64,000 nucleotides of DNA from Isurus oxyrinchus (Eukaryota). Where the stretch lies: positions 14,136,001 through 14,200,000 of the forward strand of contig JANJGN010000006.1 of NCBI GenBank assembly GCA_026770705.1, read 5' to 3'. Position 1 is the first letter of the stretch. Each line of letters opens with the position of its first letter. Made by a program: the position numbers and the translations under genes. Positions 1-64,000 of the stretch are shown here, piece after piece. The notes beneath the pieces were generated by a model that did no database searches, was not told the origin of the DNA, and saw only the letters and a program-made list of their open reading frames with translations.

Positions 1-66
1 TTTACAATTACACTAAAGTATGAATCTAAGGGTAATTATGAGTTGTTCCAGGCTTTTGATTCAGAT

Positions 67-776
67 AAAAACAAAAAACTGCGGATGCTGGAAATCCAAA
101 ACTAAAACAAAATTACCTGGAAAAACTCAGCAGGTCTGGCAGCATCGGCGGAGAAGAACAAAGTTGACGTTTCGAGTCCTCATGACCCTTCAACAGAACT
201 GAGTAAAAGTAGGAGAGGGGTGAAATATAAGCTGGTTTAAGGTGGGGGGGCGGTGGGTGGGGGGAGAGAAGTGGGGGGTGGTGGTGGTTGTAGGGACAAG
301 CAAGCAGTGATAGGAGCAGATAATCAAAAGCTGTCACAGACAAAAGAACAAAGCGGTGTTGAAGGTGGTGATATTATCTAAAAGTGATATTATCTAAAAA
401 TCTATACTTATTATGCCCTGTTTGTCTTATTTCACCCCACCCCCACTAAAGCTGTACCTTGAGTGTCCTGCCATCCATTCTTAATTAGCACATTCTTTTA
501 GATAATATCACCACCTTCAACACCTCTGTGTTCTTTTGTCTGTGACATCTTTTGATTATCTGCTCCTATCGCTGCTTGCTTGTCCCTACAACCACCCCCC
601 CCACTTCTCTCCCCCCACCACCACCCCGCCCCCAACCTTAAACCAGCTTATATTTCACCCCTCTCCTATTTTTACTCAGTTTTGTTGAAGGGTCATGAGG
701 ACTCAAAACGTCAACTTCGTTCTTCTCCGCCGATGTTGCCAGACCTGCTGAGTTTTTTCAGGTAATTCTGTTTTTG
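67..776. mobile_element. Penelope-like element terminal repeats in inverted, tail-out arrangement
   Basis: 67-383 is the reverse complement of ~495-776. Both match the 3' end of the Penelope copy at ~30000-30353. Flanked by the direct repeat TTTTGATTCAGAT (54-66, 777-789). Confidence 0.85.
162..200 (-). ncRNA. Minimal type I hammerhead-ribozyme-like motif (CUGUUGA core variant)
   Basis: Minus strand reads AGUU-CUGUUGA-A-GGGUC-AUGAG-GACUC-GAAA-C-GUC-AACU: stem I AGUU/AACU, stem II GGGUC/GACUC, GAAA, GUC triplet. Confidence 0.65.
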
Positions 777-832
777 TTTTGATTCAGATCACATTCGGTG
801 AGAACACATATTGAATAAGAATTAGATTGAAG

Positions 833-3290
833 ATGGCTCAGTAAAGTCATCTCAGTCTGACATTTTGAGGATCAGCAAATCCTTTTATGCCGGATTATAT
901 GACGTAAAGCCCACAGACAGCATGGCCTCCCAGTCCTTCCTCTCCGCTATCATGGAGGTCTTAGACGACAGTACACGGGAGAGCTTGGACAAACCGGTAA
1001 CTCCTGATGAACTGACTAAGGCCCTTGAGTCCTTCGAGAAGAGTAAAACTCCCGGAAGCGACGGCTTGCCGGCGGAGTTGTATTCGGCTCTGTGGGACTG
1101 GATCGGCCCAGACCTGCTAGAAGTGTACGAGAGTATGCTCCTGGCCGGCAGTATGTCAGAATCCATGAGGAAAGGCATTATCACCCTCATCTACAAGCAC
1201 AAGGGGGAAAGGGAGGAAATTAGAAATTGGTGACCCATTTCACTGTTGAATGTGGACTATAAGATTCTGTCCAAGGTCATCGCCAATCGGGTCAAATCCG
1301 CTCTGGAATTGGTGATCCACCCTGACCAGACCTGCACTGTGCCGGGCAGGAAGATCTCTGGCAGCCTTGTGCTGCTCAGGGAAACGATTGCCTATGTACA
1401 GGACAGGGGTGTGGATACCTGCCTCATCAGCCTGGATCTGGAGAAGGCCTTTGACAGAATATCACACACCTACATAGTGGATGTGCTCTCCAAAATGGGG
1501 TTTGGAGAGGGAATTCGCAATTGGATCCAACTGCTCTACACTAACATCAGTAGCGCAGTCTCAATCAATGGGTGGGAATCAGAAAGCTTTCCTATTAAAT
1601 CTGGAGTCAGGCAGGGCTGCCCTCTCTCCCCTGTCCTGTTTGTGTGTTGCATAGAACCCTTTGCTGAGTCCATCAGGAAGAATCTGGGAATAAGAGGAGT
1701 GACGATCCCAGGCAGTGGAGGCACTCAGGTCAAAGCCTCTCTGTACATGGACGATGTCACTGTCTTCTGCTCAGATCCGCTGTCGGTGCACAGACTGATC
1801 CACATCTGCGACCGGTTCGAACTGGCCTCAGGAGCCAAGATAAATTGTGGGAAGAGCGAGGCCATGTTCTTCGGGAACTGGGCTGGCCGATCCTTTGTCC
1901 CCTTCACCGTCAGGACTGACGGCCTGAAGGTGCTGGGGATATGGTTCGGAGGGACCAGGGCATGCGTTAGAAACTGGAAAGAGCGAGTGTCTATGGTGAA
2001 AAGAAAACTGGACATGTGGGAGCAACACTCCCTCTCCATTGCGGATAAGAACCTGGTCATCAGGTGTGAGGCACTCTTGCTGTTGCTGTACGTGGCGCAG
2101 GTCTGGCCCATTCCAGACTCCTGCGCGATGGCGATCACCCGAGCCATCTTCCGCTTTATCTGGAGGTTGAAAATGGATCGTGTCCGCAGGGACGCGATGT
2201 ACAAGCCTCTAGATAAAGGGGGAAAAAACAATGCCCAACATCACCCTCATACTGATGGCCACCTTTGTGTGTGGCTGCATCAAGCTGTGCATAGACCCTC
2301 AGTACACAAACACCAAGTGTTACTACGTACTGAGGTTCTACCTGTCCCTGGTGTTGTGAAGGATGGATCTGGCCACGCTGCCATGGAACGCTCCAAGTAG
2401 TTGGACCGTACCACCTGTTCCTCGTGGAAAAATTTATGCAGAGAAACAGCTTTGACCGCAAGTCCATCAGGCAGTGGTCGCACGTAACGTCTTAGAGGCC
2501 CTGAGGGAAAAGGAGAGGGTGGATCCTGTGGGATGGTTCCCCGAGCAGACTGTCAAAGTCATTTGGCAGAATGCCTCATCGCCAGAACTTTCCAACAAGC
2601 ACCAAGATGTAACTTGGCTGGTGGTGAGAATGGCCCTCCCCGTCAGATCCATCCTACACACCAGGAGTCTCACCCCCCTCTGCAGGTTGCCCTCAAGGTG
2701 GCTGTGGTGGGGACGAGACCATTGTTCACCTCCTTGTAGATTGTGCCTTTGCAAAGAAGGTCTGGAGAGAGATGCAGTGGTTGCTGTCGAGGTTCATCCC
2801 GAGCAGTTCTGTGACACAGGACTCTGTGCTCTACGGGCTGTTCCCAGGGACACACACCGAGACAACATCAACTGCAGCTGGAGGATCATCACTCTTTGAT
2901 CTGCCCGAAACTTGTTGGTCTTCCAGCGCAAAGAGTTGTCCCCAACCGAGTGTTGCAGACTGGCACATTCCAAAGTCCAGGACTACGTGCTGAGGGACGC
3001 ACTAAAGCTTGGGGCAGCCGCCGCAAAGGCACAATGGGGAAGGGTCGCTGTCTAAGACCTTTCTGCCACAGTGCACCGAGGGGCTGGGAACTGTTGAGAG
3101 CCCCTCAGGATGTACAGCTCAAAATGAATGTTTGCAAATTAGTGTAATATTCATTGATTGTATTGATGCACCTTGTGATACATGTTATAAAAGTTGAATC
3201 TGATTGTACCTTTGTGATGGTGATTTTGAAATGGTTTGGAATGTTCTTCCAGATATTTTATGAATAAAGTATATTTTTCCAAAAAAGAAA
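833..3290 (+). mobile_element. 5'-truncated Tx1/L1-clade LINE
   Basis: ORF2 RT motifs KTPGSDGLPAELY, DLEKAFD, GVRQGCPLSP, YMDD; AATAAA and A-tail at the 3' end; 13-bp TSD AATTAGATTGAAG (820-832, 3291-3303). Confidence 0.92.
865..3055 (+). pseudogene. Tx1 ORF2 reverse transcriptase, disrupted
   Basis: ORFs 865-1233, 1246-2400 and 2474-2899 are one RT gene broken by a TGA at 1231-1233 (NW*PISL) and frameshifts. Confidence 0.88.
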
Positions 3291-4600
3291 AATTAGATTG
3301 AAGCTGCCAGAATTGTTTTTCAGTGATGAATGAGTATATGTACACCCTTCCACTGGAATGTAATTAATTATGTCTCCAGGAATAAGGTTTAGTATTGAGA
3401 ACACTGCTGCATTGTCTCGTGCCACACAACCCTCGTTTGACTTGTTTGGCACTGTGCCTTTTGCTAAATTACTGCATTATGGAAAATAAGTCCAAAACAT
3501 GCATTTCTTCCAGAGTATTAAAGTTTTTTTATAATATTATGTCTCTATTTTTCATTTCAAAATAGAAGATAAAGTAGATGTTGAATCAGGAATTGTCATG
3601 TATTAACAGTAATGTATGCTTTAGAGATACAGCTGGTGATTTTATCACAATTTTCGGCTAGCCAAGACTGATAAATTCAATTCAGGTAGCAAACTTATAG
3701 AATTCCTTACCATCTGGTTTGAACCAGAGGTGAAAGGACAATGTGTTAACCAATTATGGAAACTTACTGATTGTATTTCAACCAGCTGTCTGAACAAACA
3801 AATGCATTGAAATAGTTCAGAAGCGTTTTTTTAAAAAGCTAGCATCTTTGCAATGCAATCTTTTTGTGATACGCTGAGAAAGAAGTACTGACTGCTGATA
3901 GTTCTGGCATTCCTGCTGTGAGTAATGTCAGTCAACCAGGAGAGGCAGTATAAAGTAATGGATGCAATTCTAAGAGGGTGTCAGGCGGACCTGGGAGTTT
4001 AAGATTTTGTCCGGGAGTCACAGATTACCCAAATAAGGGGTCAAACCCTCATGAGTGATTTTAAAGCAGTTTATCAAGGAAGAAGACAACTGAAAACTTC
4101 TGTCAACAGCAAGCACCTGTTTATGTACCTTATTTCTAGATGCTCGTGGGTATCCCATGTCAATCCATTGTTCGATCCCATTTATCCAATCATCGAGAGA
4201 CTGATAATCAAACTAAACTCCTCCTCTGCCCATCACTATTCCCTTAAAACCAAGTCATCTCTTATCGCTTGTTAGGGAATCCTGTTTAACCTTTACTCAG
4301 ACAATTGCTTTAAATATGGATTACAACATCCAACCTTATCAGGTTTGATAATGTCTTCTTTCAGAGCCTGCACTAGAGTCATGTCCTTGGCCAAGCAAGC
4401 AGACCTACACTGTTCTCTGTTTGTCAGCCCAGCTGTCTGCTATGAAATATCTTTTTTTAAATGGAAAAAGAAAAAAAGAGAGTGGTTTCTATAATATTCA
4501 ATACATTTCTTAAGATTATTAAAGTTGTTATACAACCATTTCTTACAAAGTATATGTATGTCATGTTATTATAATGATATAATACCTTGGGCTTATTTAC

Positions 4601-4830
4601 TGTACAAGATACAAGGCACCAGTCACTCATAAGGGATTGGGTAAATACGTTGCTGATTGATTTATTAAGACTAGGCACATGAGAACATTTAAACATAGGT
4701 TTAAATCTTGAAGGCATCAGAGCTTTGTGTGTGCTCTGCTCAAATCAAAAGCGAAACAAAGACTGGATTGCATGACACATTTTCCTTCTAGTGATATCTT
4801 GCTGATACACCTTAAAGGCATATTACAATA
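4601..4830 (-). repeat. Solo Gypsy-type LTR
   Basis: Colinear similarity to the LTR at 24214-24475 (aaggcacca..ctcat..gggatt ... ccttaaaggcatattacaa). Confidence 0.6.
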
Positions 4831-4859
4831 TGTGCACCTATAATTGAACGTGGAAGGCA

Positions 4860-5525
4860 GGTTAAGAAAGGGATAAAATATTCAGAATCTTGTGCTTTAT
4901 AAATAGAAGCATAGAGTACAAAAGCAAGGAAGTTATGGTGAACCTTTGTGAAACATTAGATTGGCTTCAACTAGAGACCAACTAGAGACCAATACTGAGC
5001 ACCATATGTTAGGAAAGATGTGGTGGCATTAGAGACGGTGCAGCAAAGATTTACAATAATTATTCCAGGGATGAGCGACTTCAGTTACATGAATCGTTTG
5101 AAGAAACTGGAGCTGATTTCCTTAGAGAAGACAAGGTTGAAAAGAGATTTCATAGAGGTGTGAAAAACCGTGGAGGATCTGTTTAGAGTAGATAGAGAGA
5201 AACCGTTCCCAATGGATGAAGGATCGAGAACCAGAGGAGACCAATTTAAGGTGAAGAGTAAATAAACCAATAACGACAAGGGGAAACTCTTTTGATGCCA
5301 TCAGTGGTTAGGATTTGGAATGCGCGGTCTGAAAGTATGGTGGAGGTATATTTAATCATGGCTTTCAAAAAGAAAATTTGATAATTATCTGAAGAGAAAA
5401 CAATCACAGGACTACCTGGGAAAGGATGAGGGAATGGGAGTAGCTTATTTGCTCTCGCAGAGAGCCAGTACAGACATGGTGGGCCAAATGGTCTCATTCA
5501 TAGCTGTAACCATTCTATGATTCTC
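4860..5525 (+). mobile_element. CR1 LINE 3' fragment
   Basis: ORF2 C-terminal remnants (IEYKSKEVM, LETVQQRFT, LELISLEKTRL) and an attctatgattct tail. Confidence 0.85.
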
Positions 5526-5949
5526 TGGGTACATTATTGTAAAAGAGCAATTATTACCTCTCTAACTTCACTCAATAAATATACTGGGTACATGCCTTTG
5601 TACATGAATTGCCAATTGCACACTTGAGCGCAATTGCTAAAGATTGCACTGCATTGAATACCTTCATCCAATATAAATTTCAAGGCAACTTCCAAGCACA
5701 GGAGGATGTGGGTGGAATTATAAGGGAAAAATGCAGCTTGGAATCTGCAATTGCAACTGATTGAAGCAATAAATTTTACTTTTTGTGTTTTGTGTCTCCA
5801 AGCTGCACAGCAGGCTGATGTATATTTAAAGGTACAATGTAGAAATGGAAATTGGAGGAGTCAGAAAGTGTTTAGAATGGATGCACAGATGAATGATGAG
5901 AGCCTTTGTCCTCCTCTGCCTGCAGTCATCACTGCTGCACAATCTTGTG

Positions 5950-6760
5950 CAGGACACAGCAGCCAATTATCATTCTGAACACCTTCGCTGGCAAATACTG
6001 AACAATGACTCCAGATCTATCTAAGCTCCTAAAACTCATCTTCATCAATCTGATGGCATGCTCCATGGCACACTAGATAGCCATGTGGCTTTCACTGTAG
6101 TGGTTCTGCACCTCATTGTGGGGTTTCTCCAGGTGTCATGAGTCAAGATTGATGAGGTTATCCCTTATCTCCTGTGCCTCAGTCCTTAACTCTGCTTCCT
6201 GGAACAAGAAGGTCTGGAATGTTGGACTGCCGCAGTATGAAAGTATCATCACAGCTTCCAGGGAGTCTGGTTCAAACCTACATGAACCTCTTCTGGCATT
6301 GAAAAATACGCCTTTTTGGTTAACAAAAAGTTCTGTTTGAGGGCCATCATCATTACAGAGGAAATTTACATACGTCTCAGCTCTTGCAAACAATCAATCC
6401 ATCACCTGCCTTATGACTTTATGTGCAGCCAACTGAGTGAACATAAATATGTCTCCGAGTGCCCTGGTAAGAAGCAAAGACAAAGATATGGAGGTTGGTG
6501 ATGACCTTCACTGCCACTGATCCAGCAGGTAGCAGACCTTCTAGAACACTACAGATATCTGGGACCATCTAAAGTAAGAGGTCAAGGAAATGAGCCTCTG
6601 TCTGTACACCACGTTACATGAGTGGTGCCTCCTGCAAGCTCTGCCCATCTCCTGTGCACCTCCTTCCTTTGCACCTCCCTCCACTGCACCTCTTCTCCTC
6701 TTCTGCACGTGTTGATCCCACCACAGCACGTCATCACTGCCATGGAAAATGATCTGCTAT
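5950..6760 (-). mobile_element. Degenerate PIF/Harbinger transposase remnant
   Basis: Minus-strand FVNQKG and LPGSCDDTFILRQSNIPDL correspond to FVNRKGFHS and YPGSSHDAYILRHS of the younger copies in this window. Confidence 0.6.
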
Positions 6761-7749
6761 CAAACACATCCAATATTCCTTCTATCCTGATGTTGTCAGT
6801 TTGAGAGACTCCAGTATTAATAAATCTGTATCAAAACAAGAACCCTCTGCAAAATATTTGCCTGTGGGAACTGAAGCCCTAGCTACAATAAGTGAGATTA
6901 TATTCAGATTGAACAATCACAGATTTAATATCCACCCAAAGTGTGGCTCAATCTCAACTCTGTTTCACTGGTCAGTTTCATAATTCCCTGGAGATCCCTG
7001 CTGGAAATGGTAAATTTAAAGGTAAGCCGAATTCAATGTAAAATAATGTCTAACAAGGACATTAATTGCATCATTGGACTAGCTGTCTGCCTGTGCTACT
7101 TAAGGTTCTGACTATGGCGAGTGGGTTACTTGCTAACATCCCCAAAACTACCTCCTCTAAATCAAGAATTGGGGACATTGGAACTCGGCTGTAGTCATGA
7201 TCTAAAAATTACTTATTTTAACTACCTGCCCTCTCCAAGCTCACTCGTTCTTGGGGTTTAAAATTCCCTCTTATCTATTGAGGACCCGTTTTCCAGGAAC
7301 TTGATTTTTAAAACAAGTCTTGAACGTACCTGTTCTTTTCAATACATTTTTAAATGTTAATTTCTACTTCAGGCTGGTAGAATAACAACGCGTTGGAAAA
7401 TTAAATCCCATTTATGCACCGGAGGTTAGACATTATCATCTGTATCGCCTTGTTTCTTCCTACAAAACTTTTCTGAAGCAGTCACCATAACAATATGAAT
7501 TGAAGTGGGCATTTAGAATGAAATAGCACTATTACCAACTGTTCCGTCCATGGATGAAGTGTGTAAAGTGCCAATTGATTGTAATAGGTAATAAGCAGCA
7601 CAGTATTTTCTTTAGTCTTTAAGCTAGGGCCTTTTATTTTAGGGAGTGCAGCGATGGAGTTGCACCATGTGTGAGCATTTAAGGCAATGGCGTGCATCAT
7701 AGCACGCTCTTACAATGAGTAGGGGTAGAAATAACTCCTCCGGTGTCTC

Positions 7750-8350
7750 ACAGAGCTCCCAGTGTCATTCCCTCAACTTCCCAGGCCAGATCATCCCTCA
7801 GGCATCAAGAGCCAGCATCACATCTGACCAGCCCACACTCCACCAACTCAGATACAAGCACATCAGAGCAATGTAGCGCATATGCACAGGATGAAAGACA
7901 CTGAACCAGAGTGCAGGAGGAGGTGTCAGAATTAGAGACAACTGTGCATAGTCTCCCTTGGAGGAGGATAGAATGTCATGATGATGCTCCAGTGAGCAGG
8001 AACGTGAGGCCCTAGGAGTCATCTTTTCAGCTCACCATATTTAGAAAATCAGCAGCAGATGTGTGGACATCTGGCAGAGTTCCCTGAGGCAATGGGAGCT
8101 CTAGGACTGTGAATGGAGGAGCTGTCATGACCTCCACATTGAACCGCGGGCTCAACCACATGAGCTCTGACCATGAGAGATTGACCAGTCTCATGAAGAG
8201 ACACATGCAGCAGCACTTGGAGTGGATGCAGACGCAGCGCCTTGGCCAGAAAATGGTGCAAGCCTCCCTTGGTAGCCCGGATCAGTCCAGTGCAGACTGA
8301 CAAGCTGCGTAACCTTAATGGGATGATCAAACTGCTGGCATAGTAGTGCT
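7750..8350 (+). mobile_element. Degenerate Harbinger partner-ORF (Myb/SANT gene C-terminal part) remnant
   Basis: PASHLTSPHSTNSDTST resembles PASHPLSQAGTSADTST at ~22630-22685 (-). Confidence 0.4.
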
Positions 8351-9592
8351 GGAATGGATGGCTGTTGTGCTGCGGCCAGCCTCATCAACCCACCTGATGG
8401 GCAACCCAGGGCTGTGCAGGTCACTGAGGAGGGTGAAGGTACCGAAGCTCCTCAGCCCCCTCATCTTCCGCCACCTCCCTAGCCTCTCCGCCAGTGTCCT
8501 CATTTGCTGCACATGTGCCATGGCTGCTCAAAATCTGAAGGAGGTCCCCAACGGGGTGCCTGCACGATGAGTCAGGCCACCAAGCTCCTCATTGCCATTT
8601 AGATACAGAAGTAGGCAGCCTTCCTCCACCTCCTCCGAGGCAACATGGGGCACCATGTAGGAGTATATGATAGCGAAGGCTGCCATCTCGCCTTGACAAC
8701 TAATGGGTTCACCATGGTTACATTTTTCACATTGCATATATCACATCTGAGCACTTCTTTAATATATTTACTTACACCCATACATGACTTGGTGTGTGTT
8801 TGTACACTAGAAAGCTCAAAAAGAATATTGACATTATGAAGGCTGTTTTTACCATTGTTAATGAGGGCAGCATGCTGAGGTCCATCTCGTCGTGCCATAA
8901 ACAGGATCAAGGTTGTCGGCTGATTTGTGATGCTTTGGGGGGCTTCTTCCTTCTCTGCCATAAGATTCCAGTGTTGAAAAGCTCAAGCACTGAGATGCTC
9001 CTTGTATCGTTCATTGTCTGTCCAAGCTTGCCTTTAATGGAGGTTCACTGATCAGACTCCATGAGGAGATGCTGGACAGCAGATGCATCTCAAGCATGGT
9101 TGCTGGGTGCAAGGCCTTCATCCACACTTCAGCATTACACATTGGCTTAGGTGTAGTCATCGCAGCTCAAGAGGCTAGGTAACATGCAGATAGTATCGGT
9201 TTTCTGCTGCGTCCATTACTTTGGTTGCATTTTCATTCCAGGTGTCACAATATGTGTCTTGTGCAGTAATCAGATGTTTATGGAAGTCAGGAATGTTGCA
9301 TGTGGACCCCATGTCAGAAAATGGACCATTGGCCGAATGGATGGTGCACAAGTTCTTTCGAAGAGCTTTTGTTGAACAGTTATGGGCTCCTCATGTGTGA
9401 GATGCCTTATCTGCATGTATTCTACAATATACAGTCCTATCAGCATGTATAGGGCTTGACTTCCGACGTTCTGTCATTCCCAGCATTGTAAGTATGGTTT
9501 GATTATGGACAATTTGACTGTATGGGCCCCTCACTTACTGTCATTGGTGTTCATGTGAGGAGGCCAGGCTGTGAATGATTTATTACCATATA

Positions 9593-9727
9593 TCTCTGAA
9601 GAAGAGTCATACCGACGCAGAGCATTGGGTCTGTTTCTCTCTCCACAGATGCTACCAGATGTGCTGAGTTTTTTCAGCATTTTCTATTTTTATTTAAGAT
9701 ATCCAGCATCCACAGTATTTTGCTTTT
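9593..9727 (+). repeat. Old Penelope 3' terminal repeat with decayed hammerhead
   Basis: ctgaagaagagtcat...cagatgctaccagatgtgctgagttttttcagc...ccagcatccacagtattttgctttt. Confidence 0.75.
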
Positions 9728-9974
9728 TACTTTATTTTGACTAATTACCATGCGTGTTTGCAATATGATGAGGCCCATGTTTATGATGGTGAGGGTTTCA
9801 GCCATAGGAATGTGACTGAGCCAAACTCATTGATGCTTATTCTCTCCCTTGTGAGGGATGGGCAGTCCCTTGAGTAATTGTAGAGCCAATGTACAAGGTT
9901 CTTTAGATGGAAATATGTCACCAGGAACTGGCAATTGTGATATCGGAGGACCTTGTGAGAATCTATTTTGTACA

Positions 9975-10300
9975 AGGACGTATCTGGCGATGATCCCCTA
10001 CTGCACAGAGTCAGCCATGGCTACATGTCCGTGCCTCCCAGCTGCTCAGCCATTGGCAACCTCCTCATCCTCATCTGCTTTGGAATCTTCCAACTGGATG
10101 AGAGCTTCCTCTTCAGAGCTTGGAACACTGCCCATGGCGTCATCGTCAGCAATTTGTATGCCCCTCCACTGCACAATTTTGTGCAGCGTGCAGCACACCG
10201 TTACTATTCTTGATACCCTTGCTGGGGTACGTGTTTTAAAATATCTGCTGGTATCACCAGTACTTTCTGTATGCCAAAGACCAATGGCAGTTCCATGAAG
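9975..10300 (-). mobile_element. Harbinger transposase C-terminal remnant
   Basis: Minus-strand TPARVSRIVTVCCTLHKIV followed by an acidic tail. Confidence 0.65.
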
Positions 10301-11188
10301 AAAAAGGGTTAGCTTTTTAATTTGTCACCAAATCTTGCATTGCAGATTACAGACTGGTCATAGGAATGTCCTATTTTCATTCCCATTAATTTTGATGGAA
10401 ATTAAGATTAGGTTGTTTCAATAAAATTCAGCAGTTGCATTATACTAGACTTAGGCCTGGGTGACAAATTGAAAATCTATTGCAAAGTATCATGACATTA
10501 CAATCCATACATTTAAGAATGCCCGACTGGAACATTTTATTGAGCCTATATATTAAGGTTGCCTTGGGACGCCTCTTTTATATTGAAATTTTTGAAAGTT
10601 GGGTTCATTTCAGAATGTAAATTGCTCAATTTGTGTACAGGCATAATACCCTCAAATATATTAATCTCAAATTTGACATAGTTGTGTCACAGGTAAAATG
10701 TTTCACAAGCCCTAATCCAAATTGATTAGGAAAAAATGAAGTGATTTAGAAATATATGCTTTAGTGCAATCCAACCACCAACTTAATTTAGCTTTACGAG
10801 AAAGGTATTGACCTAAAGTTCCTAATTCTTCATTCTACTGAAATTTGATTCCCTTGTACACCTCTGTGTGGGAAACAAGCAATTAAAATAACATCTGGTA
10901 CTACATACAAATGTACTTGTCTCAAAAGCATTTTAAGATGTTACAATTATCATCTCATTAGAAGCTTGGAAGCAGCAACAGCCAAGTACAGTTCTACATC
11001 TGCAGCATATTGTTTTTAATGTTTACTGTGCAGTCACAAAAAAACATAAAGAAAATAAATGTTTCAAAAACACTCAGCAAAAACATAGCCCTTTCATGAG
11101 TGAATAATATTATGTATATTGTGTATTGCATAGATATAGTACAGAATGTGCACACTTGTAATTTCCCAAATGCATAGACAATGGGTGT

Positions 11189-12925
11189 CATAGAGTCATA
11201 GAGGTCTACAGCACATTCGGCCCATCAAGTCTGCGCCGGTCAAACAAGTACCTAACTATTCTAATCCCATTTTCCAGCACTAGGCCCGTAGCTTTGTATG
11301 CCATGGCATCGCAAGTGCACACCCAAATATTTCTTAAATGTTATGAGGGTGCCTGCCTCTGCCACCCTTTCAGGCAGTGAGTTCCAGGTTCCCATCACCC
11401 ACTGGGTGAAAAAATTCTTCCTCACATCCCTTCTAAACCTCCTGCCCCTTACCTTAAATCTATGGCCCCTGGTTATTGATCCCTCCACCAAGGAGAAAAG
11501 TTCCTTCCTGTCTACCCGATCTATGCTCCTCATAATTTTATACACCTCAATCATGTCCCCCCTCAATCTCCTCTGCTCCAAGGAAAATAACCCTAGTCGA
11601 TCCAATCTCTCCTCATAACTAAAACTCTCCAGCCCAGGCAACATCCTGGTAAATCTCCTCTGCACTCTCTCTAGTGCAATCACATCCTTCCTATAATGCA
11701 GATTCCAGAACTACACACAATACCCTAGCTGTGGTCTAACCAGCATTTTAGTTCCAGCATAACCTCCCTGCTCTTATAGTCTATGCCTCGGCTAATAAAG
11801 GCAAGTACCTCATATGCCTTCTTAACCACCTTATCTGCTTGTCCTGCTACCTTAAGGGATGGTTAGACATGCACACCAAGGTCCTTCTGATCCTCAGTAC
11901 TTCCCAAGGTCCTACCATTCATCATGTATTCCCGTGCCTTGTTTGTCCTGCCCAAGTGCATCACCTCACACTTATCCGGATTACATTCCATTTGCCACTG
12001 ATCAGCCCATCTGACCAGTCTGTATCCTTCTGTAATCTAAGGCTTTCCTCCTCACCATTTACCACCCCACCAATTTTTGTGTCTTCCACAAACTTACTGA
12101 TCAACCCTCCTACATTCAAGTCTAAATCATTTATATATACCACAAACAGCAAGGGACACAACACTGATCCCTGTGGAACCCCATTGGACACAGGCGTCCA
12201 GTCACAAAAACACCCCTTGACCCCACCCTCTGCTTCCTGCCGCTCAGCCAATTCTGGATCCAATTTGCCAAATTGCCATGGATCCCATGGGCTCTTACCA
12301 TCATTATCAGTCTCCCATGTGGGCCCTTATCGGAAGCCTTGCTGAAGTCCAAGTAGACTATGTCAAATGCATTGCCCTCATCCACAAACTGGTCACCTCT
12401 TCGAAAAGTTCAATCAAATTGGTCAGACATGACCTCCCTTTAACAAAACCATGCTGACTGTTCATGATTAATTCCTGCCTCTTCAAGTGTACATTAATTC
12501 TGTCCCTCAGAATTGCTTCCAATAGTCTCCCCAGCACTGATGTTAGACTGACTGGCCTGCAGTTCCCTGGTTTATCACTTCTTGAATAACGGCACCACAT
12601 TGGCTGTCCTCCAGTCCTCTGGCATCTCTCCTGTGTCTAGAGAGGTACTAAAAGTTATTGCCAAGTGCCCCTGCTATCCCCTCCCTTGCCTCATTCAACA
12701 GCCTGTGATATATTTCATCTGGGCCAGGAGATTTATCTACTTTTAAGCCTGCCAGACAACTTAGAGCTTCCTCCCTTTCTATGCTAATTTCTTTAATTAT
12801 ATCGCAGCCCTTCTGCCTGATTTCGATACCCACATCGTCCCTCTCACTTGTGAACACCAACACAAAGTATTAATTTAGAACCCTACCTACGTCTTCCAGC
12901 TGCATGCACAAATTGCCACTATGGT
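11189..12925 (-). mobile_element. 5'-truncated CR1 LINE
   Basis: RT fragments KSPGPD, RPVSLTSV, QHGFVKGRSCLTNL, GVPQGSVL, LERVQRRFTRMLPG; 3' tail at ~11189. Confidence 0.93.
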
Positions 12926-13879
12926 GAGGTACCCCATCGTAAGATTAGCCCCTTTGGATGTGTAAACACAGTATAAAATGTGTCACCCTTTCCAACGTAG
13001 TACATGCAGTACATTGAGTATTAAGTTGCAGTACACAACCTAAATTAAGTCATATGTAATGGAACTGGTTTCATCTCACTGCTAAGAAATTAGAACATCA
13101 ATGCATAAATTATAATAGGACTCTATATATACACTAGAATTTTTAAAAATGTTACTTTAAAGTGTTGAGCATGTTAATAAAAGCTTAGTTTCATAAATGT
13201 ATCACTCTTCAGATAGTCCACTTTTTATTTCCATCAGCTACAATCAATAATGTTTATCTTCCTATTTTCAGTTGCAAGTGCTTACTATAAATTTTTGATG
13301 TTGTATATAGAAATGACAGCATGCTTTGAGGTGCTCTATCTTCCCTGTTCATAGTTTGTCCTGAAGCCAACAAATGCTGATAGAAAACCAACAACTAACC
13401 AATAATTTAATGAAAAATGACTCAACCTAACATTTACTGTCTAGTGTCAAATTTATCAGCTGGAGGCTTTTAAAGTTTCAGTCCATGCATTTCTTGAATT
13501 CATAAACAACCAGGCAATCAGTCCTGAAGATAACACAAGTTTTAAAGATAATACAGGGGGGATATTGATTGTTCATTTTGCTGTTACGTCCTTTGAAAAA
13601 GAGCAGCAAATCAGTGTTTAGTGGCATGATAAAGCCAAAGGATTAGGAGAGGCTGAATGACAAGATATTCTTGTGACATCTGTCCTAGGCCAATAAGTCT
13701 GATAACTTAGCAGTAGGTCAATTCGGAGAAGCAACAAATCAACCACTTAAAGCAATCTAGTCAATTCATTGAAGAGAAGTAGATTGTTGGAGACTATTGA
13801 AAACACTGGAACATATGAAAATATCTTTGAATTTCCCTGATCGCTCTATAATCCTGATTTTTAATTAACATAGATATAT

Positions 13880-14017
13880 CTGCTCTGGGAGGGTTGTCCT
13901 ATGATGAAAGGTGAATAAATTGAGACCACGTTCTCTGCAGTTTAAAAGAATGAAAGGTGATCTCATTGAAACATATGAGATTCTGAAAGGGCGTGAGAGG
14001 GTATATATTGACAGGTT
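13880..14017 (+). mobile_element. CR1 fragment
   Basis: SLQFKRMKGDLIETYEILKG. Confidence 0.75.
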
Positions 14018-14018
14018 G

Positions 14019-14712
14019 GGCTGGTTTTTATGGCCCCCCCTCCTACCCCCATCCCTGCCGGGTATGTTTTCAGGGAGGTGGGGTGCATGGGTGGTTAGCC
14101 CACCGTCTTTCCCAAGCTGATCCTAATAACAGGCAGTTATTGGCAACCTGCCTGCCATACGTAAATAAATAAAGGCCTATTTGGCCTGCCAGCAAACCTA
14201 TTGACCTGGATAATACATTGCCCGTGCCATAATAAGGCTGGTGTGGGCAGGTAGGCAGGAGCGCCTCACATGAAAAATGGTGGGAAGGAAGGGGAGAAAC
14301 CTCATTCGGGGATGTTCCCTCTGTGCAAGGAGTGGTGGGGGGGTGGGGGGGGTGTGTGTGTAACCCCCAGCCCCCCAAGATGGCAACACCCTCCCCCTAT
14401 TCCTCTTGCAGCACCTGCCCTCCAATACCAAGATTCCCACCCTCTGCTGACCCCCTCCTTGTGCTCCAGGATCCCTCCCCACCCTAAAACCCCAGCACTT
14501 ACCTTTCTGGGGCAACCATCATCTGATTCCTGTTCCTCCTGGCAGCCCTGACAGCACCCACTGCTGAACTCTGGCGCCGCTGGGACTACTGGAGCTGTCT
14601 GCCAATCAGGTTGGTCAGCAGCTCCTGAAGGCGGGGTCTCCTCCCACTGAGGGCAGAAGTCCCACTCTCAAACATGTTAAACCCGCCCACATAATGTCAT
14701 GACTGCGGGGCG
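14019..14712. mobile_element. Non-autonomous Harbinger-derived element (MITE-like)
   Basis: Starts GGGCTGGTTTTT like the other Harbinger termini here; G/C-run-rich and non-coding. Confidence 0.5.
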
Positions 14713-14713
14713 T

Positions 14714-14770
14714 GTTGCAATATGCTTTTAAGGGATAGCAGCATGCTACCACTTTAAAGGAAATGTGTGG
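14714..14770 (+). repeat. 5' part of a Gypsy LTR, interrupted by the Nimb LINE
   Basis: tgttgcaatatgcttttaagggatagcagc matches the reverse complement of 24390-24445. Confidence 0.6.
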
Positions 14771-14779
14771 CTGCTGTTT

Positions 14780-17700
14780 GTTGGATGGCATGAGCCAACC
14801 ACTGGGTTTCATTCTTGCTGAGGAAGGTTTGGTCAGTGGTGGAGGCTGGAGGAGGAGGTGCAATGGAGAGAAGTGACAGAGCTGGTGTTTTCACGGGTAG
14901 TGAGGAGGAAGCAGGAGGCGGAAAATGGACCAAAGTTCAGAGAAGTACGAAACAAAGTAGGAAAGATAGTAAGACAATTACAGACTCTGAGGCGGATCCT
15001 TCTAGAAAAGAAAAGAGAACTGTTAATGTTCTTCTTGCTTTCAATATATGTGCTAATGACTGCAATGCTCTAGAAAGATATAAATATTTTCATCATCTTC
15101 AAAGTTATGGTAGGATTTCACGATGTGTTTATTGGACAGGGATTTGTGGAGTTTAATTTCCTTCTCAATCTTATCTTTCTGGTGAGGTTTTGACACTCTG
15201 GAATGTGGAATAACTTTAACTGAAGGGACAGAAGAGTTCAAGGTCATCCTTAAAAGTACATCAAAAGATAAAGGTTTGGCTTAAATGAATCCAGTTAAGT
15301 TGGTAACTTTTCTTAAGAATGAAATATTATGTTTGCAAAAAGTTAATCAAATGGCGATCTGTTGACTTTTCGTAGATTCTCAGCAAAAGAATAAGGCTTT
15401 GAAAATTAAATATTAGGAAAACAACAACAGGTGGAGGGCTTCATACCAGGAGACTGGAAAATTGTACGGGGAGGGGGTGAACTTTGGGGTGAATTTTGAT
15501 ATCAGCGTGCAAGATGAGATGAAAAATGTTCAGGGTAGGAAAGTAGTAGGAGTTAAACGTGTTCAGAGCATGAGGAATGGAGTGAGGGGTGAGAGTGCTT
15601 CGGTTATTATGAACTTTGAAGGAGAGGCGCTGCCTGAAAAGGTGCACTTGGGATGTTTGAGATTTTTCGGTGAGATCATACGTTCCTCCTCCGTTGCGCT
15701 GTTTTAGTTGTCAGAGGATTGATTATGTGGTGGCTGTGTGCAGACGTAAAAGGAGATCTGGAAGGTGCGGAGGAGCTCATGATTACGGAAAATGTGGGGA
15801 AGAAGTGGAAGTGAAGCATTGTAACTATGGTGGTAAACGCAGTGCTGTTTATGGCGGGTGTGAGGAAAATATTAAAGCTCAAGAGGTACAGAAATCAAGA
15901 TAGAAGCAAAATACTGCAGATGCTGGAAATCAGCAATTGAGGATGGAGTGTAAGATGACTTATGCAGAGGCAATAAAAACTATGAGGGGATAGGCGGTAG
16001 TAGAGATAGATATTTTGAGAGATATGGGAAGGAATGCAGTGGAACCTTTGATTCTGACTCAGAATAAAGTTTCAACATCATCTGATCTTTTGGTGGTCGG
16101 TCAAGATAATTTCTTGGCCCTTATTACTGAAGTGATCAATTGTACTGTACAAACTCAAAGCAAAACAGAAAAAATGAAGATTATTGTTAACACAGCTGAG
16201 AAGTATCTCAATGTTTGTGGTATGTCCCATGAGAAAATAAGTGGAGCGCTCCTGTTATGTAATACAATGCAACCATCTCAACCCTCCCAGGTTAGCTGAT
16301 TTCATGATGAGTTCTTTATGGGATGCCAGAAGTATGATTGAAAATGGTCAAGAGTTTAAACGTTTTTTAGCTGATTTAATTGAAAAGCCAGATAGTATAT
16401 GTATTCAAGAAACTTGGTCAAAACCATGCTTAGATTTTGTGATCCAGGGATATGTGATAGTTCGGAAGCATAAGACTGTGGGCGATGGAAGGGGATGTGC
16501 TCTTTTTCTTAGAAATTCAGTAAATTATAGAATTATTAATTTAGATACTCATTTAGAATGCAATGTTGTTGAAATTTGGTGTCATTCTGATACTTTTCTT
16601 TTGATTAATTTTTATAATCCTTGTAAAGATCTTATTATTAAAGAATTAGAAGTCTTGATGTCAGGTGTCAAAAAGCCTATTATGTGGTGTGGGATAGTGG
16701 TCATATAAATAGAAATCGCGGGGCGGTGGGGGAGGCGGCAGACTTATTTGACCATTGTAATCTGGTGTGTTCGAATGATGGGAGGGATACTAGAAAAAAT
16801 GTTGGTGAAAATACTTTGTCATGCCTGGATCTAATGCTGGTTTCCAGTGCTTTAGCAGGATGATGCCAATGGGATGTTTATGAAGACTCTACTGTAGGAA
16901 GTAATCATTTTCCTATATGGGGAAGAGTAGGGCTGTGTTTGAATGAAGAAATAACTAAAGCGAATTCACAGTGGTGTTTTTATAAAGCACAATGGATGTT
17001 TTTTTGGAAGAGGTGTGCGAATAGCATTAAAGGCCTTGGATTTACAGAAAATGTGGATACTTTAAATAATGACTTATGTGATATATTGCTGGGTGTTGCA
17101 GAAGTGTCTATTCCATTAAATAAATGACTACAGAAGAAAAGAATTGTACCTTGGTGGGATGTGGTTTATGATTCGGCGATGAGGGAGAGGAATAAAGCCT
17201 TCAAATTGGTGCACAAAGCTAATACATTTGAAGCAGTATTGGATTATCATAGGAAGAGAGCTCGAGTTATTAGGGGTGAGAAAAAGAGGATTGGGGGAGT
17301 TACTGTGATATTGTTGGAAGGGATACATTGATAGGTGATGTTTGGGAGAAGATTAGGAGGATTAATGGAAACTTGTAAGATCAAAACTATTCCAGTCTTG
17401 GTGGATGGAGATGATGTTGCTAAAGCCAATCTGGAAAAGGCAAATATGTTGTCAAAGGCTTTTGCTAACATACATAGTGGTAATAATTTAGATCCTGAAT
17501 ATTGTTTCACAATATTGGGGGATGAGGTTTTAGCAGTATTTCTTGAGCTTTCTAATTTAGTATGGGAAAGGGGTACTTAGCCTACGAGTTGGAAACATGC
17601 TATTATAGTGCCAATTGGGAAGCCAGGAAAAGCTTTATCTAGTCTATCAGCATAGGCCCATAGCATTGACATCTAATATTTGTAAAATAATGGAGTACAT

Positions 17701-18930
17701 GGTTACTGGTCAACCCTGTTATTATTTAGAGAGCAAGCAGCTTCTGATGCCATATCAAAGTGGGTTGAGGAAGTTTTGTTCCACACTGGATCAAGTGATG
17801 AGGTTTGATACTGATATCAAGAAAGCTTTACATAATAAATAAATAAATCCTTATAGGAGTCTTCATTGATGTTGAAAAAGTATATGATATGCTGTGGAAA
17901 GAGGAGTTTTTATTTAAGGTTTGGGAATAGAAGGGTGCATGTTTAGTTAGGTACATGATTTCTTGGTAGAACGTATCATACAGGTGAGAGTGGTAGAGAA
18001 TGGCACCCCACAGGGAAATGTGATTAGTCCGCTACTTTTTAATATTATGGTTAATGATATATATGATAATGTGGGTAAGGATATGAGACTGTCATTTTAT
18101 GCAAGTGGTTGTGCAATTTGGAAAAGAGGCAGGAATGTTAAGTATGTACTGGTCAAAGTTCAGGAAGCCTTAAGGGCATTGGAGCACTGGTCTAGGCAGT
18201 GGGGGGGTTAAAATATCTCATTCAAAAACCCAGGCAGTTTTCTTCACAAGAAATACAAATCTGGTTGGCACTGTTTTGGATCTATATCATACACCAATTG
18301 AAGCGGTAAAGGTGTCTACGTTTTTTTAGGGATCTGGTTTGATTGCATTCGGACTGGAAAATACATATTGAAATAATATTCATTAAGTGTAAAAAAGTGC
18401 TTAATTTATTGAGATGTATTGCTCAAAATGATTGGGGAGCAGATAAGGAATTTTATTAATAATATGTCAGGCAATGATACAATCAGCGACTGACTATGGA
18501 AGCCAGGCATATCGATCAGCAGCAAAAACCTTATTGTATAACTTGGACCTAATTCCGTCTCAAGCATTGGGAATTTGTTCCGGTGCTTTTATTTCTCCTC
18601 CAATAATCACTCTCCAGGTGGAGGAAGGAGAAAAGCCTCTTGAATTGAGGAGAGGGTGGATGGATTTGAATTATTGGGTGAACTTGGGCAGGCAGAAAGG
18701 CAACCATTTAACCAAAAGTGTCCTTCAAGATAGTTGGGAGAATGGATCGCAAATAAAGGGGAATTTTTCTGGGAAATGAGTGAGTGATTTAGCGGAAGAG
18801 CTGGGATTGCAAGTTTTTAATATAAGCATACAAGCATGCTGGTTAGTAAATCCACCCTGGGACTTTCAACCTCCAGAGGTTGATTTTACAATACTAGACA
18901 AACTTAAAGAGAATAGTATAGGTTTTAATC
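14780..18930 (+). mobile_element. Degenerate near-full-length Nimb/I-clade LINE
   Basis: ORF1 with YVPPPLRCFSCQ and CGGAHDYGKC zinc knuckles; ORF2 APE (KPDSICIQETW, INFYNP, GSNHFPI) and RT (HRPIALTSNICK, ENGTPQGNVISPLLF, DYGSQAY); many stops and frameshifts. Confidence 0.85.
15020..15222 (-). pseudogene. Polo-like kinase PLK2/PLK3-subfamily kinase-domain fragment, antisense inside Nimb ORF1
   Basis: [54 protein letters not shown], then after a frameshift [13 protein letters not shown]. Recognisably the PLK2/3 N-lobe; paralog not resolved. Confidence 0.88.
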
Positions 18931-18999
18931 TGTCTAGTGGTTCCCTCTAACCGACATAAAGCTCAACTTTGCAGCAAGATTCAGTACAGATATGACAGA

Positions 19000-19097
19000 G
19001 TGTTGAGGATTATCAGATCAGATATGATCTCATCGAATGGCGGAGCAGGCTCGATGGGCCGAATGACCTACTTCTGCTCCTACATCTTATGGTCTTA
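19000..19097 (+). repeat. CR1 3' UTR/tail
   Basis: gatctcatcgaatggcggagcaggctcgatgggccgaatg...tcttatggtctt, same as 50290-50370. Confidence 0.8.
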
Positions 19098-19099
19098 GT

Positions 19100-19766
19100 C
19101 TCAGATCATGCTACATGGCACGAGATGACCCTTGACATTTTGGTAAGCCCGCAACAGAGTCTCAGAGTCGGAGAGCATTGAAATCGCAGAGTGGCCATTG
19201 TGCAGCCAAGCTTTGAAGACACAGTGCAGAGATAATGCTCAAAAAAAGATCTGGTGAGCAGATGGATCCCTCATACTGAGACTGCAGCATACAGTCTGAC
19301 AGTTTAGTGGGTGAGAGAGTGCACTGAGAGGACCAGCTCCGGGTTAGCTCAGTCAGGAAAGGTGAGTGACCAGGGTGTAGGTGGTATCAATAGTGAGTGA
19401 GGGAAGAGTCAAAAAAAAGCCAAAACACAAAAGCTCATAAAAACCAGGCCAGAAAAGGTTGCCATTATACTGGGCAGAGCTTTGGAAAAACTCATGTAAA
19501 AGGCTACAGCGACACCCATCCTAGGTATTATAGGAGTAGGGAGGTCAAAGAGATATTGTCAGAATGTCCACAAAATTCCCCAGTCTGAACTGTAATGCAG
19601 CTGACCCACTATCCAAATTCGAAATCTTTAAACAACGTACAGGGCTATGGTTTATTGATTCAGATGTATCTGAACCAAACAAGCAAGCCATAAAAAATCA
19701 ATTTGGAACAAAGGTCTACACAGGCTGGGTTAACAGAAGAAGAGCTAAAGGACCCCCAAAAGATAT
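19100..19766 (+). mobile_element. Gypsy LTR end, PBS-like site and gag start
   Basis: ...ctaca followed by TGGCACGAG; gag-like MSTKFPSLNCNAADPLSKFEIFKQRTGLWF. Confidence 0.55.
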
Positions 19767-20591
19767 GTGGCAGAAAATTACGCTTGGCGTGCGGGCGCGT
19801 GCCTGAGTGTGAAATAAAGCACGTTGATGTCAACCGAGCGGGCACTCGCACTCTCGTGATATTTCACTAGGAGGGCACGTGATGAAGACAGAGGCGCGCC
19901 CACCAATAATTAAGTGACCAGTTAAGGCCCTTGAGACACCAATTGACTCTGACTTTACGCAACCCGTGTGATTTTCAGGCCATCACAGTGTCTAAACGGG
20001 CAGGCCACAATTTGCAAAACCACGGGTGGGATAAGAGGCGTCAGTAGGCTTGTAAATGCAAGCAGCTTGAGGTTTAGGATATAGCTTGCTGCTGCTTGCT
20101 TTTGTGAACAGGACATCTTCATCTCGCTTTCGGGCTGCGTTGACAGAAATAAGAGGCTTCAGTTCAGGGCTCAGTGTTGTCTTCCAGGCCCCCGGAGGAT
20201 TCATACTACTTGGGGCCTTCCAGGTATCAGACAGCCTTCCCTTACCCTGGTAAAAAGGGATTGTGGTCTCCGCTGGAAGCACCTTCTCTGAGGAGGAAGA
20301 GAGGGCCTGAAGGAAGAGGAGGCTCAGTCTCCCTATTCAGCCTCCAGGGAGCGAGCTGTGGGAGGAGAGGTGCAGGCACAAGGGGTGCAGGGCCAACAGG
20401 AAGTCCAAAGTGGAAGGGGCCGCAGAAGATGCTACTATCCTGCTGCCAGGGTTTATAGGCAGTGATGCAGCTACCTCAATATGTCTGAAGTGTAGTGCCA
20501 AAGGAGGCTCCGTCTCTCAAGGGAGACAGTGACCTCCATCTGTCAGACAATCGGCCCTGAGATCAGCTCCTAATGTGACGGTGGGCACCCC

Positions 20592-21602
20592 ATGCCAATG
20601 GCGCTGAAGGTCAGGGTGGCCCTTAACTCCCTTGCCTCAGGCTCCTTCCAGGGCTCAGTGGGGGATATGTGTGGAATCTCCCAATCAGCTGTCCACAGTT
20701 GCGTCAAGCTGGTGACAGAAGCTCTGGTCAGGCAGGTACTGACTTTCATTCGTTACCATATGGATGACGCCAGCCAGGCAGAGCGAGCCAGAGGCTTTGC
20801 AGTGATTGCTGGCTTCCCCAGCATCCAGGGAGCAATCGACAGCACACGTGTGACCATCAAGGCACCAGCAGGTGAGCCCGGTGCCTTCATCAACAGGAAG
20901 GGCTTCCACTCCATGAACGTGCAGATAGTGTGTGATCACAGGATGCTGATTCTACAAGTCTGTGCAAGGTACCCAGGCAGCTCCCATGACACCTACATCC
21001 TCAGACACTCCCAGGTGCCGGGGCTCTTCAGTGCTGCAGCACAGCTGGATGGATGGCTTCTGGGTGAGAAGGGCTATCCCCTCAGAAAGCGGTTCATGGC
21101 GCCTCTCCGCCATCCAAGAACAGAGGCTGAGCAGCGGTACAATAGGAGCTATACCCCCACAAGTGTGGTTGTAGAAGGAACCATCGGCCTTCTCAACACG
21201 TGCTTCCGATGCCTGGACCATTCAGGGGATGCACTCCAGTACCCCCCAGATCATATGTTACTGATAGTGGTTGCATGCTGCACTCTCCACAATCTGACAC
21301 TGGAAAGGGGGGACGCAGTGGAAGAAGAAGGTCTTGACGCAGCTGCCCTGGCGACAGGCGATGTGTCCAGTAGTGAGTCTGAGGACGAGCACGGTCAGGA
21401 GAACATTGAGGGCATAGATGCTGACCTGGGCACTTCCAGAGAGGCAAGGACATTGGGGTGCTTTGATCCAAAGCTCCTTCAGCTAGCCTACCAAGTAAGA
21501 GCCACCACCACATGCCAGGGCTGCAGGCTCCTTATTCGATCCCTGACAGGACCAGCTCCTTGGTCAACAACATACACTATGTGCCAGTGCAATAAAGTTT
21601 AA
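20592..21602 (+). pseudogene. Harbinger (HARBI1-like) DDE transposase, decayed
   Basis: GAIDSTRV, NRKGFHSMNVQ, YPGSSHD, LLGEKGY (D replaced by E), VVEGTIG, ACCTLHN; upstream part has stops. Confidence 0.9.
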
Positions 21603-21816
21603 GGAGTAACATGTCCATCATAACATCATGGCCTACCCTGCACTTACAGAGCAAATGAAGCATCCAGAGGCCAGTTGCACAAAAACACATTTAATTAACT
21701 GGCGCCTGGCAAACATTCTACAAATTAACATTGACAGGTGTTTTCCATCGCACCAGTAACCACTGAATGAAAAACTGGGGGAAATAAATATCACCTGTGA
21801 TCAGGCCGTGTTGTGA

Positions 21817-23800
21817 TTAATGTTTTCGCTGGTGGGTTCTACATCTAGGTGCTCCCCCCTCGCTGGCACTGACATTGGAGCCAGCCTGCTCACTCTGCTG
21901 TCCTGTTGGCCTTGATGACCTTGGCGGGCGTCCTCTGGCCTGTGGAGCCTCTGGCCCAGCCTGGGAGGGAGCTGCCAGTTCCACAGCTGGCATCTCCCCA
22001 GTCGCCGCAGCCTCATCAGATGCCACAGTCACTGGCAGAGGGGCGGAGGAGCTGCTGCCCTCATCCGGAGCGCCCTGAGAGGAGCCCACAGACTTGACAG
22101 GCAGCTCATGCGTCAATGTGTGGTCGCCTTAGAACTCTCTACTCACCACTGATGGATGGGCACTGAGCTGGCATACTTGGTGCCCAATCCATCTCCCACA
22201 CGGACCAGCTGAAGTCATTGCCGGTGTGAGGGCTTGCAGATCCGAGTGCAACACCAGGAACCCCATATTCAGCTCCTGCTGGAGCCTCTATTAGGGCCGC
22301 CACTCTCTTCATGGGGGAGGCATTGCGCTCGGCCATGAGGGTCAATGCATTGCTTATGCTCCGCACTGACTCCTCCACAATGGAGACCATGGCACGCATA
22401 CCTTCATGGATCTCCGCCAGATCCTCCCGCTGGACATCCAGCATCTGCTGCCTGATGAGCAACTCCAGAGGCTCATCATCAGCCATCGACTGAGCATGTT
22501 CCTGATCCCCAGCAGTCCTCCGACTGCCGGCACCATGGGCACTCTCTGCCTCCGCCTGCTCCTCAAGCAAGTGTGAAGTGGCCTCACCAATGTGCACCGA
22601 GATAGTAACCGGCGATCTAATGCCCACCGAGGTGCTGGTATCTGCGCTGGTGCCTGCTTGAGAGAGTGGGTGTGATGCAGGTGCGTTCTGATTAGTGTTG
22701 TCCTCAGGGGTCAGGGATGGTCTTTCAGGCTTCTCATCCCGCAGCCCTGGTGGTGAGCCTAAAAGGAACAGGACATGATATTAGTTGAAGTCATCACACT
22801 GTTACTGTGCATTCCTGGCAGCCTCATGAGACAGAGATCAGGATGCATCAGGGTACCCTCTGTCTTTCCATTATCAACGGGGATTCCAGGTTTGAGGCTC
22901 ACATCAATATAGAGACTACAGTGGAATGGTTGCAATTACTGACATTCTCACCGTGGCTGCTTGACCTAGGCACATGGTGCCTCTCCAACTCCAGGGCCTC
23001 CTGCTCATAATAAGTGTGGATGAGGAGGTGTGGGAGTCCCCCGCCAGTCTGTGACCTCGCTGCATTGTTATGGGATGTTTTCTCCTGGAAGGAGTACGAA
23101 CTCACCAACGCTCCTTAGGCAGCAACTTCCAAATCCACAACCACTACCATCTAGAAGGGCAGGGGCAGCAAATAGATGGGAAGACCACCACCTGGAAGTT
23201 CCCCTTCAAGCCACTCACCAGCCTGACTTGGGAATATATCACTATTCCTTTACTGACACTAGGTCAAAACCTGGAACACCCTCTCTAACAGCACTGTGAG
23301 TGTACCTACACCACATGGACTGCAGCGGTTCAAGAAGTCAGCTCACCACCACCTTCTCAAGGGCAATTAGGGATGGGCAATAAATGTTGGCCTGGTCAGC
23401 GAAGCCCACAACCCATAAATTATTTTTTAAAAAGTTGCCTCAAGATGGTGAGGACTGAGGAGGCAGTCTCCAGAGGAGATGAGGCCAGATGGAGATGTGA
23501 GGGTGTGTGTGTGAGTGTGAGTGGTGATGTCCTTTGAGCTGGCAGTAAGTGAGATGAATATGTGATGGCTTTGTGAGTTTGTGAATTTAGAGTGATGAGA
23601 TGGTTGTCTTACCCTGGCAGCGCAGATGAGATCATTCATCTGTTTTCTGCACTGGATGGCCAACCCCTCTTGCTTGCAGCATTGACACTGACCACCTCCG
23701 CCACCGCCTCCCAAGCTGGAATAGTGAGATTGCTGGACCTCCTGCAGCCAGAGCAGGGGTAGAGGACAGAAGGTGTCCCAGGAATTGGGAAACTGCGCTC
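21817..23800 (-). pseudogene. Harbinger Myb/SANT-like DNA-binding gene, spliced and decayed
   Basis: AWEAVAEVVSVNA...QCRKQMNDLI; donor GCCAGG|gtaag near 23610; downstream exon ORFs 22139-22627 and 21817-22116. Confidence 0.75.
23060..23430 (+). mobile_element. 3' end of a CR1-group (Zenon-like) LINE inserted in the Harbinger
   Basis: ...ggactgcagcggttcaagaag..cagctcaccaccaccttctcaagggcaattagggatgggcaataaat. The same tail occurs at 43870-43940, 60385-60625 and 61488-61800 (-). Confidence 0.75.
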
Positions 23801-24213
23801 ATCTGCAATGCCTTCTCTGGTGCCTTCCTGGGCTGTAGGCATTGATAAGTTTGTGCACAGCTGCAGTTTAAATATGACACCCTGCGTGAGGAAGTGGTGG
23901 GATAATTGCAAATTGGAGGCCGCCGGCCAGCAAGATGGCATGTTTCTTGTGGCTGCATAATTAATGAGGTGGGAATATGATGAATGCGGCGTGAAAAGCA
24001 GCCATTGCAGCCAGTGGGTAAAATGTCCATTTTCCCGCCCGCTATTGCACTTAGTGTAAATCTAGGATGATTCTGCCCCATGTCCCAATGTTCTGGATTC
24101 CCCAGCCAGGGGAAACAACGGGCTGGATTTTAAAATGTGGAGTGGATTGCTCACTGTGTTGGAAGAAAAATTGGCTGGAAGCCACAAGCCCAGAAGAAGC
24201 CCACCTGCCTTAT

Positions 24214-25370
24214 GTGTTATAAGGACATAAAGGCACCAATAACTCATTAGGGATTGTACAAACATGTTGTAGGTTCATTCATTAATTCTGGGCACACGTG
24301 AACAGATATAAATGGGTAAAAAGCTCGAAGACATCAAGAGCAGAGCTGTGTTCTGCTCCAGGCCAGGAAACTGAGGCTGGATCATATTACACACTTCCCT
24401 TAAAGTGATATCACGCTGCTCTCCCTTAAAGGCATATTACAACATTATTACAACATATTACAACATATTACAACACCCACTTTCTTTTTTAAAGATACTT
24501 TCTCCCCTTCCAACGAAGTGTAACTATTTACAGTGCATGTTAGTTACCATTACAAACCTGTATAGGACTGACAAATCAATGAATCTCTAAAGTATAAAGA
24601 TAATCTACACGTACACCCAGATCTTGCAATGGTAACTTTGTCTAGAGGTGTTTTTAATTGTTCACAGTGACCTCTGGGACTGTCATTCCTGGATGTTGTT
24701 CCTGATTGCATTTAGGATCTTGTCCTCGATGCAGCAGGATTGCATGGTGGTTGAGGATCCGGAATGGATCTGATTGGTCCTCGGTTATGCCTTACCATTG
24801 CAGCTTTGTGTGCAATGACTTCACAGGGCCTTGGTTCGGAACAAATTCTTGTCACCTCAGCCGGTTGCCGTGCACCTTCTGTCAGACACTGGATGAAAAC
24901 TTATTGTCCCAACTGTAAACATGGTAATTCTGTACCTACATTTTTATCATGCCCATTGGTCATCTTCTCTTGCAATTTTAAAAGTTGTTTTCTAGCTTCT
25001 GAGGGAGTAGAATGTGTAAGAGTGGGTAAATTAGTAGGCACTGGTCTGCCAAACATGAGCGCTGCCGGTGGTGGAATAGTTGCAATTAAAGGTGTCACAC
25101 TCAGATGTAAACATTGCATTGTATAGCTCTTGCTTGGTCGATCTACATTTGCAAATTAGGGATTTCACCATGCGAATCATTCATTCAGCTTGGCCGTTAG
25201 ATCTAGGGAAGATATTCCACTGCTCACACATATCCTGAAATGGCTTACCAATCATTTATGGATTGTTATCCATAATGATCTCTCTAGGTACGTCAAATAA
25301 ACTGAAAATAGCACTTACAGTGTGCACGCTAGTTGTGCTTGGCGTATTGTGCAATTGTTGAATAATGATT
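24214..25370 (-). mobile_element. Gypsy 3' end: integrase tail, PPT and 3' LTR (24214-24475)
   Basis: PPAALMFGRPVPTNLP integrase tail; PPT AAAAAAGAAAGTGGG abutting TGTTGTAAT. Confidence 0.8.
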
Positions 25371-25394
25371 AATGGGGTACTTGGTGCCCCGTTG

Positions 25395-25787
25395 CAAATT
25401 GGCTATTAGTAGCCTTAAGTGTGTTACCTTATCGAACGACTTTTGGAAATCCAAATATATTACATCTATTGGTTCCCCGTTAACCATTCTGCTTGTTACC
25501 TCCTCAAAGAATTCTAATAAATTTGTTAGGCATGATTTCCCCATCATGAAACCATGCTGACTCTGATTGATTAAATTATGCATTTCTAAATGTTCTGCTT
25601 TTACATCCTTTATTATAGACTCTAATATTTTCCCAATGACAGATGTTAAGCTAACTGGCCTATAATTACCTGTTTTTTGCCTCCCTCCCTTTTTGAATAA
25701 GGACATTAAATTGGCAGTTTCCAAATCTTCTGGGAATCTTCTAGAATCTAAGGATTCTTGGAAGATTACTCCCAGTGCATCCACTAT
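25395..25787 (-). mobile_element. CR1 RT fragment
   Basis: GNYRPVSLTSVIGK, QHGFMMGKSCLTNLLEFFEEVT, YLDFQKSFD. Confidence 0.88.
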
Positions 25788-28723
25788 TTGTATCTTTTCC
25801 TGACATCCTCCTGTGGATCCTTCCAGGACCAACGATGGTGTTTCTTCAGCAGTATGTACAAGGGACCAGTACAGTTCATAAGTTGGGTAAAAATTGCCCA
25901 TAGTAGTTTACCATCCCTAAAATTGATTTGAGTTTGGTGATGCTTGTCAGGGAAGGCTTGTTGCCTTAACCTTTTCTTCTGCATGTGTCCCAGCTAGGTA
26001 ATCTCAGTGTCTTAGAAAGTGTATTTCTTCTTGTTTTAGGTGAACTTCCGCTTCTAGAAATCTTTTTAATACCTCCTCTGAGTTTGCTAAATGCTCCCTC
26101 TCTGTTGGTCCAATTATGGGGGCATTGTCAACTGCAACCTGTGGTAGTCCCTGTAGCAGGCTCCCTAACGTCCTTTGAAATATTGCACATTCCGAAGACA
26201 TGCCAAAAGGGAGGCGCCTAGACTAGAATAGGTCTTTGTATGTGTTTATTGTGGCATACTCATGGGATGTGTTATCTAACTCAAGTTGCGGGTACACGTG
26301 GCTCAGATCCAAGTTACTGTAGGATTGACCTCCTGCCAGCTTTGTGTACAAATCTTCAATTCTTGGAATTGGATATTTACCCAACTTGGCGGCCTGGTTA
26401 ACTGTAAGCTTATAATAGCTGCAAATGTGGACGGTTTTATCCGGTTTCAGTATGGGGACAATGGGTGCTGCCCATTCCGAAAATTGAACCGACTGTATGA
26501 TGCCACGTTCCTCCAACCTGTTTAACTCAGCATCCACTTTTACTCTTAATGTATATGGTACTGGTCTTGCCTTAAAAAATCGGGGAGTTGCCTCTGGATC
26601 AACATAAATCTTTGCTTGCAAAACTTTGATTTTTCCTACTTTGTTGCGAAAGACGCTGTTGTATTTTTTCAACAAATCTAGCAATCCCCCTGCCTGCACT
26701 TGACAAATCTCGGACCAATTTAACTTGATTTCTTTTAGCCAAGCACAGCCCAGAAGGCTTGATCCTTCCCCAGTCATATCACTGGGAGCTGGGCTGACTG
26801 CTGCCCATAGCTCACAGGTACCATGGTGAAGCCTTTTACTCCAGTGTAAGTCTTCAACTGGGCAGAAGTTCTCTCCAGGCTCAAGGGTTGGGTACATTTT
26901 CTCAGGTACTGAGACGTGTGCTCACCCATTACTGATGCCCCTGTATCCACATTCATAACGAGAGGCTTCCTGTTCACATGGAGTGTGACAGCAATAAGGT
27001 TTGCCTTGACTGCTTTAAGATTAAAAAGAGAGAATGAATGTCAGAATCAGTTACTTCAGGCCTTTTCATGTTTGTACTTCCAACATCTTTGCTTGCTGGT
27101 TCCTTGACCATCTGGACTTAGCTCTGCACTGCTTTATCAAGTGTCCTCTTTTGCGACAGTAATAGCACTCGGCCTCCTTAAATATATGTTTCAGGAGTGT
27201 GCTCACCCTTCCCCACCCCCGTATCAGTAGCATTTCAACTTCAGGATCACTGTTTAATTGCCTCCAGTATTTTTTTTGATTTCTGGGTGATTGGGAATGA
27301 TTCCCGCCTCGTGGCTACTTCAGTGGTTTTGGTGCCACGCCCAGCTGCAAGTTTCCACCCTAACTGGTAAACGGCGCTGTACTAATTATAGTTTTGATAA
27401 ACGTAGAACTGTAGCTTTTAGAATAATCTGCTGTTGTAAGGTCACGTGATCTGTGTAAACCAAAGTGTTAGCAGTGTGGGGAACCTCCTGGAGAGAGTTG
27501 TTCTTTAGTTTTCAAGTTTGATGCACAAACCTAGCTTCTGCTGCTGTCTTGTAAATAAAGTTCAATATTTCCACCAAGGAAAGCTGCCTGGAAAATCAAC
27601 TCTATTACAAACTGAATGACAAGGATAAATCAGATCCAGTGTTTCCCTTACCAAGCAATTGTGAGTATCTAAGATAATTTTTAAAAAAGGAAGATATACA
27701 CATCTGAGATGCCACAGTTTGGCAGAATTGATCCCTTTGAACCAGCCACAGATGGACAGGTCTCAATATATAGAATGTCTTGCATTCAACTTTCAAGCCA
27801 ACAAAATCACTGGGCAGAAAAAGAGGAGAGCGATTCTCCTGAGTATTTGTGGGAGCAAGACCTACACTTTAATTTGAAGCTTGATGGCCCCCAGTGCCCC
27901 TGAATTGAAGGCCTTCAGTGAATTAGTAGACCTCATTAAGAAACATTTCCAACCCCAGCCCTCAGTCACAATGCAGAGGTTCAGGTTCAAGTCACGGAAT
28001 AGAGCCCCGGGGGAGACCATTGCTACTTACGTGGTGAAATTGAAACAACTAATGGAATATTGTGATTTCGGTGAAACCCTGAATGACATGCTCATGGATC
28101 ATTTAGTCTGTGGTGTGCAGGAGGTTGCTATTCAGTGAAGGTTGCTGACTGAAGTGGATCTTGATTTTACGAAACATTAGAAATAGTGCTTGAAATGAAA
28201 AGCACTGTAAGGGATTCACAAGTGATTCAAGGTGCACAAAATGGCGCCATTTTCCCAGTTCGGTGGGAACGGTCAACCCAAAGTGATGCAAAAAGCTGGG
28301 ACTCCACCGTGAAGCGGGTAAGGGCCCCCGCTAACTGAAAACTTAGAGGAAACAGCTTAGCAGCAAATTCGAATATTAATCTTTATCGACATGGAAACAA
28401 TCATATTCCTAACAATTGGCAATTTAAAAAGGTGGAGTGTTATTTTTGTCACAAAAGTGGGCACATATTGAAACATTGCAAGGCGAGATTAAAGGCTTCC
28501 AGGCAACAAATGGAGTGCAGTGATGTATATTGTGTGGGAGAGCCAGAAACAACCAATTCTGATATTTATTCCTCATTCAACATGAAAGCTGGGAAGACAG
28601 AGTCAATTACTGTCACATTGCAAGCGAATGGTAAAACCTTAAAAATGGAAGTAGATGCTGGTACTTCTACCACTGTAGTTGGAGAACATATTTTCAAATA
28701 TTTAAATAAAGGTGATCAACAAT

Positions 28724-30353
28724 CAACATAGCCCTAGCTATGCCTGTCTCTTTATGGGATATGTGGAACATTCCTTGTTCCAGTCCTACTCCGGCCCCCT
28801 CCCACAACTCTTTCTCCAGTACATCGATGATTAGTTTGGTGCTGCTTCATGCTCTCGCCTGGACCTGGAAAAATTCATTAATTTTGCTTCCAATTTCCAC
28901 CCCTCCATCATTTTCACATGGACCATCTCTGACACTTCCCTTCCCTTCCTTGATCTCTCTGTCTCAATCTCTGGTGATAGACTGTCCACCAATATCCATT
29001 ACAAGCCTACCGACTCCCACAGCTACCTCGACTACAGCTCCTCACACCCCGCTTCCTGTAAGGACTCCATCCCGTTCTCTCAGATCCTTCGCCACCATCG
29101 CATCTGTTCTGATGATGCCACTTTCAAAAACAGTTCCTCTAACATGTCCTTCTTCTTCCTTAACCGAGGTTTTCCACCCACGGTGGTTGACAGGGCCCTC
29201 AACCATGTCCGGCCCATCTGCGCATCTGCCCTCACAGCTTCCTTTCCCTCCCAGACACATAATAGAGTCCCCCTTGTCCTCACTTATCACTCCACTAGCC
29301 TCCGCATTCAAAGGATCATCCTCTGCCATTTCTGCCAACTCCAGCATGATGCCACCACCAAACACATCTTCCCTTCACCCTCCCCGGTGGCATTCCGCAG
29401 GGATCGTTCCCTCCGGGACACCCTGGTCCACTCCTTCATCACCCCCTGCACCTCAACCCCCTCCCATGGCACCTTCCCATGCAACCGCAGAAGGTGCAAC
29501 ACCTGCACCTTCACTTCCTCTCTCCTCACCGTCCAAGGGCCCAAACAGTCCTTTCAAGTGAAGCAGCATTTCACTTGCTCTTCCCTCAATTTAGTCTACT
29601 GCAGTCGTTGTTCCCAATTAGGTTTCCTCTACATTGGAGAAACCAAACACAGACTGGGTGACCGCTTTGCAGAACACCTTCAGTCTGTCCGCAAGCATTA
29701 CCTGGACCCCCCTGTTGCTTGCCATTTCAACACTCCACGCTGCTCTCATGCCCAGATATGCGTCCTTGGCCTGCTGCAATGTTCCAGTGAAGCTCGACGC
29801 AAACCGGAGGAACAGCACCTCATCTTCCGACTAGGCAATTTACAGCCTTCTGGACTGAATATTGAGTTCAACAATTTTAGATCATTAACTCTCTCCTCCA
29901 TCCGCACCCCCTTTCTATTTCCCCCCTTTTTTTTCCAATAATTTATATAGATTTTTCTTTTCCCACCTATTTCCATTATTTTAAATGTATTTTCATCCAT
30001 TGTTTTATCTCTACCTTTTCGTCTTTTTTGATCCATTCACCCCACTCCACCCCCACTAGGGCTATCTGTACCTTGCTTGTCCTGCTTTCTAACCTTAATT
30101 AGCGTATTCCTTAGATAGTAGCACCACCTTCAACACCTCTTTGTCCTTTTGCCTGTGACATCTTTTGGTTATCTATACCTATCACTGGCTCTACCTGTCC
30201 CACCCCCCCCTTAAACCAGATTATATTTCACCTCTCTTCTATTTTTACTTAGTTCTGTTGACGGGTCATTCAGACTCGAAACATTAACTGTGTCCCTCTC
30301 CGCAGATACTGCCAGACTTGCTGAGTTTTTCCAGGTATTTTTGATTTTGTTTT
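28724..30353 (+). mobile_element. 5'-truncated Penelope-like retroelement (RT C-terminus, GIY-YIG endonuclease, terminal repeat)
   Basis: YIDD, LPFLDL, YLDYSSSHP, NLVYC..C...YIGETKHRLGDRFAEH, QPSGLN; direct repeat TGATCAACAAT at 28713-28723 and 30354-30364. Confidence 0.92.
30251..30289 (+). ncRNA. Hammerhead-like motif in the Penelope 3' repeat (CUGUUGA variant)
   Basis: AGUU-CUGUUGA-C-GGGUC-AUUCA-GACUC-GAAA-CAUU-AACU. Confidence 0.55.
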
Positions 30354-30649
30354 TGATCAACAATTACATTTGGAACAAACCTCTGCCAAGTTGAAAACAT
30401 ACACAGGCAAAGAAATTCAGGTAAAAGGCATCAGTAGAGTACATGTTTATTATAGACACCAAACAGCACAACTGCCGGTGATGGTATTGGAAAGCAGAGG
30501 GTCAAGCCTCCTAGGTCGAAATTGACTGAGGGAAATTAACCTTGATTGGCCAGTGAGATTTCAAAAGGAAGGGGGAAGAGTTCCTGAGTTGGAAAAGGAA
30601 CAAGGCAAGGTACTTCAGAAAGAGCCTGGAAAGTCCAAGGACCACAACT

Positions 30650-31066
30650 GGATGGAAAAGGTGTGTGTAGCCATTCAGCAACCTGAAGAAATGAAGACTG
30701 TCTTAAATAACAACATGGAAGAACAGCTGAAGAAACTCAAGGAGGTTCTGCTGAATTACAGAATTCAAGATGAAGCAAGTGAGTTTCGCAAAGAAAAGGA
30801 AAACCTGTCGAAAGAACTTCACACACTACGAGGATCCCTCAGGTCAAATTTCGTACCTCTGGAGGTAAAAATTGCGAAGGGAAACAGGAAGAATTTAAAG
30901 CTTCTTTGAACAAACTGAAGAACCAGTTGACAGAGAAGCTGCAGCAATTTTCAAGGTTCCAGGAGGAAGCCAACAGATACAAGAAGGAGTCAGAAGAGCT
31001 GAAGAATCAGCTGAATGAAGCTAAAGAGGCCTTGGAAGCAAAAGCCAAAGAATTTTCCAAGATATG
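30650..31066 (+). pseudogene. Host-like coiled-coil fragment, UACA/RAI14/ANKRD24-family-like, inside the LTR element
   Basis: EVLLNYRIQDE..SKELHTLRGSLRSNFVPLE, then after a frameshift CEGKQEEFKASLNKLKNQLTEKLQQFSRFQEEANRYKKESEELKNQL. Colinear with the UACA coiled-coil as I recall it; no search run. Confidence 0.62.
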
Positions 31067-32984
31067 AGTGGATAGTGGGTAACTCAACTACTGAACTATG
31101 ACAGGTTACGATTTCACCTGCGAGAAGTCTGGCCGACAGTAAGGCCATAAAGAAGGCCTAGACTAAACTCTGTGGTAGGAAGAAGAAGACAAAAAGGAAG
31201 GTTCCGAAAAGACAATAAAAGGCAGGAATGAAAAGTTGACCGGTGAATTGTTGGAAATTAGATTTGCTCATTTCCTATTTCACTACAGAACAGCCCCCCA
31301 CACTATGACAGGTGCAATACCTGCAGAATTACTGATGAGGTGCTGTCTTCGGACAAGGCTAAGTTTGACAATTCCCAATTTAGAGGGGAAGGTGGAGAAA
31401 ATTCAAGGGAACCAAAAGCGACTAATGATTTGCACAGTCTTGAGCGACAGTTTACTGTAGAGAAGCAGTTTATATAAGGAATTTCGGTGGAGGACCAAAG
31501 TGGTTACCTGGGTAAAGTAAGCTCTGTGACCAGACCATTGTCGTACCACGTGGAAGTGGAGGGCCAGATTACCCAGAAGCACGTGGATCACTTAAGAAGA
31601 AGGGAGATACCCCAACAAAATTATGTTCCACCTGTAACCATTGCTGAACCCGTGGCTCCTGTTGAAGTTACTCAACCAAGGATAGACATGCCTGATGTCT
31701 CTGTCAGAGTAGAAGACACTGAGTTGCCTGTGCCTAATGAGGTACCTGATGTTAATGCGGTTCCAGAGAACATGGTTCCTGTCAAAGAATCAGAAGTCGT
31801 GGAGCTACGACGTTTCACACAGATCAGGAAACTACCTGAATGACTTGAACTCGTAATGTTATGACCTGTATAAATATTGTAATGTCATGAGATAAATATC
31901 CTTGTAAATACAAAATGTACAGAAAAGTTAAAGGGGGAGGAATGTGGTAATTATAGTTTTGATAAAAGTAGGACAGTAGTTTTAAGGATAATTCTGTGTT
32001 GTAAGATCACATGACTTGTGTAAACTAATGAGTTTGCAGCTTGGTGAACCTCTGGGAGAGAGCTTTTCTTTAGTTACAGAGTTTGATGCACACATGTAGC
32101 TGCTGCTGCTGCCTTATAAATAAAGTTCAATTTTTCCACCAAGAAAACTTGCCTGGAAAATCAACTCCAAAGCAGACGCCATTTTGCAATCTCTGTAGCT
32201 CCTGCAAATCTTTCTCAGTGCCTTCCATGGCCTGTACCATCTCCATAGATTATCTAAAAGTTATATCGACTTCTGCAAGTAATTGAAGCTAAATGGCATT
32301 GTTGTACATGCCACAAACTAAACGGTCCTGTAGCATGCCATTCAAGGTCCCTCCAAAAGCAGAATGCTCTGACAATTGCTTCAACTTAAAAATATAAATC
32401 ATGATTGATTCGCCTGGGATCCTCACCCTTGTATTAACTTTGAATCTTTGCATAACGATCGATGGATTGGCCCTTTGCTAAATACCCAAGTTCACTGAAC
32501 AGTTTGGAGTTGGGTACGGTTGGGAATGTGAAACTGCGAATAAAGTCAAAGGTTTGACTCCCACAGATGCTCAAGAGAATTGCTTTGCACTTTGCCTCCT
32601 CCCCTGCTTAGTTGGCCTGAAAATAAAACCTGGGGCGCTCAATGTATTGACTCCAGTCCTCCATGGAGGAGTCAAATGGTCGATCCTCCTGAAGAGATGC
32701 ATCCTAGTGAGTATGTATATATTTTTTCTTTCCCTCTTTAAAACAAGATTCTCAAGTTGTAGGGTGAGAGGTAGCGCCAGGATCAATTATCATTGTCGCC
32801 AGATGTTGAGATGTACTATTGAGTGGCTTCTGTAGTTGGACAATGAACTTTATTTACAGGGTTGTTGGATTAGCTGTCTGCTTCTAGCAAGGCTACACTA
32901 TCTTTATGAGATTCCCATGCTCGGTGTTCATAGCTGTTCTGACCACGTGGCCCTTACTCAATTAGGTTGTCCTTAAAGCAACAT

Positions 32985-33450
32985 TTGCCACACCACACTT
33001 AGTCAAATGCTGCCTTGATGTCAAGGGCAGTCACTCTCACCTCACCTCAAGAGTTCAGCTTTTTTGTCCATGTTTGAGCCAAAGCTGTAATGAGGTCAGG
33101 AGCTGAATGGCCCTGGTGGAACCCAAACTGAGCATCAGTAAGCAGGTTAATGGGAATGCTAAGCAAGTGCCACTTGATAGCATTGTTGATGACACCTTCC
33201 ATTACTTTACCGATGATCAAGAGTAGACTGAGAGGGCTGGTAATTTCTGGTAATTGGCTGGGTTGGATTTGTCCTGCTTTATGTATACAGGACATAGCTG
33301 GGCAATTGTCCACATTGCTGGGTAGATGTCAGTGTTGTAGCTGTACTGGGATAGCTTGGTTAGGGGCGTGGTAGGTCCTGGAGCACAAGTCTTCAGTATT
33401 ATTGCCGGAATATTGTCAGGCCCATGGTCCTTGCAGTATCCAGTGCCTTC
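32985..33450 (-). mobile_element. CR1-group (Zenon-like) LINE RT fragment
   Basis: GPDNIPAIILKTCAP, KQDKSNPANY, DAQFGFHQGHSAPDLITAL, ALDIKAAFD. Confidence 0.82.
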
Positions 33451-33599
33451 AGCACTCATGGTCATCATTGCCAGGCACAGATCGCTTGGACAGATCACCA
33501 TGTTTCCCCACACACATCCCTCATACAGCCCTGCAGCCCTGCAGCCTCTTCCTGTGCCTGGGACCACTTCTCCCCCTTCCCCAATCAAACACTAGCCCT

Positions 33600-34036
33600 G
33601 CCGCCATTGAAAAGCCACCCTCGCATTATGACTGATCTGGTAGGTAAAGACCTGACCGTGAGCTCCCCTAAAAGTGATGTGATGCTGCCTGCGAAGCCTG
33701 GCACTGATGACCATGAGTGCTGCCCAAAGCAAGGTAGACAAACAAACCTCAAAGTCCCGAGTGAAGAGCAGCTCACCAGCTTATGTACAGTTGTGCTCGG
33801 AAGATCCAACATGGGGGTATAATTCTGGCGAGCAGGGCTTACAACCATATGCAGAGGCATTAAAGTGACTTTCCCGAGATCTGGTAGTGGGAAACACGGC
33901 CCGCCTTTGATGGGTGGAGCGGACAACCGCAAACTGGTTTTACGACGGGGTGAAACCAGTTTTAGGCCTTCCTGCCATATTGCCCACTCGCTTCCACCGT
34001 GACTCCCAATGCCAACGGGGATAGGAAATTCCAGCC
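33600..34036. mobile_element. Harbinger terminal remnant
   Basis: aaactggttttacgacgg...ggaaattccagcc resembles the terminus at 38280-38386. Confidence 0.5.
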
Positions 34037-34039
34037 ACA

Positions 34040-34328
34040 GTATCAGGATAAGGGGACCATCGTCTAGGATTGAGGTGAGTAGAAATGTCTTTACTCCAAG
34101 GGTTGTAACTCTTAAGAATTCTCCACCCCCAGAGGGTTGGGGACGTTCCATCATTGAATACACTTAAGGCTTAGATAGATAGATTTTTGTTCTCTCTGGG
34201 AACCAAGGGATATGGTGAGTGGGTGGGAAATGGAGCTGAAGCTGAAGGCCAGCCTTGATCGTATTGAATGGTGGAGCAGGCTCAGCAGGCCCTACCATCT
34301 ACCTGTGCTCCTAATTTCATATGTTCTG
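34040..34328 (+). mobile_element. CR1 3' fragment
   Basis: NVFTPRVV..NSP; tail gatcgtattgaatggtggagcaggctc...tcatatgttct. Confidence 0.8.
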
Positions 34329-36271
34329 ATGGTGACCACCTCAAAGTTTTCTCTGGTGAAGGCTGAGTTTTGAGGAAAGGAAAGGTAAGTATCTAACTTT
34401 ATGCTGCTGGCAGAAGACGTCACCTTCAGCTCAAATTGGTAAGTCCAGCACATGCAGTGCATGGTTTTCCAATAATCACAAGATCGTACATAACATGCGC
34501 CAAGACTTCCAATATATCCTCTCACTGCGTGAGGTTCTTTCCAAGAGCACAACACAAGAAAATTACCCTCAGTGTGATAGATTAAATTTGAACACTTTAT
34601 ATCACTAAATAATGGCATTGCCCATTGGCGCTGACAATAAGGATACTCAGTCAATCAGTATTAATGCTGTCTATTTGACACTTAACATACAACTCCCGCA
34701 AACTTGCTGATATTATCAATCTGAGTTAAAGCTTCCAATTAATACGATTGTAATTTTGAAAATATAATGACCCAGATTTTGTTGCCAAAATAATGGCAAG
34801 TTTAATGGCATTCTCTATTATTAATCTGTAAATCATTTAGCAAATTATGATGAGGAAGCGATATTGCATGAATTCCCAAATCGCCACGAGCCTCTGGATG
34901 AATTGTACCCCTCTGTGGTTAGCCTCAGGGAGATGGCAGCTCACCCTTAATCTCCCCATGAATTTCATGGTTACTGTATTTGCATATTAATTGCTGATTA
35001 AATTCGCCGCAGAAAGTTAGAATTTGTACTTCAAAGCGTAAGTACCCTCTTTAATGAGGATGTTTATGTTCCTAGAATGTCATTCAACCTCTTCAGCTCA
35101 GAAAATTTTACATTGCAAGGGTTAGAAGTTTGGCCCTGTGGTACATGGTTTTTCAGTGCTGCAAATGCTTTTGTCCAAGACGGTGTCCACGCTGCGCTCA
35201 CACAATTCTGATGAGCCAGGGTTGAGCCAGATGGCATTTTGATAAGGATTAAACAAGAGGTGCCCTTGACCCTTGTCAGTGGGCATTAGGCAATTAACAT
35301 ATGCAAATAAGGACCTGTTTCTGCTCCATCTTGGTTTCTGGCCAAGGCACCAGAGCTGATTGCCTCAGGGAAAACCAAAAGCCACACAGTACAGAATGAA
35401 AGAACAGTTAGTACTCACCTTAATTACATTGCTCCCTGCCCCAAGATCACAGACCTCACCCCTGACTCTAATGTCCAGGTGCTCACGATTTTCCTCTGGC
35501 TCCTGCCTCAAAGGCCGAGCACCTCCCCCTCCTCACCCCAATCGTACTCTGAGTTCCATTCAACTATATTTCAGACCCCCAGGATGTACTTTCCTGACCT
35601 CCTTATCCACATCCCCTGCCCCACTCTCAGGCCCTGTAGTTACTCCTCAAATCCCCATCATATTTACCCAATCGCTTATCTGAACTTTGGCACCTACCAC
35701 TTGCCTTCCACGTGATAATGAGGCCCTAGTCTCAAAACCCTGTGCTCCCTCCTCATTTGAGTGCAGGCTGTTAGCACTCTCTGGTGAGGCAGCCAGAAAT
35801 GGAAGCTGTTGAATGTCTAAGCCATTTAAAAAAAAAAAATCTTTTCTCTATCTTTATTCCTCTTTGTGTACCTGATTTGACTCCAATTCCTTCTTCGTTG
35901 TTCCTGTGTCTTTCACAAAGACTGTGACCTGTCACTTACCAAGGTTCCAGCTGCCCCATTGGCCTCACTTTTGCTTCAAGAAGTTTATGGTGCATATGTT
36001 TTCAAGCTCAAGGTGGGGGGGGGGGGGCAACGTTTAACCGAGGCGTACGCCATGAGCTGCTCCAAGCAAACTTGGGCCAAAAACACTATATGAGCCAGCC
36101 AACCATCAGAAAAAAGAAGCTACTAACAAAGTCACATCCTAGGGTTCCAAAGCAAAATACTTCATTCAGATAGCCTATTAAATAAGAAGATGGAATCTTG
36201 AGCTGCAGGAACTTGTGCCTGTATAAACTGGCATGAACAAAATTACCCAAAACAAACAAAAGGCAGAATCG

Positions 36272-36490
36272 AAAACAAAGAAAACTGCGGATGCTGGAAA
36301 TCCAAAACAAAAACAGAATTACCTGGAAAAACTCAGCAGGTCTGGCAGCATCGGCGGAGAAGAAAAGAGTTGACGTTTCGAGTCCTCATGACCCTTCAAC
36401 AGAACTTCGAAAGTTCTGTCGAAGGGTCATGAGGACTCGAAACGTCAACTCTTTTCTTCTCCGCCGATGCTGCCAGACCTGCTGAGTTTT
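36272..36490. mobile_element. Fold-back Penelope terminal mini-insertion with a hammerhead motif on each strand
   Basis: 80-bp inverted arms 36328-36407 / 36411-36490 (one mismatch, 3-nt loop); 14-bp TSD AAAAGGCAGAATCG at 36258-36271 and 36491-36504. Confidence 0.88.
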
Positions 36491-36494
36491 AAAA

Positions 36495-38386
36495 GGCAGA
36501 ATCGTCCCTGATTTGTACTGTGTGCAGTGGCAGGTGTGAAAAACATTGTTTTATCCACCAGCCGCAATGTCAGGTTTTCACACTGTATCTCCCCTTCCCG
36601 GCATGTCCTGCCTCACTAATAATGCATTTCCAGGAAACACGCCAGATCAGTGCCAGGGCTGCAGCTGATTTGTCCGCCCTGCTGTCACCTCAGGCCTTCA
36701 ATAATCTGGGTGCCATATTTAAAAAAGCAGCTCTGTGCAGAGCTAGCACTCTCTAAGGGATGGGAAGCTGTTGCAAAGTCGTGGCTGCCAAACGGAGGAA
36801 ACATGCTGCCCCCAAATTAGCAACGCCTCCTTTGGGTGCCCACTGGATGCAGTGGAGGCCCCACCGTGAAGTCCTCTATCCCCACTCTGGGCAAAGACCA
36901 GCAAGAAGGGTCACCAATCCAGCATGGGAGGCTGTGGCAGCTGTGGTCAGTGTCAACACCCTTCAAAAGAGGACAGCCATTCAGTGCCAGAAGAGGATGA
37001 ATGACCTCCTCCGTTCTGCCAGGGTAAGTCACTCTTCTCATCACTCTCAATTCACACACTCACAAACCTATCACGCACCCACAAGGATCTCATTAACTGC
37101 CAGTTCAAGGGACATCACCATTCACTCTTTCATCTGCTCTCCTGATCTTGTCCTCATCCTGTCCATGGCACCACTCTCCATCCATACATACCAGGCATCC
37201 TGCTCAGCTAATCTAGAAGGCATCCTGTTTATACTTTCTCCATTTGCATTCATGTAGGACAAGCTGGCACACAACAAAAGGGGGATGTCGCAGACTGGTG
37301 GAAAACTAAGCGCCATAGTCACTTTCGTGGCCACCAGGGGTGGATGCCCTCCATGTCCCAGTGGCACAAAGTCCTGCAGCAGCTGGCATATGCGACCGAG
37401 CATTTCCCTCGACAGGCGCAGTATTCAGCGACGCTGGTTCTCAGTCATCTGCAGGAATGACAAGCGCCATCTGTGGGCCTTGGGTCTAGCGAGGTGCCCA
37501 CGAGTGACAGCTCGCTGTGGATCTTCAGCTGCGTGTGCAGGAGAGCCTGCCACCCCTTCATCTTGAGGGAGCTGCTCCTCCCTCTGCTGAGCCAGGCGCC
37601 TCTGCCGCTGTCTCCAAAGCGTCAGAGGCCCAACTCCCAGCCCGTCCAAGGAGCAGCAGCTGAACAGTCTCAGCTGCAGAAGAATGCTCACTTTGACAAG
37701 CTCTTCTAAGTGCATGGCCACTTCCCTCACCCCTCCAACCCCCCCATCGCCTTGGCATGTGCTCGAGTATTTCCTTCAGCCTGTGTTACCGTGCCCCCCC
37801 ATCCCCCAGCATGCGCTTGAGTACTTCCTTCAATCTGTGCAGCCATGCTCCTACAACCTCCCCCCATACCCACGGCCTGACTTGCACTGGAACCCTTCCT
37901 CCGGCACCACACTGAAGACCAACCGGCTTGCCTGTACCCGGTCCCCGCACCACCCCCCCCCCCACCACCCCCCCCCGACCCCTCTGCCCCCCTACCGAAT
38001 GCGGCGCCTCTTCCTTGATGCCCTACGGACAATGCTCACGAGCGCTGCGCAAGGTAGTGTGCACTGACCCCGTGTTCCCCTCAAAATTCAGATCGCCAGA
38101 CGCATGCCTCTTAAAGGCAGTCATGATGTCCGCCATTCTGAAGTCACGCCAATATGGGCAGTAAATTTGACATGGGAGGATGATTCCGGCAAGCAGGGCT
38201 GATAATGAGATGCTAAAGTATTGAAATGAGGTTACTGACGTGCCGCGGTGGGAAACATGGCTCGTCATTGGACGATTGCAAACTGGTTTCATGACGGCGT
38301 GAAATTGATTTTTGGTCTTCTTGCCGTATTGTCGTTCCCCCAACCTGCCATGATGCCTGACGCCAAAGGTGCTGGAACATTCCGGC
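36495..38386 (+). mobile_element. Internally deleted Harbinger (Myb/SANT exons on +, transposase 5' part on -)
   Basis: AWEAVAAVVSVNTLQKRTAIQCQKRMNDL, donor GCCAGG|gtaagt at ~37022; minus-strand ICQLLQDFVPLGHGGHPPLVATKVT; termini GGCAGAATC.../...ACATTCCGGC. Confidence 0.8.
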
Positions 38387-39014
38387 AAAAATGTTCAACA
38401 TCAGTACGGAATGCTGAATGTAAGCATCTCAGTACACAACAGGTACAGCAGACTATAATTGTAACAGGAACATGTGAGATCAAAGAAATCCAGGGCGGAA
38501 GAGGATTAATGTCACACAAAATAAGAAAGGTCAAGTTTTCGCATTCGAAACACTGAGGGATATGGAAACCACGACCATGTGTAACTCAGGGTCTGGCTAT
38601 GAGTTGAGATGTTGGAATTTTTCATTGTGTATTTTCTGACTAAAGTATCTGTAATATGTTTGAGACTATGAAACTGCATATCCATATGATATAATGTCTA
38701 ATATTGTTTGAAAGCTTTAAACAGGAATAAAATATGCAGCTCACAATTATATTTTTCACTAACGTCTGTACGAATGTTGCTGAGAAGAGCCGCATTCATT
38801 TTTGATAGCTTTTTCTGGATGGACAGGAGAAAGAAGAGAAATACATAGGGGGATGATGAAAGAATAAAGATGAAGAAGGAATAAAATGAAGAAGACAAAG
38901 AGAAATGGAATCCTGCAGTGTTTTGACACAAAAGCCTGCATTTTCCTACTGATCTACCTGACTTACAATGGTAAATTTGCAAACTAAAACATTTGGGCAG
39001 ATGTCCATTGCATG

Positions 39015-39285
39015 GGAATGTTCCAGCACCGTTGGCGTCAGGCATCATGGCAGGTTGGGGGAACGACAATACGGCAAGAAGACCAAAAATCAATTTCACG
39101 CCGTCATGAAACCAGTTTGCAATCGTCCAATGACGAGCCATGTTTCCGACCGCGGCACGTCAGTAACCTCATTTCAATACTTTAGCATCTCATTATCAGC
39201 CCTGCTTGCCGGAATCATCGTCCCATGTCAATTGGAACTCAGGTCCAATAATTCAATATATTAACAAGCAAGAAATGAACCTTTC
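39015..39285. repeat. Composite local duplication (inverted copy of 38167-38383 plus direct copy of 40223-40280)
   Basis: 217-bp near-identical reverse complement followed by a 58-bp exact direct copy, overlapping at TCAA. Confidence 0.9.
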
Positions 39286-39639
39286 CACTATTTATTAGAA
39301 TAGCCATAGGAAGGATTGGCCCATTTTTGCTTTGTTCTGCTCAAATGAGGCAAAAATTACATCATATGCCACACTTACCATCATTTCCACCTCATTCATG
39401 CTGTCTTATATAAAACAAGTGCCAAGGGTCGCTAGGTGCTGTGGAGAAGATGGAAGAAAATTTAAGGAGCTGAACATTAACATCGATAGACCTTTTGAAG
39501 CTTATTTCTGACTGATTTTTGGTGGCATTCTTTGCTGTTATTAACTATTTTCATATCTTCCTTTGTGTTGTTTGCTGTTGAACAGTGACTTCCTCCCATT
39601 AATTCAAATAATGAACAAAGGTTTCCCATTGGGAATGCC

Positions 39640-40550
39640 ATGGTATCTTTGCCTTTGAGAAGAACAGGAGGAGGAATAGAGGAATGCCAGACTGGTTAGA
39701 CAGTACCAGAGACACAAGGCATCCACATACCCATACACCAAAATACACTCGCCATTGCACTTTGATTTGGGCTTGTCTTATAGAGGAGACTGTCGCTAAC
39801 TTAATGATTCAATCTACAGATCATTTCCATTGCGTGCACTGTGGTGCCAATTGCTGTTAAGATCATAGATGATTATTACTATAATTCACAGCAACATTCC
39901 AAGCTGGTCAAAGTACAAATCTTTTACCGGCACCAGAAGGGCAAGGGCAGTAGATTCAAGGGCTCATCATGAAACTCTCCTCTTAGTCACAAGTCATCTT
40001 GAGTTTCTTCATACATAGAAGTAAATACTGAATGAAATTTTCAAAAAGAAATATTCATATGGGTTGTTTAGGTTGTATTTGAGGTGGTCTTCAGATTATT
40101 TTCTGCCTGTCTGGTTCCTTTAACCAGGTATTAGTCAATAAATGTCTTCATCTATCATCCATAGAGGAACACGGAATTTTATGATCAACAGCAGCATGTC
40201 CCACAGTCAGTAGTTAAGCAACTCAATTGGAACTCAGGTCCAATAATTCAATATATTAACAAGCAAGAAATGAACCTTTCACCCCTGTAACCCACCAGGC
40301 GGTTGGTAATTCAAAAATACTGTTTGGGAAATCTAATCATATATACACAGTAAAAGCAAGCCTTACTAAAGTCAGAGATGGTTTCACTAGGGAGAAGACA
40401 TTGAAAAGGAGGCTGATGATTTTTGGCACAGCAATGAGCACCCTTTCCTCACTAGGAGGCACGTCTGGAAGGAAATTACAAGGCTGTTGGATGTGATCTC
40501 GACCAAGAAAAGCAGTCATGCAGAAAAGGTTTAATGATATGAAGAAGGCA
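39640..40550 (+). mobile_element. Ancient Harbinger remnants (transposase PIAVKI; Myb/SANT VWKEIT..RFND)
   Basis: Short degenerate motifs near 39845 and 40460-40540. Confidence 0.4.
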
Positions 40551-40817
40551 AGTAAACAAAGCTGCTGGATGATGAGATGACTGCCCATTTCATAATACAA
40601 ACTTTCCTCTATTAATAATGTATGCCCCATCCACAATAATGATAATTCAACCTCCAGATGCAGTTATACTATCAGGCTGAAATTCCAAATAGCCTGTTCC
40701 ACTGATAAAAGTATGGTGGACATAAAAACATGCAAGGCTGCCTAAAGTAAAGGCCACTATGCTCTTCCAAGTTATAAATATATGGTTATTAGCATAGTTA
40801 GCGTGTATCAGTGGCAC

Positions 40818-41640
40818 TGTCATGAAGAAATTAATGCCTATAATGTTATTGGAAATTATCTTTTAAATAGATTTTAGTGGGGTCTGAATTTGTGTGTGTG
40901 TGTGTCTTAATTGAATTAAAGCCAGCTAGTCTGGGTGCTTTAATGTATAGAAAGAAGTAAGTTTGAAATGGTATTTAGATAAACCCAGGGAAGTTTAGGA
41001 ACATAGATGCTAAGGGTGTACACTTGCATTTGTTGAATAAAGCATTCAAGAGTGGGAGTAGAATCTTCTACTTAGCTGGGAGACACCAAGCAATGTTTAT
41101 GTTACTAATAAAATTAATGGGATGAAAATATTATCGTTAGAAGATATGATGTTAAAAGCCTAGGATACAATGGAAAATTTACATTCAAAGGAAAAGCTAG
41201 GTATAAACAGAAAGGAGCTTGTGTGTGTAAGGTAGAGGCACTTAAGATCTAACCAGCTTGTAAGTCTGCAACTGTGCTTGCAAGGAACCTCATTTTGAAT
41301 TTGTAAAGTCAAATGTGCTTTGCCTGGGATCTTTTAAAATCTGAGTTTTACTGTCGCCTTAATGGACGTATAACTGAGAGTAAGATTAATTAGGAGATTT
41401 TTGTAGTTATTTTAGGAGTAATTTTGTAGACATACATTTGTGCTTACAATTGTCCTTGTATTAATAAATGTTTAATTTCGTTTTATAACAAGCCCTTTGA
41501 GACTTGGTAGTCTTATTACTGCTAAATTAAAAGCCTGCATCTCGAAACATACAAATTGGAAAAATGGATTATGACAGTTGTTTCAAGTCTCCCTCTGGGA
41601 TTTGAGCAATGTGGTCTTTACCATTAGCTGTATCATAACA
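40818..41640 (+). repeat. 5' LTR of a Gmr1-like Gypsy element
   Basis: TGTCATG...CATAACA; colinear with 55891-56726; followed by a PBS. Confidence 0.85.
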
Positions 41641-41642
41641 AT

Positions 41643-41660
41643 TGGGGGCTCATCCAGGAT
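41643..41660 (+). promoter_or_regulatory. tRNA-Pro primer-binding site
   Basis: TGGGGGCTCATCCAGGAT versus canonical TGGGGGCTCGTCCGGGAT (two CpG-type changes). Confidence 0.8.
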
Positions 41661-43944
41661 AATATTTGTAATTCCTTGATTTTTTTGGAATTGGTAAATC
41701 TTAAGGCTACGAGTATGAAAAGCACTTTGAATTCAGGAGTGGGTGTGAGGTATTTTTGAAGTGGTGAGACTGCAAAAATGGCTGTTTTGGAATTAGAAGA
41801 TATAACTCTGATTGGGTTACAAAAAGTACCCAATAGTAAGTTAACAGAAGTGACAGAGAAGTTACAATTGAGGTTACCTGGAAATCAGAAATAATTGAAG
41901 TGACTGAGTTGTCCAAGGCGTGATTCATTGGAATGGGCTCAAATTCAGTTGCAAATGAAAACAATTGAATTGGAAGAAAAGGATAGAGACAGGACATTCC
42001 AAAAGGAACAGGCAAAAAGGCAGGAGAGAAAAAGAATATGTAATTTCCTATTGACATTTCTAAGTTGAGAAGCCTCAGGGTGGCCAAGGCTGGTCACATA
42101 GGACACTTCTAAGCTTAAAAAAAGTAGGCGATGAGACAGCATAAATTAACAAATAGTAATTGGTTGAGCCCCTATATTGGGTTCTAAAGGCCTGTGTTGA
42201 TTGTCTGGAGGAAGGATAGATTAAAGGAGATGTAGCGTTAAATAGTTTGCGATACAATAAGGGACAGTGTAATGAGTCTTAATTTTGACACAGTGAGAAG
42301 GCAGGGACGAGGAGGAGTATGGAAGAGGGCATTTTACAGCTTGAGGAACAATGAAGGTAAATTTGGATGGGCAATGACCATATTAATATGGATAAAACAG
42401 GTGAACAGTAATAATAAACTGTCCTCACCTCCTGCCAGATTTACTGTTCTTACAAGCTCTCGCTCTAATTTCACTGATTATATCTCCACAGGAAGTGGTG
42501 TATCCTTCAACGCTGTAAGCCAACATGTGGCAACTTGGCCTCGTCCCAGGAGAAGGAGCTCACTGGCTGAGCTGTCTGTTATACAGCTAGCCAAAGTGTT
42601 CCCACAGCGGTAGGTGATGTGGGGATGAAGTCGCAGGATGATGGTGTTGATTCGCTCGGACAAGTCAATGCTTTCAGTTTGGCGTCTGCTGCAGATGTAG
42701 CATGTTATTCCCGAACCAGCATGGCGGTGCAGTTTGCTGACAGATAAAAGGGTCAGGCTTGACTCCCTCCTCCCCCCAGCCTTCCCCCCCAACTAAAGAT
42801 TGCAAATACTCCCATTCCACCTGCAGGTTGTATAATCTGATTTTACCCTTTCCCTGACACAGCGGCTCTCCCTCTTTAGTGTCCTGAATTTGTTCAGGTC
42901 CAGGCCGATGTGCTGTCCTTTTGTACTATCCTTGATGAGCGATGCCACCCACAACCAATGATGACTCCAACTGACCGAACTTTGACCCAGTGATAGCATT
43001 GCCTCAAATGTGGAACTTCTTTTGTCAATACGTCCTTAAACCTTTGAGACCTGAGCGGAACCAGCAATGTCCTAGTCATTGAATCCCAGGAAGAATGGAG
43101 ATCCTCAAAGACCCAACCCATGGCAACAATTACAGTAAAGTGAGCAACCAGGCTGTGTCTTGGAGCTGGTCAGACACAGTGAGGACATCCCAACAACAAA
43201 AAGACTCCAATTCAAAGCACTCTAAATCCCACACTCTAATTCCCTCTTCTAACAGCCCTGCTCCAGAATAGAGAGATGTAGACATTAAAGGCTTTAACAC
43301 GTTCTTTGACTGTGCGCAAATGCAAGCGAAAGTACTGCCGACTGCTTGAGTTGTACTGGGAACTTCTTTGTTCAGCAGTGAGCCTTGTTTGAGCCTTGCT
43401 AGGTGGTATCTACAAGCTGAGCAAGAAAACAGCACAGCTTTGCCCCTCTTGGAAACATGACAATAGGAAAAAGACCATCTCTTCAAATATATATCACTGC
43501 TACTTCACCTTAATACTGTGCATCAATTACAAATGTAGAAGCGTTGGTTCAATAAAGAATGTGGACCTAAACAATGCTGCATGATTTGTGTAATCTGATC
43601 CTGGTCCTCGCAGTATTTTTCTTGGTAGACATGCACATACTTAGTAATGATGTGTAATCTAAAACACATCTGTAAAACTTGCTGTTTGGCTCCCACACCT
43701 GTACCCCCCAGCTATTGCAACCTTTCTTGTCTCTCTCTTTGTTTTATCAAACCTACTACAGTCAGTGCTCATTTGAACTTTCCTCTCTTGTTTCTACTAC
43801 GCTGTAACTCTTCAGTCCGACGTGTATTTCCTTCTCTTTGGCTGTGTTGAAATTGGGACACACTGTACCATCTTGTATTTTACTCTGTCACAGGATGCAG
43901 GCGTCACTGGCTGGGCCAGCATTTAGTGCCCATTCCAATTTCCT

Positions 43945-44126
43945 CAATGGCCTCAATTGGCCATTGACAGGTTGGCGGGCCCGCAGCTGATTTTGCTTCC
44001 TGAAAATTTAAGTGGGGCGGGGTGACGTCGGGGGTTCTGCCTGACATCATCCCGCGTCATTTTACGCGTCGGCGAGCAGGACCCGCCCCCCCCCCCCCCT
44101 TGCTCGCTGACGGCAAAATTCTGCCC
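43945..44126. repeat. Harbinger MITE terminal fragment
   Basis: cattttacgcgtcggcgagcagg...aaaattctgccc, same end as 52248 and 63541. Confidence 0.7.
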
Positions 44127-45099
44127 TTTGAGACTATTTGCCTATAGCCTCAGTAAAATTCTTCATATTAACACCATCTTTTTATTCCTTCAGCAACTGG
44201 TTCTATCTTGCACCTCTGTGGGGTTCTCAATCATCTGCAAAAACACAGGATAGTTCTACACTCGACCTCACCAGGGCCTTTAAATGTCACACAGGTTTAT
44301 TAAATAAATAAATGGATAATAACAAAACCACAACATCGATTTACAATGATTGTTACATTTTTCAAACTTCTAATTTGTGGAAAATAATAAAAGCATGACT
44401 TTGTTTATTTTTTATTCAAATCCTTTCCACGCTAATTTTGGGAGTTATCAGTCTTATCCCAGTAGTGTTTCCAGTCCACAATTTTACCTCAAAGCCGCCA
44501 ATCAAACTCAATGATTTGAGAAAGGCGAGTCTATAAATTTCCGTCAAATGGTGTCTGGAGCTAAGGAGAATCTGAATAATTAAGTTTTAAAAGCTGCCAA
44601 TCCTTGGTTTGGAATCAATAGTGCGGCGTGTTTGTATTTGAACTGAGCAACTCAACTTCTTGAAGTATGCTGCTTGGTAACTAATTGAACAATAGTTTGC
44701 AATATTGGATTGAGATAAGCTGGTCACATTCTTAGATTGAAGTTTTTTTCATCTTTAATGTACCATATTATAATTTTTAAAAGCTGAGTGTTAGACAAAA
44801 ATACATAATTTTCATTCCTCCTGCTTCATTTCTGTCACGTGTGAAGTTGAGCTTGTGTTGTCAGACACAATGTTGGTATTTTTAATATTTAAATGTGGAG
44901 TCTTCATTAATGGTAGGGGTCTCCCCGTAGATATTAGAAATTCATTGATAATTGAGTGTCCCCAAATTTCTGTCTCACATATCAGATACAGCAATGTTCT
45001 CAGTATTAGAATGAAGACAAGCACAGTATAAGGAACAAAATAAACATAATTTAGGTTCATTCACTGTGAAAAGGTTAACCCCAGGTAGCAGGCCAAGCT

Positions 45100-45600
45100 A
45101 AAAGCAAAATACTGCGGATGCTGGAAATCCGAAACAAAAACAAAAGTTGCTGGAAAAACTCAGCAGGTCTGACAGCATCTGCAGAGAGGAAGACAGTTAA
45201 CATTTCGAGTCTGTATGACTCTTCATCAGAACTAAGAAATATAAAAATGAGGTGAAATATAAGCTGGTTGAGGAGGGGTGGGACAGGTAGAAATGGAAAG
45301 CAATGAAGGTGACAGGGCTAAAGAGACAAGTGGAAATCCTGTCAGAGAGAAGAGCAGTACTTCTTCAAGGTAGGCATTCCTGGAAAAGAAGTGGGAGTCA
45401 ATTAAACACTAAGATAAAAGCAAAATACTACTGATGCTGGAAATCTGAAACAAAAACAAAGAATTGCTGGAAAAACTCAGCAGGTCTGACAGCATCTGTA
45501 GAGGGAGGGACAGAGTTGATGTTTCAAGTCCAAATGACTCTTCTTCAGAGCTGGTGAGAGGTGGAAATGTGGTGAAATGTGTGCTGTTTGGGGGAGGTGG
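45100..45600 (-). mobile_element. Internally deleted Penelope with two direct terminal repeats, each carrying a canonical-core hammerhead
   Basis: Repeats at ~45100-45290 and ~45412-45600; minus-strand CUGAUGA-A-GAGUC/GACUC-GAAA (45196-45233) and CUGAAGA-A-GAGUC/GACUU-GAAA-C-AUC (45514-45552). Confidence 0.75.
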
Positions 45601-45639
45601 GACTGATGAGGCTGGATGGAGGGCCAGTGGTGAGTGGGT

Positions 45640-47723
45640 GCAGGGGAGAGCTTGCGTGACACCCTCTGCGGACTGTATTGCAGGGCTCCACCAGACCGGT
45701 CCAGGCACTGGAACTTCATCTTCAGCATCCCGATGGTCTGCTCCACCAAGTTGTGAGTTGCTGCATGAGCCTCATTATAGCATCGCTCTGCTGCAGTCTG
45801 AGGCCGCTGCACGGGTGTCATCAGCCACGGCTTCTACGGGTAGGCCTTGTCCCCAAGGAGCCAACCCTGCAGCATCTGTGGACCCTGGAAGACTGCAGGG
45901 ATCTGTGAGTGGCTCAGGATGTAAGCGTCGTGCACACTCCTTGCACACCTGCAGGATGTGTTGCGGGTGGTCACAAACCACCTGCACGTTTAGTGAGCTC
46001 GAAGGCCTTGCAGATGATGAAGTCCAGTGAGTGTAGCGATGGAGACCTGGGCGCCACATGAGTGCAGTCAATCGCACCCTGCACCTGTGGGAATCCCGAG
46101 ATCAGGGTGAATCCAATGCCCCTGGCATCCTGGCTGTCCCGGTCCTAGGTGAAATGCACAAAGTTGTGTGCCATGGAGAAGATGGCATCTGTGACCTCAT
46201 GGATGCATTTGTGGGTGGTGGATTGTAAAATCCCACAGAGGTCACCTGTGGAGCCCTGAAAGGAGCCGCTGGCATAGAAATTGAGCGCCACGGTCACTTT
46301 CATGGCCACTGGCAGTGGATGCCCTCCATGTCCCCTGGGCGCCAAGTCCTGCAGTAAGTGGCAGATGTGAGCTACCAGGTTCCCAGACATGCGCAGTCGT
46401 TGGCAACATGGTTCTCAGTCATTTGCAGAGGTGGCGTCTATAGACCCTGGGTGTCACTAGGCGCTGGCCAGCCATGGCTCGCTGTTGCTCCTGAGCAGTG
46501 TGTATTGGAGCCCCTGCTGCCCCTTCTTCATGAGATTGCTGCTCCTGCCTTTGTGCAGCCAGGATCCTCAGTCGCTCTTCCTCCATCTTCTACAGTCTCT
46601 TTAGGCCATCAGGCACACAGCTAGGTCACCAGGATCCATGATCTTGACATGGTCCTCCTGCAGAATGAAAGATAGAGAGAGACATGGTTATCATGGCTGT
46701 ACTTAGCATCTTTCCTGGCCCTGTGTAACTGCCCCTTAATGCTTCCTGGAGAGTGCTGGTCACCCCTCAGATGGCCAGAGATGAGAGCGCTACATGGCTG
46801 CCCTGTCAATCTGCGACATGGGGGAGACTGCTCTTGACTGAGATTGCAAGGGGCTGTGAGCGCCTCCAGCAGTGACTGCGACATGGCCAGCGTCGGCAAG
46901 GAGATTGTACAATGTGTGCAGTCCAACTGCTCCGATGTCCAAAACAGTGGAGGTGGACTCGAAGACTGTGCCGGGGGGTGGTGGTGGGGGGTAAGTTATG
47001 GAGCGCTTGGTGGCCCTTTGGTGCCTAATCATTGCTTTCCTGAGTGGGCAGGCTAGGAACCTGACCCCAATCATATCACTGTGGCTGCGCCTGATCTGTC
47101 TCAGTTGCAGAGGCCTGGTCAGTTCATACAGGGTGTCCCTAATGCGTGGCCACTTCCCTCACTTACCCTGCCCCCCCCACCTCAATTGCCTGTGTGCGGG
47201 ATACAGAGCCAGGACAGCACATGACCCCCGTCCCCACTGCCCCACCGACAATGGTCACTTCCTAGGCCAGCTAGCACTTGCCTCTAGACACCCCTCAGCT
47301 CAGCAATCGCCTCCAAAGCTGGCCAGCTCTTGCCCCTGGAGACCCCGCCCCCACCAGCTTCAGCAGTCGCCTCCGGGCCAGGCATCATTTGCCCCTGAGC
47401 CCCTGAGGCCTGTAAACAACAGACGAGCTGCAGTGAACGCTGCTGCTCACTCACCGCAGTTCCCCCAAAGTGAAGGACGCCGAGTGCACGTCGTCTGTGC
47501 GCTGTTGTGAAACACATCGGCACGCTTTCCCTCCGATGTGCCCGGACGATACGGCAGGGTTTCAGTAGCCTGGCTGGATGGCCTTTTAATTATACGCTGA
47601 CGTATTACAATTAGCTCCCCGCTGACCGATGGGGGGCTGAGCTGACGATCGCGACCTGCCTTCACACCATCGAGAAACATGCCACTATCACACCCATCAC
47701 CAGCAGCTCGGAGAATCCCGCCC
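45640..47723 (-). mobile_element. Harbinger element, transposase half, decayed
   Basis: LPVAMKVTVALNFYASGSFQG, LNVQVVCDH, VEQTIGMLKMKFQCLDRSGGALQYSP; terminus GAATCCCGCCC at 47723. Confidence 0.85.
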
Positions 47724-48510
47724 TTTTAGTCAACTGTTTATCATCCGGAGTCACAAGGAGCTTTGAAGTGATGGCAACAAGCTTTAAAAACGATGATGAG
47801 AGCGTATTGCCAGGATTATCCACAGGATTGGGATGGGGAAATTGCATTCTTGTTATTTGCTATTAGGGACGCTCCCAATCCATCGACTGGTTTTAGTCCT
47901 TTTGAACTAGCCTCTGGTCATGAGGTAGGTAGACCACTGAGATTGATTCATGGGAAATTGGTGGGTCAAAATCCAGAAACTACTGCCCTGGATTATGTAT
48001 CAAACTTCAGAGAGAGATTGGACAGAGCATGTGAATTGGCTAGGGAACATTTAAAGATATCACAGCGAGTGATGGAAGTGAAGGCAGATGAGAAAGCTGA
48101 AGTTTGCAGTTTTATTGCTGGACAGAAAGTGTTAGCTCTGTTACCAACACAGAGTGACACATTAAAGGCAAGGTTTCGTGGACATTACAGGATTGAAAAG
48201 AAATTGAGTGAAGTAAATTATTTAATAAATATTCCAGATAGAAGAAAGAAGCAGAGGGTGTGTCATGTAAATATGCTTAAAAAGTACATTGGCAGGGAAG
48301 AAGAACAATATGAGGTGTTAGTGATGGTGGACAATGAGAAAGAGCTAGAAGTGCAAGACTCTGAAATTGATTTTCCTCCAGTCAAATTGGATACTGGGGG
48401 AGTACTTGAAAATTTAAATGTAATATTGAGTTACCTTCCAAACAAGTGCCAAAGTGATTTGGAAAAGCTATTGCAGTCACACAAACCTATTTGTGAGAAT
48501 ATGTTGGGGA
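47724..48510 (+). pseudogene. Gmr1-like integrase C-terminal half (lies upstream of RT)
   Basis: YHPESQGAL, DWDGEIAFLLFAIRD..STGFSPFEL, RVCHVNMLK; IN-before-RT order is diagnostic of Gmr1. Confidence 0.85.
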
Positions 48511-50375
48511 AAATAATAAAGAGGAAGAAAATAAACTTTGAGGGTAAACTAGCAAGTAATATAAAAATGGACAGTTAGAGCTTTTTTTTAAATATATGAA
48601 AAGGAAAAGAGAGGCCAAAGTGAACCTAGGCCCCTTACAGAATGAGGCTGGGGAAATAATAATAGGGAACTAGGGAATGGCAGAGGAGTTGCATAAATAC
48701 TTTGCTTCAGTCTTCATGGTAGAAGACACTAATTCCAATATTAAATAATTAAGGGGCAAAGGGTGGGAAGGAAATAGATACAATAACTATCACCAGAGAA
48801 GAAGTACTAAGGAAACTAGTAGAGCTAAAGGCCGATAAGTCCCCTGGACCTGATGGGTTGCATCATAGGATATTAAAAGGAAGTAGCTACAGAGATAGTG
48901 GATACGGTAATAATCTTCCAAGACTCCTTAGATTCTGGGGAAGTTCCAGAGGATTGGAAAAATGCGAATGTAACACCCTTGTTCAAAAAGGGAAGGAGAC
49001 AAAAAGCTGTAGGCCAGTTAGTTTAACATCTGCCATTGGGCAAATGTTAGTGTTTATTATAAAGGATGTTATAGCAGAATACTTATAATTACATAATCTA
49101 ATCAAGCAGAGTCAGCATGGCTTCATGAAGGGGAAATCATGCCTGACAAATTTATTAGAATTCTTAGAGGAGGCGCCAAGCAAGATAGATAAAGGAGAAC
49201 CAGTAGATGTAATATATTTGGATTTCCAAAAGGCGTTCAATAAGATACCACATGTAAGGCTACTCAGTAAGAAAAGAACCCATGGTGTTGCAGGTAATAC
49301 ATTAGCATGGATAAAGGATTGGCTAACTAATAGGAGACAGAGAGTTGGGATAAAGGGGGCATTTTCAGGTTGGCAACCTGTAACTAGTGGAGTGGCATAG
49401 GGATCAGTGCTGGGGCCTCAAATATTTACCATATATATTAATGACTTAGCTGAGGGAAGTGAATGCACTATTGCCAAATTTGCAGATGATACAAAAATAG
49501 CTGGGAAGATAAATGGTGGGGATAACACAAGGAGTCTATAGAGGGATACAGACAGGTTAAGTGAGTGGGCCAAGAAATGGTAGATGGAATATAATGTGGG
49601 AAAATGTGAGGTTATGCACTTTGGCAGGAAGAACAGAGAAGCTGAATATTATTTAAATGGAGAAAGACTGCAGAAGGCTACAGCACAGAGGGATTTGGGT
49701 GTCCTTGTGCATGAATCCCAAAAAGCTGACTCAGTTCAACCAGGTAAAAGGGAAGCAAGTGGAATGTTGGCTTTTATTTCAAAGGGAATGGAGTATAAAA
49801 ATAGGGAAGTTTTGCTGAAACTATACAATGCACTAGTTGGACAATACCTAGGATACTGTGAACAGTTTTGGTTCCCTTATCTAAGGAAATATATACTGGC
49901 ATTGGAGGCAGTCCAGAGAAGCTTGACTAGGTTGATTCTGGGTATGGAGGGATTTTCTTATGAGAGGTTGAGTGGTTGGGCCTACAGTCATTGGAGTTTA
50001 GAAGAATGAGAGGTGACCTTATTGAAACATATAAGATTATTAGGGGGCTTGACAGGGTAGACACCAAGAGGTTGTTTCCACTTGTGGGAGAATCTAGGAC
50101 CAGAGGGCATAATCTCAGAGTAAGGGATTGCTAACTTAAAACAGAGATGAGGAGAATTTCTTTAATCTGTGGAATTCTTTGCCGCCGAGGGCTGTAGAGG
50201 CTGGGTCATTAAGTATATTCAAGGCTGAGATAGGCAGATCTTTAATCAGTAAGGGGAGAAGACAGGAAAGTGGAGTTGAGGATTATCAGATCAGCCATGA
50301 TCTCATTGAATGGTGGAGCAGACTCGATGGGCCAAATGGCCTACTTCTGCTCCTATGTCTTATGGTGTTATGATC
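48510..50375 (+). mobile_element. CR1 LINE inserted in the Gmr1 pol
   Basis: KSPGPDGLH, KSCLTNLLEF, KFADDTK, EAVQRSLTRL; 3' tail ctatgtcttatgg. Confidence 0.92.
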
Positions 50376-51437
50376 TGATAGGACAGATTTAGCTATACAT
50401 GATGTCTCTGCAACAGTTTCACTTTGGATAAGGCAACATCCTTATAGATTAAATCTGTCACAAAGTTATCACAAGTACAGAAAGAAATTGATTTAATTCT
50501 TCAAAATGATATCATTGAGTCTAGCTGCAGTAACTGGAATTCTGGTACTGAAGCTGGATGGAACCCAAACACAAAGACTGTGTGGACTATCGAATGGTGA
50601 ATGCGGTAACAAAAGTGGATTCCTATCCTATATCATGATTGGAATATTGTATTGAGAAATGGGACAATCAAAATTTATCACCAAGATTGGCAAGCTGAAA
50701 GGATAATGGCAAGTCCCATTATCGGAGAGAGCAATGGAGATATCGGCTTTTCTGATGCCAAATGGACTATATCAATTTAACGTTATGCCATTTGGTATGA
50801 AAAATGCACCTGTGACATTTCAAGGATGGACAAACAAAGTAATTGCAGGTCTAAGATTTGTGCTGTTTATATTGCTGGCTTAATAGTTTTCAGTCAGATG
50901 TGCAATTACAGTATCTGGAAGAATTATTTACGTGATTACAGAAGCTAATTTGGTGATGAACTTGGTTAAAACTGAATTTGCAAAAGCACAAGTTACATAT
51001 CTAGGCCATGCCATTGGACATGGTAAGGTGGCTCCGAGAGATGTGGAAATCAAGGCTATCATGATTTCCCTGTGCCTACAACAAAACGAGAAGTTTTGAG
51101 ATTTCTGGGCATGAGTGGGTTTTACCAGAAATTTGCACCAAATTTTAGCCAAGTGGTTGCTCCACTGACTGAATTATTAATAAAGAACAAGAAGCTTCAA
51201 TGGACACAAGAGTGTCAGAAGGTTTTTGACAGTTTGAAAACTATTAACCAGGACACCAGTTGTGACATAAGTTAATTACGCCAAGCAATTTAAGTTGACG
51301 GTTGATGCAAGCGAAATAGACATTGGGGCCGTACTGTTACAAGAAGTTGACACTGGAATTGAAAAACCAACAGGGTGTTTTTATTGGAAGTTGAATTCAC
51401 AACAGAGAAGATATTCAACGAGTGAAAAGGAGACCTT

Positions 51438-52248
51438 GGCCAGAAATTCTGTGCCCCTTCTCCCCACCACCCCACCCCCCCCCCCCGATCCATTGGGGGG
51501 GAGGTGTGTGGTGTTGGGTGTAAACTCAATCAGAGCCCCCGACCGGGTCCGTGCCGCCATTTTACATGGGCGGGCCAATTAAGGCCTGCCCATTGTGACG
51601 CTCGCCTGGAAGCGCTGTGCGCTCCCTGTGCGGGTGGGGGGGGCGGGGGAGCGGTTGGGGTAAGGGGGTGGTGGGAGGTGGGGTTAGTGATGGGGGTGGA
51701 TTCCCTGAGTGGTTCCCTGCAGAGGTACCTCAGGGAAATTAGTTTCAGAGATCAACTTTTAAATAAAGGACTTTTAAACTTCTGAAACATGTCCCCTCGT
51801 GTGACAGTGGCACATGAGCTGGGGCATGTTAATGAAATTTTGGAAAAAATGTTACTGAGCTTTTTTAAACTCTTCATGAAACCCCATCCCGCCCGTGGAT
51901 GAGATTCCACAAAAAAACGTGAAGGCTGTCTAGGCTCTTCGCCTGCCCCCACCCCCCTCCACCCCCCCCCCCCCCCCAACGCCCCCACCCCCCGCCAACA
52001 TTAAGGTTGGCCGGGCAGCTCATTAAATTGTTTTAATTAGTTTTTAACCGGCCTTCATAGGCCTCTGACAGTTCGGGGGGCGTGTAGCCGACTCGGCTGT
52101 ACCCCTGCAGGACTGACGATCTAAATGACGCGCGGTGACATGGGGACGCACGCCCGACATCACCGCGCATCATTTTACGCGTCGGCAAGCAGGCCCCGCC
52201 CGTCCCCCCCCCCCCACAAACCCGCTCGCCGACCGGAAGATGCTGCCC
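51438..52248. mobile_element. Harbinger MITE
   Basis: GGCCAGAAATT...GATGCTGCCC; interrupts the RNaseH frame; homologous to 62799-63541. Confidence 0.8.
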
Positions 52249-52288
52249 ATTGGGTTTGGTGTTAGCATTGCCGCAGTTTGAAATCTAT

Positions 52289-55200
52289 GGCCAGGATTTT
52301 ACATTCGGAGTGCGGTGGGTGGGCCCAACACGCCGGAGAATAAAATGACGCCCGATGACATTGGGCGTGCGTCCTGACATCACTGCGCACCATCACAATA
52401 TTTCGGCAGGCGGCCAAGCTAGGGAGACAGAGGCGCACCCGCCATTAATTAATGGGCCAGTTAAGGCCCTTGAGGCACCACGAGCGCAAGGGCAAGTGGG
52501 TAGGCCACATTTTCAAAAACCTCATCCATGGGCGAAATAAGAGGGGTGAGTGGTCTCGCTAATGCGAGTTGTCAGTACTTTAGATTATAACTTGCTGCTG
52601 CTTGCTTATGCGAACAGGACAACTTCATTTCGCTTCAGAGCTGCTTTGACAGAAATAACAGGCCTCAGTTCAGGACTCCGGAGGAGTCATACCACTTGGG
52701 GCCCTCCGGGTCTCCCTGGGAACCGGGATTGTGGTCTCCGCTGGAGGCACCTGCTCTGAGGAGGGAGAGCGGGCCAGAAGGGGGATGAGGCCAGGAGTCC
52801 ATATTCAGCCTCCAGGGGAGCGACCTGTGGGAGGAGAGGCACAGGCACAAGGGGCGCAGGGCCAACAGGAAGTCCAATGCAGAAAGGGCAGCAGAAGATG
52901 CCACTATCCTGCTGCCGGGGTTTACAGGCGGCGATGTAACTGTCTCAATACGTCTGAGGTGCAGTGCCGAAAGAGGCTTCGCCTCTCCAAGGAGACAGTG
53001 ACCTCCATCTGTCAGATGATAAGCCCTGAGATCAGCTCCAACTGTGTGGGTGGGTACCCCATTGCCAGTAGCGCTGAAGGTCACAGCTGCCCTCAACTTC
53101 TATACCTCCAGCTCTTTCCAGGGGTTGGTGGGTGATCTTTGTAGAGTCGCCCAATCAGCTGTCCACAGTTGTGTCAAGCTCGTGACAGATGCTCTGTTCA
53201 GGTGTACATTAACTTTCATTCACTACAGCACAGACGAGGCCAGCCAGACAGAGCAAGCCAGAGGCTTTGCAATGAATCAGGGTGCAATCGACTGCACACA
53301 TGTGGCCATCAAGGCGCCAGCAGGTGAGCCCGGTGCCTTTGTCAACAGGAAGGGCTTCCACTCCATGAACGTGCAGATAGTGTGTGACCACAGGATGCAG
53401 ATTCTACAAGTCTGTGCAAGGTACCCAGGCAGCTCCCATGACGCCTACATCCTCAGACACTCCCAGGAGCCGAGGGTCTTCAGTGCTCCAGCCCGGCTGG
53501 ATGGATGGCTGCTGGGTGACAAGGGCTATCCCCTCAGAAGGTGGTTCATGACGCCTCTCCGCCATCCAAGAACAGAAGCTGAGCAGCGGTACAATAGGAG
53601 CCACGGCTCCACAAGGGCTGTGGTGGAGAGAGCCATCGGTCTTCTCAAGATGTCCTTCCGATGCCTGGACCGATGCCTGCTCTGCAGTACCCCCAGAGCA
53701 TGTGTCACTGATAGTGGTTGCATGCTGCGCTCTCCACAATCTGGTGCTGGAAAGGGGAGGGACACAGTGAAGGAAGAACATGTTGACCTAGCTGCTCTGG
53801 TAGCAGACTATGGCCAGCATCTTGAGGTCGGCGAGCGGGGGCGGGGCCCGCTCACCAAGGCATAAAATCAGAGTCAGCTGCGCGCCGGCCGACTTGTCAA
53901 TGGCCTATTAAGGCCATTAAAAACCAATTGAACTCATTCATGGACCTGCCCGTCCAACCTTAAGGCTGGCGTGCAGGCCAGGAACTCAGGGGGGGCTTGT
54001 GAAGAAACAGGAAACCTCATCCACGGGCAGGGTGAGACCTCATGAGCGATTTTAAAAATGCAGGATATTTTACAATCAAAGTGATGGACATGTCCCAGCT
54101 CATGTGACAGCGTCACATGAGGGGACATGGCAGCGACATTTTTTTCTAATCTTTATTGAAAGTTTCAAATCGGTGCTGATCTCCCTGAGACAGCACTTTG
54201 CCTCAGGGAGACCTGTGTGTTCTTTTGTGCCCATGCTCGAAAGAGCTCACTCCCGGCTGAGGGAATTCCACTCCCCACACCACCCCCCACCCCACCCCAC
54301 CCGCAAAGGGGGCACATAGCGTTTCCTGGCACATGTCATGCTGGGAGGGCCTTAATTGGCCCACCCATGTAAAATGGCGGCGCCCCCCCCGATCGAGGAC
54401 GCCTATCGGAAGCGCACCCGCTCCCGCACTCCCCCCCCCCACCGCCCCCCCGATGGGGGGAAAATGTTACCCTATGCGTCCAGTAATGAGTGCGAGGACG
54501 AGCACGGTCAGGAGAACGCTGAGGGGGTAGACGCTGACCTGGGTAACCTCCAGAGAGGCAGGGGCACCCAGGAGGCTTTGATCCAACGCTCCTTCAGCTA
54601 GACCACCAAAGATGAACCATCACCACATGCCAGGGCTGCAGGCTTCATACTCGATACCTGTGACAGGAACATGTTCTTGGTGAGCAACATGCACTATGCG
54701 TCATTTCAATAAAGCTCAATGACAAACAAGTCACTCATAACATCATGGGTTACGCTGCACCTGCAGAACTAATGAAGCGCCCAGAAGCTTGTTGAATACA
54801 AACACGTTTACTGGTGTGGTGCCTGGCGTACATAAAACAAATTAAGTGGAAAGGTGTTCTCCATCACACCTACTAATAAGTAACTTAAAGTGTGCCAAAA
54901 AAATATCACCAGTGATAAACCCGTGTTGTGCCTAAGGTGCTTTATGTTTGTGTTTGCGTCTGGGTGCTCCCCCCCCTCGCTAGCACCAGCATTGGAGCCA
55001 GCCTGCTCACTCTGCTGTCCTGTTGGCCTCGATGACCTTGGCGGGTGTCCTCTGGCCCGTGGAGCCTGTGCTGGCCCCGCCTGGGAGGGAGTGGCCAGTT
55101 CCACAGCTGGCATCTCCCCAGTCGCCTGGGGAGAAGGACATCCCTGCGATGCTGCCACCTCCTCCAGAAGGGCAGCCGGACACTCGTCAGAAAGCCGGGG

Positions 55201-55488
55201 AGCCGAGTACCCCCGCCGACCTGCCTGCCAAGTTCAGCACTGACGTTCTGCGCGACGACGCTCCTCTGAGTTCATTGCAGCTTCCACGTGGCTGCCTGCA
55301 CCATTTTTGAACAGGCCGCTGGGTCGCTATTTGACCCGGCGGGCATCGAGCTGCCCCCCCCCCACCCCCCTGCCCCCACCCGCCCCTTCACGCTGATGCC
55401 AGAGTCGCTCACTACGCTGGGCGGGGGCCTTAATTGGCCCTCCTGTCCGCTCCCGCTGAGCCTGCCCGTTGCAGGAAAAATTCTGCCC
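52289..55488 (+). mobile_element. Harbinger transposon, same family as 19767-24078, Myb/SANT gene mostly deleted
   Basis: Termini GGCCAGGATTTT/AAAATTCTGCCC; TSD TAT; transposase 53044-53811 with GAIDCTH, SHDAY, GDKGY, VERAIG. Confidence 0.9.
53812..54472. mobile_element. Harbinger MITE nested in the Harbinger transposase
   Basis: TSD TAT at 53809-53811 and 54473-54475; reverse-oriented relative of 51438-52248. Confidence 0.85.
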
Positions 55489-55890
55489 TATGTGGCAAAC
55501 AATTTGTCAGAAACAGTCGTTTATACAGACCACAGTCCTTTTAAGTTTCTGGACACATTCAAAGACAAAAGTGCAAGGCTATTCAGATGGAGTTTATTAC
55601 CATAGCTGTTTAATCTGCAGATAACACATGTCACTGGATGAGAGAATCTGTTTGCAGGTACGTTATCAGATGTTTGAAGCTGAAAGGAAAAATTGGACAT
55701 TTTAAAATCTGGACACTGAACTGGAATGATTTCTGCTGCTACCAAGGATTTGTTAATATATTGTTATTTTAATTAATGCATCTGGTAATGTGATAGTGAA
55801 GTAAGCATGGGGAGATAGTGTAAGAAGCGTTAATAAAAAATGAAGCCGTCTCTTAGAATTATGACGGTTCATTTTTCGATAAAGAGGGGT

Positions 55891-56726
55891 TGTCATGAAA
55901 AGATTAATGACTATAATGTTATTGGAAATTATTTTTTTTAGATAGAGTTTAGTGGGGCCTGTCTATGTGTGTGTGTATGTGTATGTGTGTGTGTGTCTTA
56001 ATTGGATTAAATCCAGCTAATCTGGGTGCCTTGATTTATAGAAAGAAATAGGTTTTAAATAGTAATTAGATAAACATGGGGAAGTTTAGAAACATTGGTG
56101 TTAAAGGTATACATTTGCATTTGTTGAATAAAGCATTCAAGAGTGGGAGTAAAATCTTGTACCTACCTGGGAGACACCAATCAATGTGTTTATATTACTA
56201 ATAAAATTAATGAGGTGAAAATGTTATTGTTAGAAGATGCGACGTTAAAAGCCTAGGATACAATGGGAAATTTACATTCGAAGGAAAAGCTAGGTATAAA
56301 CAGAAAGGAGTTTGTGTGTGTAAAGCAGAGGCATTTAAGATCTAACCAGCCTGTAAGCCCTACAACTGTGTCTGCAAAGAACCTCATTTTGAATTCGTAA
56401 GGTCAAATGTGCTTTGCCTGGGATCTTATAAAATCTACGATTTTTCTGTTGCCTTAACAGGAGTGTAACCGAGAGTTGGATTAATTAAGGGATTTTTGTG
56501 GTTGTTATCATAGTAATTTTGTAGACATATGTATGTGTTTATAATTTCTCTTGTATTAATGTTTAATTTAGTTTTATAAGAAACCTCTTGAGACTCAGAA
56601 GTCTCATTACTACTGAATTAAAAGCCTGCATCTTGAAACATACAAATTGGAAAAATGGGTTATGACAGCTGCTTCAAGTTTCCCTCTGGTTTTGAGAAAC
56701 TCAGCCTTTACCATCAGCTGTTTCAT
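55891..56726 (+). repeat. 3' LTR of the Gmr1-like element
   Basis: PPT-like AAAGAGGGG then TGTCATG; colinear with 40818-41640; contains a (TG)n tract. Confidence 0.85.
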
Positions 56727-57127
56727 TCTTGGGACCTTCATTGAGGCCTGGTTCATTGCATCTGACAGAATCAAAGAGACCTCAACTCAGCAGTTCCTAA
56801 AAGAACCAGTAGGCCATCCCTGCCACCTAATCACTCACCTTCAGGTTTGATTGCCAGCTCCTCATATCATTCTGTGTTTATACTAAGCTCTAACAAGTCC
56901 AACAGTGAATAGGTGTGGGATCTCTCATAAGGTCTAATGGGTGGAAATTTTGGAGAAACCCGGCAAACTCCCATGATCTTGGCAGTAGTGGGCACAGTGT
57001 TCACAAAATATTTTTACAAAAATGGCTAGAACACTGCTTACCCCCATAACGTCCTCTGACTCTTGGAATTAAGCCAGAGAAAAGAGTTCCAGGCTAGATC
57101 AGCTTTGACCTTTATTTTGGAATACAT

Positions 57128-57722
57128 GGGCCAAATTTTTCCCTTGATGGGAGGCCGGGACCAACCGACTCGGCGGCCGATCGCCGCTGCTGCCGAAGTG
57201 GGCCCCGCCGCCATTTTGCGTAGGCAGGCCAATTAAGGCCTGCCCAGCGTGACGCCCGACAGGAAAAGCAATGCACTTCCTGTGCGGGCGGGGGTGGATT
57301 CCCCATCCGCGAGAGTGCACTCTTTCCCGCATGCACACAAAAGAGCGCACACCGCCCTGAAGCAAAGTGCTGCCCCAGGGAGATCGCTGAAAGGTGGTGA
57401 GAATTCAAAACTAGAAAAATAAAAAAAATCATTAACATGTCCCCCTGATGTGAAAATGTCACACGAGATGGGACATGTTAATGAAGTACCTAGAAATTTA
57501 CTAAACTTTTTTAAAATCCGAAACCAAACCTCATCCCGCCATCGTCGACAATTGGTGACTCAACAAGGCCATTAACTAATGGCGGGCGCGCATTGCGCTG
57601 CATAGCACGCCCGCTGACCTAAACATCGCGATGCCGCGCGCTGACGTTGGGACCCTCGGGCGACATTTTAAGCATTGACTTGTGGGTTCCGCCTCCCGCA
57701 AGTCAGCCAGAAAATTTAGCCC
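57128..57722. mobile_element. Harbinger MITE
   Basis: TIR GGGCCAAATTTT/AAAATTTAGCCC; flanks CAT/CGT. Confidence 0.8.
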
Positions 57723-58589
57723 CGTGTTTCAGGGGCAAGGGGGTTAATTATTAGGTTTAATCCTAGAGTCAGAAGACTAAAAGATGGGAAGTAGAAATAT
57801 GAAAATCAATCAACCTCAGTTTCAACCTGAAAACACTCTCAGTTAGCACATGATTTCTGAAGTCTATACGATGCATCTCTCAGGAAATTGTCTTGTCGAT
57901 TAGTCTGGACCTCAGAAGAGAAAAATGCAATGGAATGGAAAATTACAAGGAACATTTCTAACTGATTTTGGTAAGTATTTGATGCAATGATTACAAGTGT
58001 TTCTGATTTAGTCGTTGCAGTTACACAGGATTAACTCAGTTTCAGTAACGCCGCTCTTACGAACAGGTATATCTAGTAATGTCATGACTCGATGGTCATC
58101 ATTATCAATATTAATATTATTATCGTTCAGCACTGTCTATAACATTTTTTATCAGTCATTATCCTTCAACGAATTGCTCTAACAATGTTATCTGAACTTG
58201 CCGGTCAGCACTGTCATGGGCTTAATGGGGGTCAGTCTTAACTTTGATCATCTGGCAGAAACCAAATGGCTGGGCAGTTAAAACCAAGCAGCTTAGTTAC
58301 CTGCATAGAACATTCCTCTTTCCCTGTTGCCTGTGATCTTAATCAGCAGGCAGCTAAAATGTCCATCCAAAATAGGCTGGGACTTCGTGAATTTGTACAA
58401 ATTGACCATTGTGCAAATTGCACTACTCTGCCAATAGGACCCCAATTGCATTTGAACCTAGACCTGAATCATACAAATCAGTAATTACCTCTCTTCCACG
58501 TGACTGTAGTGTAGGCAAGAAAAGAAATCATGGCCCAAAAGACAATTATGGATTTGATTCATCACAATTCATCCAACTGGCAAGTGCTT

Positions 58590-58970
58590 AAGGTCAACCC
58601 ATTGTAATATCCACTTGTTTCTTGAAGAATTCCAGGGATTTAGCCCCACTGTTGTACCTGGAAATGTATTCCAAATGTTGATCACTCTTAATGTGAAGGA
58701 AAATCTCCTGATTTCTGTCCTGAAAATTCAATTGTCCAGTTTGAACCTGTGTCTCCTAGTTATACCCCTGCCATATAATTTCAAGTGATATTCTGAGTTT
58801 ACTTTCTCTATACCCTTAATAACATAATGTACCCCACTAAGATCATCTCTCTGTGACCTCCTTTCATAGCTGAAAATCTCAAGATTCCCCATTCTTTCCT
58901 CAAAAGTCAGACCCCTGAGAGTGGGGATTGTGTTCATGGCTCTTCTGTGAACAGTCTCCAGTGCTTAAGT
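58590..58970 (-). mobile_element. Old CR1 3' fragment
   Basis: IPTLRGLTFEERMGNLEIFSYERR, ITRRHRFKL. Confidence 0.7.
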
Positions 58971-59002
58971 CTTTATTTTAATTATTGGTAATATGGCACT
59001 CG

Positions 59003-60068
59003 TGTCACACGTCCATGAATGTATAAAGACGATAGACGTTTTTACTTAAAAAAAAAACGATATGGAATGTGGACAAGTTACCTTGACCCAAGATGGAGTC
59101 CGTGGGTCAGGGGACAGTTTATGATTTCTGCACAGGCAGGAGCTATCCTGCCTCTGGAAAGTCTTTAAACTTAAATGTCCGTGGGTGGAGGACCCTCTCT
59201 CGAAAAGACATTCAAAATACAACTACTTGTAAAATTTACAGCTTCTATTATCTGGGGTTTATAGGATCGCAAATGCAATTGTCCCAGAAACTCAATGTCT
59301 GCGAACCTGAAACCTAACAAAGAGAGTTATGAAGAAACCAATTTACCACAAGCAATTGTAGTAGACAATTGCTACCATTGTGTAGCAATGGAATCCAACA
59401 TCATACGGTTAATAGAAGTATTCATCACATGGTCATATAATGGAAACTGACATGAGACAACAAACCTTATTATTTCAAGAACCCACTGGGGGTGAGGTGC
59501 AGGTCAGTCTGGGACAAACAGCACAAAGGGGAACTACCACCCAGCCAGAAGTACAGTTCTCTGCCTAACAACCGGTCAGCTCAGGCCATGAGAGAGGGGC
59601 TAAGCTGTTCCCACCAGTGCGAATTTATCTCTTTTCTACAGAAGCTCAGCCACAATTTTGTGTTAAAACCCACAGACTTTCAAACTCCGTTTATCTTTAG
59701 AGAACCAAGAGAAGGAACTTACCAGACTTGTAAAGCTTCGCATCTTAAATGACTAATTTAAAACAAGTGGTTTGTTTCTTGTTTTTCTGTTAATAACCTA
59801 AGTGCATGCTTTGACTCTAGAGCTCATCTTTTGTTGTGTGTCTCTGTGTGTGTGTGTGTGTGTGTGTGTATGTAAGGGAGTGAGTGTTGTGTGAATAAAC
59901 GTTTATCTTTTCTTTGATTTAACTTACCAGAAAGATTGTTTTATGTCTATTCTTTAAAGGCACAACACTCAGAAGGTCTAAAACACTCTCTAAAACATAC
60001 ATCTTGTTGCAAACAACTGAGAGGAAAAAGTGGAAACGTTAACCTTCCACCTCGCCCTGTCAGTAATA
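59003..60068 (+). repeat. Probable solo LTR
   Basis: Starts TGTCAC; has a TATA-like site, (TG)n, AATAAA and a GTAATA end; no TSD verified. Confidence 0.45.
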
Positions 60069-60384
60069 GTGATGCAGTCTTTAAGGTACAGTGTGACCAG
60101 AGCATTGTAATGTTTTATCATTAGTTCATCTGACTTCTATTGTTTTGACAATGTAGTTTAATATCCTATTGGCCTTATTGATTGCTGCTCTCTAATTGGA
60201 CATGCCTAGCATCAATTAGCTAAGACTTTTCCGTTTCTTTTATCTTTATTCTAAGCTATTTCAAAGCATTTCATGGACTATTTTCTTTCTACATGGAACA
60301 TGTTATATTTATACATGTTAAAGTACATCTGCTGTTGTTTTGCCCATTTATCTCCAATTCAATACAACATGGGTGACTGGTTGA

Positions 60385-60625
60385 TTTTTTTTTGTATTTG
60401 TTCATGAGATGTGGGCAGCACTGGCTGGGCCAGCATTTATTCCCTGGCCCTAATTGCCCTTGAGAAGGTAGTGATGAGCTGCCTTCTTGAGCCGCTGCAG
60501 TCCATGTGGTGTAGGTACACCCACAGGGCTGGTAGGGAGGGAGTTCCAGGATTTTGACCCAGCGACAGTGAAGGAACGGTGACGTCTTTCCAAGTCAGGA
60601 TGAGTGGCTTAGAGGAGAACTTCTG
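60385..60625 (-). repeat. CR1-group LINE 3' end
   Basis: Same tail as 23060-23430. Confidence 0.75.
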
Positions 60626-61487
60626 AAATTCACTGAAATTTGTGAAAACTTGGTCAGAAAAGAAACGGGGCTTGCCCAGTGTGCCATTTTCCACTTGGTA
60701 TTACATGGGCAATCCCTCCCTGAGGTTTTGTGTTTCGGCAACACCCTACATTAACAGTGCCAGCATTTATTTAAAAAATCATTAACACTGAGACCATCCT
60801 ATTTTGCACTGACAGCCTGTTGACCTAACTAAAACAAAGTGGACCTCTATGTCTGGTTAACATTCACACTATTAACAAAAGTTGCAGGTTTCAAGGTCAG
60901 AGAGATTTTTACGCTGATTTCATCCCTTAGGGATGTAAGCCTTCACATTGGAACCAATAACCATCTGTTCTAAATAATTGAATAAAGCCAATGTGTCCTT
61001 TGTATTGACTTTGTATAATCAGCTACACTATTTTATCTTTAAACTCTAAGACTGCTTCCAATCCCAGAGAAATTCTTGTTTCCCTTAGCTATCCAAAAAT
61101 GTATTTTCTCCCTGCCTCACACGACTGTGACCTGAAAAATAATGTAAGTGTTGCAGTGATAATACAACTGGCATATGCATACAAGGAGATTACAATTACT
61201 GTAATATTAACCCTGTAAAACTGCAATTGAGACATAAACTTTAAGAAAATACATTTAAACTCCTCAAACCTGTTTACTCTGTTTTCTCTCATTTCCAATT
61301 TTCTGTTACTTTTACTGACCTTTTTATTGATTCTAATCTATCCTACCATTCCAAACATTTTACTCCACTAAAAAATATAGTTTTAAGGTATATTATTTAC
61401 AACACTTTTATTTTATGTTACCTCTACTTTGGAAGTTTGGGAAAATTAGATTTTCATGGCTGAGATAGAAGTTTTACAAGCAGAATT

Positions 61488-61800
61488 TTTTATTCTTTTA
61501 TGGGATGTGGACATCGGGGGCTAGGTCAGCATTTATTGTTCAATCTTAATTGCCCTTGAGAAGGTGGTGGTGAGCTGCTCTCTTGAACTGCTGCAGTCCA
61601 TGTGGTGTAGGTACACCCACAGTGCTTTTAGGGAGGGAGTTCCAGGATTTTGACTCAACGACAGTGAAGGCACAATGATATATTTCCAAGTCAGGGTGGT
61701 AAGTGGCTTGGAGGACAACTTACAGGTGGTGGTGTTCCCATCTATCTGCTGCCATTGTCCTTCTAGGTGGTGAAGGTCATGGGCTTAGAAGGTGTGGTCG
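61488..61800 (-). repeat. CR1-group LINE 3' end
   Basis: Same tail as 23060-23430. Confidence 0.75.
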
Positions 61801-62199
61801 AGGGAAATCAAGGATGACTGAGTGGTTGAGGTTGCGGAGAAGGTTTCTTTTCTGGCTGTGCTCACAAGATGGTTTCTCCTGTAGCCGTTTCCTGAGAAGG
61901 ACCAGCTGCTGGTTGCATCTCTAAGTCAAGTGATTAAGGAACCCAATCCTGCTGCTGTGAACCAGCATTTTCAGGCATTTGGGAGACCCGAATGGTGTGC
62001 ACCAGACTTGGATTCCCGAGAGTATTCTAGATCTAATGAGCATACGCCTGCTTAGTGCTCGGTGCACTTTCTGCTGAGCCAGTGATCAGCCTACAAGGTT
62101 GAAAACAATGGAGCTTCATTATGTCCATATTGACATCTTAATTGTGCCAAGAGGTCAACATACATGGTGCTGCTTAGAAGATCTGTAGTAGAGCAGGTA

Positions 62200-62430
62200 A
62201 TCAATCAACTTGCCCTTTCAGATCAAGTTGTTTACTCATTTATGGCATTAAGTTGCTAGTCTGAGATGGTGGTGACACTAACTGCTTCAGCTATCAGTCT
62301 CCACTCTGTCTTGCTATACCTCAAGGTAGCTTGCTGCCCTGTACACCAAGTAGTCCTGTCGACATTTCCCTCATTACTTGTAAAAGGTCGTCCCTTGTAG
62401 CTTCAGTTATTTTGCTAATGCTCTTTTTCC
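62200..62430 (-). mobile_element. Ancient Harbinger Myb/SANT remnant
   Basis: EWRLIAEAVSVTT...CHK*VNNL. Confidence 0.45.
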
Positions 62431-62798
62431 TGTGGGTCTTCTGGCTGCTGCTGCTACTCATTTCTTCTATGCTCCTTTTTGTCACTTCCTTTTTAAAGAT
62501 CCTACAGGCTTTTAAATCCCATCACAGCATTTCAGTGTCTGCTTTAACAAGCAAATGGCCCAATCACTTACAGCGCTCCAGAGGGGAGCCCACTGGTAAT
62601 TATGTGATTGGGTTGACCCCCCAGGAAAGTAGAAGTCAGTCCCTTTCCTCCTTTACTTCCAGCCATTTCTGTCCTTCTTTCACGAGCCTATTCAGACTTG
62701 AAACTTAAATTGGGACATTACACCCTAACCTGCCCATTGCCAAATTGTCTGTGCTCTGATGCTGGCAGGCTCTGAGCCTTGTTCCACTGGTAGTATTT

Positions 62799-63541
62799 GG
62801 GAAGAATTTTCCCCCCATTGGGGGGGGGGGTTGTGTGGGGGCGGGCGTGAATCCGATTGGCACCATCGATCAGGTCCGTGCCGCCATTTTATGTGGGTCA
62901 GCAAATTAAGATCCGCCCAGCGTGACGCACACCCGGAAGCGCTGAGCGCTCCCTGTGCAGGCGGAGAGGGGGGGGGGTTAGGCCTGAGTTGGGTCCTGCA
63001 TTCTTTCACGCATGCACGAGAAAGAGTGCAGAAATCTCCCTGAGGCGCAGAGGTGCCTCAGGGACATTAGTTTAAGCTTTAAAAAGTGGAATAAAGGAAA
63101 GAAAACATTTTAAGACACGTCCCCTCATGTGACAGTGTCACATGAACTGGGAAATGTCAATGAATTTTATTAAAATTTTTAATTGATTTATAATCACTTC
63201 ATGAAACCTCAGCCTGCCTGTGGATGAGGCCCCATGAAAAATGCGAAGGCCGCCTGGGCTCTTCGCCTGCCCCACTAACCCCCACCGCACCCCCCCCCCC
63301 CCCCCGCCTCCCCACCGCCAACCTTAAGGTTGGACGGGCAGCTTTCTTAACAGCTTTAATTGATCTCTTAATGGCCTTTATTGGCCTTTGACATTTCGGC
63401 GGGCACGCAGCCAACCCTGGCGCACGCCCGCCAAACGAAATATCGTGATGATGTCGGGACGCACGCCCGATGTCATCGCGCATCATTTTACACGTCGGCG
63501 AGCAGGACCCTGCCTCTGCTCGCCGACCCGAAAATTCTGCC
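62799..63541. mobile_element. Harbinger MITE
   Basis: GGGAAGAATTTT/AAAATTCTGCC termini; homologous to 51438-52248. Confidence 0.8.
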
Positions 63542-64000
63542 ATTGAAAACAGGGGTGACCCCCCCGCCACCGCCCCCCCCCTCCCCACCCCCCTCCCCGA
63601 GACCTGCTGACAAGGATTAGCCTTCTCTGATTTCAGCAGATGTAAACACCTTTCCATCACACTTACACTGATGGATCAGGGCCGGAGGGCTTTCCACGTC
63701 ACCAATACTTTTTAACACAATAACAATAGCTTGCATTTATATGGCACCTTTTAATGCCGCAAAGTATTGTGTGACATTTCAAACTTGGGCAAAAATTGGA
63801 GGGGTAAGAGTAAATTTTGCAAAGACAAACCTGAGAGGTTTGTTGTAAGGAATTTGAAACTGGGCAGATATATAGCAATACAGAGGAATTTATGGCAGGA
63901 GGTTCAGAGTTTGGGAGAAAGTGGTTGTAGCAAATAGAGAAGGGTACACGTAATATACCATCATTGGAAGACCTGGGGAGTGGCAGGGAATTTGGGCTGA

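Follow-up and report, generated by a model that had tools for sequence, protein, structure and literature searches.

The window, by which we mean the whole analysed stretch of 64,000 nucleotides from contig JANJGN010000006.1 of Isurus oxyrinchus, holds a decayed Gypsy retrotransposon of ~3.1 kb, which is a copy of a repeat family (family A) and which sits within an older Gypsy element. The features, with window positions and strand, are as follows.

26000..27372, - strand: older Gypsy, left part (protease-RT), its gag being the insertion site
27373..27377, + strand: target site duplication, 5' copy, GGCGC
27378..27609, + strand: 5' LTR, 232 bp, with TG...CA ends; the same LTR is found in the autonomous family P (~83%)
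27612..27629, + strand: motif like a primer-binding site (PBS), mutated in this copy; its position and motif are common to other A copies, L119 and L123
27709..28723, + strand: decayed; gag with capsid and zinc knuckle, plus the initial portion of the aspartic protease; PF03732, E 6.6e-5
28724..30354, + strand: later Penelope-like insertion; GIY-YIG, E 0.003; absent at that site in other copies
30355..30525, + strand: remaining protease, with a TGA at 30523
30526..30651, + strand: linker peculiar to the family, with a fuzzy 5' junction; net divergence from P 0.26-0.40
30652..31006, + strand: UACA piece 1; host exon L041:~4196-4548, 76% DNA identity
30998..31006, + strand: 9-nt microhomology at a 450-nt in-frame deletion, common to A and subfamily B-del
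31007..31097, + strand: UACA piece 2; host L041:~4999-5097; private 8-nt deletion in the window copy
31098..31218, + strand: remnant of the 'mid' segment of family B, with a TAA at 31216-31218
31219..31925, + strand: integrase end and 3' untranslated part, from the parent family P; 85% to L123 from 31219
about 31926..31942, + strand: polypurine tract
31943..32174, + strand: 3' LTR
32175..32179, + strand: target site duplication, 3' copy, GACGC
32180..32990, - strand: older Gypsy, right part (gag start)

The earlier reading of this locus as a single LTR insertion was borne out by the LTR pair, which is 82% identical, and by the polypurine tract. The 5-bp target site duplication that had been described in the first-pass annotation is perfect in copies L017 and L028, but in the window copy it agrees at four of the five positions. 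Both flanks of the element are continued at the same point by locus L131 (the older Gypsy). A later Penelope-like insert does split the protease, as had been proposed, and is bounded by a 10-bp duplication (28714-28723 and 30355-30364). The gag of the window copy has additional stops and a frameshift; in the family A copies L016 and L002, Pfam matched PF13975.

Family A and its autonomous relative

The genome search returned at least 341 copies of family A (~700 are estimated), which is in agreement with the suggestion of a multi-copy, helper-dependent element. Its LTR, gag, protease and tail are shared with the autonomous family P of the same genome, whose copies L119 and L123 hold the RT, RNase H and integrase core in the order gag-PR-RT-RNaseH-integrase (PF00078, PF17919/PF17917 and PF00665 in sequence). 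Comparison with these two copies confirmed that the three domains are absent from family A: their place is taken by two segments from a single exon of the shark UACA gene, the protease continues directly into this cargo in 30/30 A loci and the tail starts past the integrase core. With none of these three domains, family A is not autonomous. The LTR pair, 5-bp target duplication, PBS, polypurine tract and domain order identify the backbone of both families as that of a Gypsy LTR retrotransposon, and neither A nor L119 or L123 has space for an env between the integrase tail and the polypurine tract.

The net gag-protease divergence between A and P is ~0.015. Open gag-protease frames are found in the A copies, and the catalytic motif is kept in 13/27 A and 11/28 P copies; omega for this region is 0.89 among the A copies and 0.79 among the P copies, with the A stem being too short for a test. 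The protease upstream of the linker is nearly identical to that of P, unlike the linker itself. The LTR, gag, protease and tail agree with P, but the linker and the cargo have diverged widely; A would therefore have re-acquired the matching parts through later recombination with P, whose enzymes may also copy it.

The cargo and its path between element families

Of the claims on the cargo, its donor was recognised correctly: the homolog search gave UACA in 8/8 matches (best E 5e-33), while searching the atlas with the UACA piece gave nothing informative and PDB returned no match for the fusion frame. The host exon was located in the genome (L041), and since the UACA cargo derives from this one exon, it gives no test of intron loss. 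Contrary to the first-pass annotation, colinearity of the cargo with UACA does not hold: it consists of two exon pieces that flank the 450-nt in-frame deletion and are followed by ~110 nt of non-UACA sequence; piece 2 was detected in 29/30 A loci, the window copy being the exception. The host exonic sequence is in the sense orientation and in place of the internal ORFs, which is an arrangement expected of an LTR-mediated retrocopy. The integrase tail begins at ~31219, after the TAA, and not at ~31205.

A second LTR family, family B, whose LTRs differ from those of A, carries 1.5 kb of the UACA exon together with a shortened TPR cDNA and a 340-nt coiled-coil segment ('mid'). The deletion found in A (4548/4990 in the host exon) occurs in 29/30 A loci and in 10/30 B loci, which form the subfamily B-del, and the alignment between A and B extends past the end of UACA into the same non-UACA continuation; in the window, positions 30652-31134 align without a break to the B-del copy L108. 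Among 35 diagnostic columns in the A cargo, the base of B was found in 27, that of the host in five and another base in three. In the phylogenetic tree, A is a single clade (100/99) within a branch (99/97) that also holds 22 B copies, although B-del is not a single clade and the sister of A within B is not settled. We conclude that the cargo of A is very probably second-hand, having been relayed via family B. Direct capture from the host gene, as was originally envisaged, would mean that A took UACA from a host transcript independently of B, and it draws on the AU test, which did not reject a tree with B kept together apart from A (p = 0.21). Considering the shared breakpoint, the shared continuation and the 27 derived columns, we regard it as highly improbable, and as originally put it is not supported.

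The donor of the 'mid' segment did not emerge from homolog searches (proteins up to 2000 aa), from an atlas search, which gave only unspecific coiled-coil matches, or from the host TPR and UACA stretches; among the 150 similar genome matches listed there was no clear host exon, and all six that were fetched were B copies.

The TPR cargo of B contains five exact GT-AG exon joins, which were exact in 9/9, 22/23, 17/17, 25/26 and 12/12 of the resolved copies (of 30), and it matches PF25481 (E 3e-12). A third family, family C, also carries spliced TPR cDNA, which begins at exon 1 in 30/30 loci; a protease-like segment is fused to its start codon, with the frame kept in 18/21 resolved copies. The TPR sequences of B and C have lost their introns and are therefore of RNA origin. 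B and subfamily D, which has lost most of UACA, form a clade (100/99) within a paraphyletic C (97/90), in which the basal copies are those with the fewest deletions. A second host TPR gene was not evident: PF07926 had one match, and 14/14 fetched genome matches were element copies. The backbones of B and C have LTR pairs, PBS and polypurine tract, but their gag pieces had no Pfam match and tblastn found no match to the gag-protease of A; we take these pieces to be gag-like from the likeness of their motifs. In B there is one such piece, and since it is short and lacks a Pfam match, cis-packaging cannot account for this family.

These relationships suggest a serial capture in which C would have passed a shortened TPR cDNA to B, B would have added part of the UACA exon and 'mid', and the UACA stretch from a single B subfamily would have reached A on the P backbone. 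Each hand-over may have taken place during reverse transcription inside a shared particle, which would imply co-packaging across unrelated, putatively Gypsy, lineages, and template switching between co-packaged RNAs is, with good probability, the mechanism. Overlaps of 7-15 nt are clear at the internal deletions, whereas at the two outer junctions of A (the 5' one not being placeable to the base) and at those of C the microhomologies are candidates. The alternative that B passed its cargo to A at the DNA level, i.e., by repair or gene conversion among genomic copies, would suit the fuzzy junctions of A and a single-exon piece in which introns cannot bear witness. It is nevertheless improbable in our view, because the cargo is always in sense and occupies the internal pol region with the LTRs, PBS and polypurine tract untouched, TPR is spliced and the pattern fits the template switching that is described in the accessible part of PMC5131818.

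Reading frame and selection

The in-frame Gag-protease-cargo fusion that had been proposed is supported: at the junction of protease and cargo 24/30 A copies are in frame, and the suspected 1-nt indel near 30630 leaves the frame of the family intact. The frameshift reported inside the cargo does exist near 30866, within UACA piece 1, but it is a private 5-nt insertion of the window copy. One -1 shift is family-wide; it lies ~20 codons ahead of the stop of A and leads, in the 'mid' remnant, to a Lys/Arg-rich tail that ends with the TAA at the 3' junction. Contigs from two runs, whose RNA status is guessed, span A and bridge the protease and cargo; they were not counted as evidence.

Across the families, 14/14 checked joints are in frame (five joins and nine internal deletions, excluding the unclear deletions of L045 and L175). 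With chance in-frame rates of 0.40-0.46, 0.5-0.7 and 0.68-0.86, the joint chance is ~0.003, a rough value calculated by hand, as for part of the joints the reading relied on one natural frame each and the joints are not fully independent; in-frame internal deletions by themselves are weak evidence. The count test gave no sign of amino-acid constraint on the A cargo stem: the fixed N/S differences (25/10) did not differ from the private ones (236/87; p = 0.49). Omega among the A copies is ~1.05. The likelihood estimates are sensitive to composition, with shifted frames spanning 0.6-1.2. The distance-based omega of the A cargo stem (0.51-0.58, upper limits 0.94-1.06; shifted frames ~1.5-2.4) does hint at constraint, in conflict with both the count test and the omega among copies. 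Uncorrected dN/dS was rejected as a sign of purifying selection on the cargo, its signal being mostly transition bias. No robust selection on the amino acids of the cargo was seen.

The cargo is likely a filler that holds the reading frame open and not a working protein domain. Variants with an open frame may spread better, for example because they evade nonsense-mediated decay or can package the RNA that encodes them; whether such selection, rather than chance or protein function, explains the frames is in our opinion an even call. The relay could also stand with the cargo being neutral baggage, in which purine-rich coiled-coil codons supply in-frame microhomologies. This is consistent with the purine content of the cargo (64% versus 55% in pol), the rates at which chance keeps the frame (68-86% for microhomology deletions within the UACA exon and 40-69% for joins between sequences), the unconstrained A cargo in the count test and among copies and the neutral decay of B copies (omega 0.95-1.1). 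However, 14/14 in-frame joints are improbable at those rates and the C fusion is in frame directly upstream of the TPR start codon, and we consider this neutral reading rather unlikely.

Somewhat less probable still is that the coiled coil, either cleaved from Gag-protease or still attached to it, works as a domain that dimerises the protease or anchors particles at the nuclear pore or the cytoskeleton, so that the element outcompetes its helper. All of the cargoes found (TPR, UACA and 'mid') are coiled coils in their own frame behind gag or protease on three backbones, A ends in a basic tail, and the N-terminal coil of TPR dimerises kinases in TPR-MET. In addition to the distance-based omega, the fixed differences between element TPR and the host show a strong synonymous bias (40 S/37 N, as compared with 162/562 for private ones). 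This excess, as in UACA, includes the host's own purifying evolution, from which it is inseparable without an outgroup, while the A stem count test is flat, the cargo was repeatedly shortened and exchanged, and D dropped most of its UACA. It is similarly doubtful that three unrelated shark Gypsy lineages converged on a Gag(-protease)-coiled-coil design and traded the module for a replication edge over the helper; if true, it would be a mobile, selected cargo cassette in the vertebrate germline, with TPR of the nuclear basket first and UACA next. As a whole, we consider it probable that A is a helper-dependent Gypsy, with one Gag-protease frame continuing into UACA pieces of another family, relayed by template switching and kept as frame-keeping filler.

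Comparison with known systems and meaning

The genome of acutely transforming (transducing) retroviruses depends on a helper and carries, in the place of pol, Gag fused to host sequence. The likeness of A to them, proposed in the first-pass annotation, is limited to this architecture: A differs in the absence of env, the Gypsy backbone and domain order, the germline spread and the structural coiled-coil cargo, for which neither robust selection nor a benefit was shown. The accessible part of Tan et al. (2016, PMC5131818) describes LTR-mediated retroposition in metazoans, including multi-gene chimeras and secondary retroposition, in which pieces of host mRNA likewise supplant the internal ORFs in sense with microsimilarity. 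The cases described there are young and few-copy, whereas the shark families have hundreds of copies each, and only the latter show Gag-protease fusions and cargo that crosses unrelated backbones. Of the shark families, B is the one most like maize Bs1, a hybrid frame of three host genes inside an LTR element, copied with its switch points in common, which, in the parts of PMC5131818 and PMC7264820 consulted, has 1-5 copies, a single backbone and one of three pieces out of frame. The crocodilian ERVs with KIT-ligand or nectin3 (Chong et al. 2014, PMC4299795) are also vertebrate LTR elements that spread captured host mRNA; as presented in the consulted part, they are true ERVs with 6-9 copies and near-whole ORFs under purifying selection and without a relay, unlike the shark Gypsy elements, which carry fragments whose amino-acid constraint is not clear. 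The available part of Wicker et al. (PMC9744471) treats the semi-autonomous wheat RLG_Sabrina/WHAM elements and the Angela host switches, where Gag-protease-only elements are similarly high-copy and LTR exchange with autonomous partners is proposed; none of the extra segments there has a wheat gene as its donor, and they supplant gag-protease, which the shark cargo extends.

A literature search found no paper on these elements. LTR elements are known to capture genes, for the most part in rare events that yield few copies; in the shark, the captured pieces were amplified hundreds-fold, lengthened with further genes and very probably passed across unrelated lineages. Shark genomes contain many false 'UACA' and 'TPR' fragments, which may mislead gene annotation. 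It is likely that host gene fragments were handed from one to another of unrelated jumping genes. The ladder of shared deletions is probable fossil evidence of RNA recombination between different, putatively Gypsy, lineages in a vertebrate germline, and the families are a natural experiment on why the cargo stays in an open frame.

The window element, family A and its probable helper

In the window (G000:C6:14136001-14200000, in a genome of 4.98 Gb), one insertion is delimited by an LTR pair, a target duplication with four of five positions matching and a polypurine tract (PPT).

Features of the window element
27378-27609: 5' LTR, 232 bp, 82% identity to the 3' LTR
31943-32174: 3' LTR, 232 bp, 82% identity to the 5' LTR
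31150-31218: Lys/Arg-rich tail from purine-rich sequence, after a family-wide -1 shift

The insertion lies within the gag of an older, minus-strand Gypsy element; the two halves of that older element resume at the same point in locus L131. In the window copy, a Penelope-like insert bounded by a 10-bp duplication interrupts the protease. One contig of a DNA run from a second organism spans the 3' LTR end of the insertion, with 37 letters on the inner side and 8 differences over 313.

With window 30560-31260 as query, a genome search listed 4575 first-look candidates. Of these, 40 were scored and every one matched; the 39 besides the window copy had 83-86% identity over most of the query. The first-pass annotation had proposed a multi-copy element, which was borne out by the 27 of 29 other fetched loci that carried gag, protease, cargo and tail in that order, the other two being truncated. 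A 22-mer specific to this family (family A) had 341 exact matches in the genome (control, 0). It was present in 14 of the 30 A loci and in 0 of 80 loci from P, B or other autonomous elements, which suggests a family of ~700 copies or more. The LTR pairs with long alignments diverged by 10-22%, and omega among the copies was ~1.05; family A is old and dead, and its copies are decaying neutrally. Three copies (L002, L025 and L030) form a subfamily with a shorter tail and one common, large deletion affecting the 5' LTR and leader; this subfamily is one clade in the tree (support 100/99).

Among 20 RT-bearing loci taken from 150 listed matches, L119 and L123 had LTR, gag, protease and tail in common with A at 78-84% and encoded RT, RNase H and the integrase core; they represent the autonomous family P. 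Against 28 further P copies, the net gag-protease divergence of A was ~0.015, whereas the linker 3' of the protease diverged by 0.26-0.40, from which we infer that the A fusion predates its present backbone, which recombination with P would have refreshed. Three equal-scoring RT matches lie ~57 kb apart (G000:C2:93583648, 93641070 and 93698493), an even spacing that reflects either tandemly repeated segments or an artefact of the assembly.

UACA cargo and its passage through family B

All eight homologue matches for the cargo were UACA. The large host UACA exon (L041:~2690-5416) is open over 911 codons, and its translation has 98.8% identity to Carcharodon UACA and 72-84% to that of other sharks, which identifies the host as a shark. 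The cargo had been described as colinear with UACA; it instead consists of two exon pieces, one from ~4196-4548 and one from 4990-5097, which meet in a 9-nt repeat where 450 nt have been deleted. The second piece was found in 29 of 30 A loci.

A search with the UACA part absent from A listed 149 matches besides the host exon; all 18 non-host loci examined belonged to another LTR family, B, with 2633 first-look candidates.

Families with captured host sequence
L043-L060, L082-L111, L174-L178, L180-L181: family B, ~4.2-kb LTR family
L100:2167-2496, minus strand: 'mid' segment of family B
L162-L171, L173, L182-L211: family C, protease-like segment fused just 5' of the TPR start codon
L172, L179: family D, B-like backbone, 'mid' and less-deleted TPR kept, UACA remnant only

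Family B has LTRs of ~250 bp unlike those of A, its own primer-binding site (PBS) and PPT, and carries UACA 3551-5101. The exact deletion of A was present in 10 of 30 further B loci, the A-B alignment extends 60-120 nt past the end of UACA, and A has the base of B in 27 of the 35 columns that distinguish B from the host. In a 59-row tree, A was one clade (100/99) within a 99/97 branch that contained 22 B copies. Since the AU test alone did not reject a tree in which B is held together without A (p = 0.21), the breakpoints were weighed above the tree. The cargo of A is second-hand, obtained via B. UACA-bearing pieces also lie beside or within other Gypsy copies (L211:~3120; L113:9593-9983; L129), and such nesting could be a source of chimeric transcripts.

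TPR capture and the order of hand-overs

The long chimeric frame of B comprises a gag-like piece, a further segment, UACA, the 340-nt 'mid' coiled coil and spliced TPR (PF25481). The TPR consists of nine host segments, placed end to end, that are spread over 17 kb in the host gene. Five of its joins fall exactly at GT-AG splice sites (85 of 87 resolved cases; 150 in total), which is direct evidence that it was captured from mRNA. 'Mid' itself resembles another host-derived coiled-coil cargo, which would be the third; homologue searches (proteins up to 2000 aa), the 150 matches listed by a genome search and the host TPR and UACA stretches gave no donor. One B copy has an inverted duplicate of its own TPR and tail segment (L174:4306-4890).

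Among 14 loci matching one TPR exon, 11 belonged to family C (TPR cDNA, without UACA or B parts; 863 first-look candidates), two to D, which has a B-like gag, and one was a B copy. In all 30 further C loci, TPR runs from exon 1 onward immediately 3' of the protease-like motif, and the fusion keeps the frame in 18 of the 21 copies that could be resolved. A 36-row TPR tree showed C as paraphyletic, with the least-deleted copies basal, and B and D as a 100/99 clade nested within it. The higher net dS from the host for TPR (0.27) than for UACA (0.11) fits an earlier capture of TPR. Serial capture between element families is well supported: the order is host TPR mRNA to C, C to B, where UACA and 'mid' were added, and B to A.

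The B and C backbones are putatively Gypsy, judged by their LTR, PBS and PPT anatomy and by the likeness of their motifs. The gag-protease of A had no match in either backbone, nor had the B and C gag pieces in Pfam.

Published accounts already describe LTR-mediated retroposition, multi-gene chimeras and secondary copying (PMC5131818), Bs1 with one to five copies (PMC5131818, PMC7264820), host-gene captures by crocodilian ERVs (PMC4299795), extra ORFs in plant elements (PMC7264820) and semi-autonomous elements of wheat (PMC9744471). In these papers and in listings of the open literature, neither a shark element with UACA or TPR nor a cargo relay across element backbones was found.

Reading frame and selection on the cargo

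The proposed in-frame Gag-PR-cargo fusion held: the protease-cargo junction was intact in 24 of 30 A copies, the other six having small indels at five different places, and a natural 508-codon frame in one copy spans capsid, zinc knuckle, protease and cargo. The stop lies at the 3' junction, and in 14 of the 26 copies that could be resolved it is in the frame of the cargo. The basic tail before it is the product of the -1 shift and is similar to a signal for nuclear localisation or RNA binding.

Results on amino-acid constraint conflict. Distance estimates with transition correction gave an omega of 0.51-0.58 on the stem leading to A (upper limits 0.94-1.06; shifted frames ~1.5-2.4), and fixed and private N/S counts there did not differ (25/10 vs 236/87, p = 0.49). 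B showed a synonymous excess against host UACA (39 N, 24 S) and TPR (37 N, 40 S), which includes the host's own branch. The constraint therefore stays undemonstrated.

The frame itself is kept across cargo joints and deletions. It survives all five joins (protease-TPR in C; gag side-UACA, UACA-mid and mid-TPR in B; linker-UACA in A) and all nine deletions (282, 126, 450, 147 and 534 nt in UACA; the other four lie in TPR). The late -1 shift of A is an exception to this pattern. By chance, a proportion of 0.40-0.46 of element-cargo matches, 0.5-0.7 of cargo-cargo matches and 0.68-0.86 of deletions within the UACA exon would be in frame; the product is ~0.003 in a rough hand calculation that excludes two unclear deletions. 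Selection acting on the RNA, for example through escape from decay or through packaging coupled to translation, would fit an open frame whose amino acids are free to change.
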